A DNA stretch of 64,000 nt from Giardia intestinalis (lineage: Eukaryota): NCBI GenBank assembly GCA_000002435.2, contig CM018790.1; one strand, 5' to 3'. Under the pieces are notes generated by a model that did no database searches, was not told the origin of the DNA, and worked only from the letters and a program-made list of their open reading frames with translations. Numbering within the stretch: position 1 is the stretch's first letter; each line of letters opens with the position of its first letter. The position numbers were made by a program, and so were the translations under genes. This document shows positions 1 through 64,000 of the stretch, one piece after another.

Positions 1-1236
1 TATCATTGCTTCAGCCAGATCGGCGAAACTAAACTGTCCTCGAGAATAGAAACCGTAGTACTCCATGGTAGCAAAGAGCTTCGTAAGCAGTGTTGTGGGG
101 AAGACACAGAGGATAATGTCGATATATGCAGGCATAGAGGAGCCCGCAAAGCTGGAAATAAAGGATGGAATATAAAATATTGCCATCATATAGTTGGGAA
201 AATTATTGCGGAAACTCTCACGAGTTTTGAAGAGCATCGAGAATGCGAACACCAATATAGACATCTCAAATGCAACAGCTAAGAACGCCAAAACGGGCAA
301 TATTGGATTGACGGTACTCCACTTGACTCCAGCAGCCAGACTAACGATCCAGCTGAGAAGAAAGCTGGAGAATGTCAACGTGAATAGCATAAGATAATGG
401 GCTAAGTGGAAGACAAATGGCCGCAATCCGTTGTTGTGCATTATCAACTTGCGGCCTTCAATCCGCGAGGCAACACTATAATCAATCAGATTCGGAAAGG
501 AGAAAGTTGGATTGAGCAGGATGATGGTCAAGATGAAAAACATCCCGACAATACTAACGTCATCGAAGTCTAACACGTGTGGCAAAGCATACACAATGAA
601 CAGAAGGGGCTGATAGGTCTCCCCAAAGTATAGGCTATCATAGCAATCTTGTATCATTGCCGTGTGCAGGGAGTTGTAGAGCACCCCTGCCCCGGAGGAA
701 TACTTTCCGAAAAGAATCCATCCCTGCAAGGATTCACACTGCTTGTACGTGTTTATTTGGACACTGGATCCTAGATTCTTTAAGTTATAAGCAGCACTGG
801 CAAGAGAGCTAAGGTCTGTACTCTTATTGTTGAAGATAGTGAGTGTGAAGAGGGGTTTGCCACAGTGGAAGCCCACGTCGTAGCTGGTAATTCCGCTAAC
901 CCCGTAAGAGCCGCAATCTGGATTGGCCACTGTTTCAGCTATCTGGCTCAGAAACCCCCATGAAGAGTGTCCCGAAAGGGCTCCAAGATCTACGCCAGTC
1001 GTGTGATCGTATTGAAGGAGGAGGGGACTTGCAATCTGGCCCTTGTTTAGAGATAGAGGAAGTAAATCTGTTGGGCTCTGCGCTGTGAGAAACGCTATAT
1101 TAGCGTCTAAACCCATGACAGCTAGCACGAAAGAAACGGCCATAATAGCAATACTGATTGAATAATAAATAAGTGGGGCCGGTAGTCTCTGCATGTGCTT
1201 GATGAAAATGTAAAATACAGGGCCTAAATGGCTCAT
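1..1236 (-). CDS. ABC transporter (ABCA-like), N-terminal transmembrane domain; 5' part of the gene only, continues beyond window start
   Basis: Not in the ORF track because it runs off the edge. The minus-strand frame is open from ATG at 1236 (MSHLGPVFYIFIKHMQRLPAPLIYYSISIAIMAVSFVLAV…) down to position 1; a second ATG lies at 1194. Layout is TM1, a hydrophilic loop of about 170 aa, then at least 5 further TM helices. That is the ABCA/ABC-2 exporter TMD topology. The NBD would lie off-window. Confidence 0.5.
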   Translation of the reverse strand, partial: MSHLGPVFYIFIKHMQRLPAPLIYYSISIAIMAVSFVLAVMGLDANIAFLTAQSPTDLLPLSLNKGQIASPLLLQYDHTTGVDLGALSGHSSWGFLSQIAETVANPDCGSYGVSGITSYDVGFHCGKPLFTLTIFNNKSTDLSSLASAAYNLKNLGSSVQINTYKQCESLQGWILFGKYSSGAGVLYNSLHTAMIQDCYDSLYFGETYQPLLFIVYALPHVLDFDDVSIVGMFFILTIILLNPTFSFPNLIDYSVASRIEGRKLIMHNNGLRPFVFHLAHYLMLFTLTFSSFLLSWIVSLAAGVKWSTVNPILPVLAFLAVAFEMSILVFAFSMLFKTRESFRNNFPNYMMAIFYIPSFISSFAGSSMPAYIDIILCVFPTTLLTKLFATMEYYGFYSRGQFSFADLAEAMI

Positions 1237-1284
1237 ATCCAGGATAGATAGCCAGGATAGACCGACGTCAAAAATTTAATTTCA

Positions 1285-4200
1285 ATGGATTTGAATGATA
1301 GGATACTTAACGAAGAGCTAGAAGACGCGCAAATCCATGCTCTTCCCCTTCATGCTCTTCAGCAGAGAACCCGAGACCTCGTTAACAAACTGAGGCTACT
1401 CATCAACTCAAATTCCGACATAAATACAGATGACCTACTTACAGATGCCATCAGAAATTCCACTGCATATTCTTTGGACCCTGTTGTAGAGGCTGATAGC
1501 ACTGATGTGCGCACGAAGCTCTATAGCTATCCACTTATTTCATCCCAGGCACAAGCAAGAGCGTTTTTGGGACATTTTTTTCATGCATATATTGGATTGG
1601 TTCACCAGGAGCTTCGTCTCATCGCGCTCCGTCTCGTCTCAGCAATTTCACACGAGGGGGAGCTGACCATCTTTGAGCAAGAGCTCTCTATTCGGACCGG
1701 GGCGCTTCATGAGACGTTAAGGGATGCAACGACAGCATATTCCAAGATCCTCCCGTTGGTTTACAGCCCAGCCCTTGCAAATACCTCTCATCGATTTACT
1801 GACCCGCTTGTCTTGGATCCCCAGATACCGCTATCAAGCACACAGCTGGGGAGTCAGCAGGACACTGATTCGAGCGCTCCTCAGCACCACGATCTCGGAA
1901 GTAGTGTTCCTCTTTCACTCAGTGATTACGCAATTCCCCTGGCTGCTCTGACACGCGCCCCCGATCTATATGATGAGTTAGAGCCACGGCTAGGGGCCTT
2001 GGATAGGTCGCGTACCGGTGAAATCCTTCGGCGTGGAATGGCTTCTCTAGAGAGGTATTTGACGACAACGCATAGCCAATTCCATTGCGATTATCCATAT
2101 CTTTACACTGCCACAGCACAGCTTCAAACCTCGCTAGTTGCCCTGGGCGATTCTTACAGTGTCCTTTTGGATCCTCTACGGGAGGCTACCGAGTTCGTCT
2201 CACGCTCAACAAAACTCGTTACATCAAGTGTTGACAAGTTAATTCGATTCTTCGCTGTAGCGCAGCACAAACCATGCGATATCAATTGTGGGTTGGAATC
2301 GGTGTCCCACTCTGCAGTGATCAAAGACATAGGCACTGGAAGCACCTCGCCAATTGCTATCATCGATAGCCTAGGATATGAACGAGTAGCTAAGCGGAAT
2401 CCGCGATATCACAGTCCTACGAATATACAACAAAGCGGAACCAGCAGCAACCTTCGACTACGCTATAGGAATACATATATGGTAGCAGGCAAGCTGCTGG
2501 ATAAACTAACTGCAGCAGAGCACGAAGTAGCTGACAATACGTGTGTGAAGCTCACTACATTTCTTAATGCGCCTTTCCATGATGCAATGTCAGTCACAGA
2601 CACAGAAAAACAGAAGCAAAGTCAATGCAACCGTATATCCGCGTCGCCTCTCTTGGTAGTTGATTATGTGTACAGATTCGTTGCTGGTTTAGCCAATTCC
2701 TCTGTTAAACCAGCGAATTGCACTAGTGCTACGGGTACATCAGATGATATCTTCCGTATTCTTACAACAGGCACGGGGCATAATGAAAACACTGGTGAGA
2801 ATGCTAATAGCTCTTCCATGGCCCCTCCTACTGCCAGAACAAAACTTTCTTCTTGCCTTCCTGGACATGGTATGCCCATATTCACTCACTCATTGGACAT
2901 TGATGCTGCGGATGCTCGGGTGAAAGCAGGTCCTGCAGCCCTGCCCGTAAATGCGCATCTCTTCGATTCTAAGTCCCTGGTTATTGATGAGGCACTGGTT
3001 CATGACCTTAATCTGGCCAAAACAGCATTTAACGATGTTGAAGACTACTATAAAATGAAGCTTGACAACTTTGACTCGTTAACCGGAGATGTGATTGCTA
3101 CTGTGAATCGGTACATAAGCGCACGGGTCAAGGCACATATATCTTATGCGAATACGGGGCTTCCGACCAATCTGCTCCACTTACATTACTATATGATTTA
3201 TGGGAAGATTGTGCACCTTCGTGCACGCCTATTGTATCATTACAATCATTTAGAATATGTACGGTGCAAGATGGACAGCGACCTGCATCTGCACACACTC
3301 AACTTCCCCTTTGAGCAATCCAATAAGCCATTCTGTTTGCAGGACGTTGGCGACGCTCTCCGAGAAATTATGTCGAAGGAAGTACCTGCGGGCTCTGGAA
3401 CGGGAATGTACGGTGTGCTTGGCTTTAAGCGCGACGAGTCTCTTAGCGAGCGCTCCTCCCTCAAGGCAAATGATATTATAGCACCAGACAAGTCTAGGAT
3501 CATCTTTACAGAGGCTATACGGCAACTCTCGCACGTCGTTGAGCGAGATATTCTCTACGCGGGCAGTACGCTTGTTGAGTACCTGTCCTCTGACGCAGCA
3601 GAGAACAAGACTGATTTATCAGAGCTAGGCAACGGGCCTCTTCGCGTTGACCGCATGGTTATCTTGCTCTTTCTTTATGAGCAGGAGCTCAACCTTGTTG
3701 AGCGTAAGAGGCAGGTCGTCGATCAGGCGCTGAAGTGCTACTTTCATTCTGTCAGCTATGTGGACTGTATCAAGTGGCTCCAGTATGTCTCGGGCATAAT
3801 TGACATGAGGCCGTCGTATGATGCAGACTTACTAGTTGCAACGAATGATATCAACAGCTTCACGGGATGCCAGGCGCTAGTTCTACGCCTTCAGCAGGTC
3901 TCTCGATTCATTGAAGAGTACATTACCGCTGTATTAGAAGATGATTGTCGAGAGGCAGCTGTAACGAGAGTTCATACACACATAGAAAGAAAGTTGGTTA
4001 GTGCGTCTTTACCCCCAGCACAGCAAAAACTGGGGCCTGACACGGCTCCGTGGAAAGGATCAGCATCCCAGAGAAATAATTCTGCCGGAAGTAGACGTAG
4101 CTCTTCGGCGTTCCAGCATGTTAGCTCTAAACTTGGGATCAGCCAATCTGGATACCGACCAACATCAGCTTTAGCGTCGCAAACTAGCAAGTACCTGGGA

Positions 4201-7200
4201 GGCGACCATAAAGATGCCAGCAGTATTTCTGAGCGATCCTCCATCGATGGCTTGTCGCGTAAGGAAGGACCAAAGAGAGCACTGCTTCTATCTGGACATG
4301 CGGAGGCATCTGACGATCATCTTCATAAGAGAGTGGAGTCGGGTGGAACCGCTTTTACAGTCACAAAAGATAGCTATGTGGTGACGTTCCCAAGGTACGC
4401 TGGCTTCGGGTCCCCTGTTCACCCCGCCTTCGCACAGACAACTATCTGCGATATCCATTATTCTATTGGGAAACTAGTCAATCTGCTTTCTGATTTGGAC
4501 AAGTATGCATACGTTTTTACTTCCAAGTATCTTCTCGCGCCACGACTGCCGGCCTATGCGAATGACTTATGCCACTGTGCAGTCTATGAAGCTGCACGCG
4601 AAGAGCTCTTCTTTGTGTCGCAATCTCGTCGCACCCGTGGGGCTCTTGGAACTCTTCCTCAGTATCTTCATAAGCAGTGTCGATATGGGCTTTATGGGCT
4701 TCCATACGAGCTTGTTCAGAGTGTGAAGACAATATCTCAGGCAAACGAATGCTTAAATATTCTAGCAAGCAAGCGAAACTTGGCGCTTTTAACTATTCAG
4801 ACTACTATCGCAGTTCAATGCCTTGGTTCATGTTACAATGAATTGGGTCGACGACTATCAAAGCTCAGTATGGGCCGTGGTCCGTGGACAAACTCGTGTC
4901 TGGAAGATATGTTGCCTAACTTTATTAATTTCGAAGAATTTCTGACTGGTTATACACATGAGCTGCCTCGAGCTAGGGCAAGTAGTGCACTGCATGTCCC
5001 AGACGTGTGCAAAGAAACAGAGACAGAGTATGATTATTCTATATGCCTACTTGACTTTAGCAATCGTGACTTCACGTCAACCTTTGATAGCTTCCAGCTA
5101 CCGAGCGACTTTGATTTTGAGCTGTGCCTTCTGGACCCTCTTGCTGGAGCTGCTGTCCGTCTACTACGAGACATGACCCCTACTGTTTTCAAATTAGATC
5201 CATTGTTTCTTGACGGGAATACGAGTGAGCTTCTTGAAGCAGCTCTGCCAGATGTGATCATTTCAGATGACTCCTCGGACGAGGAATTTATCTTGACGGC
5301 CGACTCCAAGGCCACATTGAAGGCTACTTCTAACTCGGCTGGAAAGCATTTATTTCCAACGTCAGCGCACACCCTCTGTGGCCCAGGTTCCGCTATTGAT
5401 CTTTCTTATAAATCGTATCACCCATATGCACACATTCCCAACTTTCTTTCTCCGTCCACCGTTTCAGATGTCGCAGGAACCCTCAGTGGATTCTCCTATT
5501 GCAGCACTCTCTTTTCTATAACAACGGAGCATCGGAAAGATGCATTTGTAGAAGCATCGCACAGTCAACTAGCGCAGATCTCTAGGAAGTACCAGCACGA
5601 GCTGTCATCCATAGTTGACATGTTAATTGCTAGAGGCCCCGAGAAGATGGGCCCAAAAACTATCTCAGTACAGGATAGCTTCGAGACAAATCCGTACATC
5701 TATCTAGATAACGTCGTGGGTTTCCTGCAGCGGCTTGTCTTCGTCCAGGCCTGTGGTCTAGAGTTCTATCGTACCGTCTTGAATGAGCTTGTCGAAACAG
5801 TAATGGTTCCTCTGCGAAATCTCAACACTGCATGCGAGCTGAAGGCAAGGCACACTCTCATGGCGCAACAGGTGGATATATCTGCCGTATCTGCAGTTGT
5901 TCTATTAGACAACGTACCTGAATCAACGTCTTTCTTCATTACACAGCAGTATGCCGATTTGCAAAGCAATAATGTTGTCTCCAAGGGAGCCATACCTCTA
6001 GGGCAAGAGCCCCAGATGTCTGCTCTTAACAAGTACACGGCAAATGACTGCTTTCTTTCTTTCCTGATCTTGGCAGCAGAATATAAGTATATTTGGAGCA
6101 ACACAGTGTATCTAAAAGCTCGATCGTCCTATGCAGAGCTACAGGATAAGCTTGCGTCTGGTGTCGTGGGTAGCTTGCTTATGTTTGAACGCGCTCGATG
6201 CATTGAATCCGTTCTGCTCACCCACAAAGACCGTCTTATGGTCCTTAAAAGAGCACATGTCCAGACAGATTACGATCGAGACTCCCTCACCACCAGCGAC
6301 ACCACACGGTCTGCCCGCAGCTCGTCGCATGTCTCCACAGGAGCATTGGAAGATGCCTCTGATCTGCCATTCCATTTGCGACTTAATCTTCGCAATATGG
6401 AACTGGTTACAATAGTGCTTATGTTATGCGACTATTCGCGTGCACATTCGTTACGGAGTCAGCTTGCTGATATTTTGAACAGGCTCCGTGAAAAACACAA
6501 AGAGATGCACCTCTGTGAAGTTAAGAATATTCTTACTCGCCAGCAATCTGCTGATCAGTCAGATTGGAATGCATATATTGATGGAGTCGCCGACTATTCT
6601 TTTGCCTCGACGGAACAGCAGGCCCTAGAGTTTCTTTCTGAGTTTAAAATAATAGACAATCTGCACAATTGGAAAGTTAACATAGCACAGTCACTGGGAA
6701 GATATCTCCCCGGTACCACGACTGAAATAAAAAAAGGTGGAAAGGCAAGAACAAAAGGGAGAGCACCTAAGAGAGTAGCGTGTCGTCGAAAGAATGATCT
6801 AACAGATATATATGACATTCTTTGCATTTCACCATATCTGCTGGATCCTCTTGTGCATGAAAATATATCTTCTTTGTTATTTGGTCACACACCAGACGCA
6901 CTCACTAGAGCTCCTGTCTCACAAAACGTTCTTCCCAACTTGACGATAGTCCCTCCAGCATCGTCAGTTCGCTTTGTTATGGCAAGCAAGACAACGAACC
7001 TCTTCCAAGCCGTTCCACTCTTGGCTGGCTTAATACATCTCTACGCGTCTTATCTGCACTACTGTGACTTCTCTCTTGTTCTTCAAAGGCTTTCTTGCAG
7101 ACTTGCAATGAGTGGACACAAGCACCACGACGAACAGAACTTCGACGCACAAGTGCATGACCTGCTACTTAATGACAGTAGCTCCGGTTTTCTTAGGCGT

Positions 7201-10200
7201 GCAAATGGATATAGCGACTTCATTCTGAAGATGGCCCTAAGTAGCCAAATGGACGAGGAGTCACAAACCAGCAGCACTCATATGCATGGATGCATTACTC
7301 GCGTCCAGAAAGATGAGGGCGATTCAACTGATACAACCTCTGATACCAGCGGGTCAGACATGCCACCTAGCAGCAAAGAGCCAGATCATCCTGTCCCGAT
7401 TGACCAGAGTGCAACAGGGAAAACTGCCGAGCTAGAAGAGATCTTGCCACCGGGTGAATTTGAGCTTGTCGGCTATGGAGAACATATTGATAACTCGTCG
7501 GTTCAACAGGAAACGAAGAACTTAATCGGACAGCTACGTCTTGTTTCTAACTCGAAGGCTCTTGACTTCAAAATACGGGGGCATCGGTGTAAGAATAACA
7601 TGCTGGTGTTTTTCGCACGACTGATGTCACTAGTGATGATGAGCATTTGGAGACAGTGCAAGCAGCACCAGCAAACAAAGTATGTGTCGCAGAACAATGT
7701 TAATATGCCAATTAAGAAGGTCCATAAAACCGTGGATGTCGTGGATTTCAATAAGTATGCATCATCGTTAGGACTCCTTGATGGTATTACAGAGAGGCTC
7801 ACCAAGCATCAGACCAAGCCGGAGGATGAATATGTGGGCTCAGATCCCAAAATGCTCGAGTTTATGTCCTCACAGAAGGCGTTAGAGCTCCAAGCAATGC
7901 CTATTACACCGCTAGAAACAAGTACTGGGGATCCAGACACCGAAGCTTCATCAGTCGTCTCAGACAACAGCGAGGATCAAGACCTGTTTCTTCCTGAGGT
8001 AGGTGAGGCTCTACTCTTGACTTCCTACACCCTTGTGGAGGTGCTTAAGGTTGTGTATGTCATGCGGGACTTTGCGTTTGAACGGATAATGGGGTATGCA
8101 CTAATATGCTTAAAAAGTGCGTACTCCCATGGTGACCTTATCTCTACCGACAGCTTGCTTGAAACGTTTGAAAACGTGAAGCGTGTAACGGGCTTTGATT
8201 TGGTTGTCGGCAATCCGACGAATAAGATTATCGACATCATACTTGGAAGGCTAAGGCCCAGTGGTAAGGCCGACGGTTTGCCAGGAGTGCTTGACGACAA
8301 TGTTATCAATGAGCGAACCATGGCGTTATTGGCCCATAGAGGAAACGAGTACAGTGCCAGTGGCATAGAGGTAACAGAGGAGAGCAGGCAAGTGAAGCAG
8401 AGAGAGTATTCGGACAGCCTCTTGAAGAACGGGCAGCCCAGTGATGTGTGTGGGGGCGAAGATGATACACTTCGTGCCACAAAACGGGTATCGCTCGACC
8501 TTCTAGAGCAGTCTCTTCCGGAGCCTTATTCAGAGTATCTCCAACACGACAACCAGTCAGACCTGTTACAAAGCGTAGCAGGCGCAGGCCTCAAATTGAA
8601 TCTCAAGACCTTGAAGACATGCGGTGAGCATACAGATCTATTTAGACCAAGAATACTCAACACTAAAAGCTCTTTCTCATCAAGATTGGTGCTCAATCGA
8701 TTTGCTGAGATCACACATCTCAGCATAATGTCGCCTCCATTCCTTGACGGACTATTTAACGGATTGTGCAGTGGACATAAGTTTGGCTCGTCACTGTCCT
8801 GCTTCGCTGGATATGCCCCCATCACAATAAGCCTAGATCAAGCTGAGCAATCGGCACATTCACCGATAAACCTTAACTGCGGAATAACCAATCTAGGGCA
8901 TCATCTTGTGCACGCAGGCCTCAGCTCCTTTGCACCCAACCAGCCCCTGCTCAAGGATACCGTCAGTCATAGAGCGAGTCTGTCAGCCCGAAGCGCATCT
9001 GGTAGGTCATCCACTACCCTAAATGAAGTCAGCTTTGCCGAAATCTTCGGTGCAGTTGGCCATCAATCAATCCTCTTGGACCAGTGCACCCTCGACGATG
9101 GTGACAATCGCATAGATGCCTCAGCTCTGCATGTGCATATCTTTCTCCAGCAGCTCAGAGAAAGAACCTACGTGCACACCTACGGCAAGCGGGAGCTACA
9201 ATCACAAACTAGACATATTGCATATAGCTTCTCCGACTTTTTCCTGCTATCTGAGCGAATATCTCCGATAGTGCTGTACTCGGGAGAGAAAGTGTTAGGC
9301 ATAGATACCGTCGATGAATATTCGGAGTTCTGCGCTCTTTCTGAGTGCGGAAGATCTGTTGTGGCAAAGCCTTACATGGACATCTTTGATCCCGTGTCTC
9401 GCTCATTAACCAATGAGAAAGCTGGCTTGACAGAGCCCCCTAAGACACGGTGTGTAGTTGTCGGCAAACTGAGGCTATTTCAATTATACAATATGTTAAA
9501 CTGTTCGGCCATACCATCCCACTTCACAGCAAGACATAATATTCTAGAAAACAACTATGCCAACAGCTCTTCTCAGCGTTCTAATCCACTTGACCTTTCA
9601 AAAAGACATATAGACGAGCGTGAATGGCTAGCCTATTTACCAGGGTACATGGATACAGTTCTATCCTATCACACCAATCCTACTGTGGAACCGTGGCTAA
9701 ATTCTGCCAGACTATCCATGAACGTCTTCCTACTGAGTGGATATGTTTATAATCAGCTTTCAGAATCCCTCGTTAGCAATCTGGAAGCTCTAATTGAGAA
9801 AATAAAATCATATGTTCCCACCAATCCCAGTGACAACTTCATCACGGCAAACAGATTCTTCAAGAATGCCGCTCCAATATATCCCCTGGTACCCGGAACT
9901 TATGGGCTAAGCCCAGCAGATGTTACCCTCCCTTATCTCCCTGGAGACTCCATGCAGTCCACCAGGTTCCTTCATCGATACTTCGGAAGAAACTTCATGA
10001 CAATAGAAGCCCTCAGCAATGGAGTTGCAAGCTCTGGAGAGAATCAGAATCTTGTTGTTTTAACAAACTATGCTCTGGCGCAGATGCTTGACAAATTCAA
10101 ATCCATTCTGTTCAGCGAAATGACTCAGCGTGTAAGGCTGAAGTTGCAAGGATCTTTGCTCTCTTCTTTGGGAATGAGAGCGGCTCTCTTTAGCATGACA

Positions 10201-11418
10201 GTCAACAACACCGAGGCGTCCCAGGCTCTTGTTAAAATACTCACCTCTATGCCCGCGGCTGTGTCGTCCTATTCAGCAGCCCGCCTCCACAGCCTGCAGA
10301 GCAAGCTGTCTTCCCTTCACATGCTCAACACAAGCATTGTCAGAGAGGCCTCTCTCCTGCCCACCACAATTCGCAACATCATTACCCATATTTATTCCGA
10401 CGCACTAAACATGCTATTTTTCCGCATTACGGCTGAAAAGGAGATAGCTGCTGATATTAATGATGACGCTTGCTCGATAGCTCGCAAAACCGTGGCCAGT
10501 GAGCGTATCAAGGCACTTGTGAGGTTGAGTCAGTGTGTCTCATCGCAATCTAAGTTCTTCCTGGAGTGCGCTGAAAAGGAAAAAGAGATTGCTTTCTATG
10601 AAGAAGCCCTCGCTCTTGAGGCCCGCTTCATGCGCAAGTCCGCCGCATTCAATAATATAAGGCGAGGTTACCTTGAGAGGAAAATCAGCAGCTACAGCAC
10701 CATGTTTGAGCAGGAATATATAAGACTTGTGGGCCTCAACAACATGTTGGTCGATGCAAGCAAAGAGTCGGAAGCAAACCTACGTCTCGAGCTAGCCCAG
10801 TTGTCACAGCAACTTAGCAGACTGAATGAGGATAACGAGTGTCTGCGGATAGAGCTCCAGGATCGCATGTCAATTGTGTCCAAGACCAAGATGAAAAAGG
10901 ATGCTGATAATATCTTTGCCGGCATTAACACACTGACACCGATAGCTACGATAGCAAAGGCGATGGCCCTTCCGGATAACATAAAAGTGGATGTGGAGCG
11001 CCTGCAGATCAACACTCAGAAAGTGAGGCAAGAAGTTGAGATATTGAAGGCAGAGGTGCACAACTTAAAGAAGCAATACACTTTAGATGTGGCCCTCTCA
11101 GAAGAACGCGCAAAGCAGTTACGAAATAACCAGCAACTCCTGCAGGTACGGCGGCGAAAGCTTATTGACACTGCAAACACACTGCTCCGTGATAGTGAGC
11201 AGACCATAATAGATGCAGACACCGTGTGGGCAGAAGCAAGAGAAGCACAGAAGGCTGAGCGTTGGCACCTGGTAGACCGCTTACGCGGGCTACATATAGA
11301 AGCCCGTACCCTAGAACAAACATACAATAAAATGCAGCAAGAGATCCAAAGGGTCCGGCGAGAAGGTGAGAAGTTGATACTCGGAGGCTTAACTCCCCTT
11401 ACATTTAAGTCTAACTGA
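1285..11418 (+). CDS. giant hypothetical protein (3377 aa) with a C-terminal coiled-coil region of about 450 aa
   Basis: A single uninterrupted ORF with ATG at 1285. The last ~450 residues have heptad-like, E/K/R/Q/L-rich sequence (…LRLELAQLSQQLSRLNEDNECLRIELQDR…). No P-loop or other catalytic motif was seen. All nested ORFs are short. Confidence 0.7.
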   Translation: MDLNDRILNEELEDAQIHALPLHALQQRTRDLVNKLRLLINSNSDINTDDLLTDAIRNSTAYSLDPVVEADSTDVRTKLYSYPLISSQAQARAFLGHFFHAYIGLVHQELRLIALRLVSAISHEGELTIFEQELSIRTGALHETLRDATTAYSKILPLVYSPALANTSHRFTDPLVLDPQIPLSSTQLGSQQDTDSSAPQHHDLGSSVPLSLSDYAIPLAALTRAPDLYDELEPRLGALDRSRTGEILRRGMASLERYLTTTHSQFHCDYPYLYTATAQLQTSLVALGDSYSVLLDPLREATEFVSRSTKLVTSSVDKLIRFFAVAQHKPCDINCGLESVSHSAVIKDIGTGSTSPIAIIDSLGYERVAKRNPRYHSPTNIQQSGTSSNLRLRYRNTYMVAGKLLDKLTAAEHEVADNTCVKLTTFLNAPFHDAMSVTDTEKQKQSQCNRISASPLLVVDYVYRFVAGLANSSVKPANCTSATGTSDDIFRILTTGTGHNENTGENANSSSMAPPTARTKLSSCLPGHGMPIFTHSLDIDAADARVKAGPAALPVNAHLFDSKSLVIDEALVHDLNLAKTAFNDVEDYYKMKLDNFDSLTGDVIATVNRYISARVKAHISYANTGLPTNLLHLHYYMIYGKIVHLRARLLYHYNHLEYVRCKMDSDLHLHTLNFPFEQSNKPFCLQDVGDALREIMSKEVPAGSGTGMYGVLGFKRDESLSERSSLKANDIIAPDKSRIIFTEAIRQLSHVVERDILYAGSTLVEYLSSDAAENKTDLSELGNGPLRVDRMVILLFLYEQELNLVERKRQVVDQALKCYFHSVSYVDCIKWLQYVSGIIDMRPSYDADLLVATNDINSFTGCQALVLRLQQVSRFIEEYITAVLEDDCREAAVTRVHTHIERKLVSASLPPAQQKLGPDTAPWKGSASQRNNSAGSRRSSSAFQHVSSKLGISQSGYRPTSALASQTSKYLGGDHKDASSISERSSIDGLSRKEGPKRALLLSGHAEASDDHLHKRVESGGTAFTVTKDSYVVTFPRYAGFGSPVHPAFAQTTICDIHYSIGKLVNLLSDLDKYAYVFTSKYLLAPRLPAYANDLCHCAVYEAAREELFFVSQSRRTRGALGTLPQYLHKQCRYGLYGLPYELVQSVKTISQANECLNILASKRNLALLTIQTTIAVQCLGSCYNELGRRLSKLSMGRGPWTNSCLEDMLPNFINFEEFLTGYTHELPRARASSALHVPDVCKETETEYDYSICLLDFSNRDFTSTFDSFQLPSDFDFELCLLDPLAGAAVRLLRDMTPTVFKLDPLFLDGNTSELLEAALPDVIISDDSSDEEFILTADSKATLKATSNSAGKHLFPTSAHTLCGPGSAIDLSYKSYHPYAHIPNFLSPSTVSDVAGTLSGFSYCSTLFSITTEHRKDAFVEASHSQLAQISRKYQHELSSIVDMLIARGPEKMGPKTISVQDSFETNPYIYLDNVVGFLQRLVFVQACGLEFYRTVLNELVETVMVPLRNLNTACELKARHTLMAQQVDISAVSAVVLLDNVPESTSFFITQQYADLQSNNVVSKGAIPLGQEPQMSALNKYTANDCFLSFLILAAEYKYIWSNTVYLKARSSYAELQDKLASGVVGSLLMFERARCIESVLLTHKDRLMVLKRAHVQTDYDRDSLTTSDTTRSARSSSHVSTGALEDASDLPFHLRLNLRNMELVTIVLMLCDYSRAHSLRSQLADILNRLREKHKEMHLCEVKNILTRQQSADQSDWNAYIDGVADYSFASTEQQALEFLSEFKIIDNLHNWKVNIAQSLGRYLPGTTTEIKKGGKARTKGRAPKRVACRRKNDLTDIYDILCISPYLLDPLVHENISSLLFGHTPDALTRAPVSQNVLPNLTIVPPASSVRFVMASKTTNLFQAVPLLAGLIHLYASYLHYCDFSLVLQRLSCRLAMSGHKHHDEQNFDAQVHDLLLNDSSSGFLRRANGYSDFILKMALSSQMDEESQTSSTHMHGCITRVQKDEGDSTDTTSDTSGSDMPPSSKEPDHPVPIDQSATGKTAELEEILPPGEFELVGYGEHIDNSSVQQETKNLIGQLRLVSNSKALDFKIRGHRCKNNMLVFFARLMSLVMMSIWRQCKQHQQTKYVSQNNVNMPIKKVHKTVDVVDFNKYASSLGLLDGITERLTKHQTKPEDEYVGSDPKMLEFMSSQKALELQAMPITPLETSTGDPDTEASSVVSDNSEDQDLFLPEVGEALLLTSYTLVEVLKVVYVMRDFAFERIMGYALICLKSAYSHGDLISTDSLLETFENVKRVTGFDLVVGNPTNKIIDIILGRLRPSGKADGLPGVLDDNVINERTMALLAHRGNEYSASGIEVTEESRQVKQREYSDSLLKNGQPSDVCGGEDDTLRATKRVSLDLLEQSLPEPYSEYLQHDNQSDLLQSVAGAGLKLNLKTLKTCGEHTDLFRPRILNTKSSFSSRLVLNRFAEITHLSIMSPPFLDGLFNGLCSGHKFGSSLSCFAGYAPITISLDQAEQSAHSPINLNCGITNLGHHLVHAGLSSFAPNQPLLKDTVSHRASLSARSASGRSSTTLNEVSFAEIFGAVGHQSILLDQCTLDDGDNRIDASALHVHIFLQQLRERTYVHTYGKRELQSQTRHIAYSFSDFFLLSERISPIVLYSGEKVLGIDTVDEYSEFCALSECGRSVVAKPYMDIFDPVSRSLTNEKAGLTEPPKTRCVVVGKLRLFQLYNMLNCSAIPSHFTARHNILENNYANSSSQRSNPLDLSKRHIDEREWLAYLPGYMDTVLSYHTNPTVEPWLNSARLSMNVFLLSGYVYNQLSESLVSNLEALIEKIKSYVPTNPSDNFITANRFFKNAAPIYPLVPGTYGLSPADVTLPYLPGDSMQSTRFLHRYFGRNFMTIEALSNGVASSGENQNLVVLTNYALAQMLDKFKSILFSEMTQRVRLKLQGSLLSSLGMRAALFSMTVNNTEASQALVKILTSMPAAVSSYSAARLHSLQSKLSSLHMLNTSIVREASLLPTTIRNIITHIYSDALNMLFFRITAEKEIAADINDDACSIARKTVASERIKALVRLSQCVSSQSKFFLECAEKEKEIAFYEEALALEARFMRKSAAFNNIRRGYLERKISSYSTMFEQEYIRLVGLNNMLVDASKESEANLRLELAQLSQQLSRLNEDNECLRIELQDRMSIVSKTKMKKDADNIFAGINTLTPIATIAKAMALPDNIKVDVERLQINTQKVRQEVEILKAEVHNLKKQYTLDVALSEERAKQLRNNQQLLQVRRRKLIDTANTLLRDSEQTIIDADTVWAEAREAQKAERWHLVDRLRGLHIEARTLEQTYNKMQQEIQRVRREGEKLILGGLTPLTFKSN

Positions 11419-11441
11419 TTTGAACGGATGAGTAGGGTGGG

Positions 11442-12623
11442 TCAAAGCGTCTCCGTCACGATTGGAGCCTCCTTGCCACTACAACGAAGACCTCTAGATA
11501 GTGATCTGAAGGAATCCATGTAATTCTCATCAACTGCATTTAAGGTGAGTAGCTTTTCTGCTAGCTCCATGACAGCTGCCTGGTCAGTTGGCTCCATGGA
11601 CCCTATCTTACTATTCATCCATTCTAAAAGAACTACTGATTGCCCTAGCAGTTTTGCAACCCGAAGGTCTGACTCTGCACAAACGCCATAGAATAGGCAC
11701 AGGATCTCGACCCGGTGTTCTTCATACTCTGTTGTGCCCAGATTCTTGCACAGTAAGGTCACCCCAGAGGTGATATTGGATCCTGCACCAAGGAGAGTAT
11801 GACACAGAAGGACAAACCCACTTCTCTTGGGAGATGTAGTTGCTCCTACGCACGTATACCCTTCCTCTTTGACAATCTTAAGGACCGACGCTAAGATAGC
11901 GACTGCCACACTCTGCTCTGCTGTGGTAAGGAGCTTCACCAGCCAGCAGAGAAGGCTGTATGCCATGTGCTCCCTATTAGATGTCTCACCTGCCGAAAAG
12001 ACGGTGAACAGCGCTGCAGCAAGGGGAAGCATTGATGCACACTTGAATCCTATTATTCGATAGACGCGAGATGCAAGGAGCTCTGCAAGGACGCGACTAG
12101 ACTGGTACACGAGTTGAACGAGATTGTCATCGGATCCTAAAAGTGCAAGGTCGTAGAATGCTGTGAGAGTCATCATAGCATTGTAGGCAAGTTCAGAATT
12201 AAGTGGGAGCAAATCCAATAAGTCAGAACAAGAAGGATTCCCAACTAGCTGCTCAAAGTACCGGGTGGCTAGTAACAGAGCCTGTTGTCGAACAGATACA
12301 GTACTCTCCCTTAAAGTATCTACCATGAACGACAGGTATATTGTGCGGTCTGTGTAGTTGCTAGCCCTTTCATCAAGCTTCTGCAGGATGGTTAGGTATT
12401 CCTCGTCACTGATGAGCATCTCCTTTACCTCGAGAGGAAGACTGCAATAGAGGCCAAGGAGCTCCGTGACGGCTAGCATGTCGTCCTCAGCGATGCTCCG
12501 TAATAGGAGGGCCTTCGCCTGCTCGAGCTTTCCCTCGTCCCTGAGCTTCTCTAGCTCCTCACTGAGCTTGTTGTCGTCGACACTTTTAAAGATAAAAGCT
12601 ATTTGTTGGAAAGCAGTGACCAT
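11442..12623 (-). CDS. hypothetical protein (393 aa), predicted all-alpha helical-repeat (ARM/HEAT-like) fold
   Basis: ATG at 12623 (plus strand 'cat' at 12621-12623). Leucine-rich amphipathic repeats. No diagnostic motif. Confidence 0.5.
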   Translation of the reverse strand: MVTAFQQIAFIFKSVDDNKLSEELEKLRDEGKLEQAKALLLRSIAEDDMLAVTELLGLYCSLPLEVKEMLISDEEYLTILQKLDERASNYTDRTIYLSFMVDTLRESTVSVRQQALLLATRYFEQLVGNPSCSDLLDLLPLNSELAYNAMMTLTAFYDLALLGSDDNLVQLVYQSSRVLAELLASRVYRIIGFKCASMLPLAAALFTVFSAGETSNREHMAYSLLCWLVKLLTTAEQSVAVAILASVLKIVKEEGYTCVGATTSPKRSGFVLLCHTLLGAGSNITSGVTLLCKNLGTTEYEEHRVEILCLFYGVCAESDLRVAKLLGQSVVLLEWMNSKIGSMEPTDQAAVMELAEKLLTLNAVDENYMDSFRSLSRGLRCSGKEAPIVTETL

Positions 12624-12802
12624 GAGGAGCTTGCTTTAATTTAATTTAGACATTGAGACATTAATCGTGATTGATTGTTATTACCATCTACTGTTGGCCA
12701 GCAAGGCCCTACAAGCAGTACCTAGGGTCTATAAGGGTCTATGACAAAGCGAACCGGTACAAGACAAAAACCTATGACCGAATGAGCGAAAAATAAATTC
12801 CC

Positions 12803-13771
12803 ATGCCTCCTGCACCCGTTAAGATGAAGAAGACCTCAGCTGCAAAGGAACGGCCTCCTCCCCCGCCGTACTCCACATTTCAGATAGGCTCAGATGAAAA
12901 GACTGAACCAGTACCGTTCACCATTTTAGCAATTAATGTTAATGGCATAAGGTCGGCCTTCTCCAAGGGCCTCAAGGACTTTATACACAAAAAGAACCCC
13001 GATATAGTGTGCTTTTCAGAGACAAAGCTGGGTTCGTCCGCCTTTGCCGCATTCATGGAGAAGGAGGCCACCAGGGATCCAGACACGGGGGTGTACACCG
13101 TGATGAAGGGGTATAAGCACGTTTTCTGCTGCTCTACCGCCAAGCAAGGGTATGCATCCACTGCTATGTTCGCCAAAGAGTCTGTTCCTGTCTTAGACCT
13201 GTGTATGCAGATGGGAGACCCGGAGTTCGATTCTGAGGGTCGCTTTTTGCACGTTAGCCTTCCATCATTCGAGCTCATCCATGTGTACGCCCCTAACTCC
13301 GGTCGCGGCTCAAGTGGGAAAGCGTTTACTTCCAAGAACAGGCCCGCCAATCTTTCCACACGTATAAAGTATGAGAAGCTGATATCCAAGTACATAGGAA
13401 ACCTAGTTGCTGCAGGAAAGGATGTTGTCTACTGCGGAGACCTAAACGTTGCACACAATGAAATAGATCTCTATAACCCGAAGAGCAACCACTTCAGTCC
13501 CGGGTTTACCGATGAAGAGCGTAACGCGTTCAGCAAGCTATTGGATGGACACGGTCTGATAGATGCATTTAGAGCTATGCATCCTCACCGGATTAACTAT
13601 AGCTGGTTTAGCAACTTTGGACGTGCACGAGAACAGAAGCATGGGTGGCGGATAGATTACTTTGTGGTTACAAGTAAGATATTTAAACGTGTAACGACGG
13701 TGGACATCTTAGACGATTATAATAGCTATAGTGACCATGTTCCCATTATAATGACGCTCACGGGGATCTAG
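12803..13771 (+). CDS. xth: AP endonuclease, exonuclease III (Xth/APE1) family, EEP fold
   Basis: Motifs in canonical order: VCFSETKL (the QETK site), GDLNVAHNEIDL, WRIDY, SDHVPI. An N-terminal basic/Pro-rich extension as in eukaryotic APE1. Confidence 0.85.
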   Translation: MPPAPVKMKKTSAAKERPPPPPYSTFQIGSDEKTEPVPFTILAINVNGIRSAFSKGLKDFIHKKNPDIVCFSETKLGSSAFAAFMEKEATRDPDTGVYTVMKGYKHVFCCSTAKQGYASTAMFAKESVPVLDLCMQMGDPEFDSEGRFLHVSLPSFELIHVYAPNSGRGSSGKAFTSKNRPANLSTRIKYEKLISKYIGNLVAAGKDVVYCGDLNVAHNEIDLYNPKSNHFSPGFTDEERNAFSKLLDGHGLIDAFRAMHPHRINYSWFSNFGRAREQKHGWRIDYFVVTSKIFKRVTTVDILDDYNSYSDHVPIIMTLTGI

Positions 13772-16700
13772 TGGATCATCTCCAGCAGGTGGCCCCACGC
13801 TGCCGCTGAGAGTGCCCCTACTGTCCCGGAGGAGGACACTATTGGGAAAGGTACAGAGTAGATGGCGCGCCGCATGTGGTCCTCCATGACATAGATGCCC
13901 TTTTCAGGATCTAGACCAGGGTAGTACCTGCCCACCAATGCGTGACCCGCAGTCAAGTGCAAGCTGATCGGCTTCTTGTCGTCAACAAATTCGTACTTCT
14001 CCTCTATCTGGTTGTATCGTCTCACACGAAGAGGAATGACCATGGGGCTCCATTCGTGGCCAGGGACCTCCAGCGTCAACTTTCTGGCTATGCCGATGGG
14101 CGAATTAATCATGTGTTTGTCTGTCAATAGCAAGACACTCTTCTCCATGTCCTCACTTATTATGCGGTGCTTGTGGACCAGTTCTAGGATATGGCTTTTC
14201 TCAAAGAGTGCATAGTTCTCCTCCACTTTGCTTACAATTGTATCTTTTGCGACAGAGTACCTAAGCTGGGAAATTAAGTCATAAGAGAACCTTTCCAAAT
14301 TGAAGAGAAAGGATCCGGTATTATCTGGCTTGGATGCATCGTAGTAGAGGCCAACATTTGTCAAGTATGGGAGTGAATCACAGACTGTATGCACGCTTCT
14401 CTGGCCACTGTCAAATGCGAGGGAGTAGGTGTGGCAGAGTGCATCGAGTAGTTGACTAAGAGTGAGGCGAGTAAGGTACAGCTGCGCCTCGGTCGAGAAA
14501 AGGGACGGGAACGTCGCTAGGAAGGAACTAACGGTATTATCTGGATAGACCACTGAGCGTGTTTGGTAAACGCGACTCTTCACTGCAGCTGTGGAGCACG
14601 ATTTGGTGCAGGTCATTGAGTCATGGTGCACATCGTTTGCTTCATAGGAGGGTGTTCCTCCAGCGAGGATTTTGGCTGAAAAACATGCTACCAAATCAAT
14701 AGTTGTGCTAGGATGAAGCTTCTGATCCGTCATGCGGTTATTGAGTCTGGAAATCAGATCTGTCGCCAGTCCAGCGATGAGATCCATACATTCTGCTTCC
14801 TTCTCTCCTTCGTCCGTTGCAACGAGAAGGCTCCGCTTGTGGTCGGAAATAATGGGAAGATAATAGCAGGCACAGTCTCGCAGCTTGTGCGCTAAGTAAC
14901 AAAAGAGAGGCGTGTGAGCAGTCTTTGCTAAAAAAGATACGTACTCCACCGGGCCTAGCCAAGGGAGAACCTTGCACGATAGCAAGTCGCGATAAAGCAG
15001 CTTATCCAGCACTAACGGGAACTTAGCCATGACATCTCTCTGAACAAATTTCTGTAAGGGTTGTAGCTGCGATAGATAATTTTTATACGAGTGGATTGTA
15101 ACGAGTTTTGTCTGAAGTAGATGCTTATAGGGCTTAGAGAGGGCAGAAGAACCTATAGTCCCAGTGAAGTCTCTCACTGGTATGGCACCAATGTAGTCTT
15201 CTTCTGCGATATCCCACAATGAAAAGAAAACAGCGACAGAAACATCAACTGCTTGGGGGTCGTCATAATCGTATGGCTTCTGCAAAAGCTCCGAGTACTC
15301 GGGGGACTTGTATGCATAGTTCATAAACTCATGGAAGCGTAAGATAGTTTGAGAGGTATAGTTCGGTGTAGTCTTGTTTGGCAGGATGTACGTGTCCATC
15401 CAGGAGTTGGACAGAAAGTTGCCTGTGTCCTCAGAAGTTAAGGTGCTGCGGCCGTAGCTAGTTGTTGAAGACAGGAGTATATAACGAACGGTGGACACGT
15501 GTATCTGTGCCTTTTCCAGCATGCGGTGGACCTCTGTATTGATGCCCTCCAACAACCGTGCGGAAGGTGGAAGAGTATAGAACTCGTAATAACTAGAAAC
15601 TGAAACCGATGAACCTTTTTGTTGCAAATTGGTCAGAACGCTTCTTCCTGGAACAATGTTATCACAGTGTGTTGTTGGGAGGATACTGGTGAAAACGACG
15701 CACATACTATCAGGCTCAGCATGGGGGTAGCTCCCTCGCACTATGACAGGGAGATACTTGAAGAGACGAAAGCAGCCATATCCCAGCTCTGGAAATATCG
15801 AGTTAACAGAAAAGAGATAGCGAAGAGGAAGCGATGGGCAAAGCATTCCTATATAGACTTCGCTTGCATCCAAACTCATGCCCTTAAATGGGGTCCTTTC
15901 TGCACGCAAGCTTTCGGTAACTTCCTCAATCTCTAAATTAGCGCAACAAAAGTACGTACTGGGAAGAAAAGTACAGATGTCCAGGACACCATACTCATAC
16001 TCTTCAACACTTATTCCAGATATGTGTGGTGCCACAGCTCGAAAGAAAGTCAGAAGGTCAGGGCTAATTTCTTCATAGAGTAGGGTAGGGCATCGTTGCT
16101 GCCTCGGGGATGGGCCCAGTGGCGGGATTGAGTCAGTTGTAAATATGACTGGATCATTGTGAGTGCCTTCGTTGCTTTCTTTGTTGTCTCTCAACCGTTC
16201 GCTGGGAGGAACCTTGGGAGAACAACTTGCCTCCATCTGAGAGAGCATGTCACTAAATCGCAGCCTTCCAGATGCACCAGTGATAGGCAAAGAAGAGGGT
16301 GTACCTACATGCGATGCTTCAGGTTGTGCAGTTGAGTCGATAATAGGTTGGCTTTGCGATTGTTCTAAAGTTGTCTTGAGAGTCGCTGATGCTAATAGGC
16401 TCGTGTTTAAGATTGCTGCGATGCTAGCATGTTTAAATTCATAGCTAGAGAAGCCTAGCAGTGAACACCATTGGAGCAGTCCTCCCCGAGAAATAAAGAG
16501 ACAAGACCGCAAGGAGCTTCGCAAGTGCAGTGTTACAGGAACTAGAAGGGGGCATGAAAGAAGATTCCCAATTGTGTGCTGGACAAGGATACCGGGGGCT
16601 GTCAAGAGGGATGGATCTAACGGAACAGAATCTATCTCCTTCAGCCTATCGTATGCCTGAAAAAACGTAGAGGTAAAGGGTTTGCTTGCTACTACTTTAT

Positions 16701-17694
16701 AGTCGACAAAGCCAGTAGGGCAACCGTAGTTGGTATCGGTAGTACTAACACCAACCGTGGGAAAGCGAAATGCAATATTTTCCGTAACAATAGAGCGGTA
16801 TGGAGCGACTGATTCTTGTGCCTCAGCAGGCAGTTCCACATCCCAGTCCCCTACAAAGAGACCAGGCCTGTGACAACTTAAAAGTTCCTTAAGCACATGA
16901 CTTGCCTCTATTGTAGAATGTGGCACACTTCCTACAGTATGGCCAGACAGCCCAGCTTCATACATGGATGTGACTCCACTTTGCTGCTCTGAGTCGTATG
17001 CACTGCCCCAAAGCCTGTTATTGACAAGAGGTAAAAGAGTTGATAGCGTAATGGGTGGGACAGACGCTGATGGAACATTATCTATACTCATAGCTAGAGC
17101 GGCTTCGTGTGGAGCAGGTCCAAAGGTATCCACCAGCTTTTGCAACAGATAGGCTGCTCTGCGAGCTGAGAGAGTCTTGGGGAGGGTAGACACAAAGCCT
17201 TGCAAGCTCTCTGCATTAGAGAGAATCTCGTTGACGTTAGTGGCCAGTACATTAGATGATAACTCTTCGGGAAACGAAGTGCTATCTGAGGTCATATTGC
17301 TGGACAGGTCGCCGCGACGCCGGACTTCTCCCAACTGCTCACTAAGGTTGAGCAGGCGACGATAGGTCTTGTCTATTGATGAGCTAGAGCTGTCATGCGT
17401 TGATCGGCGATCGTTGGCTTGAACTTCAGTATTATCTCCATCTCTACAAAGGTCCACAGATGAAGAGATAGTGCTCAGCGCGGCAGACCGGAGCGCAGCT
17501 AGATGGGCATCTTTATCCTGATACCCGAAAGACCGGGCCACGTAGTCTTGCATTATTCTGGACTTAAAGAACGACGCTGCAAACTGCAATATGTTCGGTG
17601 GCTGCATATAGATTACTTCGGAAATAAACCACGTGGTGATAGCCTTGAGCTCTGGGTGCTCACGTAGGTACCTCCGGTTCCCAGAGGAGCTCAT
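13768..17694 (-). CDS. large hypothetical protein (1308 aa)
   Basis: Long ORF with ATG at 17694. Its stop shares the palindrome CTAG (13768-13771) with the stop of the AP endonuclease on the other strand. No recognisable domain. Confidence 0.6.
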   Translation of the reverse strand: MSSSGNRRYLREHPELKAITTWFISEVIYMQPPNILQFAASFFKSRIMQDYVARSFGYQDKDAHLAALRSAALSTISSSVDLCRDGDNTEVQANDRRSTHDSSSSSIDKTYRRLLNLSEQLGEVRRRGDLSSNMTSDSTSFPEELSSNVLATNVNEILSNAESLQGFVSTLPKTLSARRAAYLLQKLVDTFGPAPHEAALAMSIDNVPSASVPPITLSTLLPLVNNRLWGSAYDSEQQSGVTSMYEAGLSGHTVGSVPHSTIEASHVLKELLSCHRPGLFVGDWDVELPAEAQESVAPYRSIVTENIAFRFPTVGVSTTDTNYGCPTGFVDYKVVASKPFTSTFFQAYDRLKEIDSVPLDPSLLTAPGILVQHTIGNLLSCPLLVPVTLHLRSSLRSCLFISRGGLLQWCSLLGFSSYEFKHASIAAILNTSLLASATLKTTLEQSQSQPIIDSTAQPEASHVGTPSSLPITGASGRLRFSDMLSQMEASCSPKVPPSERLRDNKESNEGTHNDPVIFTTDSIPPLGPSPRQQRCPTLLYEEISPDLLTFFRAVAPHISGISVEEYEYGVLDICTFLPSTYFCCANLEIEEVTESLRAERTPFKGMSLDASEVYIGMLCPSLPLRYLFSVNSIFPELGYGCFRLFKYLPVIVRGSYPHAEPDSMCVVFTSILPTTHCDNIVPGRSVLTNLQQKGSSVSVSSYYEFYTLPPSARLLEGINTEVHRMLEKAQIHVSTVRYILLSSTTSYGRSTLTSEDTGNFLSNSWMDTYILPNKTTPNYTSQTILRFHEFMNYAYKSPEYSELLQKPYDYDDPQAVDVSVAVFFSLWDIAEEDYIGAIPVRDFTGTIGSSALSKPYKHLLQTKLVTIHSYKNYLSQLQPLQKFVQRDVMAKFPLVLDKLLYRDLLSCKVLPWLGPVEYVSFLAKTAHTPLFCYLAHKLRDCACYYLPIISDHKRSLLVATDEGEKEAECMDLIAGLATDLISRLNNRMTDQKLHPSTTIDLVACFSAKILAGGTPSYEANDVHHDSMTCTKSCSTAAVKSRVYQTRSVVYPDNTVSSFLATFPSLFSTEAQLYLTRLTLSQLLDALCHTYSLAFDSGQRSVHTVCDSLPYLTNVGLYYDASKPDNTGSFLFNLERFSYDLISQLRYSVAKDTIVSKVEENYALFEKSHILELVHKHRIISEDMEKSVLLLTDKHMINSPIGIARKLTLEVPGHEWSPMVIPLRVRRYNQIEEKYEFVDDKKPISLHLTAGHALVGRYYPGLDPEKGIYVMEDHMRRAIYSVPFPIVSSSGTVGALSAAAWGHLLEMIH

Positions 17695-17756
17695 TGAAGG
17701 GCGGGGTAGGGTAAAGGAGCCTTTAAAAATTCACAATCAAGAACGCAGAGAGCAGC

Positions 17757-18386
17757 TTAACAGCATGGCTCCTTCGAAAGGCGTAGTATAGCGTCGACAG
17801 CTTGAACCCCATTGATGTATATTTTAAGGATCGTAAGAGGAGATGAAAAGCAGGCTATTAGGAGGGCTAAGCGGGTAATGGGAAGCCAATCCACCATTCG
17901 ATAGACATACAGGGAAATGAGCATGGCTTCATAAGCAACACAAAGAGAGCAAAGAAACGGTCTAGATTTATAGTACAAACCTAAGAGCAGGGATGTATCT
18001 TCGTCCACATTTTTGTGGGAGTTCTGCTTCCGCGAGTAGTAGGCGTGTCTCATCCAATGGCTGCTTATATCTAAGAACGTCAGAAACATAAATCCGATCG
18101 CATACTTTGGATAAATTATTCCTAAAATCATGCATAATAACGCATCGAAGCATCGGTCGATGACCATGTCTAAGGTTGCTCCGAGGACCGACTCTTGACT
18201 CAAGCTTCGTGCCAACCAGCCGTCGAAGCAATCTGCCATACAAACATACACAAAGCAGAAAACTGCCATAAGTGGACGAGACTGAAAGACGGCGACTGCC
18301 ACAATCAGCACAACAATTCTACTGTAATCTACGATATTAGGAAGGTAGAACAGCGTGCCACATCGGCTAGACTTGCAGCTAGACAT
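17757..18386 (-). CDS. PIS: CDP-alcohol phosphatidyltransferase, phosphatidylinositol synthase-like
   Basis: ADCFDGWLARSLSQESVLGATLDMVIDRC matches the CDP-OH phosphotransferase signature D-G-x2-A-R-x8-G-x3-D-x3-D. Multi-TM, hydrophobic, 209 aa. Confidence 0.7.
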   Translation of the reverse strand: MSSCKSSRCGTLFYLPNIVDYSRIVVLIVAVAVFQSRPLMAVFCFVYVCMADCFDGWLARSLSQESVLGATLDMVIDRCFDALLCMILGIIYPKYAIGFMFLTFLDISSHWMRHAYYSRKQNSHKNVDEDTSLLLGLYYKSRPFLCSLCVAYEAMLISLYVYRMVDWLPITRLALLIACFSSPLTILKIYINGVQAVDAILRLSKEPCC

Positions 18387-18471
18387 CCCCGCGGTCCACG
18401 CTGTTTTTTAGTTTCAACATCCCCTCCCCCAGCTATCCTTTCGGCTGAACTGGAGCCACAGGCCCGCTGCC

Positions 18472-18478
18472 ATTTACT
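18472..18478 (-). promoter_or_regulatory. Giardia-type polyadenylation signal AGTAAAT overlapping the TAA stop of thioredoxin reductase
   Basis: The minus strand reads TAAGTAAATGG. AGTRAAY is the established Giardia poly(A) signal, normally within 30 nt of the stop. Confidence 0.5.
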
Positions 18479-19422
18479 TACTCCTGCATGGCAAGCCAGC
18501 GCTCGGCGTCGAGTGCCGCCTTGCTCCCAGATCCTGCTGCAACGACAGCCTGACGGTAGAGGTGGTCGCAGCAGTCGCCGGCGGCAAATACGCCATCCAC
18601 GGAAGTCCTCTGAGTGGGGTGGTCCTTGAGCAGGATATACCCGGCCTCATCCTGCTCCAGCTGCCCCTTCTTGAGGAACGACGTCTGGGGATCGTGGCCA
18701 ACGGCCCAATAGAGGGCGCCAGCGTTGAGAGTGCGGGTCTTCCCGTCTTTGAGGTTCTTGATGGAGACCGAGGTAACGCACTTACCGTCGCCCTTGATCT
18801 CATCGATGGCAGAGTCGTAAATTATCTCTATCAGCTTTTCGTTCATGACCTTCTTGACCATGGCGGCAGAGGCGCGGAACTTGTCGCGCCTGAGAACCAT
18901 ATAGACCTTCGTGGCGATCTTTGTGAGGTAGGTGGCCTCTTCGCACGCAACATCGCCTCCGCCGACGACAACGACCTCCTTCCCGGTGGCCATGGCAGAA
19001 TCGCAGACAGCGCAGGCCGACACCCCCTTTTGCCAGTACTCCTTCTCGCCCTTGCAATCCAGGCGGCGAGCCGTGGCACCCGTCGCAATGATAAGGGCGT
19101 CAGCGAGCGTTGTTTCATTTTCGTAGCCGTGAACGATCTTGAAAGGTCGCGAGGAGACGTCGATGCTGTGAACGTCCTCATAGAGGAGCTCCGCGCCACA
19201 GTGCTCCGCCTGGTTCTGGATAGCCTCCATGAGAGCAGGCCCCTTGATAGCGGTGTGAGAAGGGAAGTTCTCCACATCCGTGGTGGTGAACATCTGAGAC
19301 GTGTGCTCAATCCCCACAAAGACGCAGGTCTTCAGATTCGCGCGCGACGCGTAAATCCCCGCAGTGAGGCCTGCAGGGCCTCCGCCGATGATTCCGATCC
19401 TGACGTGGCGCTGAGTGGACAT
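18478..19422 (-). CDS. TrxR: thioredoxin reductase (low-Mr, NADPH-dependent flavoprotein)
   Basis: Motifs: FAD GxGxxG (IGIIGGGPAGLTAG); redox-active CAVC (SACAVCDSA); NADPH site (VVVVGGGDVA); GDC motif (VFAAGDC). GC3-rich codon usage. The overlapping alternate-frame ORFs are GC artefacts. Confidence 0.9.
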   Translation of the reverse strand: MSTQRHVRIGIIGGGPAGLTAGIYASRANLKTCVFVGIEHTSQMFTTTDVENFPSHTAIKGPALMEAIQNQAEHCGAELLYEDVHSIDVSSRPFKIVHGYENETTLADALIIATGATARRLDCKGEKEYWQKGVSACAVCDSAMATGKEVVVVGGGDVACEEATYLTKIATKVYMVLRRDKFRASAAMVKKVMNEKLIEIIYDSAIDEIKGDGKCVTSVSIKNLKDGKTRTLNAGALYWAVGHDPQTSFLKKGQLEQDEAGYILLKDHPTQRTSVDGVFAAGDCCDHLYRQAVVAAGSGSKAALDAERWLAMQE

Positions 19423-19570
19423 TTAAAAATGCTCGTAGTTTTTGAAATTTAAAGACTTTTAGTCATAGTTATTGATTTGTGGAGGGACTCCTACCACATG
19501 GACCAGCATGATTCTGCTATGCAACCATAGAATTCACGAAACTGCACCTTAGAAAAAAAGTCCCCCGGCA

Positions 19571-19843
19571 CTACTTTCTGGAGCCAGCCACTGAAGCTAT
19601 ATGATCCAAGGCCTGTGAAGCTAGTGTTGGGGGCACGCCCATGTCCAGGAAGAGTGTCTTGAGAAATGCGTCCGGGGCTATAGATTGCTGCCCTGTGGAT
19701 CCGTGCACCCTAAGCCCCGCATCGAGCATTTCAAACACCTTGCTCTCGGCTTCCTGTATGCGCTGCTTAGCATTGTACCTACCTGGCCCCAACCAGTACT
19801 CCAGTACGAGGACAGAGGTGAGCAGATCTATGCCGTTTTGCAT
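19571..19843 (-). CDS. possible small protein (90 aa), hypothetical
   Basis: ATG at 19843 preceded by an AT-rich tract. It fills an otherwise empty 570-bp gap between two divergent genes. No recognisable domain. Confidence 0.3.
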   Translation of the reverse strand: MQNGIDLLTSVLVLEYWLGPGRYNAKQRIQEAESKVFEMLDAGLRVHGSTGQQSIAPDAFLKTLFLDMGVPPTLASQALDHIASVAGSRK

Positions 19844-19996
19844 TTCTGTAATTTGATAATGTAAATGGAAAGAAGCTTTTCATCCTACCAGAAATCTACC
19901 TTTTCATGTCACTGTTTCTTAGTAATAGAATTTTAAATTGGAATGGCAAATCAATTTGAATCTTAAAATCGAATTAGTAGGCCCCTCACCTCTGGC

Positions 19997-21403
19997 ATGA
20001 AGATTGAGATCGAGCAGGTTACCTCCGATAGACAGAAGAGAATCGACGCACACTCCCACATAAAGAAGCTCGGGCTTGATGGGGATGGGAAGCCGCGAGC
20101 AGAGGACGGAGGGTTCATCGGCCAAGAGGCTGCGCGCGAGGCAGCCGGGATCGTTGTGGAGCTCATCAAGCAGAAAAGGCTTGCAGGTCGCTCTGTTCTA
20201 CTTGCAGGCCCGAGCAGCACTGGGAAAACTGCCATCTCTCTTGGGATTGCTCGTGAGCTTGGTGATTCCGTTCCGTTTGCTCACCTAGTTGCATCAGAGG
20301 TTTTTAGTGCAGAGGTTAAGAAAACAGAGGTTCTCATGGAGCATTTTCGTCGGGCTATTGGACTCCGCATCAAAGAGGTCAAGGAGGTCTTTGAAGGAGA
20401 GGTGGCGAGCATCAACGCAATAGAGGCCCCTTCAAACGGCCCTGGGGCGCCAAAGACTATCAGCCACGTCAATATCACCCTTCGCACACGAAAGTCCTCC
20501 AGGGAGCTAAAGCTAGACGGAATTATTTACCAGCAGCTTGAGGCGCAGAAGATCCGCGTGGGCGACATCATTTACATAGAAGCCAACTCTGGTCTTGTGA
20601 AAAGACTTGGACGTTCTGACAAGTTGGCCTCAGAGACTCAGCTAGAGTCAGATTCGTATGTGCCGATGCCCAAGGGGGAGGTGCATAGGAAGCGCGAGAT
20701 TGTGCAGGATATCACCCTCCATGATCTAGATATTGCTAACGCCAATCCCAGGGGCGGCCAGGACCTAGTCTCTATTATGAATCAGTTCAACAAGATAAGG
20801 AAGACAGAGATCACGGACAAGCTGCGCCAAGAGATAGACAAGGTGGTCTCGCGCTACCTGAATCAAGGAATCTGTGAGCTCCAGTCTGGGCTGCTTTTTA
20901 TTGACGAGGCGCACCTTCTTGATTTGGAGTGCTTCTCCTTCCTGAACAAAGCGATGGAAAGCCCGCTTGCCCCTGTTATCATCTTTGCGACTAACCGTGG
21001 TATCTGTGAGATTCGAGGAAGCGGTGGCGTCAAGAGTCCTCATGGCCTTCCTCGTGACCTTCTCGATCGGTTACTTGTCATCAAAACGCTTCCCTATCAG
21101 CAGGAAGACATCGCCAAGATCCTTAAACTTCGTGCATCCGTTGAGGAGATACCCTTGACGAGTGCGGCCCTGGAGAGGCTTGCAGAGCTGGGACACAGTT
21201 CCAGTCTCCGATACGCGATGCAGCTCCTCTTTCCGGCCTTCGTAGTGGCTAAGTTAGAGGCTGCCGGTGGGCTCACAGTCATAGACAGCGCTGGAGGCGT
21301 TGAAGTAGATTTGAGGCACGTGGAAGAGGTCTCTGAGCTCTTCATGGACGCAAAGCGTGCTGTACATAAGATTCAAACCGATGCAACTGGATACCTCAAG
21401 TGA
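19997..21403 (+). CDS. RUVBL1: RuvB-like AAA+ ATPase 1 (pontin/TIP49a)
   Basis: FIGQEAAREAAGIVVELIK…GPSSTGKTAISLGIARELG (Walker A), EVLMEHFRRAIGLRIKEVKEVFEGEV, DEAH-type Walker B (FIDEAHLLD), and an inserted OB-like domain II. The sequence is closer to RUVBL1 than RUVBL2. Confidence 0.9.
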   Translation: MKIEIEQVTSDRQKRIDAHSHIKKLGLDGDGKPRAEDGGFIGQEAAREAAGIVVELIKQKRLAGRSVLLAGPSSTGKTAISLGIARELGDSVPFAHLVASEVFSAEVKKTEVLMEHFRRAIGLRIKEVKEVFEGEVASINAIEAPSNGPGAPKTISHVNITLRTRKSSRELKLDGIIYQQLEAQKIRVGDIIYIEANSGLVKRLGRSDKLASETQLESDSYVPMPKGEVHRKREIVQDITLHDLDIANANPRGGQDLVSIMNQFNKIRKTEITDKLRQEIDKVVSRYLNQGICELQSGLLFIDEAHLLDLECFSFLNKAMESPLAPVIIFATNRGICEIRGSGGVKSPHGLPRDLLDRLLVIKTLPYQQEDIAKILKLRASVEEIPLTSAALERLAELGHSSSLRYAMQLLFPAFVVAKLEAAGGLTVIDSAGGVEVDLRHVEEVSELFMDAKRAVHKIQTDATGYLK

Positions 21404-21420
21404 TCACTGCATCTTGAGGC

Positions 21421-21427
21421 AGTAAAC
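21421..21427 (+). promoter_or_regulatory. polyadenylation signal AGTAAAC, 18 nt after the RuvBL1 stop
   Basis: Exact match to the Giardia AGTRAAY consensus. Confidence 0.6.
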
Positions 21428-21488
21428 GATTGTTCTATGGCATGGCTCTCTCTCAACAGCTGTTCTGGGCGTCCAGGGGTGGTTGGTC

Positions 21489-21498
21489 GGTTTAAAAA
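21489..21498 (+). promoter_or_regulatory. AT-rich initiator-like promoter element (GTTTAAAAAATG) abutting the proteasome beta start
   Basis: Giardia promoters are 50-70 bp AT-rich elements with an initiator at or near the ATG. The same pattern recurs at 48431-48440, 19423-19432 (-), 17721-17731 (-), 1267-1284, 52101-52110 and 63197-63211. Confidence 0.45.
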
Positions 21499-22164
21499 AT
21501 GTTGGTCAAGACAGTCCCATACACCCCTGTCAATCCCACCCTGACGCACTCTATGCCTCCCCTGAGCCTGGGGACAACAATCATTGTAATGAAATACTCC
21601 AATGGGGTTCTTCTCTCTGCCGACACACGGGCGACCATGGGGAACTTAGTAGTGGATCGCTTTATCCCCAAGGTTTTGCCCATCACTGATAAGATTTACA
21701 CATGCATTGCCGGAAGCGTGTCTCATGCACAGTTTTTGGTGAACGAAGTCAGAGCCCACTTGATGACCCAGCAAATGGATCTCCATGCCAATCTGAATGG
21801 CATGGACCCAATGGTTGCTACAGCAGCAAACATCATAAGCATATATTTGCACAAGTATCGCGAGTTCCTTCATGCAGCCTTCATTCTAGGGGGCGTGGAC
21901 AACACTGGGTTCCACTGCATCAACTCTATGATAGGTGGCTCTGTGCTAGAGGAAGACTACGCTATTTCTGGCTCTGGAGGCGTCTTTATCAAGGGGCTAA
22001 TGAAGGAACTGTACAGACCAGAGCTTACTCGCACAGAGGCTATCAATCTCGCCCATAAGCTTCTGAAGACAGCCATTTCTTTAGACACAAAATCGGGAGG
22101 ATTCATGCGTTTTGTGGCTGTTGAGCAAGATGGACTGGCTGAGGAGGGAACACGCATGCTGTGA
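21499..22164 (+). CDS. proteasome beta-type subunit, catalytic class (Ntn-hydrolase, Thr1 after propeptide)
   Basis: A propeptide followed by G|TTIIVMKYSNGVLLSADTRATMG, the mature N-terminal Thr. Conserved Asp17 and Lys33 context; 221 aa. Confidence 0.85.
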   Translation: MLVKTVPYTPVNPTLTHSMPPLSLGTTIIVMKYSNGVLLSADTRATMGNLVVDRFIPKVLPITDKIYTCIAGSVSHAQFLVNEVRAHLMTQQMDLHANLNGMDPMVATAANIISIYLHKYREFLHAAFILGGVDNTGFHCINSMIGGSVLEEDYAISGSGGVFIKGLMKELYRPELTRTEAINLAHKLLKTAISLDTKSGGFMRFVAVEQDGLAEEGTRML

Positions 22165-22165
22165 T

Positions 22166-23134
22166 TTACTCCGAGTATTGCTTCTGAGTAAACGTTTTGT
22201 ACGATGCTGTTGCTGCGCTGATCAGAAACGCGATTGCAGCAGTTGGGTCTGCCTCAGTGGTGGATGGCTTGTGGAGGATGTGCTCAAGAAGCGCCAAGGA
22301 GGAATGGTAGCTGCGATAGGAGACAGCCAGTGGAGTCTCCAGGTACTCCTCATAGCATTCAATTGCTGCAGAGACAGCACCACCCTGTGCATAGCGGTCT
22401 ATGTCTGCATATATAGCTGATAGTGATGAGTTCATCACTCCTGCGCATCGAATGGCATAATTGACCAGAGTCTTGTTGTCCGCAACAGAATCACGCAGAG
22501 CACACAGAGTATTAGCTATTTGATGTGCTGCCTGCAAGTAACAGATGTAAAATGCGTTGTACAGTGCTGCTCGGCTTAGAGGTGAATCGGCAGAGAGGGC
22601 AGGGTCAAACTTCCATTGGCAATCCAAATAGACCGCTGGAAAGACATCAGAGAAGTCTTCATTAAGGTGATTCAGAAGTCTGGAGCAATCCGTAGATGCA
22701 TCCGGCTCTTCAGCAAATGGAAAGTACTTCATGCTAAGAAAGCGCTCAGGATTGGAAAGATGTAGAGATATAGATGATGGAGGAGAATCGACAGTTACGG
22801 GTGGAGGACCGTAATTATCTGGATAAAGTAACTGCGGAACAACCTCTAGATTTGGTCCAAAGTGGAGCAGAGCAGATATGACGAGCTCTGGTTGAGTTTT
22901 CGAACTAAACCGCTTTCGGAGAGCAATGCCTAGTCTGCGGATATTAGTATCGCTTTCAATATATGGAGCTATCACTAGATCTGCTCCATGTTCTCTGTAG
23001 CATTTCATGTACTGTTCTCGTATGATCTGCCCCTGCTCTGCGGTAAGGCGATACCATCCCAGGTCTAAGAAACACGCCGGTAGATCCTCCAGAGAATCGA
23101 CAGAGAGAGAAATGGATGGGGGCTCTGGTACCAT
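22166..23134 (-). CDS. hypothetical protein (322 aa)
   Basis: ATG at 23134. No confident domain. Confidence 0.5.
   Translation of the reverse strand: MVPEPPSISLSVDSLEDLPACFLDLGWYRLTAEQGQIIREQYMKCYREHGADLVIAPYIESDTNIRRLGIALRKRFSSKTQPELVISALLHFGPNLEVVPQLLYPDNYGPPPVTVDSPPSSISLHLSNPERFLSMKYFPFAEEPDASTDCSRLLNHLNEDFSDVFPAVYLDCQWKFDPALSADSPLSRAALYNAFYICYLQAAHQIANTLCALRDSVADNKTLVNYAIRCAGVMNSSLSAIYADIDRYAQGGAVSAAIECYEEYLETPLAVSYRSYHSSLALLEHILHKPSTTEADPTAAIAFLISAATASYKTFTQKQYSE
22187..22193 (+). promoter_or_regulatory. polyadenylation signal AGTAAAC for the proteasome beta gene, lying inside the 3' end of the convergent minus-strand ORF
   Basis: GAGTAAAC is 23 nt after the TGA. The convergent gene's stop is at 22166, 1 nt beyond the beta-subunit stop, so the two 3' UTRs must overlap. 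Confidence 0.5.
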
Positions 23135-23461
23135 TTACACGGGGTGGCTAGCGGTTTTGAGCTTCTTCGTTTATTTGTAGTTCTGACGTGCATGGGTCAT
23201 CGGAATACCTCTTTAGAAAAGCTATGGTGGCTCATTGCGCTCTTTCTGCATCACCCATTCGCTACCAACAAGAGGTTCCAGAAGTATACTTTGATCTTTA
23301 TCAATCCAGGAAGCGCTTCTCTTCGCCAGATTAAAGATGCCTTTCAGATAATCGTCTGGATGCGTCGCTAATCACACACGCTAGTCAATAGTTGACTTCT
23401 TTAGAGCTCAACGGGGTGGAGCATTAAATTTCCAAAATCGGATTCGTTCGGTTGTCACAAT

Positions 23462-26400
23462 ATGTCAAACGACTCCACATTTCCCGCGTTGGGAATGGAA
23501 CTTGTAAAGCTTGATATGCGGAGCTTTAAAGCCATATCGCTTGAGGTCATACAGACAGCTTATGTGGACATCTCCTTAACCCTCCAGCTCTTCGAGAAGC
23601 ACATTTCCAGTAGTGCAATTGCCTCTACACCTAAGTTTTACTGGCCACTAATACGCTATGGACGGACTCAGCTTTGCGGAGATGACCTTTTACTTGAGAC
23701 TTGCCCTCATGATGGCGTACAATTGGACAAGGCCCTCAAGCCATTCATGAAAGAGCCCCTAGCTGTTCGCGAACAGCTGCTTTATGATGTTACACACGGT
23801 ATCTACTATGCTTTGGACCTCCTTTACGGGCGTGTTCAACCAGGGGAGCTTTGCATTCGCTCTCATCTGCGCCTCAGCATGGCAACAGTTTACCTTTCCA
23901 GTGACAGGAGGGTCTACCTGGGGAACTATTCATTACCTTGCATCAGGAGTGAGAATGTGTTGACAGCCTCGAAGAACGAGGCTTTTCAGCTCGACAGAAC
24001 CATGCTGCTGGTTATGCTACGGTATGCAGTTGGCTTGCTTTCTCTCTCACCTCTTCCAAAGGACTCCAAAGTAAAGGAGATCCTCGATTTGACTCAGAAC
24101 AGTGCATCTTATCCATTTGAAGCTATTCTTGCCACCATAGGCATACACCCTATCTCTTTTGCAGATCTCTCTCACAAAACAGATACAGTTGCCAGCAGTC
24201 AGAGTCAGGTACCTAACACCAAGTCATTGCCACCGTCTGTACCGATACCAGCACCTAAGCTAGTATCTGGTAGCACATATGTGTCTTCACAGGCTCAGGT
24301 AGCTCGTGATGGCAGTCATAGCTTTAATGGAGCAATAGATACCCTCAACTACCTTAGCACGTCTCAGTTGCGGCTCATGCACCTGTCGAGATCTGTTAAC
24401 ACTTCCCAGATAGAGCATGAGGACCCAGCAGCTGAACTGGAAAGGACGTCTAACGGTTTCTATAGTTCTGTGTGCGAAGAAAGCCTTCTGGTCGCGCAAG
24501 TATATGATCGAGCGCTCATCCCATTTGAAACGTTTCTAGATATTAAGAACTACTACAGTGGGGAAACAAGAAGAGTCTTTGTTTCCGTCGAGAAGGTGTG
24601 TCCTACTCGTCTATACGTGGCTGACATCTATCGTTTTATCAAGGACAATAGCATCAAGATGCTCATGCAGAGCCGTCGCGTTCTTACTTTGTTGACACAC
24701 GAAGATCTATATATGCAGCTCCACAGTAGAGGTACATCCGAGCTGTTGCATTTTCTGACAGAAAAGGATAACATGGTGCTTATCTTGCAAGCAGCATTGA
24801 GTGGAATCTTTATTGAACGACAAGTACCGGTTCTTCCTACAATCAGATACACCCTTATAAATAGTCTTCCCAGTTTTATCGGTCTCTTTTTCAATATCCC
24901 CGCAGTTGCTGCATCGTTCTTGGAAGATCAGCAGCTCATTTCAATCTTTTTCAATAGTCTAAATAATTTTGTCAATCAATCTTTAGTTCGTAATTTGTCA
25001 AAAAGCGATTCAGCAGATTCTGATGTGCGGATGTGCTGCTTGGCCAATCTGCGGTTAATCTTCACCATCCTTTATCAAAACTATGAGTCCCAATTATTCA
25101 TGATATTCTCTTCCAATCAGTTCAACTGGAACGCTCTTCTGCTTCAGATGGCTATGTGCCCCATGTTTTCTAAGGAGATCGTCCCCATCATGAAGTCCAA
25201 CCGTCTTCGTAGGGAGCTCGTGAACAGCATGATCCAAGAGCTGCATCAGATCACTCCTACTGCATCCTTTTCTTATTGCTCGAAGTTTTGCATATGCGAG
25301 CATCTGCGTGCCTTTTCACAAATCAATAGTACGCTCTTTTACTTCTTCTCTGAGCAAATAACTGGTTTATATAACCTGGTAGTCGCCCTACTGTCCTGCA
25401 GAAACGATAACATACAGATTTCTGGGGAGCTTATCAATATCGTGGCAACATATCTAGCTAGACTGTTGTATCTTGATGTTCACAGTCTGATTCAGAAGAA
25501 GGGCCGAGATCCACATCGGTTGAAAACAATACGCCCAACAGTAACACGGATGAGCACCATAGTCAAAGCCATTGCAAGCACTCTTGGGAAGACTACAACC
25601 TTCTCTGCGCAGGATACAAGCCGAGTATACTATGGGCTTTTATTTATTTGTCGCATTTATTGTGCTGTTGGATATATGTTTAAATACATTACTGAGATCT
25701 GTCTGCCAAACCACGATATTGATGCAATCCCCAATCCATTTGCGTGGAACTTTTTTGACGTTCCTGGTAGCGCACACGTTGTAGGATCTTCCTACCTTGG
25801 ATTGGGTGACATTACAGAGTGGGTAGCATACCTAGGCGACGAGGGTTATCAGAGCACGTTGAAAGACATCTTCACGTTGATTAGAGGCCTTCTTACACCC
25901 GAGTTGTCATCGCTTGTCCGCAAGGTTGGCTCTTCTGATGCATTTATCAACATCAATACCATTCAGTGTCTTCTGGCACGGATTAGGCACTCAATCATTG
26001 AGCTGGAGGTCTTGCTCTCCTCTATGGCATCCCCCATGCCTGTCTTGAAAGACATTGGATTCACAGGTAGATTAATGCACTATGTTGAGAGCCACAGAGA
26101 AGGGAAAGACTATCACGAGCCTATTGAGAGACCAGCAGAATTGGTTCTTATCATCTCCACACTTCATGTCGTCGTTAACTTTGCGGTTAAGGCTACGCTT
26201 ACAGATGTTTATATTAGTCGTTGTGCTCTGATGCAGTACGATGTGACCAAAAGTCCTCTGAGCTTCAGCTCACTCTCAATCTCTTATATAGGTCAAGGAG
26301 ATACAGAGGACATAACCAGGTCAACGCAGTATACAGATAGTGAAAACTTCACACCAGAGGTAGCTGATGTCAAGAAGCGATCACCAACAAGTCTTCTCAA

Positions 26401-26554
26401 GTACTGTCGGTTGTTGATGGACAGGAGTGAGATCATAGAGCCGCTTTGCACAGCCCTTGGCTTAGACTTTTCCATTGTTCAGGAGGCTATCACTGCGTTT
26501 GATCTCATTCATGTCTTTAACTCTTACAGTCCCTCGTCGTCTATACAATTATGA
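23462..26554 (+). CDS. large hypothetical protein (1030 aa)
   Basis: Uninterrupted ORF from ATG at 23462. No recognisable motif. Confidence 0.6.
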   Translation: MSNDSTFPALGMELVKLDMRSFKAISLEVIQTAYVDISLTLQLFEKHISSSAIASTPKFYWPLIRYGRTQLCGDDLLLETCPHDGVQLDKALKPFMKEPLAVREQLLYDVTHGIYYALDLLYGRVQPGELCIRSHLRLSMATVYLSSDRRVYLGNYSLPCIRSENVLTASKNEAFQLDRTMLLVMLRYAVGLLSLSPLPKDSKVKEILDLTQNSASYPFEAILATIGIHPISFADLSHKTDTVASSQSQVPNTKSLPPSVPIPAPKLVSGSTYVSSQAQVARDGSHSFNGAIDTLNYLSTSQLRLMHLSRSVNTSQIEHEDPAAELERTSNGFYSSVCEESLLVAQVYDRALIPFETFLDIKNYYSGETRRVFVSVEKVCPTRLYVADIYRFIKDNSIKMLMQSRRVLTLLTHEDLYMQLHSRGTSELLHFLTEKDNMVLILQAALSGIFIERQVPVLPTIRYTLINSLPSFIGLFFNIPAVAASFLEDQQLISIFFNSLNNFVNQSLVRNLSKSDSADSDVRMCCLANLRLIFTILYQNYESQLFMIFSSNQFNWNALLLQMAMCPMFSKEIVPIMKSNRLRRELVNSMIQELHQITPTASFSYCSKFCICEHLRAFSQINSTLFYFFSEQITGLYNLVVALLSCRNDNIQISGELINIVATYLARLLYLDVHSLIQKKGRDPHRLKTIRPTVTRMSTIVKAIASTLGKTTTFSAQDTSRVYYGLLFICRIYCAVGYMFKYITEICLPNHDIDAIPNPFAWNFFDVPGSAHVVGSSYLGLGDITEWVAYLGDEGYQSTLKDIFTLIRGLLTPELSSLVRKVGSSDAFININTIQCLLARIRHSIIELEVLLSSMASPMPVLKDIGFTGRLMHYVESHREGKDYHEPIERPAELVLIISTLHVVVNFAVKATLTDVYISRCALMQYDVTKSPLSFSSLSISYIGQGDTEDITRSTQYTDSENFTPEVADVKKRSPTSLLKYCRLLMDRSEIIEPLCTALGLDFSIVQEAITAFDLIHVFNSYSPSSSIQL

Positions 26555-26672
26555 GACACAATCTTGAACAACCATGGCTGTGTTTGATTTTCTTTACTGA
26601 ATTGCTTACTGAATTTACTGAGTATTCTGTAAAACCAGCATAGGTTCTGTTTGTTATGGAAGTCAGCGGATG

Positions 26673-28634
26673 TCAAGATAGGAATAAGGCCTGAATATTC
26701 TTATTGGGAGAGTTCAGTGCATAAAATTCGGGCAGCTTCCCCAAGGCATCCGGGATGTCCTTTTCGTAGGGGAGAAGGATCTGTGCACACGCATGGTATC
26801 CATTTTGAATACTCAGGATGAGTGCTGTCTTCCCCATATCGTTCTTCTGCTTGGATTGAGTCGAGCAGAGGCAACGCACAAGCAAGGAGTATCCACTTGC
26901 TGCCGCATGCATCAGCATCGTGTTCCCGCGAGAGTCTCTTAGTATCGGGTCGTCACCCACGAGCATGAGCTCATGCACCTTGTGCAATTGCTGCTCTATC
27001 TTTCTGAGCATCATGCTTTCCGAGCTCTTCTTATTATTTAGTGCATCAGTGGGTATGCAATCCGAAATTAAAGAATCTTCTAAACACTCTACATTTATAT
27101 CCTCCACCTTTGGAGTCACCGAGCTTTTGCTTAGCATACCAACAGACTGAACTGGTGTTTGTAAACCTTCCTGAGCATCTGGCTTCTTTGCGAGTTGCTC
27201 TTTGAGGTGTACAAGCTCTGCTTTAAGGTTTGCAATCTCCATAGTATACTGCCCGCATGTAGTCAAAAGGTCTGCATAGCTGGGTTGATCCGGTGCAACC
27301 GCATCCACTTGACCGTAGGTGACTGCTACGTAATTTTTAAGCTGTTCTAGTTCATAGACATGGCGTTGTGATGTCAGTTTAGCTGTCTTAAGCTGCTCCT
27401 TCAGGACAAATATCTCATTGGATTTGTTAACAAGTTCCATGCTTGTTGTTTTTTGCGCTTCACTGAGCTTGAGGATGTCCTCCTGGAGCTTCTTGATAGT
27501 AGCGCTCTGCTGAAGTTGTGCTGGGCTTACTGGGCCCGACTTGGCCACTACGGAAGCCGTCGCAGAGATTGCGCGAATTGCATCACGCGCAAGCAAGGGA
27601 GTAACAGGCTTCTCGGCCGTCTTTGTTGTGTTAGAAGAAAGGGCTCTGAGGCCATACGTATTTATCTGCGCCATATTTTGAACATTCAGCGGGATGTTCG
27701 ATGGAGCTGGTGGAGGACTTGTCGGATGAGTGGCTTGCTGATTATACACATAAGTTATATATTCGAGCACCATGGCCGCTGTAGGCCGTGCCACGGGATC
27801 TACTGTTAGCATAAGATCAATTACAGATGTAAGCTTCTCCGAGTAGCACTTTGGCAGGGGCCTGCGAGATTCTGTGGAGATGCGTTTCTGAAGATCGTCG
27901 ATAGTTGGAGACGGATAAGGAAGCCTGAAGGAGCATATTTCATACAGGGTGATGCCGAGAGACCATATATCTGCCTTGGCAGTGTACCCCTTACCTTCTA
28001 AAAGCTCGGGGGCCATGTAAAGAGGTGTCCCTGCTCTGGTTGCTGTCATGTCGGTTGTACTCGATAGGACCCTACAGAACCCGAAATCTGCTAGCTTTAT
28101 TGCACCAGAGTGGTTAACCAGGAGGTTTGCCGGCTTAATATCTCTATGTAGTACCACTTTCGGCTGCAGATTGGAAGAATCAATATCCTTCGACCCTGTG
28201 CTGGGACCTTTTGAGGTTGCGGGATTGAACTTGAACGGGGAGTGGCAGTATACTAAGGCATCCAGGACTTGTTTACCAATGTCAAGGACATACGCCTCTG
28301 AGAGGTAATTCCCCGCCCGCTTTGCATTCATCATTATACTAGAGAGGTCACCATTAGTGCAGAACTCCATGATTACGTAAAGTACTTCCGATGCTTTGTC
28401 ATGGATAATCTCGTGATGCCGAATGATGTGAGGGTGAACCAAGGTTGTCACAATGTTGACTTCCTGCTCAAGGATACCCCGTTCCTTGGCCCCCATGTTT
28501 GTGTAACATATTTCTTTGCATGCATATATCTCGCTTGTGCTGACGTGTTGAACTCGATAAACCTTCCCATAACTGCCGGATCCGCAAAGCCCAATGACCC
28601 TGTATGTGTTGTTAATCAGATTCTTGTCGTACAT
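26673..28634 (-). CDS. NEK-family Ser/Thr protein kinase with central coiled coil and C-terminal ankyrin repeats
   Basis: GSGSYGKVY…ACK (VAIK), HRDIKPANLL, DFG, GTPLYMAPE are all intact. Coiled coil (…LKAELVHLKEQL…). Ankyrin repeats (GNTMLMHAAASGY…GKTALILSIQNGY). The ORF-track start at 28739 is a TTG. The first ATG is at 28634 (MYDKNLINNTYRVIG), which I use as the start. Confidence 0.85.
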   Translation of the reverse strand: MYDKNLINNTYRVIGLCGSGSYGKVYRVQHVSTSEIYACKEICYTNMGAKERGILEQEVNIVTTLVHPHIIRHHEIIHDKASEVLYVIMEFCTNGDLSSIMMNAKRAGNYLSEAYVLDIGKQVLDALVYCHSPFKFNPATSKGPSTGSKDIDSSNLQPKVVLHRDIKPANLLVNHSGAIKLADFGFCRVLSSTTDMTATRAGTPLYMAPELLEGKGYTAKADIWSLGITLYEICSFRLPYPSPTIDDLQKRISTESRRPLPKCYSEKLTSVIDLMLTVDPVARPTAAMVLEYITYVYNQQATHPTSPPPAPSNIPLNVQNMAQINTYGLRALSSNTTKTAEKPVTPLLARDAIRAISATASVVAKSGPVSPAQLQQSATIKKLQEDILKLSEAQKTTSMELVNKSNEIFVLKEQLKTAKLTSQRHVYELEQLKNYVAVTYGQVDAVAPDQPSYADLLTTCGQYTMEIANLKAELVHLKEQLAKKPDAQEGLQTPVQSVGMLSKSSVTPKVEDINVECLEDSLISDCIPTDALNNKKSSESMMLRKIEQQLHKVHELMLVGDDPILRDSRGNTMLMHAAASGYSLLVRCLCSTQSKQKNDMGKTALILSIQNGYHACAQILLPYEKDIPDALGKLPEFYALNSPNKNIQALFLS

Positions 28635-29820
28635 TGAGCCTGGGACACAAAGATGGAAAGCTGCCGCTACCCTACGGGTCAAGAATGACCAGCCTAATTT
28701 TACTTTTGGGCACCAGGCTAACACACTGCGCGAGCTCAAGTTTTCTATTCCCTCTAGCAGCGTCTACGTGGCAAATGACGCAACGGCCTACTCAGTGACA
28801 AGAGATTTGGTCGACTCTTATTCAACCATGGTCGATATTGAAACGGCCATTAAATCAAGATACAGGCTGCGTCTAGAACGCATTTTGGCCAAGTGCAAAA
28901 AGATCTGTATAAATCCTGACGATTATGAATTCCAGATCGCCATTGTGAACGGCCAGGCCATCTATACCCTAATTGAGCGACGGAAACAAATTGTCAAGAC
29001 AACGGTCCGTGATCAAGTATTTAAGACCCCAGAAAGAAAGCAGTATGCCAAAAAGCCAACTACAAGGTTAAAGCATCCACTATTGCAAACATCACCTGTT
29101 GAGGTCAACCCGCCTGATTACGCTTTGTCAGTTAACGCTCTGGACCCACGCGATTTGCAATGTGACTTGCCACGTGAACCTAGTGCATCTGGATCTCGGA
29201 GGCGCTCCAGCACCGTTACTTACCGAATGCATCTGGCCGAAGCATCCGAGAGCGAGTTGATGTATGAGGCAGCTCCTTGCCCTAGATGCAATAGTCCAGC
29301 ATTCAGGCTTTCGCCTGCAGATTCACCACTTGGTGCGCCTACTAGTAACGAGGGCGACGACATAGTTCGGCATCTCGATGCTCTCGACGTCACCCTTCCT
29401 TCATTATGGTTTACAACAGTACACAGTTCTAAATTGCCCCGTACCAGCTTTTCACTCTCTGCAGCTGAATGTGAAGATATCAATGAAGAAGTAGAAGGCC
29501 TGCTAAGCGACCAGTGTAGTGCCTCACAGTCCCCTACTATGTTTTCCCAACCCAGAAAGCCCAGTAATCTGAATAACCCTATCAAACGGCCAGCAGATCC
29601 ATCTGCAATCACAATTTACAAGGATCGTCAGCATCAGTTCCACGTCTACGGTAATGACAGGTCCTCCTCGTGCCATCCACGAAGAGTTACGGCCTCTTTG
29701 AGTAAGGTCTTCCCGCAAGCCATCTTCCCACCGCCGGGTCCTTACAGTCCGCCAGTGCAAACATCACTGAAAAAGAAAGTTGAAGGATCTGGGCTGAGAG
29801 TGCTACCTATGCGTTCCTGA
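28594..29820 (+). CDS. hypothetical Ser/Pro-rich protein; 5' end uncertain (ATG at 28594 overlaps the kinase start, alternative ATG at 28828)
   Basis: Long ORF with a low-complexity S/P/R-rich C-terminal half. Confidence 0.4.
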   Translation: MTLYVLLIRFLSYIEPGTQRWKAAATLRVKNDQPNFTFGHQANTLRELKFSIPSSSVYVANDATAYSVTRDLVDSYSTMVDIETAIKSRYRLRLERILAKCKKICINPDDYEFQIAIVNGQAIYTLIERRKQIVKTTVRDQVFKTPERKQYAKKPTTRLKHPLLQTSPVEVNPPDYALSVNALDPRDLQCDLPREPSASGSRRRSSTVTYRMHLAEASESELMYEAAPCPRCNSPAFRLSPADSPLGAPTSNEGDDIVRHLDALDVTLPSLWFTTVHSSKLPRTSFSLSAAECEDINEEVEGLLSDQCSASQSPTMFSQPRKPSNLNNPIKRPADPSAITIYKDRQHQFHVYGNDRSSSCHPRRVTASLSKVFPQAIFPPPGPYSPPVQTSLKKKVEGSGLRVLPMRS

Positions 29821-29845
29821 ATTCAGCAGAGGTCCACCTAGCGCA

Positions 29846-30211
29846 TCAGGTTCTTAGTGCTTTTCTTGATCTTGTTAACTCTGCACTTAATATTGGTGCC
29901 ATAACGCGTGTCATTTGACTGATCGAACCAGAGACGTGAACAATTCTGAGATTCTTGGCACCTCGAACAACCATTTGTGGAATAACAGCTCTAATACAGT
30001 CTCGAGTAAGGGATGTAGGACATCGAATGGTAGAAAAATTAAAGGCAGACAAGTGCATCCAAACAGACGCCATATAGGGCAGAAGCGCAGTAAGCCGAAT
30101 GTCTCCGCTGTTTAGTATTGCGGTGCGCAGGGCGTCGCCTATGTCTTCCTGAGTGATGCTATAATCGGCATCCCATCTGAGCCCGATGTAGCGGTGTTTG
30201 AACCGGACCAT
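29846..30211 (-). CDS. POP5: RNase P/MRP protein subunit POP5
   Basis: The internal ATG at 30211 gives the N-terminus MVRFKHRYIGLRWD…, matching the conserved POP5/Rpp14 start MVRFKHRYL and the family size of about 120 aa. The ORF-track ATG at 30292 would run 49 bp into the divergent V-ATPase CDS. Confidence 0.6.
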   Translation of the reverse strand: MVRFKHRYIGLRWDADYSITQEDIGDALRTAILNSGDIRLTALLPYMASVWMHLSAFNFSTIRCPTSLTRDCIRAVIPQMVVRGAKNLRIVHVSGSISQMTRVMAPILSAELTRSRKALRT

Positions 30212-30243
30212 GCAAGATTCAGAAGTAAAAAAATTCGCCCCAG

Positions 30244-33045
30244 ATGTCTGCTTTGGATTTGTGGCGTTCTCAGACAATGAGGCTTGTTGCATTCACAGTC
30301 TCACGCGAGATAGCCCCGTCCGTTGTTGAGGAGATGATGGCTCTGGGATGTATGCACTTTGTTGATGCATGCTCGGACGTTTCTTTTTTTGATAGAGCCT
30401 ATACAGCTAACATTATGCAGCTGGCCACAACTGAGTCTAAACTCGACTACATCCGTGATCAATTCATCGCTCTTGAGATTCCCCTTCCAGAACAAGAAGA
30501 CAGGGTAGAGCTCATGCCGCTTGGAAACTTGGATGCAGAGCTAACAGCAACAATGAAGACTGTCAAGACTTTGTTGGATGAGTACCAGCAGCACTTAGCG
30601 GACCTCTCTGCAAATCTGACCTATAGCCAGGTCCTCGACATCGTCCGCAGAGAGTCTGCGTCTTCTGCGCAGAATAAGATGCTCAGAGACGTTTTAAGCG
30701 AAAATACTCATCTCATTGGTTCTTCACCGGATGACGAAGCCCAGGAGACAGACACAAGTGCTAACCTCTACTTTCTCGCATGCACTGTACCAGACAGTGT
30801 CACGCCCATGCTCCAGCGCCTTGCAACGCGAGCTACTCTTTCCAATTGCATGATAGAAGTGGTGGGAAAGATATCTACGCCAGATCTGGCGGCTCTTATT
30901 GGGGCCGATCAATCACCATCCAAGCCAGCATCCCCGAAGAAGGCAAAGCATAAGGCTGCAAAGGATCAGCAGGAGTATGACGTCGTGTTTGTGTATACGC
31001 CCGGCGTACAGCTGCAAAGCAAGGTGGGGTCTATCGTCACGTCTCTTTCTGGTACAATTCACATCTCTCAGGGTGTTCAAGGAGGGGGTGCGGTAGACAG
31101 TGTGCAGAGCCTCGATAGTGACGTTTCGAGAGTTCAGCAATCTATCGAAGATCATCGGACACTTCTACGCCTTTCAAAGCAGCGCATCACGACTATCTTA
31201 AACCAACTGGGTGCACAGCTCGAGGCCTACTACCGCCTAATACTGAAAGAGAAGGAGGTCATGGGTGTGCTGAACAAGCTGAGACCCTCCCTCGCCGATG
31301 CAAAAATATTAACAGGGATTGCTTGGATTCCTGAGCAAACCTTCTCGGACGTTACGCAAATTGTCGAGGCCTGCAATGAGCGCTATAAGGGCATGCTTCC
31401 CAGCTTTATAAAAGATCTGAATGCACTGAGTAAGACCAGGAAGAACGGGACATCCGTACTCATTAACACGGACGATCTTAGGCCAGCCACAGTAGATGCA
31501 TTGCATCATTCACCAAAGGAGCATCTGAGACAGCCACCGACATATTTTAAGACAGGAAAGTTCACAAAGGTGTTTCAGAACATTATTGAATCTTATGGCA
31601 TCCCCTCATACAAGGAGATCAACCCTGCCTTCTTCTACCTTTACCAGTTCCCCTTCACCTTTGCAGTGATGTATGGCGACATCGGGCATGGCATAATCTT
31701 AACTATTGTCTCTGCCCTCATGGTTGGCTATGAGAGGAGGTTGGGCAAGGTAAAAAATGATATGGTCAGTCTGATCTTTGCAGGCAGGTATATTATTCTG
31801 CTCATGAGCATCTTCAGCATCTTCACCGGCCTCATCTACAATGACATGTTTGCCCTGGCCTATGATTTTTTCCACAGCAGATACACCTTTAACCGATCTT
31901 CTACAACCCCAAATCTCTTCGAGAGTACGTATGATACCACCAAGTATTCATCTCCGGTCTATGCCTTTGGGATAGACCCGGCCTGGAGATGGAGTGACAA
32001 CTCCATGATGTTTATCAACTCCTACAAAATGAAGATGGCTGTTATAATCGGTATTCTTCAAATGATCTTTGGTATAGTTCTAAAGCTGCTTAACGTTATC
32101 TATTCACGAGACATTGTCGGGCTCCTCACTTGCTGGATCCCCGAATTTCTCTTTATGACGTGCTTCTTTGGTTACATGGTCTTTTGTATTATCTACAAGT
32201 GGCTTAATGAGTGGCCAGAGGGAAGCAATCCTCCTGCCCTGACAAGCCTACTCATCCAAATGTTTTTAAGTCCAGGGAGCATAAGTCCGGAGAGCTACTT
32301 ATTCAACAATATTCCCCTTCAGACCAATCTTCAGCTGGCTCTTTTCGCTATTTGCATAATTTCTGTCTTGTGGCTAGCCGTGGCCAAGCCGGTATATGAG
32401 GTTGTTCAATTGAAGAAGGCAGCCAAGAAGGGGCTTGCTCATGGAGTTCCCATTTTCTCTGGTCAGGCAGCATCGCATGAAGCGGCTCCAATCACATCTG
32501 AGGCAGATTTGGCCAAGGCAGATACAGATGATGCTCAGACAGATAAGACGAACTTACTCGTGAGTGACGGTAAAGATGCACAAGGTCGTGGCAGCTCACG
32601 AAAGGCGGACCAAGATGACGATGACGAAGCCCATGGAGTGGGTGACATAGTCGTTCACCAAGTGATACACACAATCGAGTATGTTCTGGGAGCCATTTCT
32701 CATACTGCCTCTTACCTACGTCTGTGGGCCTTGTCCCTAGCACACGCACAGCTTTCAGAGGTCTTCTATGAGCAATTGTTTACTCTCTCGTACGGTTTTT
32801 CTGTTTCCGAGAACAAGTGGCTCAGCGGGGTTGTTCAGGGGGTCTCCTTCTTTGTGACGTACTCTGCTTGGTTCGGAGTCACCATAGGCGTCATCATTCT
32901 CATGGAGGCCTTGTCAGCTTTTCTCCATGGCCTCCGTCTTGCCTGGATAGAGTTCAACAGCAAGTTCTATCAGGCTGAAGGATACATATTCGAACCTCTG
33001 GCTCCGGTGGAGTACACTCTTTCTCTAGAGAAGCAGGACGAATAA
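30244..33045 (+). CDS. V-type H+-ATPase V0 subunit a (116-kDa subunit)
   Basis: N-terminus MSALDLWRSQTMRLVAF aligns with MGSLFRSEEMTLVQLF. YKEINPAFFYLYQFPFTFAVMYGDIGHG hairpin motif. C-terminal LRLWALSLAHAQLSEV with the essential Arg. Six or more TM helices. Confidence 0.9.
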   Translation: MSALDLWRSQTMRLVAFTVSREIAPSVVEEMMALGCMHFVDACSDVSFFDRAYTANIMQLATTESKLDYIRDQFIALEIPLPEQEDRVELMPLGNLDAELTATMKTVKTLLDEYQQHLADLSANLTYSQVLDIVRRESASSAQNKMLRDVLSENTHLIGSSPDDEAQETDTSANLYFLACTVPDSVTPMLQRLATRATLSNCMIEVVGKISTPDLAALIGADQSPSKPASPKKAKHKAAKDQQEYDVVFVYTPGVQLQSKVGSIVTSLSGTIHISQGVQGGGAVDSVQSLDSDVSRVQQSIEDHRTLLRLSKQRITTILNQLGAQLEAYYRLILKEKEVMGVLNKLRPSLADAKILTGIAWIPEQTFSDVTQIVEACNERYKGMLPSFIKDLNALSKTRKNGTSVLINTDDLRPATVDALHHSPKEHLRQPPTYFKTGKFTKVFQNIIESYGIPSYKEINPAFFYLYQFPFTFAVMYGDIGHGIILTIVSALMVGYERRLGKVKNDMVSLIFAGRYIILLMSIFSIFTGLIYNDMFALAYDFFHSRYTFNRSSTTPNLFESTYDTTKYSSPVYAFGIDPAWRWSDNSMMFINSYKMKMAVIIGILQMIFGIVLKLLNVIYSRDIVGLLTCWIPEFLFMTCFFGYMVFCIIYKWLNEWPEGSNPPALTSLLIQMFLSPGSISPESYLFNNIPLQTNLQLALFAICIISVLWLAVAKPVYEVVQLKKAAKKGLAHGVPIFSGQAASHEAAPITSEADLAKADTDDAQTDKTNLLVSDGKDAQGRGSSRKADQDDDDEAHGVGDIVVHQVIHTIEYVLGAISHTASYLRLWALSLAHAQLSEVFYEQLFTLSYGFSVSENKWLSGVVQGVSFFVTYSAWFGVTIGVIILMEALSAFLHGLRLAWIEFNSKFYQAEGYIFEPLAPVEYTLSLEKQDE

Positions 33046-33051
33046 GTGAAT
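33045..33051 (+). promoter_or_regulatory. polyadenylation signal AGTGAAT overlapping the TAA stop of V-ATPase a
   Basis: TAAGTGAAT; AGTRAAY with R=G and Y=T. Confidence 0.5.
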
Positions 33052-33091
33052 TCCAGGTTGATCTTGTGCGATTATTATCTTTGCTAAATTA

Positions 33092-33661
33092 ATTTTGTCA
33101 AAAATGTGGGGTTTAAACTTTTTTATTATGGCCGTACAGCGCCAAGTATTTCTCGATGAGCCTACCACGGGACTCGACCCTGTGACAAAGCGTGCAGTTT
33201 GGCGAACAATCGAAGAGGCCAAACAGGGCAAGACCATCATCTTAACAACGCATAGTATGGAGGAAGCTGACAGCCTTGCACAGTACATCGCAATCATGGC
33301 GGCTGGTCAGCTTCGATGCATTGGAACCAAGGAACGGTTGAAGGCTCGATTTGGCTCTGGCTACAGAGTCCAGATCATTCACGTCACAGAGTCAGTTGGC
33401 CGCGTCGACGCACTTCTTGTCTGCTCAGCACCTTATATCCGTCTTGAAAAGAGGGAGCATATCCCCAATGACAAAACGCACACTCGATCCTTCTACGTTG
33501 TTCCTCAAGGGCATCCAATCTCGTACCTCTATAAAGCCCTATATAGAGAGAAGTCCAGCGGGTCTGGACTAATAAAAGAGTTTGGAGTCTCATTCACAGG
33601 CCTCGAGGAGGTGTTTTTGACCATTGCACACATGGTAGAGCCGCCGCCAGAAGGAGTATAG
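33092..33661 (+). pseudogene. ABC transporter (ABCA-like) nucleotide-binding-domain fragment; starts at Walker B and lacks Walker A, Q-loop and signature motif
   Basis: The frame opens 47 nt after the V-ATPase stop. The ORF-track 'start' is TTG and the first ATG is at 33104. The frame reads immediately FIMAVQRQVFLDEPTTGLDPVTKRAVWRTIEEAKQGKTIILTTHSMEEADSLAQYIAIMAAGQLRCIGT…, which aligns with ABCA1 NBD from …VVILDEPTAGVDPYSRR…GRTIILSTHHMDEAD…RIAIISHGKLCCVGS. There is no upstream room for the rest of an NBD or for a TMD. Confidence 0.55.
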
Positions 33662-33673
33662 ATACTTTGGATG

Positions 33674-35815
33674 TTATACCGTCATCTCTATCCAAGCAGG
33701 GTTTATCTCCGAGACTGTGCGCATATATGCAAACGAAGTTATCACTATTTCATTATAGAGAACAAAGTTAGGGTTCTGTTTGAGGCATGAAGCAGGGTGG
33801 ATTCTACACTCTCCTGATGACCCCTCGTACGTTCTGTGATCATTACTTAGCTTTGCAACGTTAGAGATATATCCCTTTAATATACAAAAGATCACCTTAT
33901 CCTCGTCGTCCATCTCTGTATATAGACCACAAGGAGGACTCTCAGTCTCGGCTCCCGCCCCCTTTCGGGAAGCCTTACAGTATGAGTTATAGATGTCAAT
34001 GAGCTGCCGATATACATTCTTTGCATATTCTAAGCTTTTATATGAAAGGTAGTACTTGGTGCACCATGCACGCTTGTTCTCAGACTCTTCACAGTATGCC
34101 TTCCAGATATTCAGTAAAGTGATGTGGTCACCCTTCAGAGAATAAAATTGGGTTCTGGCCAGTGCGCTCTGGTCCCGTGTCTCTATGTCCACAGATGATA
34201 CAAAGACCCCGTCACACGACAAGAGAGCTACAACTCCTACCACATCCTTTACTATCTTCTTCCCGAACTTGTGTGCAGTCAAAATCGATATTGCCAGCTC
34301 TGGATCGGTAGGGAACCGGACAACCTCCCTCCCCAAAGGCGATAGGATGAGCTGAGGCTCCATCTGCGACTGATTGTCAACACCATCTTCTGTCTTCTTT
34401 ATCTGGATGCACCCCATGCGAGAAAGCTTAACTATGGCTGCCTTTTTCGCTTGGCGCGGAGGGTCAGTAATAAATTCATATGTCACAGGATTTGTTATGC
34501 CAAACGCAATAATGGTTAAGAACACAGGCATGAGATCTGTCAGCATAATCTCGGGCACATCTTGAGGCTCTAAATTTGCATATGTTTCATGGGTGTAAAT
34601 GTGGTAGCATTCTCCCTCCATTAAACGGCCCGCCCTACCCGACCGCTGAAGTATCGACGCCTGTGAGCAGGGAAGGGTTATTAGCTCCGATGTGCCCGTT
34701 GTATGATGAAACTGCTTTTTTCGCACAAACCCGCAATCCACGACATAGCGGATATTAGGCACGGTAATACTGGTTTCTGCTATATTTGTGGCGACAATTA
34801 CTCGCCGCACATTCTCGGCTGCTGATGAGAAAACCCTCATCTGCTCTGTGGTTGGGAGATTGGCATAGAAAGGCAAAACTTCTATTAGTGATGCCTCACC
34901 AGGAAGTTGAACAGTGAACCCACCTGCAGGCTTTATGGCGTCTCTGTTGGAAAATAGAGGTCCTAAAGACAACCGGTCATCATCTTCAAGGCTCTCATTA
35001 TCGTCAATACAATTTGGCCTGTTATCATCAGCACCTTCAGGCTCATACAATACACCAAACTTAGCACAGTGATTCCTGATTGCAGCAACAACATTTCTGA
35101 TCTCTAGCTCACCTGGCATGAAAACTAAGATGTCTCCGCTTTTGCAGTCCTTACAGATCTGAAGCACAGCTGAGACACACGCTTCCTGATAGCTCTTAAC
35201 AGCTTCTAGAGTGAAGTAGTGCTTAATAGGATACTGTCTTCCTTTGATGGATAGGATGGCATTTGCTGCGTGTGCTCCAAAGTAACGAACAAAGCTGGCC
35301 GCAGCGATAGTGGCAGACATGACCACCACTCGCAACTTCGGGTTTTTATCGAGCGCTGTCTTAAGAAATCCAAACAGAAGGTCGGTGCTCACGCTTCGTT
35401 CATGAGCTTCATCTACTATGACAATACTGTCAGAGTGAAAGAGTGGATCAAGTAGCGCTTCTCTAATGACTACACCATCTGTTGCATACCGTATTCTGGT
35501 TGACTTGGAAACTTTTGCGTCAAATCGAACGCTGTATCCAACCTCCTGACCCAGAGACGCGCCTCTCTCTTGTGCTACACGCAGTGCAAGTGATATAGCC
35601 GCAACCCGACGGGGCTGTGTTACTGTTATTCTTTTGATTGATGCATTAGCGTCAATAAGGTATTGGGGAAGCTGAGTGCTCTTTCCACTGCCCGTTGAAC
35701 CCACAACAACCACAACGCGCTGTGGAGAGTGTAGGATAGAATCAATTAACTGTTTCTTAATGGGATATATGGGAAGGGCGCGCTGTTCGCTCTGTATTGT
35801 GGATTGAGAAGGCAT
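33674..35815 (-). CDS. DEAH-box ATP-dependent RNA helicase (DHX family, Prp43/DHX15- or DHX35-like)
   Basis: GSTGSGKSTQLPQYL (motif I), TQPRRVAA (Ia), DEAHERS (II), SAT (III), FMPG, TNIAETSITV (V), QRSGRAGR (VI). C-terminal winged-helix/OB region. Confidence 0.9.
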   Translation of the reverse strand: MPSQSTIQSEQRALPIYPIKKQLIDSILHSPQRVVVVVGSTGSGKSTQLPQYLIDANASIKRITVTQPRRVAAISLALRVAQERGASLGQEVGYSVRFDAKVSKSTRIRYATDGVVIREALLDPLFHSDSIVIVDEAHERSVSTDLLFGFLKTALDKNPKLRVVVMSATIAAASFVRYFGAHAANAILSIKGRQYPIKHYFTLEAVKSYQEACVSAVLQICKDCKSGDILVFMPGELEIRNVVAAIRNHCAKFGVLYEPEGADDNRPNCIDDNESLEDDDRLSLGPLFSNRDAIKPAGGFTVQLPGEASLIEVLPFYANLPTTEQMRVFSSAAENVRRVIVATNIAETSITVPNIRYVVDCGFVRKKQFHHTTGTSELITLPCSQASILQRSGRAGRLMEGECYHIYTHETYANLEPQDVPEIMLTDLMPVFLTIIAFGITNPVTYEFITDPPRQAKKAAIVKLSRMGCIQIKKTEDGVDNQSQMEPQLILSPLGREVVRFPTDPELAISILTAHKFGKKIVKDVVGVVALLSCDGVFVSSVDIETRDQSALARTQFYSLKGDHITLLNIWKAYCEESENKRAWCTKYYLSYKSLEYAKNVYRQLIDIYNSYCKASRKGAGAETESPPCGLYTEMDDEDKVIFCILKGYISNVAKLSNDHRTYEGSSGECRIHPASCLKQNPNFVLYNEIVITSFAYMRTVSEINPAWIEMTV

Positions 35816-35859
35816 CTTTTATTTTTAAATAAACTTTACTCTCCAAGGGATTTACTCTT

Positions 35860-36900
35860 CTTCATCAAGGTCGGCTTGCTAGCTCCTGTCCGAGTAAACC
35901 CGTCCAGGATCCGAAGCTCGGATGCCGCCCACTCTGGAGAAGAGCCTTGTGCCTCCTCGCCCGGGGAGCCGTTGGGTGCCCCACTATGCGCTCTGGGGCG
36001 TCTCTCCTCTCTGACTGGCTTGGGTCAACCATCGTCTGACATCTAGTGAGCACCCGCTGTCTCGGGCCTTGCGTCAGTCGTGGCGATCCAGTCTCGAGAG
36101 CAGTTAACTCTGGCCATGTACTCTGGAGTAGCTTTGTGGCCCTGGTGCTCTACGACGAGGATCGCACGCCACGACTTCGGGTGTCTACCCCGTTCCTCGG
36201 GTGCCTCTTTGTCTCCCCATGACGTGGATCATCGACCCTATTGTCGGAGGTGCGCTCCCCATACGCCTCCATCTTGGAGTCATAGTACGCGTTCGTGGAT
36301 GCCGATGGAGTACTCCTATGCGTTGTGTCGGGGGAGAAGTATGGCCCTCTGCTCATGGATCGCAGGGCGCTCTTGCAGGTGGTCAGTCACTCAGCACGAG
36401 ATCATGTCAGCGCTCACCCTGTGCAGTGCGTCTGGCTCGGTGACGTGTGGGCTGGTCCATCTGCACAGCACACTTGGGTGATGCTTCGGTCTGTCGAGGC
36501 GTCGTCCAAAGCATCAGAAGCGGTCAGGACCGGTTCATCGAGGTCGTCTCTCTACAACCGGCACCCGTCTACTCGAGGGTGTCAGGCACTGCCAGCTGCT
36601 GCGGCAGACGCCTGGCGGGTGGCCCAGGTCACCGCTCTCCGGTGTGGGCAGGATCAGTCCGCCTCTGCCAACCAGACACCCCAGGGGCCCCATCTCTTGT
36701 CGAGGGACTCACATAGGCCACGTGTGGGTCCATCCTGGCCAGTGGGCAGTGATTGGTGCCATCACTGGCTCCAGGCCCTCCGTTGCCCCCTCTATCGCCT
36801 CGGGGAAGGAGGCATAAATCTTCCCCGTCAGAAGCAGACGGCATCCGACTTCGGACTTCGGATTCTGGGTCTCAGCTGGTGAACAAGCAAGGGGCTTGCC
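35860..36900. other. GC-rich (estimated >60% GC) segment of about 1.0 kb with no ORF longer than ~200 codons in any of six frames
   Basis: Only short ORFs rich in R/S/P/W/C in mixed frames (35804-36046, 36080-36481, 36295-36882). The segment sits in the 1.4-kb gap between the DEAH helicase start (35815) and the HCMP start (37251). The 3' 300 bp (36900-37250) are AT-rich and promoter-like. Confidence 0.4.
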
Positions 36901-37250
36901 TGGTATAATAACCCGCATGGGGATTTGCTCGGATTAACTTCCGATATTCCTTAAAATGAAGACGGTACTCGGCAAAACCTCAAGTAGTCTATCTTACATG
37001 ATATCACGAACTTGATAAGAAGACATGAGGGCGGCATAATTAGCCGGTAGATCGACACTAGAAAAAAGAATACCTACTATCCTTACTTCAGAGCAAAACG
37101 ATACCAAGTTAATTGGCTTAAAGTGCAAGACACAAACATGAACGGCGACTCATGAAAAACCACACATTGGGTCAATAGTTGGTGGATTTTTTCATCAAGA
37201 CAAGTAAACAGTGAAGAAAATTGAAAGCTTATTTATTGAGAAATCTCACA

Positions 37251-39761
37251 ATGACTCTTGTCGTCTCTCTTCTTCTTTTGTACGGTATTTTCTCAGAATG
37301 CGCCCAGAACAGTGACTGCGGGGGTGCGACCGGCGTCTGCAACGTCACGATCGGCGGCAAGAAGTACTGCTCCAAGTGCGACGGAGCACGGGTCCCCGTC
37401 AACGGAGACTGCAGGCTGCTGAGCCTCTCGCGGAGCATATGCATAGTTCCTACAGATAGCACCCCCACTCCAGGCTCCTGCTCGGGCTGCATCCGTGACT
37501 TCCTCTTCTACAGGGGCGGGTGCTACCGCACGGCATCCCTGATCAACGCCATATGCAAGGAGAAGCACATCGTCGAGGAGGGGATGTACTGCGGGGCGTG
37601 CGCCATCGAGGGCGACGTCCCGATCGACGGGGTGTGCGTAGCAGCAAGCGCAGATAGCTCTGGAAACACGTGTGACAAGGGCGTGTGCACGACATGTGGC
37701 AACGGATACTTCTTCCACTACGGGTCGTGCTACAAGTTCGGAGGGTCCCCGGGTGCCAACATTTGCTCTGACAGTACTAGCACTACTGGCTCTGTCTGTG
37801 GCTCTTGCGGGTCGAAGTTTGTCAAGAACCCTAGTGCGGGCCCATCTGCCACCTCCTGCTTCGCGTGCTACGGCCTGGACGGGACCCTCTTCTGCGAGCG
37901 CTGCCGGATGAACGTGCTCACGAGCACAGATGTGAAGCCCACCCTCTGTACGAAATGTAAGTCGGGGCACATCCCCCTCGATGGACGATGCATCTCCGCC
38001 TTCTCTGCTGCTTCTGCACTCGCCGGCTGCTCCACCTACAAAGGTTCAGACAATGCCATGGGACTTTGCGAAACGTGCTCCTCCGGCTACATGCTCTTCT
38101 ACGGGAGCTGCTACTCTGTCAACGGCCCCCTCGCCCAGGCCATCTGCAAGACCGAGAACCAGATCTACCTCGGGGGAAGAGTCTTCTGCAAGCAGTGCGC
38201 CCAGACAGACCACTACCCCATCAACGGCTTATGCATTGCTGATAAGGGATCACATACGTGCGAGGCGGGCATCTGCACAGCATGCGACACCAGCACAACC
38301 CCCGTCGACAACTCCAAGGTTTTCCCGTTCTATAACGGCTGCTATGATGCAAACTCTGCAATCGGAAAGCTAATATGCCAGGAGGCGTCTAATGGAGCGT
38401 GCTCAACTTGCAATACAAACGAGACATCGAATATAATAGCTAATCCTAATTCTGCAGATGGCCAACCAAAATGTCTTGGATGTTGGGACGAGGCAGCTAC
38501 TGGGGTGGCCAACTGCGGAGGGTGTGCGACCGGCACAGACGGCGATTCCAAGATCGTCTGTAGCAAGTGCACCGACTCGACGGAACCCAAAGACAACACG
38601 TGCCCTCAGGCCCTCCCGCCCACAACGCCTGAAGGATGCGCCGTCCAGGGCTGCCAGGCGTGCTCGAAGGACTCTGCCACGACGTGCGACACTTGCTTCT
38701 CTCCACTTGTCATGAAGGAGGACAAGACGAAGTGCTTCGGGAGCTGCCTTGCGCTGGGTCTTGGCTACTACAACGACGCCGGTGTGTGTAGGCCATGCAC
38801 CAGCAAGTGCCTCACGTGCACAGACGGGACCACATGCACCCAATGCGCCGAAGGGTACTATCTCGAGGTGTCGGGCGCCGGCTCAACGACGGGGACCTGC
38901 AAGGCGTGTGCCGCTGGGTGCTCGACGTGTACTGGTGCTGGTGATAGCCTCTGCTCCACGTGCGTCACAGGGTACTACGCCGCATTCAACGTTAGGCAGG
39001 GAGGACCCGGAAAGTGCGTTCAATGCAGCGTCTCTGAGGACGGGTACACTGGCGTTGAGCATTGTGCAGCCTGCTACAGCACTACAGGGCAGACAACTGG
39101 TGCCAAGAATGTGGTCTGTGAGAGCTGCGAGGACGGGTACCTTAAAGAACATGTCGATAACAAGGTCGTCTGCAACCCACCAGCCCCGAAGTGCACGGTT
39201 CCGTTGTGCGCCATATGTGTCGAAAACGACGCGATGAGGTGCGAGCACTGCACGACCGGCGCGTACCTCTGCCCGCGGACGGCGGCGTGCACGAAGGACT
39301 GCGCCAGCTGCGGCGGCTCGATGTACCCCGACGAGGACCTCGGGGAGTGCCAGCCGTGCGACATCACAAACTGCCTGGTCTGCGCGACGGGGCTCAAGTG
39401 CGAGAGCTGCGCGGAGAACGCCGTCCCCATCTCCCCGGACGTCTACCATACGGCGTGCATGGGCTGCAGCGACACCGGGGGCATGGACGGCTGGGTGGGC
39501 CTCGCGGGGTGCACGACCTGCGAGCTGACCGACAAGGGCGGCGGGAGCGTCAACTGCCTCGACCCTGGCTACTACCGGCGGGGCGGGCTCGGCGGGGGAG
39601 CAATCGCCGCCATCGTCATCGTCGTCCTCCTCGTCCTGGCCGTCGCCGGCTTCCTCGTCTGGTGGTTCGTCTTCAGGAGGGGCGGCCGGCCCAAGCGCGG
39701 GGCGAAGTACACATCGCTCATGCGGGGCGAGTCCTACGACTACCGCCAGTCCCTAATATGA
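37251..39761 (+). CDS. high-cysteine membrane protein (HCMP), VSP-like type I membrane protein
   Basis: The ORF-track start is TTG; the first ATG at 37251 gives a signal peptide MTLVVSLLLLYGIFSECA. Dozens of CxxC motifs and GGCY modules. Single C-terminal TM (AIAAIVIVVLLVLAVAGFLVWWFVF). The cytoplasmic tail RRGGRPKRGAKYTSLMRGESYDYRQSLI lacks the VSP-invariant CRGKA, so this is an HCMP, not a VSP. Confidence 0.85.
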   Translation: MTLVVSLLLLYGIFSECAQNSDCGGATGVCNVTIGGKKYCSKCDGARVPVNGDCRLLSLSRSICIVPTDSTPTPGSCSGCIRDFLFYRGGCYRTASLINAICKEKHIVEEGMYCGACAIEGDVPIDGVCVAASADSSGNTCDKGVCTTCGNGYFFHYGSCYKFGGSPGANICSDSTSTTGSVCGSCGSKFVKNPSAGPSATSCFACYGLDGTLFCERCRMNVLTSTDVKPTLCTKCKSGHIPLDGRCISAFSAASALAGCSTYKGSDNAMGLCETCSSGYMLFYGSCYSVNGPLAQAICKTENQIYLGGRVFCKQCAQTDHYPINGLCIADKGSHTCEAGICTACDTSTTPVDNSKVFPFYNGCYDANSAIGKLICQEASNGACSTCNTNETSNIIANPNSADGQPKCLGCWDEAATGVANCGGCATGTDGDSKIVCSKCTDSTEPKDNTCPQALPPTTPEGCAVQGCQACSKDSATTCDTCFSPLVMKEDKTKCFGSCLALGLGYYNDAGVCRPCTSKCLTCTDGTTCTQCAEGYYLEVSGAGSTTGTCKACAAGCSTCTGAGDSLCSTCVTGYYAAFNVRQGGPGKCVQCSVSEDGYTGVEHCAACYSTTGQTTGAKNVVCESCEDGYLKEHVDNKVVCNPPAPKCTVPLCAICVENDAMRCEHCTTGAYLCPRTAACTKDCASCGGSMYPDEDLGECQPCDITNCLVCATGLKCESCAENAVPISPDVYHTACMGCSDTGGMDGWVGLAGCTTCELTDKGGGSVNCLDPGYYRRGGLGGGAIAAIVIVVLLVLAVAGFLVWWFVFRRGGRPKRGAKYTSLMRGESYDYRQSLI

Positions 39762-40571
39762 TTCCCCAGTAAACGGAGCTATCGCCTGCCGGTGCCTGTC
39801 TCTGAACGCGCATATCCCGGAGATGTCGACGGAGCCGAGGAGCCTCCGCACCCGCAAGCGCTCCCCCGGAAAGGGCTCGGTGTCCGCCGTCTTCGAGATC
39901 GACACGCTGCACTCTGCGGCATCCGACGCGACGCAGGAGAGGCCGTTGTGGAGCACCACCCGGGAGATCTCGCTGACGTGGACGGACAGCATGGGCCGCA
40001 GAATGCACACTCGATGCTTGGCCCTGCTGGCAAAGTCCATGACCTCGCAGTTGTAGTACCCCCGGAGCCCGAAGAAGGAGGCCCCGTGGACCCCGGTGAT
40101 CGCCAGGGTCTCCAGGTCGTCCAGCAGGTGGTGGCCGAGGGCCAGGGCGTCGTAGCCGCCGGCGGACACAAAGCTCGCCAGTGTTCCGCGGCGGCAGCGA
40201 GAGCAGACGCTGCACGCAGACGCCTTCCTGGCCTCCTGCCCCAATGCATCCAGGCGGGCGATCTTGGCTGAGACGTCCATCCCAACCACCTGCTGCTCGA
40301 ACGTCATGGCTCCCTCTGCGGCGTCGTCGATCGACAGCGCGCACGGGCAGAGGCTCCGTATCGTGTCCAGGATGAAGCCGGGTATCTTTGGGTCGAAGGT
40401 CACAGGGGTCACTTCCAGCGCCCCCAGGTCTCCTAGGCCGATGGGGTCAAACAGCCGCTTGATCATAGTAGCTGGAAGGAAGCCTACGCCTCTTCTGAAA
40501 GGACAAAAGTCGTCCGGTCTAGCCATCGGGACCAGTGGGTCAAACCGTTCAGCGTTAGAAGGAAAAGCCAT
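39753..40571 (-). CDS. TtcA/Ncs6-family PP-loop (tRNA thiolation) protein homolog with non-canonical PP-loop
   Basis: KASACSVCSRCRRGTLASFVSAGGYDALALGHHLLDDLETL…RVCILRPMLSVHVSEISRV aligns with E. coli TtcA KTTCSLCSRLRRGIL…ALGHHRDDILQTL…IVIRPLAYCREKDIQRF. Where SGGKDS is expected the sequence is FDPKIPGFILDTIRSL or IGLGDLGA. Very GC-rich, on the opposite strand and overlapping the HCMP 3' end by 9 nt. Confidence 0.55.
   Translation of the reverse strand: MAFPSNAERFDPLVPMARPDDFCPFRRGVGFLPATMIKRLFDPIGLGDLGALEVTPVTFDPKIPGFILDTIRSLCPCALSIDDAAEGAMTFEQQVVGMDVSAKIARLDALGQEARKASACSVCSRCRRGTLASFVSAGGYDALALGHHLLDDLETLAITGVHGASFFGLRGYYNCEVMDFASRAKHRVCILRPMLSVHVSEISRVVLHNGLSCVASDAAECSVSISKTADTEPFPGERLRVRRLLGSVDISGICAFRDRHRQAIAPFTGESY
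39768..39774 (+). promoter_or_regulatory. polyadenylation signal AGTAAAC, 7 nt after the HCMP stop
   Basis: TGATTCCCCAGTAAACGG. Confidence 0.6.
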
Positions 40572-40953
40572 TCTCGGGCGTCGCTAGTCTGCTGCTGTGG
40601 ATCTCAGTGCGTTCCTACGTAGAACAAACCAATTACATGGCCAACGTGTAGCCGCGTCACGCTCTGAAACGCATGTGTCTGTAGACAGTTAGTATACGGT
40701 CCAGTCATCTCCGTGTGCAAAGACTGTCATTAGAAGCAATGGGCTGACAGCCTGGGGCAACATGGTTGAAGCACGCTTCCAAATAGTAGTGGGTGCAGGC
40801 CCGAACAGCAACCTTATGAACAAGTTACTTAAATTACAAGATTAAATTATGAGAATAATGTTCCACCCAGTATGCTCCGAGACGTTAGAGAGCATGCAGA
40901 TACAGGGTACAGTCTACAGAGCAAGCTGCAGTGCAAATTCATAAGTATTGGTT

Positions 40954-43900
40954 ATGACCTTTTGTTCTCATGGAGCTGTAGGGTTTCCCGTATGTGGTTC
41001 CTGTTTGATTGAGTCTATCCAAGACGGGCGGCCTTCTGCAATGCTGTATGGAATGTTAGCCAACGTTGAAAAAGAGATCAACCGATTCAGCGAACAGTGC
41101 CCTGTTTCTGAGCTACCACATACCATTCAGAAACTGTGTGACGTTATGTGCTATATTACAGCTGATATTTCACGCACCTACGGTCTGCGATTTCTATTTT
41201 ACGTGCGTGGCTATATTTCATTTGATTGTCTTTTGAAGGTACTGAACATGCTGGCTGAGCGAGTAGAAGTAGACCCTGATACTTGGGCTGTTACCCTATT
41301 AATTATTTTCTGCTTGGCACTACCGTGTAAGAATGCAACGGCCAAAGATCCAGCAGAGACATCAGTCGCCGGCCTTCTTCATGGCCTCCCTCAGTACATC
41401 AGAATGCTAAGAGTTTACATCGAAACCGGTGGCAAGGAGATGTTGATTGGAGCTCTACTGCTCGTTTACACCCTCGCTCTTCGTCTCTCAATTGCATTGC
41501 TAGGAAATCACAACCTGATCGTAGGTCATGAAGACGCACTGCGGCAGTTCCACAGAAAGATCCAGGAGTGCATCAAGTTATGTGAGGGGTTAGCGGTTGC
41601 TGATAGAATTGCAACCCAGGATACAACCCTTGCGTTGCTTTGTCAAGAGGCTATATTTTCCATTATCCCGCTAAGAGGAGGAGATAGAAAGAAAAAGGGA
41701 GCAAACAATAGATATCTTCAGGGACAGGTTGCTAAGGTCGATAAACCTGACGTGGAACCAGACTATAGGCGGATGTTAGCATCATTGACCGCGTGCTTCT
41801 CCACATCCTGTTTGGATGCGATAGATTTTAGTGGTGTCTGTTATACATCAACCGGCAATGCTGTGCATACCATCTATAGTTGTCTAGAGCCAATTTTATC
41901 TGAGGCCCGCGAAGGGTTTGGGATATTGCAGCAAACAGTTGAGCAATGTAACGTTAGTACACTGATTAACTTGTTTTTTCAATGTCAACTGCATGGAACC
42001 GTGACAAAGGCGGCAGTCCTCAAATTGCTGTCTGGGATAGTCGCCACATATGGTGTACAACAGTCTGGAGCCTTTTTCAATTCTACCCCTGCCTTCCTCA
42101 GAGATGCCTTCTTGATAGAACTCAATACCATGGTGAAACTAAAACTACTTCAGGAGGATACTGCATCGGCGTCTGTTGTTGTATCTGGCATTATATCTTC
42201 AAAAACCAGTTATTCTGCGTACTCTGCATGTATTGATTACTTGAACGAAGCTGTCGAACATCCCCTCACCCACGGTACAGCGGAGTTGCTGTCTCTGCCC
42301 ATCATTGTCAGTCGTGATGACTTCCCCTGTTTTGTCTCTAAAATCAAGTCTGGCCCAGACGATTCTGCAAACCAATTCATATGCAATACAAAAAGCATAC
42401 TCATTATGCGCCATATAAGTAGCAAGCTAAAGCAGGGGCGCGTTGCATCGGTAAGCACCCTAGTAGACCTCCTGGTTACATATTGTTCCGGCACGTCTCT
42501 ATTTGATGCTACAGCATGGAGAGAACTAAACGAGATAATTGAAGAAATGCTTGTATTAAAATTAGAACCAGAAGATTGGTATCGCCTATTTCAGCTTCTT
42601 TCCCCTTTATTACACATATTATTTGAGTCAGAAGCAAATGAGGAAGACATAAGGGATCAGGAAATACAGATTCTGAAGACTCAAGTGCTCGACCATTTGA
42701 TGAAGCTAACAGCACAATATTGGGGACTAAAGGACTGTCCATCCATAGCCCTCCTCGCCACTGCTATCGATAGTCTTAAGCTTTACGGGCGCGGAGCCCT
42801 TAATTCTATGGACAGCGTGCTATTCTGGATAGTTCTGTCGCACTTGGTCCAGAATAAGAAGCCATTCGACATCGTTGGAACCGTGAGCTTTATTCTTACC
42901 AGGCTTGATTTTTTACAAGAGGAACCAGACGGTGCTGCTACAGCCCAGCGATACCTTGCTGTTTTAATAGCAATCTATCTAGGTCAATCAGAAGAATATA
43001 GAACAGCTGAGACGGGAAGAAACCTTTATTCCCAGATATGGCGTCACCTTGCTCGCACTACAGGGCATTTATCATCCTGTTCGTGTGAAGAGGAAATGTT
43101 TTTGGTGTATGCATTGAAGAGTCGCGGTCTTCTTGTACAACGAGAGGAGAGTACACGCCAGAGAGTACAGCTAGTGTGTGCTTGGCTTGCAAGAAAGAAG
43201 CAGGTCAGACAGCAGCTTGGTCCGTCTCTCACAGTTCAGCTCTCCTTTCTTGATACGGCACAGAACTATCGTGAGGTGTATCCAGTCATGGATATTGTCT
43301 TCAATAGATACAAACCTGAAGAGTACCTTACAGATCTCTGCACTCTCCCTCCAATCGATGCTAAAGGCCTTTGTAACATTATAGGGCTATCAAGCATTAG
43401 TCCGGGCTTTTCCACAGTGTTTGCAGAATTGCTATTGTGCAAACTCTGCTGCGATCGTCTCCAGGATGCCGGTGTCATCAGAGGGACGGGCAGCGGCTCT
43501 AATTCTTTGCAAAGGACAGAGCCGTCACAGGCAGCGATGGACGCGCTTGAGCGTCTTTTTAAGCGTACGAGATCCAAGCAAACAACGAGTACTCTTCTGG
43601 GTATCCTACTTGTGTGCATGCATCTGTTAGACATCGACATTTCTGGCCAAAGTCGAACGATCATTGAAGCCATGCTACCAGCCAGAGAAGTGGATGGACC
43701 AATAGACCATGAAGTCTCCTGGTTGTACGCAGCTCTAACTCTGCTACTGTGCATAAAGACTTCGCAGGACAATTTTTCTACAGGGATGCTATCACATATT
43801 TCGGGAGAGCATGGTCCCAGCAGAAGCGATGAGGATCCTATTGTTATTTTGCTGGCCATCATGTGTCACCTCAGACACCCAATAACCATAGAGTCTGCTT

Positions 43901-44250
43901 GCAAGATTGGGGTGGCGATGGGAACGCTATCAATTCACATGTACAGATGGCACCATGCAACTCCAGGATATGTGGCTGAATATCTTCGCGAGATAGAGGG
44001 TAATATCGCTCACAATCATGCTGTAAAGGCTATGATTGACCAAGGCTTTGTCTTTTGCCCTGGTGAAACTGCTAGAAAATTCACCAAATTAGAAGAGAAA
44101 CTATCATGGAACGCTGTTATCAAAGGGAGCAACGAAACAGGGTGTCTTTCAGTGGCAAAACGATTACTCTTCCTTACGTTGACAAGGCAACTATGTGATA
44201 AATCGAAGGCGGTGACCATCGAGAAGCCTATTGCATCGTCGCCCGCTTGA
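40954..44250 (+). CDS. large hypothetical protein (about 1098 aa from first ATG)
   Basis: The ORF-track start at 40948 is TTG; the first ATG is at 40954 (MTFCSHGAV…). Helical, leucine-rich; no recognisable catalytic motif. Confidence 0.6.
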   Translation: MTFCSHGAVGFPVCGSCLIESIQDGRPSAMLYGMLANVEKEINRFSEQCPVSELPHTIQKLCDVMCYITADISRTYGLRFLFYVRGYISFDCLLKVLNMLAERVEVDPDTWAVTLLIIFCLALPCKNATAKDPAETSVAGLLHGLPQYIRMLRVYIETGGKEMLIGALLLVYTLALRLSIALLGNHNLIVGHEDALRQFHRKIQECIKLCEGLAVADRIATQDTTLALLCQEAIFSIIPLRGGDRKKKGANNRYLQGQVAKVDKPDVEPDYRRMLASLTACFSTSCLDAIDFSGVCYTSTGNAVHTIYSCLEPILSEAREGFGILQQTVEQCNVSTLINLFFQCQLHGTVTKAAVLKLLSGIVATYGVQQSGAFFNSTPAFLRDAFLIELNTMVKLKLLQEDTASASVVVSGIISSKTSYSAYSACIDYLNEAVEHPLTHGTAELLSLPIIVSRDDFPCFVSKIKSGPDDSANQFICNTKSILIMRHISSKLKQGRVASVSTLVDLLVTYCSGTSLFDATAWRELNEIIEEMLVLKLEPEDWYRLFQLLSPLLHILFESEANEEDIRDQEIQILKTQVLDHLMKLTAQYWGLKDCPSIALLATAIDSLKLYGRGALNSMDSVLFWIVLSHLVQNKKPFDIVGTVSFILTRLDFLQEEPDGAATAQRYLAVLIAIYLGQSEEYRTAETGRNLYSQIWRHLARTTGHLSSCSCEEEMFLVYALKSRGLLVQREESTRQRVQLVCAWLARKKQVRQQLGPSLTVQLSFLDTAQNYREVYPVMDIVFNRYKPEEYLTDLCTLPPIDAKGLCNIIGLSSISPGFSTVFAELLLCKLCCDRLQDAGVIRGTGSGSNSLQRTEPSQAAMDALERLFKRTRSKQTTSTLLGILLVCMHLLDIDISGQSRTIIEAMLPAREVDGPIDHEVSWLYAALTLLLCIKTSQDNFSTGMLSHISGEHGPSRSDEDPIVILLAIMCHLRHPITIESACKIGVAMGTLSIHMYRWHHATPGYVAEYLREIEGNIAHNHAVKAMIDQGFVFCPGETARKFTKLEEKLSWNAVIKGSNETGCLSVAKRLLFLTLTRQLCDKSKAVTIEKPIASSPA

Positions 44251-45247
44251 GCTTGGACAGAGTCTCTATAAGGCTCTCGCTGACGGTCTGCTTGGATTGG
44301 GGGAGTTCTCCCTCTAAAATGGCTTGAAGAGAAATAGATCTTAGGTGGGGAGGGATCGTGATGAGGCTAACCTGCGCCAACCGCTGAAACTTATGGATTT
44401 GTTCGTCGAATCGTCGCTTTATCCGCTTTTTAATAGTGACAAACTCCCCGTTAATGAGATCCTTCAGAGCTTCAAACTGCCGCTCCCTACTCATCTGGTT
44501 GTGTCCCTCCAAACCAAGTGCAGTTGTATTGCCTGAAGAGGCCTGCCAGGAGAGGGTCTCTGTTTGCATTCCTGAGAAATTAAAGTTGGGTTTCTGCAGA
44601 CTCTCTGTTGTCTTTATGGCCGCAGAGTCAGCATATGTTTGAGACATGACAGACGATTCATTAATCGGCGGTACCTGCTGCATGCTCGGTGTACCGACAG
44701 AGGCACTACTTGCGTCCAAGACGTGAAACAGGCTGTCATTTCCTGGTTTGTCCTCTTGTTGAAGGGCCTCTGTCTGCTGCTGCACCCCTGAGGTCTCGCT
44801 GACCATAGGAACAGGAAGACCCGAGACCTTGATATGGTCCTGAAAGCGGCTCTGTGGCAGAGATGGTGACACCATTATCGCCACCTTTCCAGCGAACTGG
44901 ACGTATGGAACGTCTGGCTCATCGTTCTTGGGCGGCACGTGGATTACAGGCGTTTTAACCTGCTCTTCATTGTCGTCAGTAGAGGCCCGCGGACCTAGCC
45001 CATTGGGAGTCTCGGATGCTGCAGGTGCAGTAGCAGCTTGGGGCAGGATTGGGGTGAGCTGCGGAGTCTGTACCTGAGAAGAGTTATCTCTCTTATCAAG
45101 CCATGCTATCAACTCCTCATAAAGCTCATCGTTACGAGAATTTGCCCGTATTCCAGCCATTCTGGCGAAGCCTTGGAGTTCCCGTCGCTTGTACTCCTTG
45201 TTTATTAATTTCTCTCGTTCTGGGATACCTTCCTGTTGTTCGTCCAT
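44228..45247 (-). CDS. hypothetical protein (339 aa) with a low-complexity Q/S/P-rich centre and a basic helical C-terminus
   Basis: ATG at 45247. Convergent 23-bp overlap with the preceding gene's 3' end (44228-44250). Confidence 0.5.
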   Translation of the reverse strand: MDEQQEGIPEREKLINKEYKRRELQGFARMAGIRANSRNDELYEELIAWLDKRDNSSQVQTPQLTPILPQAATAPAASETPNGLGPRASTDDNEEQVKTPVIHVPPKNDEPDVPYVQFAGKVAIMVSPSLPQSRFQDHIKVSGLPVPMVSETSGVQQQTEALQQEDKPGNDSLFHVLDASSASVGTPSMQQVPPINESSVMSQTYADSAAIKTTESLQKPNFNFSGMQTETLSWQASSGNTTALGLEGHNQMSRERQFEALKDLINGEFVTIKKRIKRRFDEQIHKFQRLAQVSLITIPPHLRSISLQAILEGELPQSKQTVSESLIETLSKLKRATMQ

Positions 45248-45342
45248 CTACCAATCTGTAGTTTCGTGCTCCTTTATTGTTTTGAGCTAAACCTACTGCA
45301 ATTAGTTTTTTCCATTTTTGAAATAAAACTCTCAACACTTCA

Positions 45343-46611
45343 ATGGCATCCATTATCTCCACTGCACACAATAGCAGTGTCGGCAGACTCGATAGAGGAA
45401 TAAGCAGATCGTCCTCCTTTAAGTGTTCTAGCTACGTCTCGGAGAGAAGCGACTCTCACTTTAGTGAAACTATGGGCTCGATTCTTGGTTATATAGATGA
45501 CCCTGATGTGATCAACCTAGAGTCGACAAAGATGGCAACCCCGGTTACGTGTGTTGGTTCTCAGTTTCTTTTGCTATCCGACACACTTTTTTCATATGGA
45601 GGCGGCGAAAAGGCGTCTTCCACATATTATACCTATACAGGCTATGGGTCTGTCCTCAACGTGGGCTCTATACGGGGGAGCCCTATGACCATGCACGCTG
45701 CTGTTGCGTATGGAATTTACTATCTTTGCCACGGAGGATGCAGTGACTTGCGTACCTTCAGAAAAACCCTTTTATCTCCCCACAAGATGATGATTATTAA
45801 TTCTGTTACTCTTTCTGCGTACAAGAAGAAGATAAGTGGGGATGTTCCCTCTGCGCGCTTGTCGCACAAGATGTATCTTATCAAGCCTCACACGGTCTTT
45901 CTGGCAGGCGGGCTGGGGGCTAGTGGCTTCTGCAAAGATTGCTTCTTCATAAACCTTCTAACCATGGAGAGCGTCTACGCAGGAGACCTTCCCCTTCCTC
46001 TGGGGAACTTTAGTATTGTTGAGTGCAACTCCCAGGTTTACTTGATCGGGGGCCAGACAGATGGCTTTATTGTCTTCCCGGTGTTCTATAAAATATCATT
46101 TACAGACAAGCGGGAGCAAACTGATAGAACGGACGCAGGTCCGCCTTTTAATACAGCAGATGGCACTCCACCAACAAGTGACGCTCATGCTGCTGCTAAC
46201 AATAGAGAGACTAAGACACCCTTTTACACCAACAACTGGCGTGAACACAAGACAGAAAAGGCCCGAGAGCAAACCTCTGACAGCCCTCCCGTCCACGTCT
46301 CCTTTGAAAAACTTCCAGATCCACCATTCTTACCTAGAAGGGGGCATACGTGTGTTTCGATCGGTAAGTACATCCTGCTCTTCGGGGGCACAACCGGTAC
46401 CCGCTATTTCAATGACTTCTGGCTTTACGACAGTGTCTCGATGCAGTGGCGGGAAATCAACATTTATGGCGACCCTCCTAGCAAGCGCTACGGGGCCATG
46501 ATGGGCTTTCTCGACACAAGCATTATCGTTGCTGGCGGATCCAACGGCATCATGCAGCTCCACGACGCTTTCTACATCAACGCTACTGACCTGATAAATC
46601 AGAAGGCGTGA
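45343..46611 (+). CDS. Kelch-repeat (beta-propeller) protein
   Basis: Repeated blades with the Kelch signature: …VYLIGGQTDG…, HTCVSIGKYILLFGGTTGTRYFNDFWLYDSVSMQWREI, PPSKRYGAMMGFLDTSIIVAGGSNG (GG doublet, aromatic, then W/Y). Confidence 0.65.
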   Translation: MASIISTAHNSSVGRLDRGISRSSSFKCSSYVSERSDSHFSETMGSILGYIDDPDVINLESTKMATPVTCVGSQFLLLSDTLFSYGGGEKASSTYYTYTGYGSVLNVGSIRGSPMTMHAAVAYGIYYLCHGGCSDLRTFRKTLLSPHKMMIINSVTLSAYKKKISGDVPSARLSHKMYLIKPHTVFLAGGLGASGFCKDCFFINLLTMESVYAGDLPLPLGNFSIVECNSQVYLIGGQTDGFIVFPVFYKISFTDKREQTDRTDAGPPFNTADGTPPTSDAHAAANNRETKTPFYTNNWREHKTEKAREQTSDSPPVHVSFEKLPDPPFLPRRGHTCVSIGKYILLFGGTTGTRYFNDFWLYDSVSMQWREINIYGDPPSKRYGAMMGFLDTSIIVAGGSNGIMQLHDAFYINATDLINQKA

Positions 46612-46655
46612 ACCACGTGCATTCCTTTTACTCCACGACTCAGGTCGCTGCACTG

Positions 46656-48299
46656 CTATATCTTTACTTTGCGAGTCGTCTGCTCTCGTGGCGCAGTCTC
46701 TGTCTCATTGTCTGATGTGCCTAGGTTGCCGTACTTGCTTATGTGGTCATTAACATCTTTATCGCCTCCCTTTCTCCGTGCATCGAGTGCTGCGCTTACA
46801 GCTGCCGCCTTCGCCGCTGCTTTCGCCGCTTCACGCTCCATGTTCTTGTACAGGCTAATGCCGGGTACATCGACTCGAGGAACCTCAGTAAGCCCAAAGC
46901 TCCGACCCAGGCACTCTAGGTCTATCTTATTGACGTTAAAGACTTTCTTTAGATGGTGAGAGGCGTATGCAGAGATGAAGGACCTGTACGCATTTTGGGC
47001 CTTCCGTCTTAGATAGTATATTGTAGCAATGAGGTTTTCCATCTCTGCCTGTACATTTATTATCTTGTCTGCTGGGAACTCAAATTCAAACAAAGACACG
47101 TTGTGAGCCTTCAAGAAACTGATGAACTTTGTCTCGTGGCTCATTAAAAAGAGAAGGCCAACACCCTTTTTGCCTGTGTCCCCCCTGCAGGCGCGGCCAG
47201 CCCTATGTATGTACGACTCCACAGACTCGGGCGGGTCGAACTGAATGACGTAGTCTATGGCAGGAAGGTCCAGCCCCCGCGCTGCCACATTGGTCGCCAG
47301 AAGCACACCACTCTGTGCGTTGCAGAATTTGTTATAAGTCTCCATCCGTTGCTTCTGCTTCATACCTCCGTCCAGCATCAGTATGCTGGCCATCCCAATA
47401 AACCGTAGGAATTCATAGTAGAACTCTACGCTATCTCTGCTGCTGAGGAATACTATTATCTTCTTATCCGACCGCCGCTTCATGAATGTGTATAGAAGGA
47501 GGAAGCGCTGCTCCGGCGGACAGATGATGTATCCCTGCTCGAAGTGGGCCCGCGTAGCAGCAGAGCTCTTGACGTCTGTGTTGATGCGTATGAGAGTCTC
47601 TTTGTCAACTTCCATGTGAGGTACCTCTAGACACTTGTCGCTCATCGTGGCACTAAAGAAGCAAACCTGACGCAACTTGGGGCCCGGAAGCATGCGTAGT
47701 ATCGCCTCTAGTTCTTGCTGGAAGCCATACTCGAGGAGCATGTCGGCCTCGTCCAGTATCAGCATGAAAAGCTTGTCGGTCTTGAATCCAGGGGTGTTGT
47801 TCAAGTGGTCACACAGCCGCCCTGGGGTTGCGATTACGACGCTTGCTCCTTTGCACAGGTGATTTGCCTCCTTCTGTCGCGACGTTCCGCCTATGGCTAG
47901 ACCCACAGTGATGTTTGTTGCGCTGATCAGCTGCGTGGCGACATTGTACAGCTGCAATGCAAGCTCTCGCGTCGGGGTCAGAACGATGACGCCCGTGCCG
48001 TGATGGAGCTTCATGTTGGCTTTGTGGATAAGGTCTATGGCTGGCAATAGAAAGGCCAGAGATTTTCCCGAGCCTGTGTGTGCCTTGGCAGTCATGTTCC
48101 TTCCGCTCAGGATTACAGGGATCGATGCCTCCTGTATCCTTGTCATGTTCTTGTGACCCATTGCATCGACAGCCTCCAGCAGGAACGGCGACAGGCTGGT
48201 CTCAGAAAATGGCGTTTCTGTCATTATCTCCTGGTACTTTGCGTTCTCTGTGTCACCGCCCTCAGCGGACTCCGGCGCATTTGGTGCCGAGGCAGGCAT
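46656..48299 (-). CDS. DEAD-box ATP-dependent RNA helicase (Has1/DDX18- or Dbp4/DDX10-like)
   Basis: Q-motif context F…TRIQ; AHTGSGKSLAFLLPA (motif I); PTRELALQ (Ia); TPGRL; DEAD (II); SAT (III); HRAGRACRG (VI). K/A-rich C-terminal tail typical of nucleolar DEAD-box proteins. Confidence 0.9.
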   Translation of the reverse strand: MPASAPNAPESAEGGDTENAKYQEIMTETPFSETSLSPFLLEAVDAMGHKNMTRIQEASIPVILSGRNMTAKAHTGSGKSLAFLLPAIDLIHKANMKLHHGTGVIVLTPTRELALQLYNVATQLISATNITVGLAIGGTSRQKEANHLCKGASVVIATPGRLCDHLNNTPGFKTDKLFMLILDEADMLLEYGFQQELEAILRMLPGPKLRQVCFFSATMSDKCLEVPHMEVDKETLIRINTDVKSSAATRAHFEQGYIICPPEQRFLLLYTFMKRRSDKKIIVFLSSRDSVEFYYEFLRFIGMASILMLDGGMKQKQRMETYNKFCNAQSGVLLATNVAARGLDLPAIDYVIQFDPPESVESYIHRAGRACRGDTGKKGVGLLFLMSHETKFISFLKAHNVSLFEFEFPADKIINVQAEMENLIATIYYLRRKAQNAYRSFISAYASHHLKKVFNVNKIDLECLGRSFGLTEVPRVDVPGISLYKNMEREAAKAAAKAAAVSAALDARRKGGDKDVNDHISKYGNLGTSDNETETAPREQTTRKVKI

Positions 48300-48440
48300 A
48301 GATTACAATTAATTCGCTCGCCCTTTCTACATAATTATTGCCATTATTACCATTAACAATAGACTTTTAATTGAAATGTCCAGTAAGTGGCTAGTTTACG
48401 GCTGCTATTATATTACACACACTCCTAGAGATCTTTAAAA

Positions 48441-51400
48441 ATGGGTGTTACAGCCTTTGCTACGGCATTTTTTCCTGGTTTAACACTCACACAGCTGGCA
48501 CTATTGGCCTCAATGATTGTTGAGGGCCAGCCTGCTTCCAAATATCTTGAGCTGCTCACCCCTCAACTTGTTAGTTATTCTGTGGTTGTTGCAGTCCCAT
48601 GTATTCTAGGTATATTTCTCTTTGTCTTCTTGCTGTACATCCTTTTCGCCAGGCTATGTGGATGCGGTTCAAAGAGATGTAGAATTTGTCTTAGATGTAA
48701 TTCTTGCTGTTATGTTGTTCAGATAATTTCATGCATCGTAGGCCTTGCGGGATGCGTCGGTTTGATAATCGCGAGCACACAACCTCTTATCGGTTTCACA
48801 AATGCGTCCAAGGAGTTGCAAACGCTTACTGAAAGACTAGATGTCACCACCAAGGGTGCAGTGTCTGCTGGTGACAGCATACTAGACGCGCTCCTGATCT
48901 TCTCAAATGGCACAGAGCTGGGCTCCCCCGTCAGCAAGATGCTCGGCATGGATAGTCAACAATTGCCTGCCTACATAACTGATATCTCAACCCACACACT
49001 AATAGGACCACTCTACAAGGCAGTGGCTGCATCTGACAACAGCTTCGCTTCTAGTATCTCCTCTCTCCTCGATCCAAGTTGCAACGAGGCCTACAAGAGC
49101 ATCGATCTTGTTGAGGACTTTGCGAGCAATGCGAATATTAGATTGCAATTGATAGGATTGGAGGATAAACAAAAGGCAGTGATTGATGACCTGCAGACTA
49201 GAAAAGCTTATTCATACTTTGAAAATACAAGTAGTGCAAACAACGTCGATGACGTAAAGATCACTACATCATCTCTTGCTCACTTAAACCGAAAGTCCAT
49301 CGTTGGTGGGGCCGTCTATGCAATAAATAGCGTCGTCATGGGGGTTAATAATTCTCTGGAGCCTAAGACAAAAGCTGCTCCAGATCTTGCAGCGCAGTGG
49401 AAAGCAATAATAGAAGAGGCAAGCAAACAAGTCTTTTCGTCAGTTGAAGCTTATAATAAGTATAAATCTTCTCAAGATAGCCCTATTCCGCGGACAGATC
49501 TTAAGTTACCCGCATCACGCAGCGCAGCTGACATTATTGGTTTCATAAAAACTCATCTTGACAAGCTAGGCAATGACGAGGATAACAGGAAGCTGATTAG
49601 GGCCATTCTTGAGACTTTTACCGCTGGACAAGCAACAATTGGATCGTTCATTAAGACTCTCTGTGCTTCCGATCTCAAAAGCAAGTTCACTACTCTTTGC
49701 AGTGGGATAACAAGCAGTTCAACAGACACAGATATATCTTCCAGGCTCAACAGCTTGATAATCCCAACCGACAGCTTCACTGGTGCTCTTAAGGACCTCT
49801 TTGATGATCTCAGTGGGCTCCTTCCGTATCTGGACTATGTGCAGGAGCTGCAGTTACACAGGAAGGAACTAGAGCCCCAGTATGTCTTTGACGCCTTCGT
49901 TAACAACAGGACATGCCCGTACTTCATTTCTGGCCTCGCCCCACTACTGCATCCGGGGACAACAATAACCACTTGCACGCCAGAATTCATGGAGAAGCTT
50001 CCCTCTTGGGCAAAGAGCTACACTACCCTGACGCTTGCCTTTCCCTTAGCGACGGCCTTCATGCTTCTCTTTCCTCTAGCGAGCTTCACCCTGGGACTCT
50101 TGGGAGCATTTTGCAAGAAGAAGAGTCTGCTCACATGGGCCTTGATTTGCAACGCCTCTAGCATTCTCTGTGTGGTCATTCTTCTTGCCATCTTTGGCCT
50201 TCTTGCTGCGATCATCGGCAAGGTGCTTGTTGTCCAGGCATCTGCCCTCTTCAACAATCCAGAAACGTACATGGACGCAAACTACCCCCAGATTATGTCC
50301 ATTATTAATGCATCAATTCCAGAAGAGTACAGGAAGGTCTTTGTAAGCAACGTCTCCATAGATCTTTTATGCAACTCAGAGAATCAAGGGAATGTCTTCC
50401 CCACGCTTGCGTACACAACACCTAGCTGTATCCCCATAGATTGGAGCACCTATGCAGCACTCAAGGGCACGGGAAAGGGCGATGTGTGCACATCTTCATT
50501 GGGTGCTGTTGCCGATGCCGCTACTAAACTGTCATTACCCACAGACGATCCTCTTCGTTCTGCTGGCCTATCCTTTCCCTTGAATTTCTCTACACTTTCT
50601 CTAACCAATCTGATCTACTATAATAAGAAGACTCACAATAACAACCTGTTTCAACTCATAGGGCTTCCTGAGTTTTATCCACAGCTGAAGGAGTTGCTTC
50701 CAAACGCAGCCACGGCTCTTCTAACCCTGGGATCCGTTTTTGTTAACGGTGCAGAGGAGGTGATGGTCAGCACTATGGCTCCTGTTATTAAAGGCATTAG
50801 TGACTCTCTCAATAAAGCTGAGCTAAAGAAGATTAACTTATTCCTGCAAGCAAAGGATGGCTACGCCTTATATGCTGCAAACTATTCAAGTGAAGATATG
50901 AGGAGTGCACTCTACGGGTCCTCTGTGTCTTCTGAGCTATTTGACATTTATAAGGCATGCATTACATATGTGGAGAGCTACACAGGAGAACAGAAGCCGA
51001 ACGCACTCTCACTGCAAGAGGCCGTAGCTTCCGTGCGGGGACTCAGTGGGATCAAGGGGGAGTGCATTGCTCTCGCGCAGCTGCTACGTGGTGTAGCATT
51101 TGCAGCGGGCTGCGAGCTCACAACCTTTGATCAGACAATAAAATATACTATGGCCTTCAGTTTGGACGCATTGTGTGCAAAGGATGGTATTGCAGATTTT
51201 ATGAAGAGCTTGCGTACAGCACTAAATGCACTTAAAGCATCCTGCTCTGGTTATACTGGTGTTCTTACCAAAGTACTAAATAAGACCATGGAAGCAGAGG
51301 ATATTAGGCCGGGGTGTCAGAAGGGGAATACAAACGGCAATAGCCTAACAAATGAGAAAATTATCAGAACGTATCCGGCGTTCGCGGAGGCCATGATGGC

Positions 51401-52028
51401 CCTTCTTCCTCGCGGGCTCACTGTATTTGGATGGAACGCATCTATAACAAATGACGATGCATTTACCCTTATTCTTGATACTACACGGGCATACCAGAGG
51501 TTCACCGATGTATTTACTGGGTGGCAAGCATTCAACACAGACACGGTGACCTTTATCAGTGCATACTCTGACCTGATCTCTGCAATTTTGTCCCCAATCA
51601 CCATATTCTCTGACATACTCGAAACCAACATTATTGCGACCAGTCACACAGGCAGACTCACTCCTGGGTTTTCGCCTTGCTTCGACACAACTGTCTTGGC
51701 GTCCCTCCGTGCACTCATCAATGATACTATGCTGGTCCCTGTCAGCAGGGCTGTTGCAGCTTCCCTAGACGCAGCCGTGGGAGACAAGGGACTGATTACG
51801 CCATACACCTGGGAGGCTGTCTTTATTCTGTTCGATAAGCTTCTCTTCGGGGTCGGGATGCTGGAGAGCTTTGGAGCTGTCTTCCTGTGTCTGTACTTCA
51901 TCTGGGCAGGGTTCTTCTTCGCGGTCTTCGGCCAGAACAACTCCTGGATCTTTCTTTCTCACACAAGCGTAGGGCCGGCCGATGATAACAGCGAAAGGGT
52001 GCGACTTATGCCCAGCGCCTCACCCTAG
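48441..52028 (+). CDS. polytopic membrane protein (1195 aa), hypothetical
   Basis: Two N-terminal TMs flank a juxtamembrane Cys cluster (ARLCGCGSKRCRICLRCNSCC). A large hydrophilic domain, a cluster of 3 TMs (aa ~520-600), a second large domain, and a C-terminal TM (FGAVFLCLYFIWAGFFFAVFG). An AT-rich initiator precedes the ATG. Confidence 0.6.
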   Translation: MGVTAFATAFFPGLTLTQLALLASMIVEGQPASKYLELLTPQLVSYSVVVAVPCILGIFLFVFLLYILFARLCGCGSKRCRICLRCNSCCYVVQIISCIVGLAGCVGLIIASTQPLIGFTNASKELQTLTERLDVTTKGAVSAGDSILDALLIFSNGTELGSPVSKMLGMDSQQLPAYITDISTHTLIGPLYKAVAASDNSFASSISSLLDPSCNEAYKSIDLVEDFASNANIRLQLIGLEDKQKAVIDDLQTRKAYSYFENTSSANNVDDVKITTSSLAHLNRKSIVGGAVYAINSVVMGVNNSLEPKTKAAPDLAAQWKAIIEEASKQVFSSVEAYNKYKSSQDSPIPRTDLKLPASRSAADIIGFIKTHLDKLGNDEDNRKLIRAILETFTAGQATIGSFIKTLCASDLKSKFTTLCSGITSSSTDTDISSRLNSLIIPTDSFTGALKDLFDDLSGLLPYLDYVQELQLHRKELEPQYVFDAFVNNRTCPYFISGLAPLLHPGTTITTCTPEFMEKLPSWAKSYTTLTLAFPLATAFMLLFPLASFTLGLLGAFCKKKSLLTWALICNASSILCVVILLAIFGLLAAIIGKVLVVQASALFNNPETYMDANYPQIMSIINASIPEEYRKVFVSNVSIDLLCNSENQGNVFPTLAYTTPSCIPIDWSTYAALKGTGKGDVCTSSLGAVADAATKLSLPTDDPLRSAGLSFPLNFSTLSLTNLIYYNKKTHNNNLFQLIGLPEFYPQLKELLPNAATALLTLGSVFVNGAEEVMVSTMAPVIKGISDSLNKAELKKINLFLQAKDGYALYAANYSSEDMRSALYGSSVSSELFDIYKACITYVESYTGEQKPNALSLQEAVASVRGLSGIKGECIALAQLLRGVAFAAGCELTTFDQTIKYTMAFSLDALCAKDGIADFMKSLRTALNALKASCSGYTGVLTKVLNKTMEAEDIRPGCQKGNTNGNSLTNEKIIRTYPAFAEAMMALLPRGLTVFGWNASITNDDAFTLILDTTRAYQRFTDVFTGWQAFNTDTVTFISAYSDLISAILSPITIFSDILETNIIATSHTGRLTPGFSPCFDTTVLASLRALINDTMLVPVSRAVAASLDAAVGDKGLITPYTWEAVFILFDKLLFGVGMLESFGAVFLCLYFIWAGFFFAVFGQNNSWIFLSHTSVGPADDNSERVRLMPSASP

Positions 52029-52125
52029 CTTCATTACCCCTGATAGTTACCGCAATTCTTTCGCAGTGTAAATATTGTTCATATCAAATTAATCGAATGC
52101 TTTTTAAAAGACATTAACCTGTGTT

Positions 52126-53811
52126 ATGTCATCTCCATTAGATTTGCCCGTCAATCCCTCTTACCGCCCTTATGCAACGGCAGATGACCTCAGGGATGAT
52201 ATTGGCGAAAGTATTCGCGAGGGCGGTTCGTTTGGTGGGGTGTTTCGTCTCAAGAGTACGAGGGACAGGGTGGTCCAGAAGATCGTGGATAATAGCACAA
52301 GCTGTTCTACAGTAGCAAAGGATATGGAGCTGCTTCTTAATGCCGATAGTCATCTTTTAATAAAGTGTCATCAGATTGTGGTGGACAGCAGCGCTTGCTG
52401 CGTCTACGCCATCCTGGATTATTATCCTAAATACCTTCTAGATATTCTCAATAGCAGGAAAGCATATGGCACGGCTGTGGACCTCAGTACCTTTCTTGCT
52501 ATTGCTTACGATATTGCTCAGGGTCTAGCCTATTTCCACACTCGTCACTACACAGATTCTAACCGGGACAAGAATAACATCTCAACGCGCACATATTTCC
52601 ATGGCAATCTAAACTCTTCAACCATTATGTTCAATGAGGATGAAACTCACTGCGTTCTTACCTATCCAAAATTCCACGTAAGGACTTTAAAAGAAAACAA
52701 AGCAGCATCTAGTAATGCAAGATACGCTGCTCCAGAAATCAGGGCTGGCGCAGAGTACAGCTCGGCAGCAGATATGTGGTGTCTTGGAGTCGTCCTCTAT
52801 GAGCTCGTGGGCGGCAACCTTAAGCTCCTTCCAACTAGCACTCTGCCATTTGCAGAATCACAAGATGAGGCGTTTCTGGATGCATTGTCTGTCAATGACA
52901 CCTTCATCAGGAAAGTGTTGGGCTATTTGCTTAAGCTGAATCCCCACGAGCGTATCACAGTTATGCCTTTACTCCATATTCTGGAACTTTATCGTGATAA
53001 TCTGAAGAAGGTTAGTGAGATCAAGGAGCTTGAAGAAGCGGCTAGGCGGTTAGAGCAGGATAGTCTGATATTCATGATGAAAGGAAAGAGGGAGAGCTGC
53101 AGCGGGGGTACCAACGCCCATAGCACACTAGCTCAAACAGATGCTAATGGCAGAGCTAGAACTGAGCATGACCCGGGTACACTCAATAGTCATCACCAAT
53201 CGATTGAAGGTCAATCAGAGGAGGAAGATGGCGTCACTGCTCTGATGAGATTTGCAGACAGTGGTAATCTTTGGTTTACCCGCCTGTATCTACCAATGCA
53301 GGCAGGGAAGGTGACCACTGCTGGGGAAAACATTAAAGGCTGGGGTCTGAAAGGCCGAACGGCTCTTATGGGAGCGGCCCTACACAACAGACTCGAGATA
53401 GTGGAAATACTTGCACCATATGAGGCGGGGATGCAGCAGAGCTGTGATAACGCTACCGCCCTCATGATGGCGGCCTTCATGGGACACGAAGAGGTTGTCA
53501 ACATACTCGTGGACCGAGAGAAGTGCATGGTAGATGATTCGGGGTACACGGCTCTGATGTATGCTGTTTTACAGAAGCATCTATCGATCGTCTCTACTTT
53601 AGTATCGTGTGAAGCGGGAGCTCAGTCCAAGGACGGATCAACTGCATTGATGATGGCCGCATCCATCAACTATATTGATGCAGCTAGTATCCTTGTGTCC
53701 CACGAGGCGGGATTGAAAAACGACAAAGGATGTACCGCGAGAACGATTGCAAGACAAAATGGATTCAATGATTTAGAGAAGTTGCTTGCCGAATATGAGG
53801 GTGTAGACTAA
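52126..53811 (+). CDS. NEK-like pseudokinase with C-terminal ankyrin repeats
   Basis: Kinase fold is recognisable (β3 VVQKI, APE as AAPEIRAG, DMWCLGVVLYELVGG). The catalytic loop is HGNLNSS instead of HRDxKxxN and there is no DFG. Four to five ankyrin repeats (TALMGAALHN…, ATALMMAAFMGHEEVV, YTALMYAVLQKH, STALMMAASINY). Confidence 0.75.
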   Translation: MSSPLDLPVNPSYRPYATADDLRDDIGESIREGGSFGGVFRLKSTRDRVVQKIVDNSTSCSTVAKDMELLLNADSHLLIKCHQIVVDSSACCVYAILDYYPKYLLDILNSRKAYGTAVDLSTFLAIAYDIAQGLAYFHTRHYTDSNRDKNNISTRTYFHGNLNSSTIMFNEDETHCVLTYPKFHVRTLKENKAASSNARYAAPEIRAGAEYSSAADMWCLGVVLYELVGGNLKLLPTSTLPFAESQDEAFLDALSVNDTFIRKVLGYLLKLNPHERITVMPLLHILELYRDNLKKVSEIKELEEAARRLEQDSLIFMMKGKRESCSGGTNAHSTLAQTDANGRARTEHDPGTLNSHHQSIEGQSEEEDGVTALMRFADSGNLWFTRLYLPMQAGKVTTAGENIKGWGLKGRTALMGAALHNRLEIVEILAPYEAGMQQSCDNATALMMAAFMGHEEVVNILVDREKCMVDDSGYTALMYAVLQKHLSIVSTLVSCEAGAQSKDGSTALMMAASINYIDAASILVSHEAGLKNDKGCTARTIARQNGFNDLEKLLAEYEGVD

Positions 53812-54175
53812 TCTTGCCTCTCCAATCCCGCCTCGGAACCTTTCACTCCATGGGTTCTAATCTTGTGTCTCAAATTTAAAAAATACGTCTCACAGAGGGT
53901 CAGAGGGCCTGCGGGTGCCCGAGGAGGTTACACGTTACCCATACAAGGAGCCGACGTGGTTCATCGCTCGGACATCACATTCCACTAGAAAAGCTTGTGC
54001 GTCGCCAACAAGAACCACCTCAATCAAGGGGTCTCCGATCAGAACCCAGGGGTCACCGGTTCAGCTTCGCACCATTGGCGTTCCTTCGGGACAGAGCGCT
54101 AGGAGGAGCATAAATACTCCGAGGCAAGACCATGCAGGTATCACTAGCCACCAACTTCCCGACCTTACTTCAGTG

Positions 54176-54844
54176 GCCATGCTTACTAACAATCAGGCGC
54201 ACCAGCAGCCATTTCGTACTGTCTCACTTAGTTACCAGCGGGGGTCGATTCCATCGGCTTCTCCTATTTCTCATGCGTGGGGGCACAGAGTTGTGCTGAA
54301 CCAGGTGACAGCGAACTCCAATGATCCTTCTACTGGGCATCCATCCGGCAGATCCTCCCGTAGCTGCGCACACAGACAAACTAGTGAGCATGTGGTGCCG
54401 CTCTTAGTGACTGTGAAACCTTTGGTAGTGGATACTGACCAGCGAGTGTCTCATGGATCTGCAAGGTCTGTGTCGCCGCTGGCTTTGCGTGCAACGAGCC
54501 AGAGCACGTACAGGCTTGTTCCGGTTGACAATACCGCGCGTCTTCTTCGCCAGCATCCGCCAGGATCCTCCTTCAGGCCCCTTACCACGTCTCTTACCTC
54601 AATGGCCCCACCTTCAACGTCTTCAACTACGGAGCGCCTTCCGCATGCTGTCGACACAGCCGATGCTAGTGCTAGGTTTGTTGAGAGGGAGCCCGATCCA
54701 GATATTAAATCGGGGCAACCCACTGAGCCTATGGCCGAGGGGCCGGAGGCATCAGAGTCCAGGATGTATGTGCGAGGAAGGTTTATTTACACTCCAGAAG
54801 AGACGGATATCAACGACAATAGCTGCATAAGCTTTGCATACTGA
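54176..54844 (+). CDS. doubtful ORF encoding an S/T/P-rich low-complexity polypeptide
   Basis: The ORF-track start at 53915 is GTG; the first ATG is 261 nt downstream. No domain. Could equally be non-coding 3' flank shared by two convergent genes. Confidence 0.2.
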   Translation, partial: AMLTNNQAHQQPFRTVSLSYQRGSIPSASPISHAWGHRVVLNQVTANSNDPSTGHPSGRSSRSCAHRQTSEHVVPLLVTVKPLVVDTDQRVSHGSARSVSPLALRATSQSTYRLVPVDNTARLLRQHPPGSSFRPLTTSLTSMAPPSTSSTTERLPHAVDTADASARFVEREPDPDIKSGQPTEPMAEGPEASESRMYVRGRFIYTPEETDINDNSCISFAY

Positions 54845-54873
54845 CGACAGATGTGCAGGGAGCGGCTCGACAC

Positions 54874-57800
54874 TCATATACGCAGTTCCTGGATTATGCT
54901 CTTGGCCAGTTCTGTATCCGGTGCTGTCCATAGAAAGTTCTTCTGGGCTAGATATACGTGTAATAGAGACAGCTTGAGACTATCTAGTTCGGCTCTGAAT
55001 AGAGAGCGGTATCGGTCTATGGCTATTTCCAAGGACCGGTTGCTCTGCACTGCGTCAATATTGAGTATATATTTGGGTATGTCGCCGCGGCCGGCAGCGA
55101 CGTGAATGACTCCCCGTTCTGCAAAGGCCATATTGACGAGCTGCCACAGAGAACTGCATACCAGTACATATGAGTTTTTACGGCCCTTGATTTGGGCCCA
55201 CTCAAAGTATTGCGAGGTTGAGCCATTATATGGAAGAAAAGATCCTGGGCTTCTCTTTGAGTCGTCAGTGCTCTTGTTTAACCTGTGCGATTCCTCCTCG
55301 CCTATGATGTCTATGCCCATTATCTGCGTCAGCTTCTGTGTCAGCTCTGTCCTAGAAGCTGTGTTGTGGCTCTTTTGCGCAGAAAACATCGGCATGGAAA
55401 AGCCGGTGGCGTTATACTTGAAGCAGCCGGGTCTCCCTACTATGTCGTCCAACTGTGGCTCTATGGGATGATCCATTATGATGTTCGAGACCCTAGACAG
55501 TAATAGCTTTATCAGGCAATACCACAGTGCCAGCGAATTGACCGTGCATTCATCAGTAAAGTCTATAGGCAGCGGAGGCTGTGACTGCTGCTGGGTACCC
55601 TCCTTTTTGATTGTTTGCTCCGTACACAGGGTGTACTCATCCGCCCTTAGTGTCACAGAATTGATTATGCTGATGTGCCCAGCTTTTGCAAATGCAAAAC
55701 TCACAGTTTGGATGAATGTCGCAGGCACGTAGAGACCGTAGATAGATCGGCCCCTTTGCAGGATGGCAGATATTTCTTCCTGAAAAGGCTCTGTAGAACT
55801 GCAAAAACACACATAATTGATAGCGCTGCGATACTTCCAGTAATTGCTAGCGACCAGCAGGTGGGACGTAGCTGATGGGGGGACTTGCTGAAAGTACCGC
55901 AACTGAGTAAGCTCGTGTGGGCTTGGGTCTTTATAGCAACCGCCACAAGATATTGTTTTCACAGCGCGGTAGCACCAGTTGTAATATTTGAGGTTGTGCA
56001 TTTTATTAGCCAGATCTTCAAGTGAAGAGCCCTTGACGACTGTCATATCGCACCGAGGGCTATAGTAAATGGTTGTATCCTTGAGATGAGGCGGAAGGGG
56101 GTACTTTATAACTTTGGCTCGCCCGTCTGTCACCAGTTTGTCGGCAGACTCGTAGTCTTCGATGGCGTTCTGTAGGTCGGGCGCCAATTTCCCACTCTTG
56201 AATAGGAGAAGGGCCACCAGCTCCTCGTCCTCGCCTGTCACAATTGGCTTTAGCAGCTTTAGCTTGGCAGAAGCCTCTTCTTCTATTATTCTCAGCTTAG
56301 CTGGGAATGAGAAGTTCAGAATTTTGAGTATGGTAGGCAGCTGGGCCTCAATACGGTAACTGTAGCATAGCATCTTGATAAAGGTGGAGAAGGCGAAGGA
56401 GCTTACCTTTGTTCGGCCAGCTCCCCTAATGTAAGAGAGGGTGGACCTAGCTAGTCCTGCATCCACGAGCACTAGGCTCCGAATGGACGGCAGATACCGG
56501 AGCCTGCGCCTACTGATGGATGCTCCTGATGAATTTTTATACAACTGGATCCAATATGCCAATAATGGGGTGAGAAATTGATATTTCAGAAAAGCCATTC
56601 TATTAATAGAGTACAGGAGAGACTCTATGTGAAATCCTTTAGCAGTGAAGAGGTAGAACAGCATCGAATAGTGTCTTTGGACGTGAGAAATCTCAATCAA
56701 GCGATATACCCCGTTGAACACATAAAAGTCCACAACATAGAGCAGGCCCCGGCTCGTCACATCGATGGGACACGGGTGGACTCCTATGTATGCCTTCATG
56801 AAGTATCCAACGCAGGCGCTCGTGAATAGAGTTACTCTCTTTGATAAGATAGTAGAGATGTCGCAAGTCTGCTGGTTACCTGTGTCTAGAGTCTTATACG
56901 TTTCCAAAATAAGCGCTACGATGTTATAATGGTTCTGGCAGAACTGTTGCAGAGCGTTTTGTTCCTCTGTATGAGGCTGTCCAGTGTATGGAGCATGAAT
57001 ATTGAGGAGTTCGATTGGCTGTGAAAGCTCCAGATAGCTGTGTAATTGAGACTCTATGGCCAAGAGTTTGTTAAGCGCAGCTTTGGGTGAAAGCTCAGAC
57101 TTCTGATCTGCTTGTCGGCCAATGCATCCCGTACTTTGCTTACCCTGAGAGACTAGGAAGCTATCATCGCTTATGTCTCCTACCAAACTGAGAGACGTAG
57201 AAATAGTCTCGCGATTGAAGCGAGCGCGTGCCCGCTTTCGGAGTGAGGAAAGGGACACACGTTGCTTATTGTCGGGCGCTGGCAAGGCGTCGAGAGGGTC
57301 GGAATTTATGTCAATTAGCTCTACTTGCTTGTCAGCCGAAGAATTGGACACATTGTCATCGTGGTGAAAGTCTATCTCTAAAATCTTGCCATGAAACGAA
57401 GTTAGTTGAGTGAAGATCTTCATGTTAGCCTGCAAAAGTGTGCACACTCGAGGCATTCCATTGTCCCTCTGCTCCTGCTTTGACCACTGATGCAATACAG
57501 AACTGTCAGCGGAGATAGTACAAGAGCTTACATTTAAGCTGTGATCTAGTTTGCTCAGCGAAATAACCATGATTGTGTAGTACTCCTCCTCCTGGGCCTG
57601 AGTAAATTCAGAGAATGACAAACTACCAAACTGAGGCACCACAATAGGAGACCGTAAGTGCGCATGTGATGGATCTATCAGCCCTTCACTCCCTTCGTGT
57701 GCAAGGAAATATGTGTAGGTTGCGAAAAAGCGAGTCAACTGAGTAAACTTGGTTAATTTTTGTCGCAGGTTCTTGGAAACAAGCGTTGGAAGATCGTCTC

Positions 57801-60800
57801 TGAGCGTGTCTAGAGAGGCAAGTATGTCCTCAACGGCCTTTGTCAGTGCATGCAGACTGGTGGTTGTGTTGAACAGTGAGGCCAGTGCCCGGGTTGATAC
57901 TTTGCCAAGTTTTGCTGGTTTGAGCCTGGTGTTAAGATGATCGAAATATTCTAAAACGAGCAGTCGTAGTAGATTAGAAAGACGCTTTTCAATAGAGTCG
58001 GTTGAAGGAGAAACCATAAGATCAGAAAGATGAGAAGAAAGCTCTTTCCACGGATGATCGGTGCTATTCTGGAGAATGTCATAAAGATTATGCTCATGAA
58101 ACCTCCTGTACTCGTCCATGAAGTGCTCAGTAAGCGTAGGCTCCACTCTAGTGATGATGCCGTGAATGAACTGAAAAGGGTCGCGAAGGGTAGGCACAGT
58201 CCTGGACGCCCAAAGATGACGCAGCTTTGCGAAAGTTTCAGGCTTGTCCACTGAGCACCCCAATGCCACCATGCAGCGTCCAACAAGTTCCGCCACAGAA
58301 GGGTAGACATTCAAGAGCGAACATGCTTCCGAAAGCTCACACAGATGCACGGTTGCTAGCCAAAAGCTAACGATATCACAGCTTATCTTTTCTGTCAAGT
58401 TTCCCGCAATATCATCCCACGTAGAGACACAACCGATCATCGTGAGCACAGTCTCCAGAAGAGAGAGGGTCAGCGTCAGTCCAAAGTTGACAACCTCACG
58501 AACCACAAAGAAAATCAGAAGTGAAAACGAAGGCACGATCAGGCACATCTGCTCCAGAGACGCCCCCCTGCTCCTTGCGCAAAGGGTGATAAGGAAGATG
58601 TATAGCACTAATTTCTTGCGCTCTGGGAGATCGTTAAGTAAGTCATATACGCTGAGCAGCTCTGCAAGCGCAAAGGAGGACGTGGCTTCACATGTAACAG
58701 GAAGTTCCTCTGCTATTGCCATCTTATATGCAGAGTGCTCTGCACCTAGTGCATCATAATGTACAGAAAGATATTGCAAGACATCAATCCAGGTCATCGT
58801 CACCATCTGATAAAAGCCTGCAGAGCGATCTAGTTCTCTGTCCACCAGAGTCGAGCCAAGCTTGTGACTTAGCTCCTGTATACCACTCGATGTGGACACA
58901 CCCTTGAGAATACCTCCGTCAGAAATGAGTAAGAAGAATATAGAAAAGCTTACATGGTATCGATATACAGAGACAGAATCAGATTGGTTGTCTAGACTCT
59001 TATAAATTAGCATAACCAACTCTAGATGATCAGTACTTATCTTAATATGTCCCCTAATGCCATTCAGATATGATAATACAATAGGTTGATGATGCTCAGC
59101 GGGCAGTGCGTAGACCACCACCAAGATCACAAGAAGTAGTTCGGTGAATAGAGTGGCTGAGTTCAGAGAGCTCGTGTCTGTGAGACGTTGTTTAGACTCA
59201 AGGCTGGAAGTTAGAGATAGCACATCTTGTATAGATAACGCTTTCAGCAACACTTCTAAACATGTATGACACATGTGACATAGCGGCTCTGTGTTAAGGT
59301 CTCTCTGATATGCCTCTGGAAATATCTTCTGGCAAGTACCTATCAGAGTGTCTGGATAAGGCATTCTGGTACAATCAGAAGGTACCTCTTCAGAGCCCAG
59401 CGTGCCAATAATAGCTACATATAACATGTACCTACTGAACTTTGCAATTTCAAAGTACATAGCTGCACCACCCATCAATTTATCAGAGAAAGTAGTGAGC
59501 AGGAGCCCTGTGATCTTCAATACCACGACAGTCGTGGCGTACACATTGCACTGTTCATTCCGCACTGGGATGTAATGAGTATCATCGCTCAGCAAGAATG
59601 AGACAAATGTAATTAATGTAGAAAGCTCTTTGCCGGCGCCAACGTGATGATCAATAAACAGAGATAGAATGCAGAGACTCAAAGAAGGAATACATCTACA
59701 GAATTCTGCTGTTTTTGGGAAAAGGCCGATTGAAGTGGATTGCACAGATGACGAAACACAGCCAACACAGCTCCCCAGACCGCTGATATGGTTTAGCAGC
59801 TCATTGTACTTGTTTGACAATAAAATAGATTGCATAATGGAGATAATTTGTGCCAGAATATCAGCCAGAACGACATCAGCAGCATCAACATTAATATCAG
59901 CAGCAGTAGCTGTTAGCTGCAGTAAAAGAGTTTGCAAAGTAGTGTGCAGACAGGTTACTTCATGCTCACTGAGATAGTCTATGCAAACAGCCTTCAAGAT
60001 ATGCAGCACAAGGCGCAGTGCTTCTAAAGCTGATAATGTGCCGGCATATCTGTCTCTGCATGCATTTAAAATAGCATATGCGTGTGTAGGCTGCATAGTA
60101 GGCTCTGACGGCCTGAAGATGGCACTATATTCTTCAGAAAATAGGAAGTCCCAGGAAGAGAGGAGTGATAAAAAGATGTTGGCAGAACAAGTGTCTGCTG
60201 AAGGGAAAGGGGGGTCAAGCAGAGTGTTATTGATACGTAAAGTAAAGCTGCTCTTCTCTATCTCAGCTGAACCATGTTGATACGTGTGCATGCGATACAA
60301 GAAGATGTGCAGCTGAAGCGTCAAGACACAGCTCACCGTATCTAGCTCAGTAGTGTCCCGGCCCAGCAAACACAAATTGCATAGCTTGATGACATCCTGC
60401 TGACTTTCCTCTAGATCATCAAGAAATGGAAGCGTATCAAAATTATGAGAACTCAATTGCTGAAAGATGTTACTAGTTAAGGCAGAGAGCATGGAACGAT
60501 CGCTGTGAATAGGGCAAGATAGTTGCAAGGCTAGAGCATTTAAAATTATAGATATAGCGTGAAAAATGCATAGCCAGTAAACGAATGTACAAAGACGATC
60601 ATTGACAAAGCAAACACGAAATTCGCGAGATCCGGTAAGGCATAGACTGGAAAAGCGTGAAACCAGTAACTCTACACGGACAGAAAGACTGTCTGTGTCC
60701 ACCAAATTAACTGCCTGCTCTCTCAATGAGACCAGACCGCGGTGGAGAGAAAGTAGAGATGAGTAGATGTAAATACTAACCAAGTCCGAATCAGCCTTGT

Positions 60801-61629
60801 GCTGAAGCTCTTTACACAAACAACTAAAGATGCCATTGTTAAAGTTCTGAGTGAACCCCAAGGTCTCCTTTTCTAACAGTAAGACAAAGGGCCCAATTGC
60901 TGCCACCGTACTGGGAAGAAGATCACATATTGTCAGTAGTCTTTTTTCCGGAAGGCTTTCGCCAGAAGAAGATGAAGATAATGACCCGTACATTGATTTC
61001 AGGGCTTTTTGTACACGTACGCTGTCTAGATAGAGATGATAGCACTCAGTTGACTCCAGAAGAAACTCAAAGCCAATGGGAGTGAGCTCTAAGAGGAGAG
61101 ATCGGAAGGTCCGGAGCTTCGTGTCTGTCATGATGTCTTCTGGAGAAGTCAACTCGGTGTAATGTGAAGATACAAGCAAAAGCAATTGTTCCATTTTGGA
61201 GTAGATCGTTGGCCCAGCAGAGGAAAAATGGGAATAATAATGCCTAGACAGGACTAAAAGCATGTTGTGCAACTCACCAAATCCGTCATGGCCAGCAGCA
61301 GACACCTGCCGAGTCAGCGCAAGAAGACACTTGATCAGAGTAAAAGCAGCAGTAGGCTGATTGCTTGAGAAGCGCTGAATTATGGCCTGTCGTGCATCCG
61401 ACAACCCATCCACTGTGAGTGCCCAGGTGTAAACATGAAACACAACTGTTGGAGTCACTGAGGCTATGTGGTGAATAACAGAACAAATCAGGTCATCAAC
61501 TTGGCTTGCGTCGTAGCTTAACCTCGAAAACTCACGCGTGAACTCTTGACCCTCAAAGCTAACAAACCGCACCACAAGGGATTTTCCGGGATCAAGAAGT
61601 GCCTCCAGCGGGAGAGAGGGCTCACCCAT
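54874..61629 (-). CDS. giant hypothetical protein (about 2250 aa)
   Basis: Uninterrupted minus-strand ORF. The ORF-track start at 61698 is GTG, embedded in GTGA with the upstream LRR gene's stop. The first ATG is at 61629 (MGEPSLPLEALL…). Helical and leucine-rich throughout; no catalytic motifs. Confidence 0.65.
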   Translation of the reverse strand: MGEPSLPLEALLDPGKSLVVRFVSFEGQEFTREFSRLSYDASQVDDLICSVIHHIASVTPTVVFHVYTWALTVDGLSDARQAIIQRFSSNQPTAAFTLIKCLLALTRQVSAAGHDGFGELHNMLLVLSRHYYSHFSSAGPTIYSKMEQLLLLVSSHYTELTSPEDIMTDTKLRTFRSLLLELTPIGFEFLLESTECYHLYLDSVRVQKALKSMYGSLSSSSSGESLPEKRLLTICDLLPSTVAAIGPFVLLLEKETLGFTQNFNNGIFSCLCKELQHKADSDLVSIYIYSSLLSLHRGLVSLREQAVNLVDTDSLSVRVELLVSRFSSLCLTGSREFRVCFVNDRLCTFVYWLCIFHAISIILNALALQLSCPIHSDRSMLSALTSNIFQQLSSHNFDTLPFLDDLEESQQDVIKLCNLCLLGRDTTELDTVSCVLTLQLHIFLYRMHTYQHGSAEIEKSSFTLRINNTLLDPPFPSADTCSANIFLSLLSSWDFLFSEEYSAIFRPSEPTMQPTHAYAILNACRDRYAGTLSALEALRLVLHILKAVCIDYLSEHEVTCLHTTLQTLLLQLTATAADINVDAADVVLADILAQIISIMQSILLSNKYNELLNHISGLGSCVGCVSSSVQSTSIGLFPKTAEFCRCIPSLSLCILSLFIDHHVGAGKELSTLITFVSFLLSDDTHYIPVRNEQCNVYATTVVVLKITGLLLTTFSDKLMGGAAMYFEIAKFSRYMLYVAIIGTLGSEEVPSDCTRMPYPDTLIGTCQKIFPEAYQRDLNTEPLCHMCHTCLEVLLKALSIQDVLSLTSSLESKQRLTDTSSLNSATLFTELLLVILVVVYALPAEHHQPIVLSYLNGIRGHIKISTDHLELVMLIYKSLDNQSDSVSVYRYHVSFSIFFLLISDGGILKGVSTSSGIQELSHKLGSTLVDRELDRSAGFYQMVTMTWIDVLQYLSVHYDALGAEHSAYKMAIAEELPVTCEATSSFALAELLSVYDLLNDLPERKKLVLYIFLITLCARSRGASLEQMCLIVPSFSLLIFFVVREVVNFGLTLTLSLLETVLTMIGCVSTWDDIAGNLTEKISCDIVSFWLATVHLCELSEACSLLNVYPSVAELVGRCMVALGCSVDKPETFAKLRHLWASRTVPTLRDPFQFIHGIITRVEPTLTEHFMDEYRRFHEHNLYDILQNSTDHPWKELSSHLSDLMVSPSTDSIEKRLSNLLRLLVLEYFDHLNTRLKPAKLGKVSTRALASLFNTTTSLHALTKAVEDILASLDTLRDDLPTLVSKNLRQKLTKFTQLTRFFATYTYFLAHEGSEGLIDPSHAHLRSPIVVPQFGSLSFSEFTQAQEEEYYTIMVISLSKLDHSLNVSSCTISADSSVLHQWSKQEQRDNGMPRVCTLLQANMKIFTQLTSFHGKILEIDFHHDDNVSNSSADKQVELIDINSDPLDALPAPDNKQRVSLSSLRKRARARFNRETISTSLSLVGDISDDSFLVSQGKQSTGCIGRQADQKSELSPKAALNKLLAIESQLHSYLELSQPIELLNIHAPYTGQPHTEEQNALQQFCQNHYNIVALILETYKTLDTGNQQTCDISTILSKRVTLFTSACVGYFMKAYIGVHPCPIDVTSRGLLYVVDFYVFNGVYRLIEISHVQRHYSMLFYLFTAKGFHIESLLYSINRMAFLKYQFLTPLLAYWIQLYKNSSGASISRRRLRYLPSIRSLVLVDAGLARSTLSYIRGAGRTKVSSFAFSTFIKMLCYSYRIEAQLPTILKILNFSFPAKLRIIEEEASAKLKLLKPIVTGEDEELVALLLFKSGKLAPDLQNAIEDYESADKLVTDGRAKVIKYPLPPHLKDTTIYYSPRCDMTVVKGSSLEDLANKMHNLKYYNWCYRAVKTISCGGCYKDPSPHELTQLRYFQQVPPSATSHLLVASNYWKYRSAINYVCFCSSTEPFQEEISAILQRGRSIYGLYVPATFIQTVSFAFAKAGHISIINSVTLRADEYTLCTEQTIKKEGTQQQSQPPLPIDFTDECTVNSLALWYCLIKLLLSRVSNIIMDHPIEPQLDDIVGRPGCFKYNATGFSMPMFSAQKSHNTASRTELTQKLTQIMGIDIIGEEESHRLNKSTDDSKRSPGSFLPYNGSTSQYFEWAQIKGRKNSYVLVCSSLWQLVNMAFAERGVIHVAAGRGDIPKYILNIDAVQSNRSLEIAIDRYRSLFRAELDSLKLSLLHVYLAQKNFLWTAPDTELAKSIIQELRI

Positions 61630-61694
61630 GAGTGCCAAAGGCGGGGCAGGACAGGGCTTATGGAGAAGATAGTTGAGCAAATTTAAAACCAAAT

Positions 61695-62480
61695 TCACCG
61701 TTTACTCAGCATGGCAGATATAGTCGACTTTACGCTTTCCAGCTGAGTCGAATCCAGCTCATTAAGAAGAGAAATGATGGCTGTCATGACGTGTTGGCTC
61801 CCTCGGCTGAGACTGGGACCAGAGCTCTGCTTGTTGAGCTGATGTGAGCGCGAATCCCTGTCCTGGGCCGTTGGATGTGCCGGTTCTCCCCAGCCCTGGC
61901 GTCTTTGACTATTTGGACTGCGGTCCTGATAAGCTGCAGCTGCAGGCTGTGGCTGATTATCTTGTGGCGGCTGGCTATATCGTCTCGGCGGCGGCAGTGA
62001 GGGAGCAGCATTCGCACTTGCGCTTGTCACGTTCGCAGCACTTGAGGGAAGCTCAATGGGAACTGTGAACCTTGTGCGTGCGGCCTCTTGAATCTCGGCC
62101 TGTGTGATATCGACGTCATCCAAGCGCTTCAGTTGTGGAAGGGCCTTGATTACATAACTTCGATACTGGGGATGGTCGGCGATGGGATTCTCACACAGCC
62201 AGAGCACGCTCAAATTGCGCAGGCCGCGCAAGTAAACGACCTCGCGGAGATCTGTAATGGCGTTTTTGCGAAGATATATCTCTGTCAGTGCGTGACACTG
62301 TGCAAAATCGGAGAGGGAATTGATGGAATTAACAGATAGGCTGAGAACCTCAACATTGATGAGTTCCCTGAGTACAGACACGTCACGAAGCTCGCTACCC
62401 CATATGTTAAGGTGTTTGACGTCCTTTAGGTCAGACTTCTTAGTCTTTGCAAGAATATAGTTACGAGTCAAAGTACTCAT
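61695..62480 (-). CDS. leucine-rich-repeat protein (SDS22-like LRRs) with a P/Q-rich low-complexity tail
   Basis: LxxLxLxxNxI repeats: LNIWGSELRDVSVL, VEVLSLSVNSINSL, LTEIYLRKNAITDL, LRNLSVLWLCENPIA. Then LRRcap-like, then an A/P/Q-rich segment. Confidence 0.7.
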   Translation of the reverse strand: MSTLTRNYILAKTKKSDLKDVKHLNIWGSELRDVSVLRELINVEVLSLSVNSINSLSDFAQCHALTEIYLRKNAITDLREVVYLRGLRNLSVLWLCENPIADHPQYRSYVIKALPQLKRLDDVDITQAEIQEAARTRFTVPIELPSSAANVTSASANAAPSLPPPRRYSQPPQDNQPQPAAAAYQDRSPNSQRRQGWGEPAHPTAQDRDSRSHQLNKQSSGPSLSRGSQHVMTAIISLLNELDSTQLESVKSTISAMLSKR

Positions 62481-63211
62481 TTTTAGTTTTTGGGATCTTT
62501 TCTGTACCCCAACCGGACCTCAGTTGGCCAGCGGATGCTTGCGCACGATGATCCGATAAGTAAGTTAGTGTGGGAATGGGCCACTAAGGTAGACGTTGTA
62601 GTTTGCTCTTCAACAAAACGCTTTTTGGGTCCTGCTTTTTAAATAAGGTGATTACCCTCTACTGCGAGGTTCGTAAGAGCGCAGGTAACTCTTTAGCAAA
62701 CCTGGGAAATTGAAAATTTGATTTAAATTCCCCACTTTAGGCGTGATTCTAGTCTTTGCAAAGCTCAACGTATGCAGCACAATGTGATCACTAGTTTTCC
62801 ATCTTTGCCAATTACAATCCAGTAGATTCGAATATCCTGGCCGAGATATGTGAAGGTTTGTTGCATTAGCACTTCCAACTAAGAAAAAAGAGATTTTGTA
62901 GTGGAGGAAATCGACGAGCAGGGCCTTAGTGTACATCTGCAATTAACACTCTAACACGTCCACGGAGTTCTGGACCATGAAAGCTCACTTCAGCGTTGCA
63001 GACTCCAGCGTGCGAATGTAGGGGGCATACCTCTAGGCATGAAGTGTATGGGAAGGGTTATCAAAAGATTTTGTCGCTATAGCAGCAGGTATTTCTTACA
63101 AAGGGGGTGAGTAGTGTGTAGTGGCCACTGTGGAAGCGCTGGATTGTTATGGTGACGCCAGCTAATAATTTTACTCCCAGTCCCCTGCAGCTTTATATTA
63201 ACTAAAAAAAT

Positions 63212-63979
63212 ATGAGCTACGATTCCGATGTTGCAACGTTCAGCCCCACAGGAAAGCTAAATCAGATTACCTACGCAATGGAGGCGCCAAGCTTTGGGTC
63301 GCCCTCCGTGGGTCTTGCCTCGAAGGACGCTGTTGTGCTGGTGGCTGTCCGACGTCAGACAACGCCTCTCAGCTCCTTCCAGGATAAGCTTTTCGAAGTT
63401 GACAAGCACATAGGCATCTGCATCAGTGGGATATACGCTGATGCCTACAAGATGCTTCGTTTACTGCGCGATGAGTGCACCGAATACACCTATGTATACG
63501 ATACACCTCACCCCGTTGGCCCCCTGGTCGCTAAACTTGCCGAGGATGCACAGGCGCGCACGCAGTTCTGGGGCTACAGGCCTTACGGCGCATCTCTCCT
63601 TATTGGAGGAATCGATACTCGCAACAATAAGCAAACACCTCGTCTCTACGTGCTTTCTCCCAATGCTGTATTCAAGGAGTATAGGGCAGTATCACTCGGA
63701 ATGGGCTCCCAGACAATCAATACTCATCTGAAAAGCCATGTAGATGAGTATGAGAACGCATCCGTTGAGCGTCTTATAGCATTGGCTCTTGATTCTCTTG
63801 GAACGGGCGTCAAAGATTGCAGGCCTTCAGAAAAGAATCTCAGCATTGGCGTGCTGGACAGAACCACGGGCGGCGTCCTGCGCATATTGACGAAGGAGGA
63901 GATTCTGCCGCATATACAGAGATTCGAATTAGACAATCCTCTGCAAGATATTGACCAAGATTCTGATAACTTGGACTGA
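63212..63979 (+). CDS. proteasome alpha-type subunit
   Basis: N-terminal alpha signature YDSDVATFSPTGKLNQITYAMEA (Y-D-x-x-x-T-x-F-S-P-x-G-x-L-x-Q-x-E-Y-A-x-E-A). No Thr1. Acidic C-terminal tail. Confidence 0.85.
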   Translation: MSYDSDVATFSPTGKLNQITYAMEAPSFGSPSVGLASKDAVVLVAVRRQTTPLSSFQDKLFEVDKHIGICISGIYADAYKMLRLLRDECTEYTYVYDTPHPVGPLVAKLAEDAQARTQFWGYRPYGASLLIGGIDTRNNKQTPRLYVLSPNAVFKEYRAVSLGMGSQTINTHLKSHVDEYENASVERLIALALDSLGTGVKDCRPSEKNLSIGVLDRTTGGVLRILTKEEILPHIQRFELDNPLQDIDQDSDNLD

Positions 63980-64000
63980 CGTTGTGGGTAAACCTTGCTA

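What the first reader, a model, noticed from the sequence alone, without database searches (positions are those of the whole stretch)
39753..40571. TtcA-type PP-loop thiolase homolog with the ATP-binding SGGxDS loop replaced, in a >60% GC block opposite the HCMP gene
The central part aligns well with bacterial TtcA (CSxCSRxRRG…ALGHHxDD…ETL…RPL), including two of the putative Fe-S Cys ligands and a candidate third (…LSCVASDAAEC…). The GHHxDD form is the bacterial TtcA signature; eukaryotic Ncs6/Ctu1 have GHNADD. At the position where SGGKDS must sit, about 75 residues before the CxxC, the sequence is FDPKIPGF or IGLGDLGA, so ATP and adenylation chemistry should be lost. No SGGKDS is encoded anywhere in the flanking minus-strand sequence, which I checked for frameshifted copies. 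Possible readings: a laterally acquired bacterial-type TtcA that has become a non-catalytic paralogue (scaffold or Fe-S binding), a decaying pseudogene, or a sequencing frameshift. The gene and the 3' half of the adjacent HCMP gene form a compositionally distinct block (about 38400-40600). Highly expressed Giardia genes are also GC3-rich, so composition alone does not prove transfer.
Basis: partly seen in the sequence, partly recalled or inferred. Interest (0 to 1): 0.6.

Follow-up and report, generated by a model that had tools for sequence, protein, structure and literature searches.

The report
Truncated duplicate of Giardia TtcA-like gene
This ORF is a 5'-truncated copy of a full-length Giardia TtcA-like tRNA-thiolase gene found elsewhere in the genome, carried along when the neighbouring surface-protein (HCMP) gene was duplicated; the ATP-binding loop was left behind at the duplication breakpoint, not replaced, so this is most likely an ordinary gene fragment.

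Summary
The 272-aa ORF at 39753-40571(-) is real. It is identical to the annotated Giardia intestinalis WB "PP-loop family protein" XP_001707151.1. Its similarity to TtcA-type PP-loop enzymes is significant, and no SGGxDS motif occurs in any frame of the window.

The loop was not replaced. WB, DH, P15 and GS all carry a 552-aa parent gene with an intact SGGKDS at residues 297-302. Homology between the window and that parent starts abruptly at window 40448 (ORF codon 42, parent codon 322), 25 residues after the motif. It runs through the gene's 3' end into the convergent HCMP gene.

The duplicated module is therefore the last 696 bp of the thiolase gene plus the whole HCMP. The 41-codon leader is unrelated to the parent and diverges as fast as the non-coding flank. 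Its ATG is not conserved in P15.

Copies are homogenised within each strain: 5 nt differences within a strain against about 77 between assemblages. GC3 rises to 0.86 only in the duplicated tract. That pattern fits GC-biased gene conversion and accounts for the "GC block"; recent lateral transfer is not needed.

Most likely this is a non-catalytic passenger fragment. A regulatory role is not excluded but is unsupported. Interest is low.

The parts
39753..40571 (-). Annotated 272-aa ORF ('PP-loop family protein', identical to XP_001707151.1 of G. intestinalis WB)
   Evidence: ORF list. Exact identity to P0068. 98% identical to the second WB truncated copy P0001.
39753..40448 (-). Duplicated 3' part of the TtcA-like gene. 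It corresponds to codons 322-552 plus the stop of the 552-aa parent, and carries CSVCSRCRRG, GHHLLDDLET and SDAAEC but not the PP-loop.
   Evidence: blastn against the WB parent locus L001: 99.2% over 727 bp, starting exactly at 40448. Sliding identity 97-100%. Only 3 amino-acid differences from the C-terminus of P0067.
40449..40571 (-). 41-codon 'leader' unrelated to the parent gene. It is shared only with the other truncated copies and evolves at the non-coding rate.
   Evidence: Alignments. WB-P15 divergence is 29/123 here, against 16/62 in the upstream non-coding stretch and 77/693 in the duplicated part. The WB ATG at 40571-40569 reads GCA in P15. AF2 pLDDT is below 50 for residues 1-12 and 16-46.
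40572..40680 (-). Upstream non-coding stretch shared with the other truncated locus (DH L006). It marks the outer edge of the secondary duplication.
   Evidence: L006 matches window 40680-37261 at 92%. P15 L003 matches 40633-39749.
40185..40214 (-). CSVCSRCRRG motif (residues 120-129; CxxC Fe-S ligands of TtcA-type enzymes)
   Evidence: Read from the sequence. C120, C123, R127, R128 and G129 are nearly invariant.
40107..40139 (-). LGHHLLDDLET motif (residues 145-155)
   Evidence: Read from the sequence. G146, H147, H148 and E154 are nearly invariant; D151 is invariant.
39909..39911 (-). Cys221 in SDAAEC, the candidate third Fe-S ligand
   Evidence: Nearly invariant column C221. 'EC' is invariant across the metamonad family.
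37221..39761 (+). Convergent HCMP (VSP-family) gene, overlapping the ORF's 3' end by 9 bp. It was co-duplicated with the thiolase fragment.
   Evidence: Pfam VSP PF03302, E=5.6e-42. The parent loci in WB, DH, P15 and GS all have a VSP-family gene overlapping by 9 bp. DH parent locus L007 matches window 40448-37383; DH truncated locus L006 matches 40680-37261.
39250..40448 (.). Near-identical (96-100%) tract shared with the WB parent locus. This is the highest-GC part of the block and the inferred gene-conversion tract.
   Evidence: Sliding identity between L002 and the window. GC 0.64-0.71.

Best explanation
The ORF is a 5'-truncated partial duplicate of the full-length Giardia TtcA-like PP-loop gene (552 aa, XP_001708332.1 in WB), which lies at another locus.

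Shown:
- The parent gene ends tail-to-tail with an HCMP/VSP-family gene, overlapping it by 9 bp.
- The window shares with the parent locus the whole HCMP and the last 696 bp of the thiolase gene.
- The breakpoint (window 40448) lies 25 residues after the SGGKDS loop. Strand beta1, the PP-loop and helix alpha1 were therefore never part of the copy.
- The window copy carries the same junction and about 230 bp of junction-flanking sequence as the truncated copy seen in a different gene context in DH and P15. The two truncated loci therefore descend from one event followed by a second duplication.

Inferred:
- A segmental duplication of the HCMP carried the thiolase fragment along as a passenger.
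- An ORF of 272 codons exists only because the flanking sequence happens to stay open and supplies an ATG.
- The fragment stays nearly identical to the parent within each strain through recurrent, GC-biased gene conversion. This keeps the frame open and raises GC3, giving the appearance of a conserved GC-rich gene.
- Without the nucleotide-binding core it cannot adenylate tRNA, and it is most likely a non-functional passenger fragment (pseudogene).
For: - The cluster look-up shows three WB proteins in one 90% cluster: 552 aa, 272 aa and 272 aa. DH has a 551 + 271 pair and P15 a 553 + 258 pair.
- The parent has 'VAVAFSGGKDSLCLL' at 297-302, and the family alignment places the window ORF downstream of it.
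- DNA homology starts sharply at 40448. It is 99.2% identical to the WB parent, and only 30-37 of 100 alignment columns match upstream.
- The parent's N-terminal 310 aa has no tblastn match anywhere in the window.
- Parent-locus synteny (Ank, EamA, hydrolase, kinase, PP-loop gene, then a convergent VSP/HCMP) is conserved in WB, DH, P15 and GS.
- The HCMP is co-duplicated.
- Concerted evolution: 5 nt differences between truncated and full copies within WB and within P15, against 74-79 between assemblages A and E. No site separates the truncated from the full copies in A.
- In P15, the two changes specific to the truncated copy hit the family's most conserved residues (RRG to RRR, GHH to CHH).
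- The leader diverges at the same rate as the adjacent non-coding DNA, and its start codon is not conserved.
- AF2 of the parent places beta1 at 291-295 and alpha1 at 300-317 with pLDDT about 93-95. These are exactly the elements missing from the copy. In the ORF model the leader has pLDDT below 50.
- GC3 in the parent is 0.49 (5' part) against 0.86 (duplicated part) in WB and 0.445 against 0.78 in P15. In GS, where no truncated copy was seen, it is 0.42 against 0.54.
- AT-to-GC asymmetry is 136:40 in the duplicated part against 144:118 in the 5' part (Fisher p=1.7e-6).
- Recombination and segmental gene conversion among Giardia VSP genes are reported in the literature (PMC7641422).
Against: - The ORF is intact in every isolate examined (two copies in WB, plus DH, P15 and an ENA contig).
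- Lineage-specific changes on the truncated copies are 6 non-synonymous to 6 synonymous. This is somewhat fewer non-synonymous changes than neutrality predicts (binomial p=0.065), so weak purifying selection cannot be excluded.
- The Fe-S cysteines and the putative dimer and tRNA-binding parts are retained.
- No expression data could be consulted.
- Absence of truncated copies in assemblage B rests only on not finding them among called proteins. The B contig at the window-equivalent site ends 254 bp before the neighbouring gene.
Confidence: 0.85

Rival explanations
1. The truncated copies are expressed and act as non-catalytic partners or regulators of the full-length thiolase. They would be analogous to Ctu2/Ncs2, which lacks a PP-loop and pairs with Ctu1/Ncs6, or they could be Fe-S or tRNA-binding subunits, or dominant-negative modulators.
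For: - The open frame is kept in A1, A2 and E, with two copies in WB.
- The CxxC + C ligands are retained in WB.
- The N:S ratio of 6:6 on the truncated lineages is slightly below the neutral expectation.
- TtcA-type enzymes act as dimers (general knowledge; Bouvier et al. 2014, cited).
Against: - There is no Pfam CTU2 hit even at E<=10.
- The central beta1 strand and alpha1 of the Rossmann-like sheet are missing, so a stable fold is doubtful.
- The leader evolves neutrally and its ATG is not conserved.
- The P15 copy has mutated the RRG and GHH core residues.
- Gene conversion alone explains the intact frame.
- No A/T-rich initiator-like element lies within about 50 nt upstream of the ATG, unlike the parent's 'caaaatttaa'. 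This last point rests on general knowledge of Giardia promoters and is only suggestive.
Confidence: 0.08
2. A sequencing or assembly frameshift or mis-join hides a normal full-length gene at this locus.
For: None beyond the missing motif.
Against: - The identical junction appears in independent assemblies: WB reference proteins, DH L006, P15 L003 and ENA contig L010.
- The parent's N-terminal 310 aa has no match in any frame of the window.
- A divergently oriented 1100-aa gene begins 376 bp upstream, leaving no room for the 960-bp 5' part.
Confidence: 0.01
3. A recently laterally acquired bacterial TtcA gene that then lost its P-loop in situ. The GC-rich block would mark the transferred DNA.
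For: - The best profile match is bacterial TtcA.
- The GC-rich block is real.
Against: - The sequence is 99% identical to the 3' part of a resident Giardia gene, whose orthologues sit in conserved synteny in all assemblages.
- Homologues with the same N-terminal extension occur in Spironucleus, Barthelona and other Giardia lineages.
- Half of the GC-rich block is a Giardia-specific VSP-family gene.
- The GC3 rise is restricted to the paralogous tract.
Confidence: 0.01

Closest known systems
Giardia intestinalis WB 552-aa 'PP-loop family protein' XP_001708332.1 (P0067) and its orthologues in DH, P15 and GS
   Same: Residues 42-272 of the window ORF equal residues 322-552 of this protein, apart from 3 substitutions. 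The CxxC, GHH and SDAAEC motifs are the same, as is the convergent HCMP neighbour with a 9-bp overlap.
   Different: The parent has a roughly 290-aa N-terminal extension plus beta1, SGGKDS and alpha1. The window ORF has instead an unrelated 41-aa leader.
Bacterial TtcA (tRNA 2-thiocytidine-32 synthetase, NCBIfam NF007972)
   Same: It is the best-scoring curated family. It shares the CSxCSRxRRG and LGHHxxD..ET motifs and a third Cys for a [4Fe-4S] cluster.
   Different: The score is far below the equivalog cut-off: 39.6 bits for the ORF, 52.7 for the Giardia parent and 113.9 for Barthelona, against 272. The ORF has no PP-loop. The parent family carries a long N-terminal extension that bacterial TtcA lacks.
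Ctu2/Ncs2 (PP-loop-less partner of the eukaryotic Ctu1/Ncs6 U34 thiolase)
   Same: It is a PP-loop-fold paralogue without the SGGxDS motif that coexists with an active paralogue. This is a conceptual analogy from general knowledge.
   Different: There is no sequence match to the CTU2 family. Ctu2 is an ancient full-length paralogue. This ORF is a recent physical truncation, 99% identical to its parent.
TilS / TtuA / NcsA (solved PP-loop tRNA-modifying enzymes)
   Same: The fold of the retained part matches them: Foldseek E about 1e-6, TM about 0.5 to 5mkp, 3vrh, 2e21 and 6scy. Sequence hits appear.
   Different: All of them possess the N-terminal beta1-PP-loop-alpha1 unit that is absent here.

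Membership tests
PP-loop ATP pyrophosphatase superfamily (Pfam PF01171 ATP_bind_3) | SGGxDS PP-loop motif after strand beta1 | tested here: not met
   No [ST]GGxD[ST] occurs in any frame of the window. The alignment shows the ORF starts downstream of the parent's SGGKDS.
PP-loop ATP pyrophosphatase superfamily (Pfam PF01171 ATP_bind_3) | Profile score at or above the Pfam gathering threshold | tested here: not met
   26.4 bits against a cut-off of 27, covering only profile positions 61-162 of 182. The parent scores 37.2 bits.
PP-loop ATP pyrophosphatase superfamily (Pfam PF01171 ATP_bind_3) | Complete Rossmann-like alpha/beta core | tested here: not met
   Parent beta1 (291-295) and alpha1 (300-317) are modelled with confidence and lie before the breakpoint. 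In the ORF model residues 1-46 have pLDDT below 50. The remainder matches the TtuA, TilS and NcsA folds.
TtcA (tRNA s2C32 synthetase) | Central CxxC plus a third Cys as [4Fe-4S] ligands | tested here: met
   C120, C123 and C221 lie in nearly invariant columns. Cluster binding itself was not tested.
TtcA (tRNA s2C32 synthetase) | NCBIfam equivalog score (NF007972, cut-off 272 bits) | tested here: not met
   39.6 bits, matching residues 117-170 only.
TtcA (tRNA s2C32 synthetase) | ATP-dependent thiolation of C32 in tRNA | not testable with these tools
   This needs biochemistry. The absent ATP site argues against activity.
Ctu2/Ncs2 family (Pfam CTU2) | Sequence match to the CTU2 profile | tested here: not met
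   Only PF01171 is reported at E<=10.
Partial (5'-truncated) segmental gene duplicate | A full-length parent elsewhere; an abrupt homology breakpoint inside the coding sequence; neighbouring DNA co-duplicated | tested here: met
   Parent loci L001, L002, L005, L007 and L004 were found. The breakpoint is at 40448. The HCMP is co-duplicated down to about 37261-37383.
Partial (5'-truncated) segmental gene duplicate | Lack of constraint on sequence private to the copy | tested here: inconclusive
   The leader diverges like non-coding DNA, the ATG is not conserved, and the P15 motifs are hit. However, N:S of 6:6 on the truncated lineages does not differ significantly from either neutrality or constraint.

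The most novel reading that the evidence does not exclude
The truncated TtcA-like fragments, kept open-reading in assemblages A and E and present twice in WB, are translated. They would then act as PP-loop-less partners or dominant-negative regulators of the full-length thiolase, a young Ctu2-like subunit caught at birth. Gene conversion would maintain interface compatibility with the parent.
Probability: 0.07. Interest if true: 0.6.

Novelty: already known. Interest (0 to 1): 0.15.

Why it matters
Mainly as a caution. A conserved-looking, GC3-rich ORF that seems to have a replaced catalytic loop turned out to be a duplication breakpoint artefact, kept intact by gene conversion.

For Giardia annotation, two of the three WB 'PP-loop family protein' entries should be flagged as 5'-truncated copies of the third.

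A modest biological point also emerges. HCMP/VSP-family duplication drags neighbouring housekeeping gene fragments along. The converted tract shows a clean GC-biased-conversion signature: GC3 of 0.49 against 0.86 within one gene, and no comparable rise in assemblage B. This could serve as a natural marker for studying recombination in an organism whose sexuality is debated.

Tried and rejected
- A Pfam scan at E<=10 for a Ctu2-like identity found nothing but PF01171.
- The first word-indexed homologue search returned only two Giardia clusters. The exhaustive representative search was what revealed the 552-aa form.
- A profile search with the family alignment added only more Giardia-like full-length forms, one TtcA and one TilS. 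No usable taxon sampling was obtained for an LGT phylogeny, so none was built.
- The other WB truncated copy (P0001) is not on record for a DNA look-up, so no WB-to-WB comparison of the truncated loci could be made.
- I tried to find an 'empty site' in assemblage B through the neighbouring 1100-aa gene. The B contigs end 254 bp upstream of that gene, and those 254 bp have no similarity to the window. The result is uninformative.
- A selection test on copy-private substitutions had too few changes (6N:6S) to decide.
- Literature searches (Giardia + PP-loop; TtcA + Giardia) found no paper dealing with these genes. One preprint only repeats that TtcA homologues exist in Giardia.
- The N-terminal extension of the parent has no Pfam hit. 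It is modelled only partly, as a beta-alpha-beta region at residues 30-110 with pLDDT 54-88. It could not be fold-searched separately.
Full report
**What is at the coordinates.**
The minus strand of 39753-40571 carries an ATG-to-stop ORF of 272 aa. It overlaps by 9 bp the 3' end of a convergent 836/846-aa VSP-family high-cysteine membrane protein gene at 37221-39761. That gene matches Pfam VSP at 5.6e-42.

The ORF's translation is identical to G. intestinalis WB XP_001707151.1, 'PP-loop family protein' (P0068). It is 98% identical to a second WB protein of the same length, XP_001709625.1. The window is therefore Giardia WB-type DNA, and the ORF is an already annotated gene model.

**Is the TtcA similarity real?**
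Yes, but it is partial.
- Pfam PF01171 matches residues 102-212 to profile positions 61-162 of 182. E is 6.8e-6 and the score is 26.4 bits, just below the gathering score of 27.
- The best NCBIfam hit is TtcA (NF007972, 3.7e-10), followed by TilS_N (3.8e-8) and NcsA. All are far below the curated cut-offs.
- PDB sequence hits are TtuA and TilS.
- An AF2 model of the ORF matches TtuA, TilS and NcsA by Foldseek, with E about 1e-6 and TM about 0.5.
- C120, C123 and C221 fall in nearly invariant columns, as do RRG, GHH, D151 and E154.
- The motif is GHHLLDD, not GHHxDD.
- No [ST]GGxD[ST] is encoded in any of the six frames of the whole window.

**The decisive result.**
An exhaustive HMMER search found a 552-aa assemblage-B protein that is 72% identical over ORF residues 35-270. 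Directly upstream of that matching region it reads '...RRVAVAFSGGKDSLCLLLHLSLLSLMARRGMLDPIGL...'.

A cluster look-up then showed full-length and truncated forms together in several isolates:
- WB has a 552-aa protein (XP_001708332.1, P0067) in the same 90% cluster as the two 272-aa proteins.
- DH has a 551 + 271 pair.
- P15 has a 553 + 258 pair.

In the family alignment, the window ORF aligns to the parent only from 'DPIGLGDLG' onwards. That is ORF residue 42 and parent residue 322. The parent's SGGKDS sits at 297-302, 25 residues upstream.

**DNA-level anatomy.**
- The WB parent locus (L001/L002) matches the window from exactly 40448 downwards. Identity is 99.2% over the 727 bp that reach the end of L001.
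- A sliding comparison with L002 gives 96-100% from 40448 to about 39250, then about 55% for 39250-38800, then 88-99% again for 38750-38476, where the contig ends. Upstream of 40448, only 30-37 of 100 alignment columns match.
- The longer DH parent locus L007 matches 40448-37383.
- The DH truncated locus L006 matches 40680-37261.
- The parent's N-terminal 310 aa has no tblastn match anywhere in the window.
- A divergent 1100-aa ORF starts only 376 bp upstream of the ATG.

In all four assemblage genomes the parent lies in the same synteny: Ank protein, EamA, an unnamed gene, hydrolase, kinase, the PP-loop gene, then a convergent VSP-family gene overlapping by 9 bp.

The duplicated module is therefore the whole HCMP plus the last 696 bp of the thiolase gene. 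The thiolase fragment is a passenger of an HCMP duplication.

The truncated copies of DH and P15 lie in a different gene context from the window (DHHC..., 1451-aa gene). Yet they share with the window the same junction, the 41-codon leader and 60-110 bp further upstream. This points to one truncation event followed by a second duplication of the already truncated module. Which of the two truncated loci came first is not resolved. An ENA contig of another A-type isolate, 97.7% identical to the window, also carries the window-locus copy.

**Frameshift or assembly artefact?**
No. The junction is reproduced in independent assemblies, and homology to the parent stops abruptly. It does not continue in another frame.

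**Evolutionary behaviour.**
Over the shared 693 bp, truncated and full copies differ by only 5 nt within WB and 5 nt within P15. Any A copy differs from any E copy by 74-79 nt. No site separates the truncated from the full copies within assemblage A. Because the junction is shared between A and E, this pattern means concerted evolution by gene conversion, not independent duplications.

Changes private to the truncated copies total 6 non-synonymous and 6 synonymous. This is not significantly different from neutrality (p=0.065), nor from constraint.

In P15, the two changes private to the truncated copy fall on the most conserved residues of the family: RRG to RRR and GHH to CHH.

The leader (40449-40571) differs between WB and P15 at 29 of 123 positions. 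The adjacent non-coding DNA differs at 16 of 62, and the converted coding part at 77 of 693. The WB start codon at 40571 reads GCA in P15. So the only sequence private to the truncated ORF evolves like non-coding DNA.

**Structure.**
AF2 of the parent places beta1 at 291-295 and alpha1 at 300-317, with pLDDT about 93-95. The copy lacks these central core elements. In the ORF model, residues 1-12 and 16-46 have pLDDT below 50, while the retained core (about 120-210) reaches 82-91. Adenylation chemistry is impossible, and independent folding is doubtful because the central strand of the sheet is missing. That second point is an inference.

**The GC block.**
The high-GC stretch of 0.64-0.71 coincides with the tract that is nearly identical between the paralogous loci. 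Within the parent gene itself, GC3 by part is:

| Isolate | 5' unduplicated part | 3' duplicated part |
|---|---|---|
| WB | 0.49 | 0.86 |
| P15 | 0.445 | 0.78 |
| GS (no truncated copy detected) | 0.42 | 0.54 |

Sites that are A/T in GS and G/C in WB outnumber the reverse by 136:40 in the duplicated part, against 144:118 in the 5' part (Fisher p=1.7e-6).

This is the expected signature of GC-biased gene conversion among the copies. It explains the compositional block without invoking lateral transfer or high expression. It remains an inference. Segmental conversion among Giardia VSP genes is documented (PMC7641422).

**What the parent is.**
The parent belongs to a metamonad family with a 200-330-aa N-terminal extension that has no Pfam match, followed by a TtcA-like PP-loop domain. 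Members include:
- Giardia lineages P0003, P0082 and P0083;
- Spironucleus salmonicida P0006, annotated 'tRNA 2-thiocytidine biosynthesis protein';
- Barthelona P0010.

The TtcA profile scores reach 8.4e-33 for Barthelona. Whether this family ultimately came from bacteria was not tested. If it did, the transfer is old and unrelated to the GC block.

**Verdict.**
The mechanism proposed for the missing loop is wrong.

The ORF is a 5'-truncated passenger fragment of a resident gene, annotated in the reference genome, and most probably non-functional. Gene conversion keeps it looking healthy. The residual novel possibility, a young Ctu2-like non-catalytic partner, has no positive support (about 7%).

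Interest is low. The by-products worth keeping are the annotation correction and the GC-biased conversion signature.

Noticed in passing
window 39250-40448; parent loci L001, L005, L007, L004: Within the full-length parent gene, GC3 jumps from 0.49 in the unduplicated 5' part to 0.86 in the duplicated 3' part in WB, and from 0.445 to 0.78 in P15. In assemblage B (GS) the rise is much smaller (0.42 to 0.54). AT-to-GC asymmetry is 136:40 against 144:118. This looks like GC-biased gene conversion confined to the paralogous tract.
   Followed up: partly
window 38800-39250 (inside the HCMP gene): The HCMP copies are mosaic. A stretch of about 450 bp is only about 55% identical to the WB parent-locus HCMP, while both sides are 88-100% identical. 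This suggests recombination or segment replacement among HCMP/VSP family members.
   Followed up: no
window 36032-36472 (GC-rich, ORF-poor stretch 35750-37000); L003 11084-11609 and 12269-12835: This stretch is about 74% identical to sequence that, in P15, lies between the truncated PP-loop ORF and a reverse-transcriptase fragment (Pfam RVT_1, 4e-12). It may be a degenerate non-LTR retroelement remnant bordering the duplicated module.
   Followed up: partly
P0067 residues 1-290 (parent protein, not in the window); also P0006, P0010, P0083: The metamonad TtcA-like proteins carry a 200-330-aa N-terminal extension with no Pfam match. AF2 models residues 30-110 as a beta-alpha-beta repeat (pLDDT 54-88), possibly a degenerate Rossmann-like domain. 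A preprint describes animal IscS-TtcA fusions (10.64898/2026.09.27.754811), which raises the question of what is fused here.
   Followed up: partly
window 39753-39761: The HCMP and PP-loop ORFs converge and overlap by 9 bp, stop codons included. The same 9-bp overlap is conserved at the parent locus in WB, DH, P15 and GS.
   Followed up: yes
window 39700-40600, other frames: Several ORFs of 100-200 aa in other frames on both strands (for example 39718-40344(-), 39779-40285(-), 39792-40271(+)) are most likely by-products of the high GC content, not genes.
   Followed up: no
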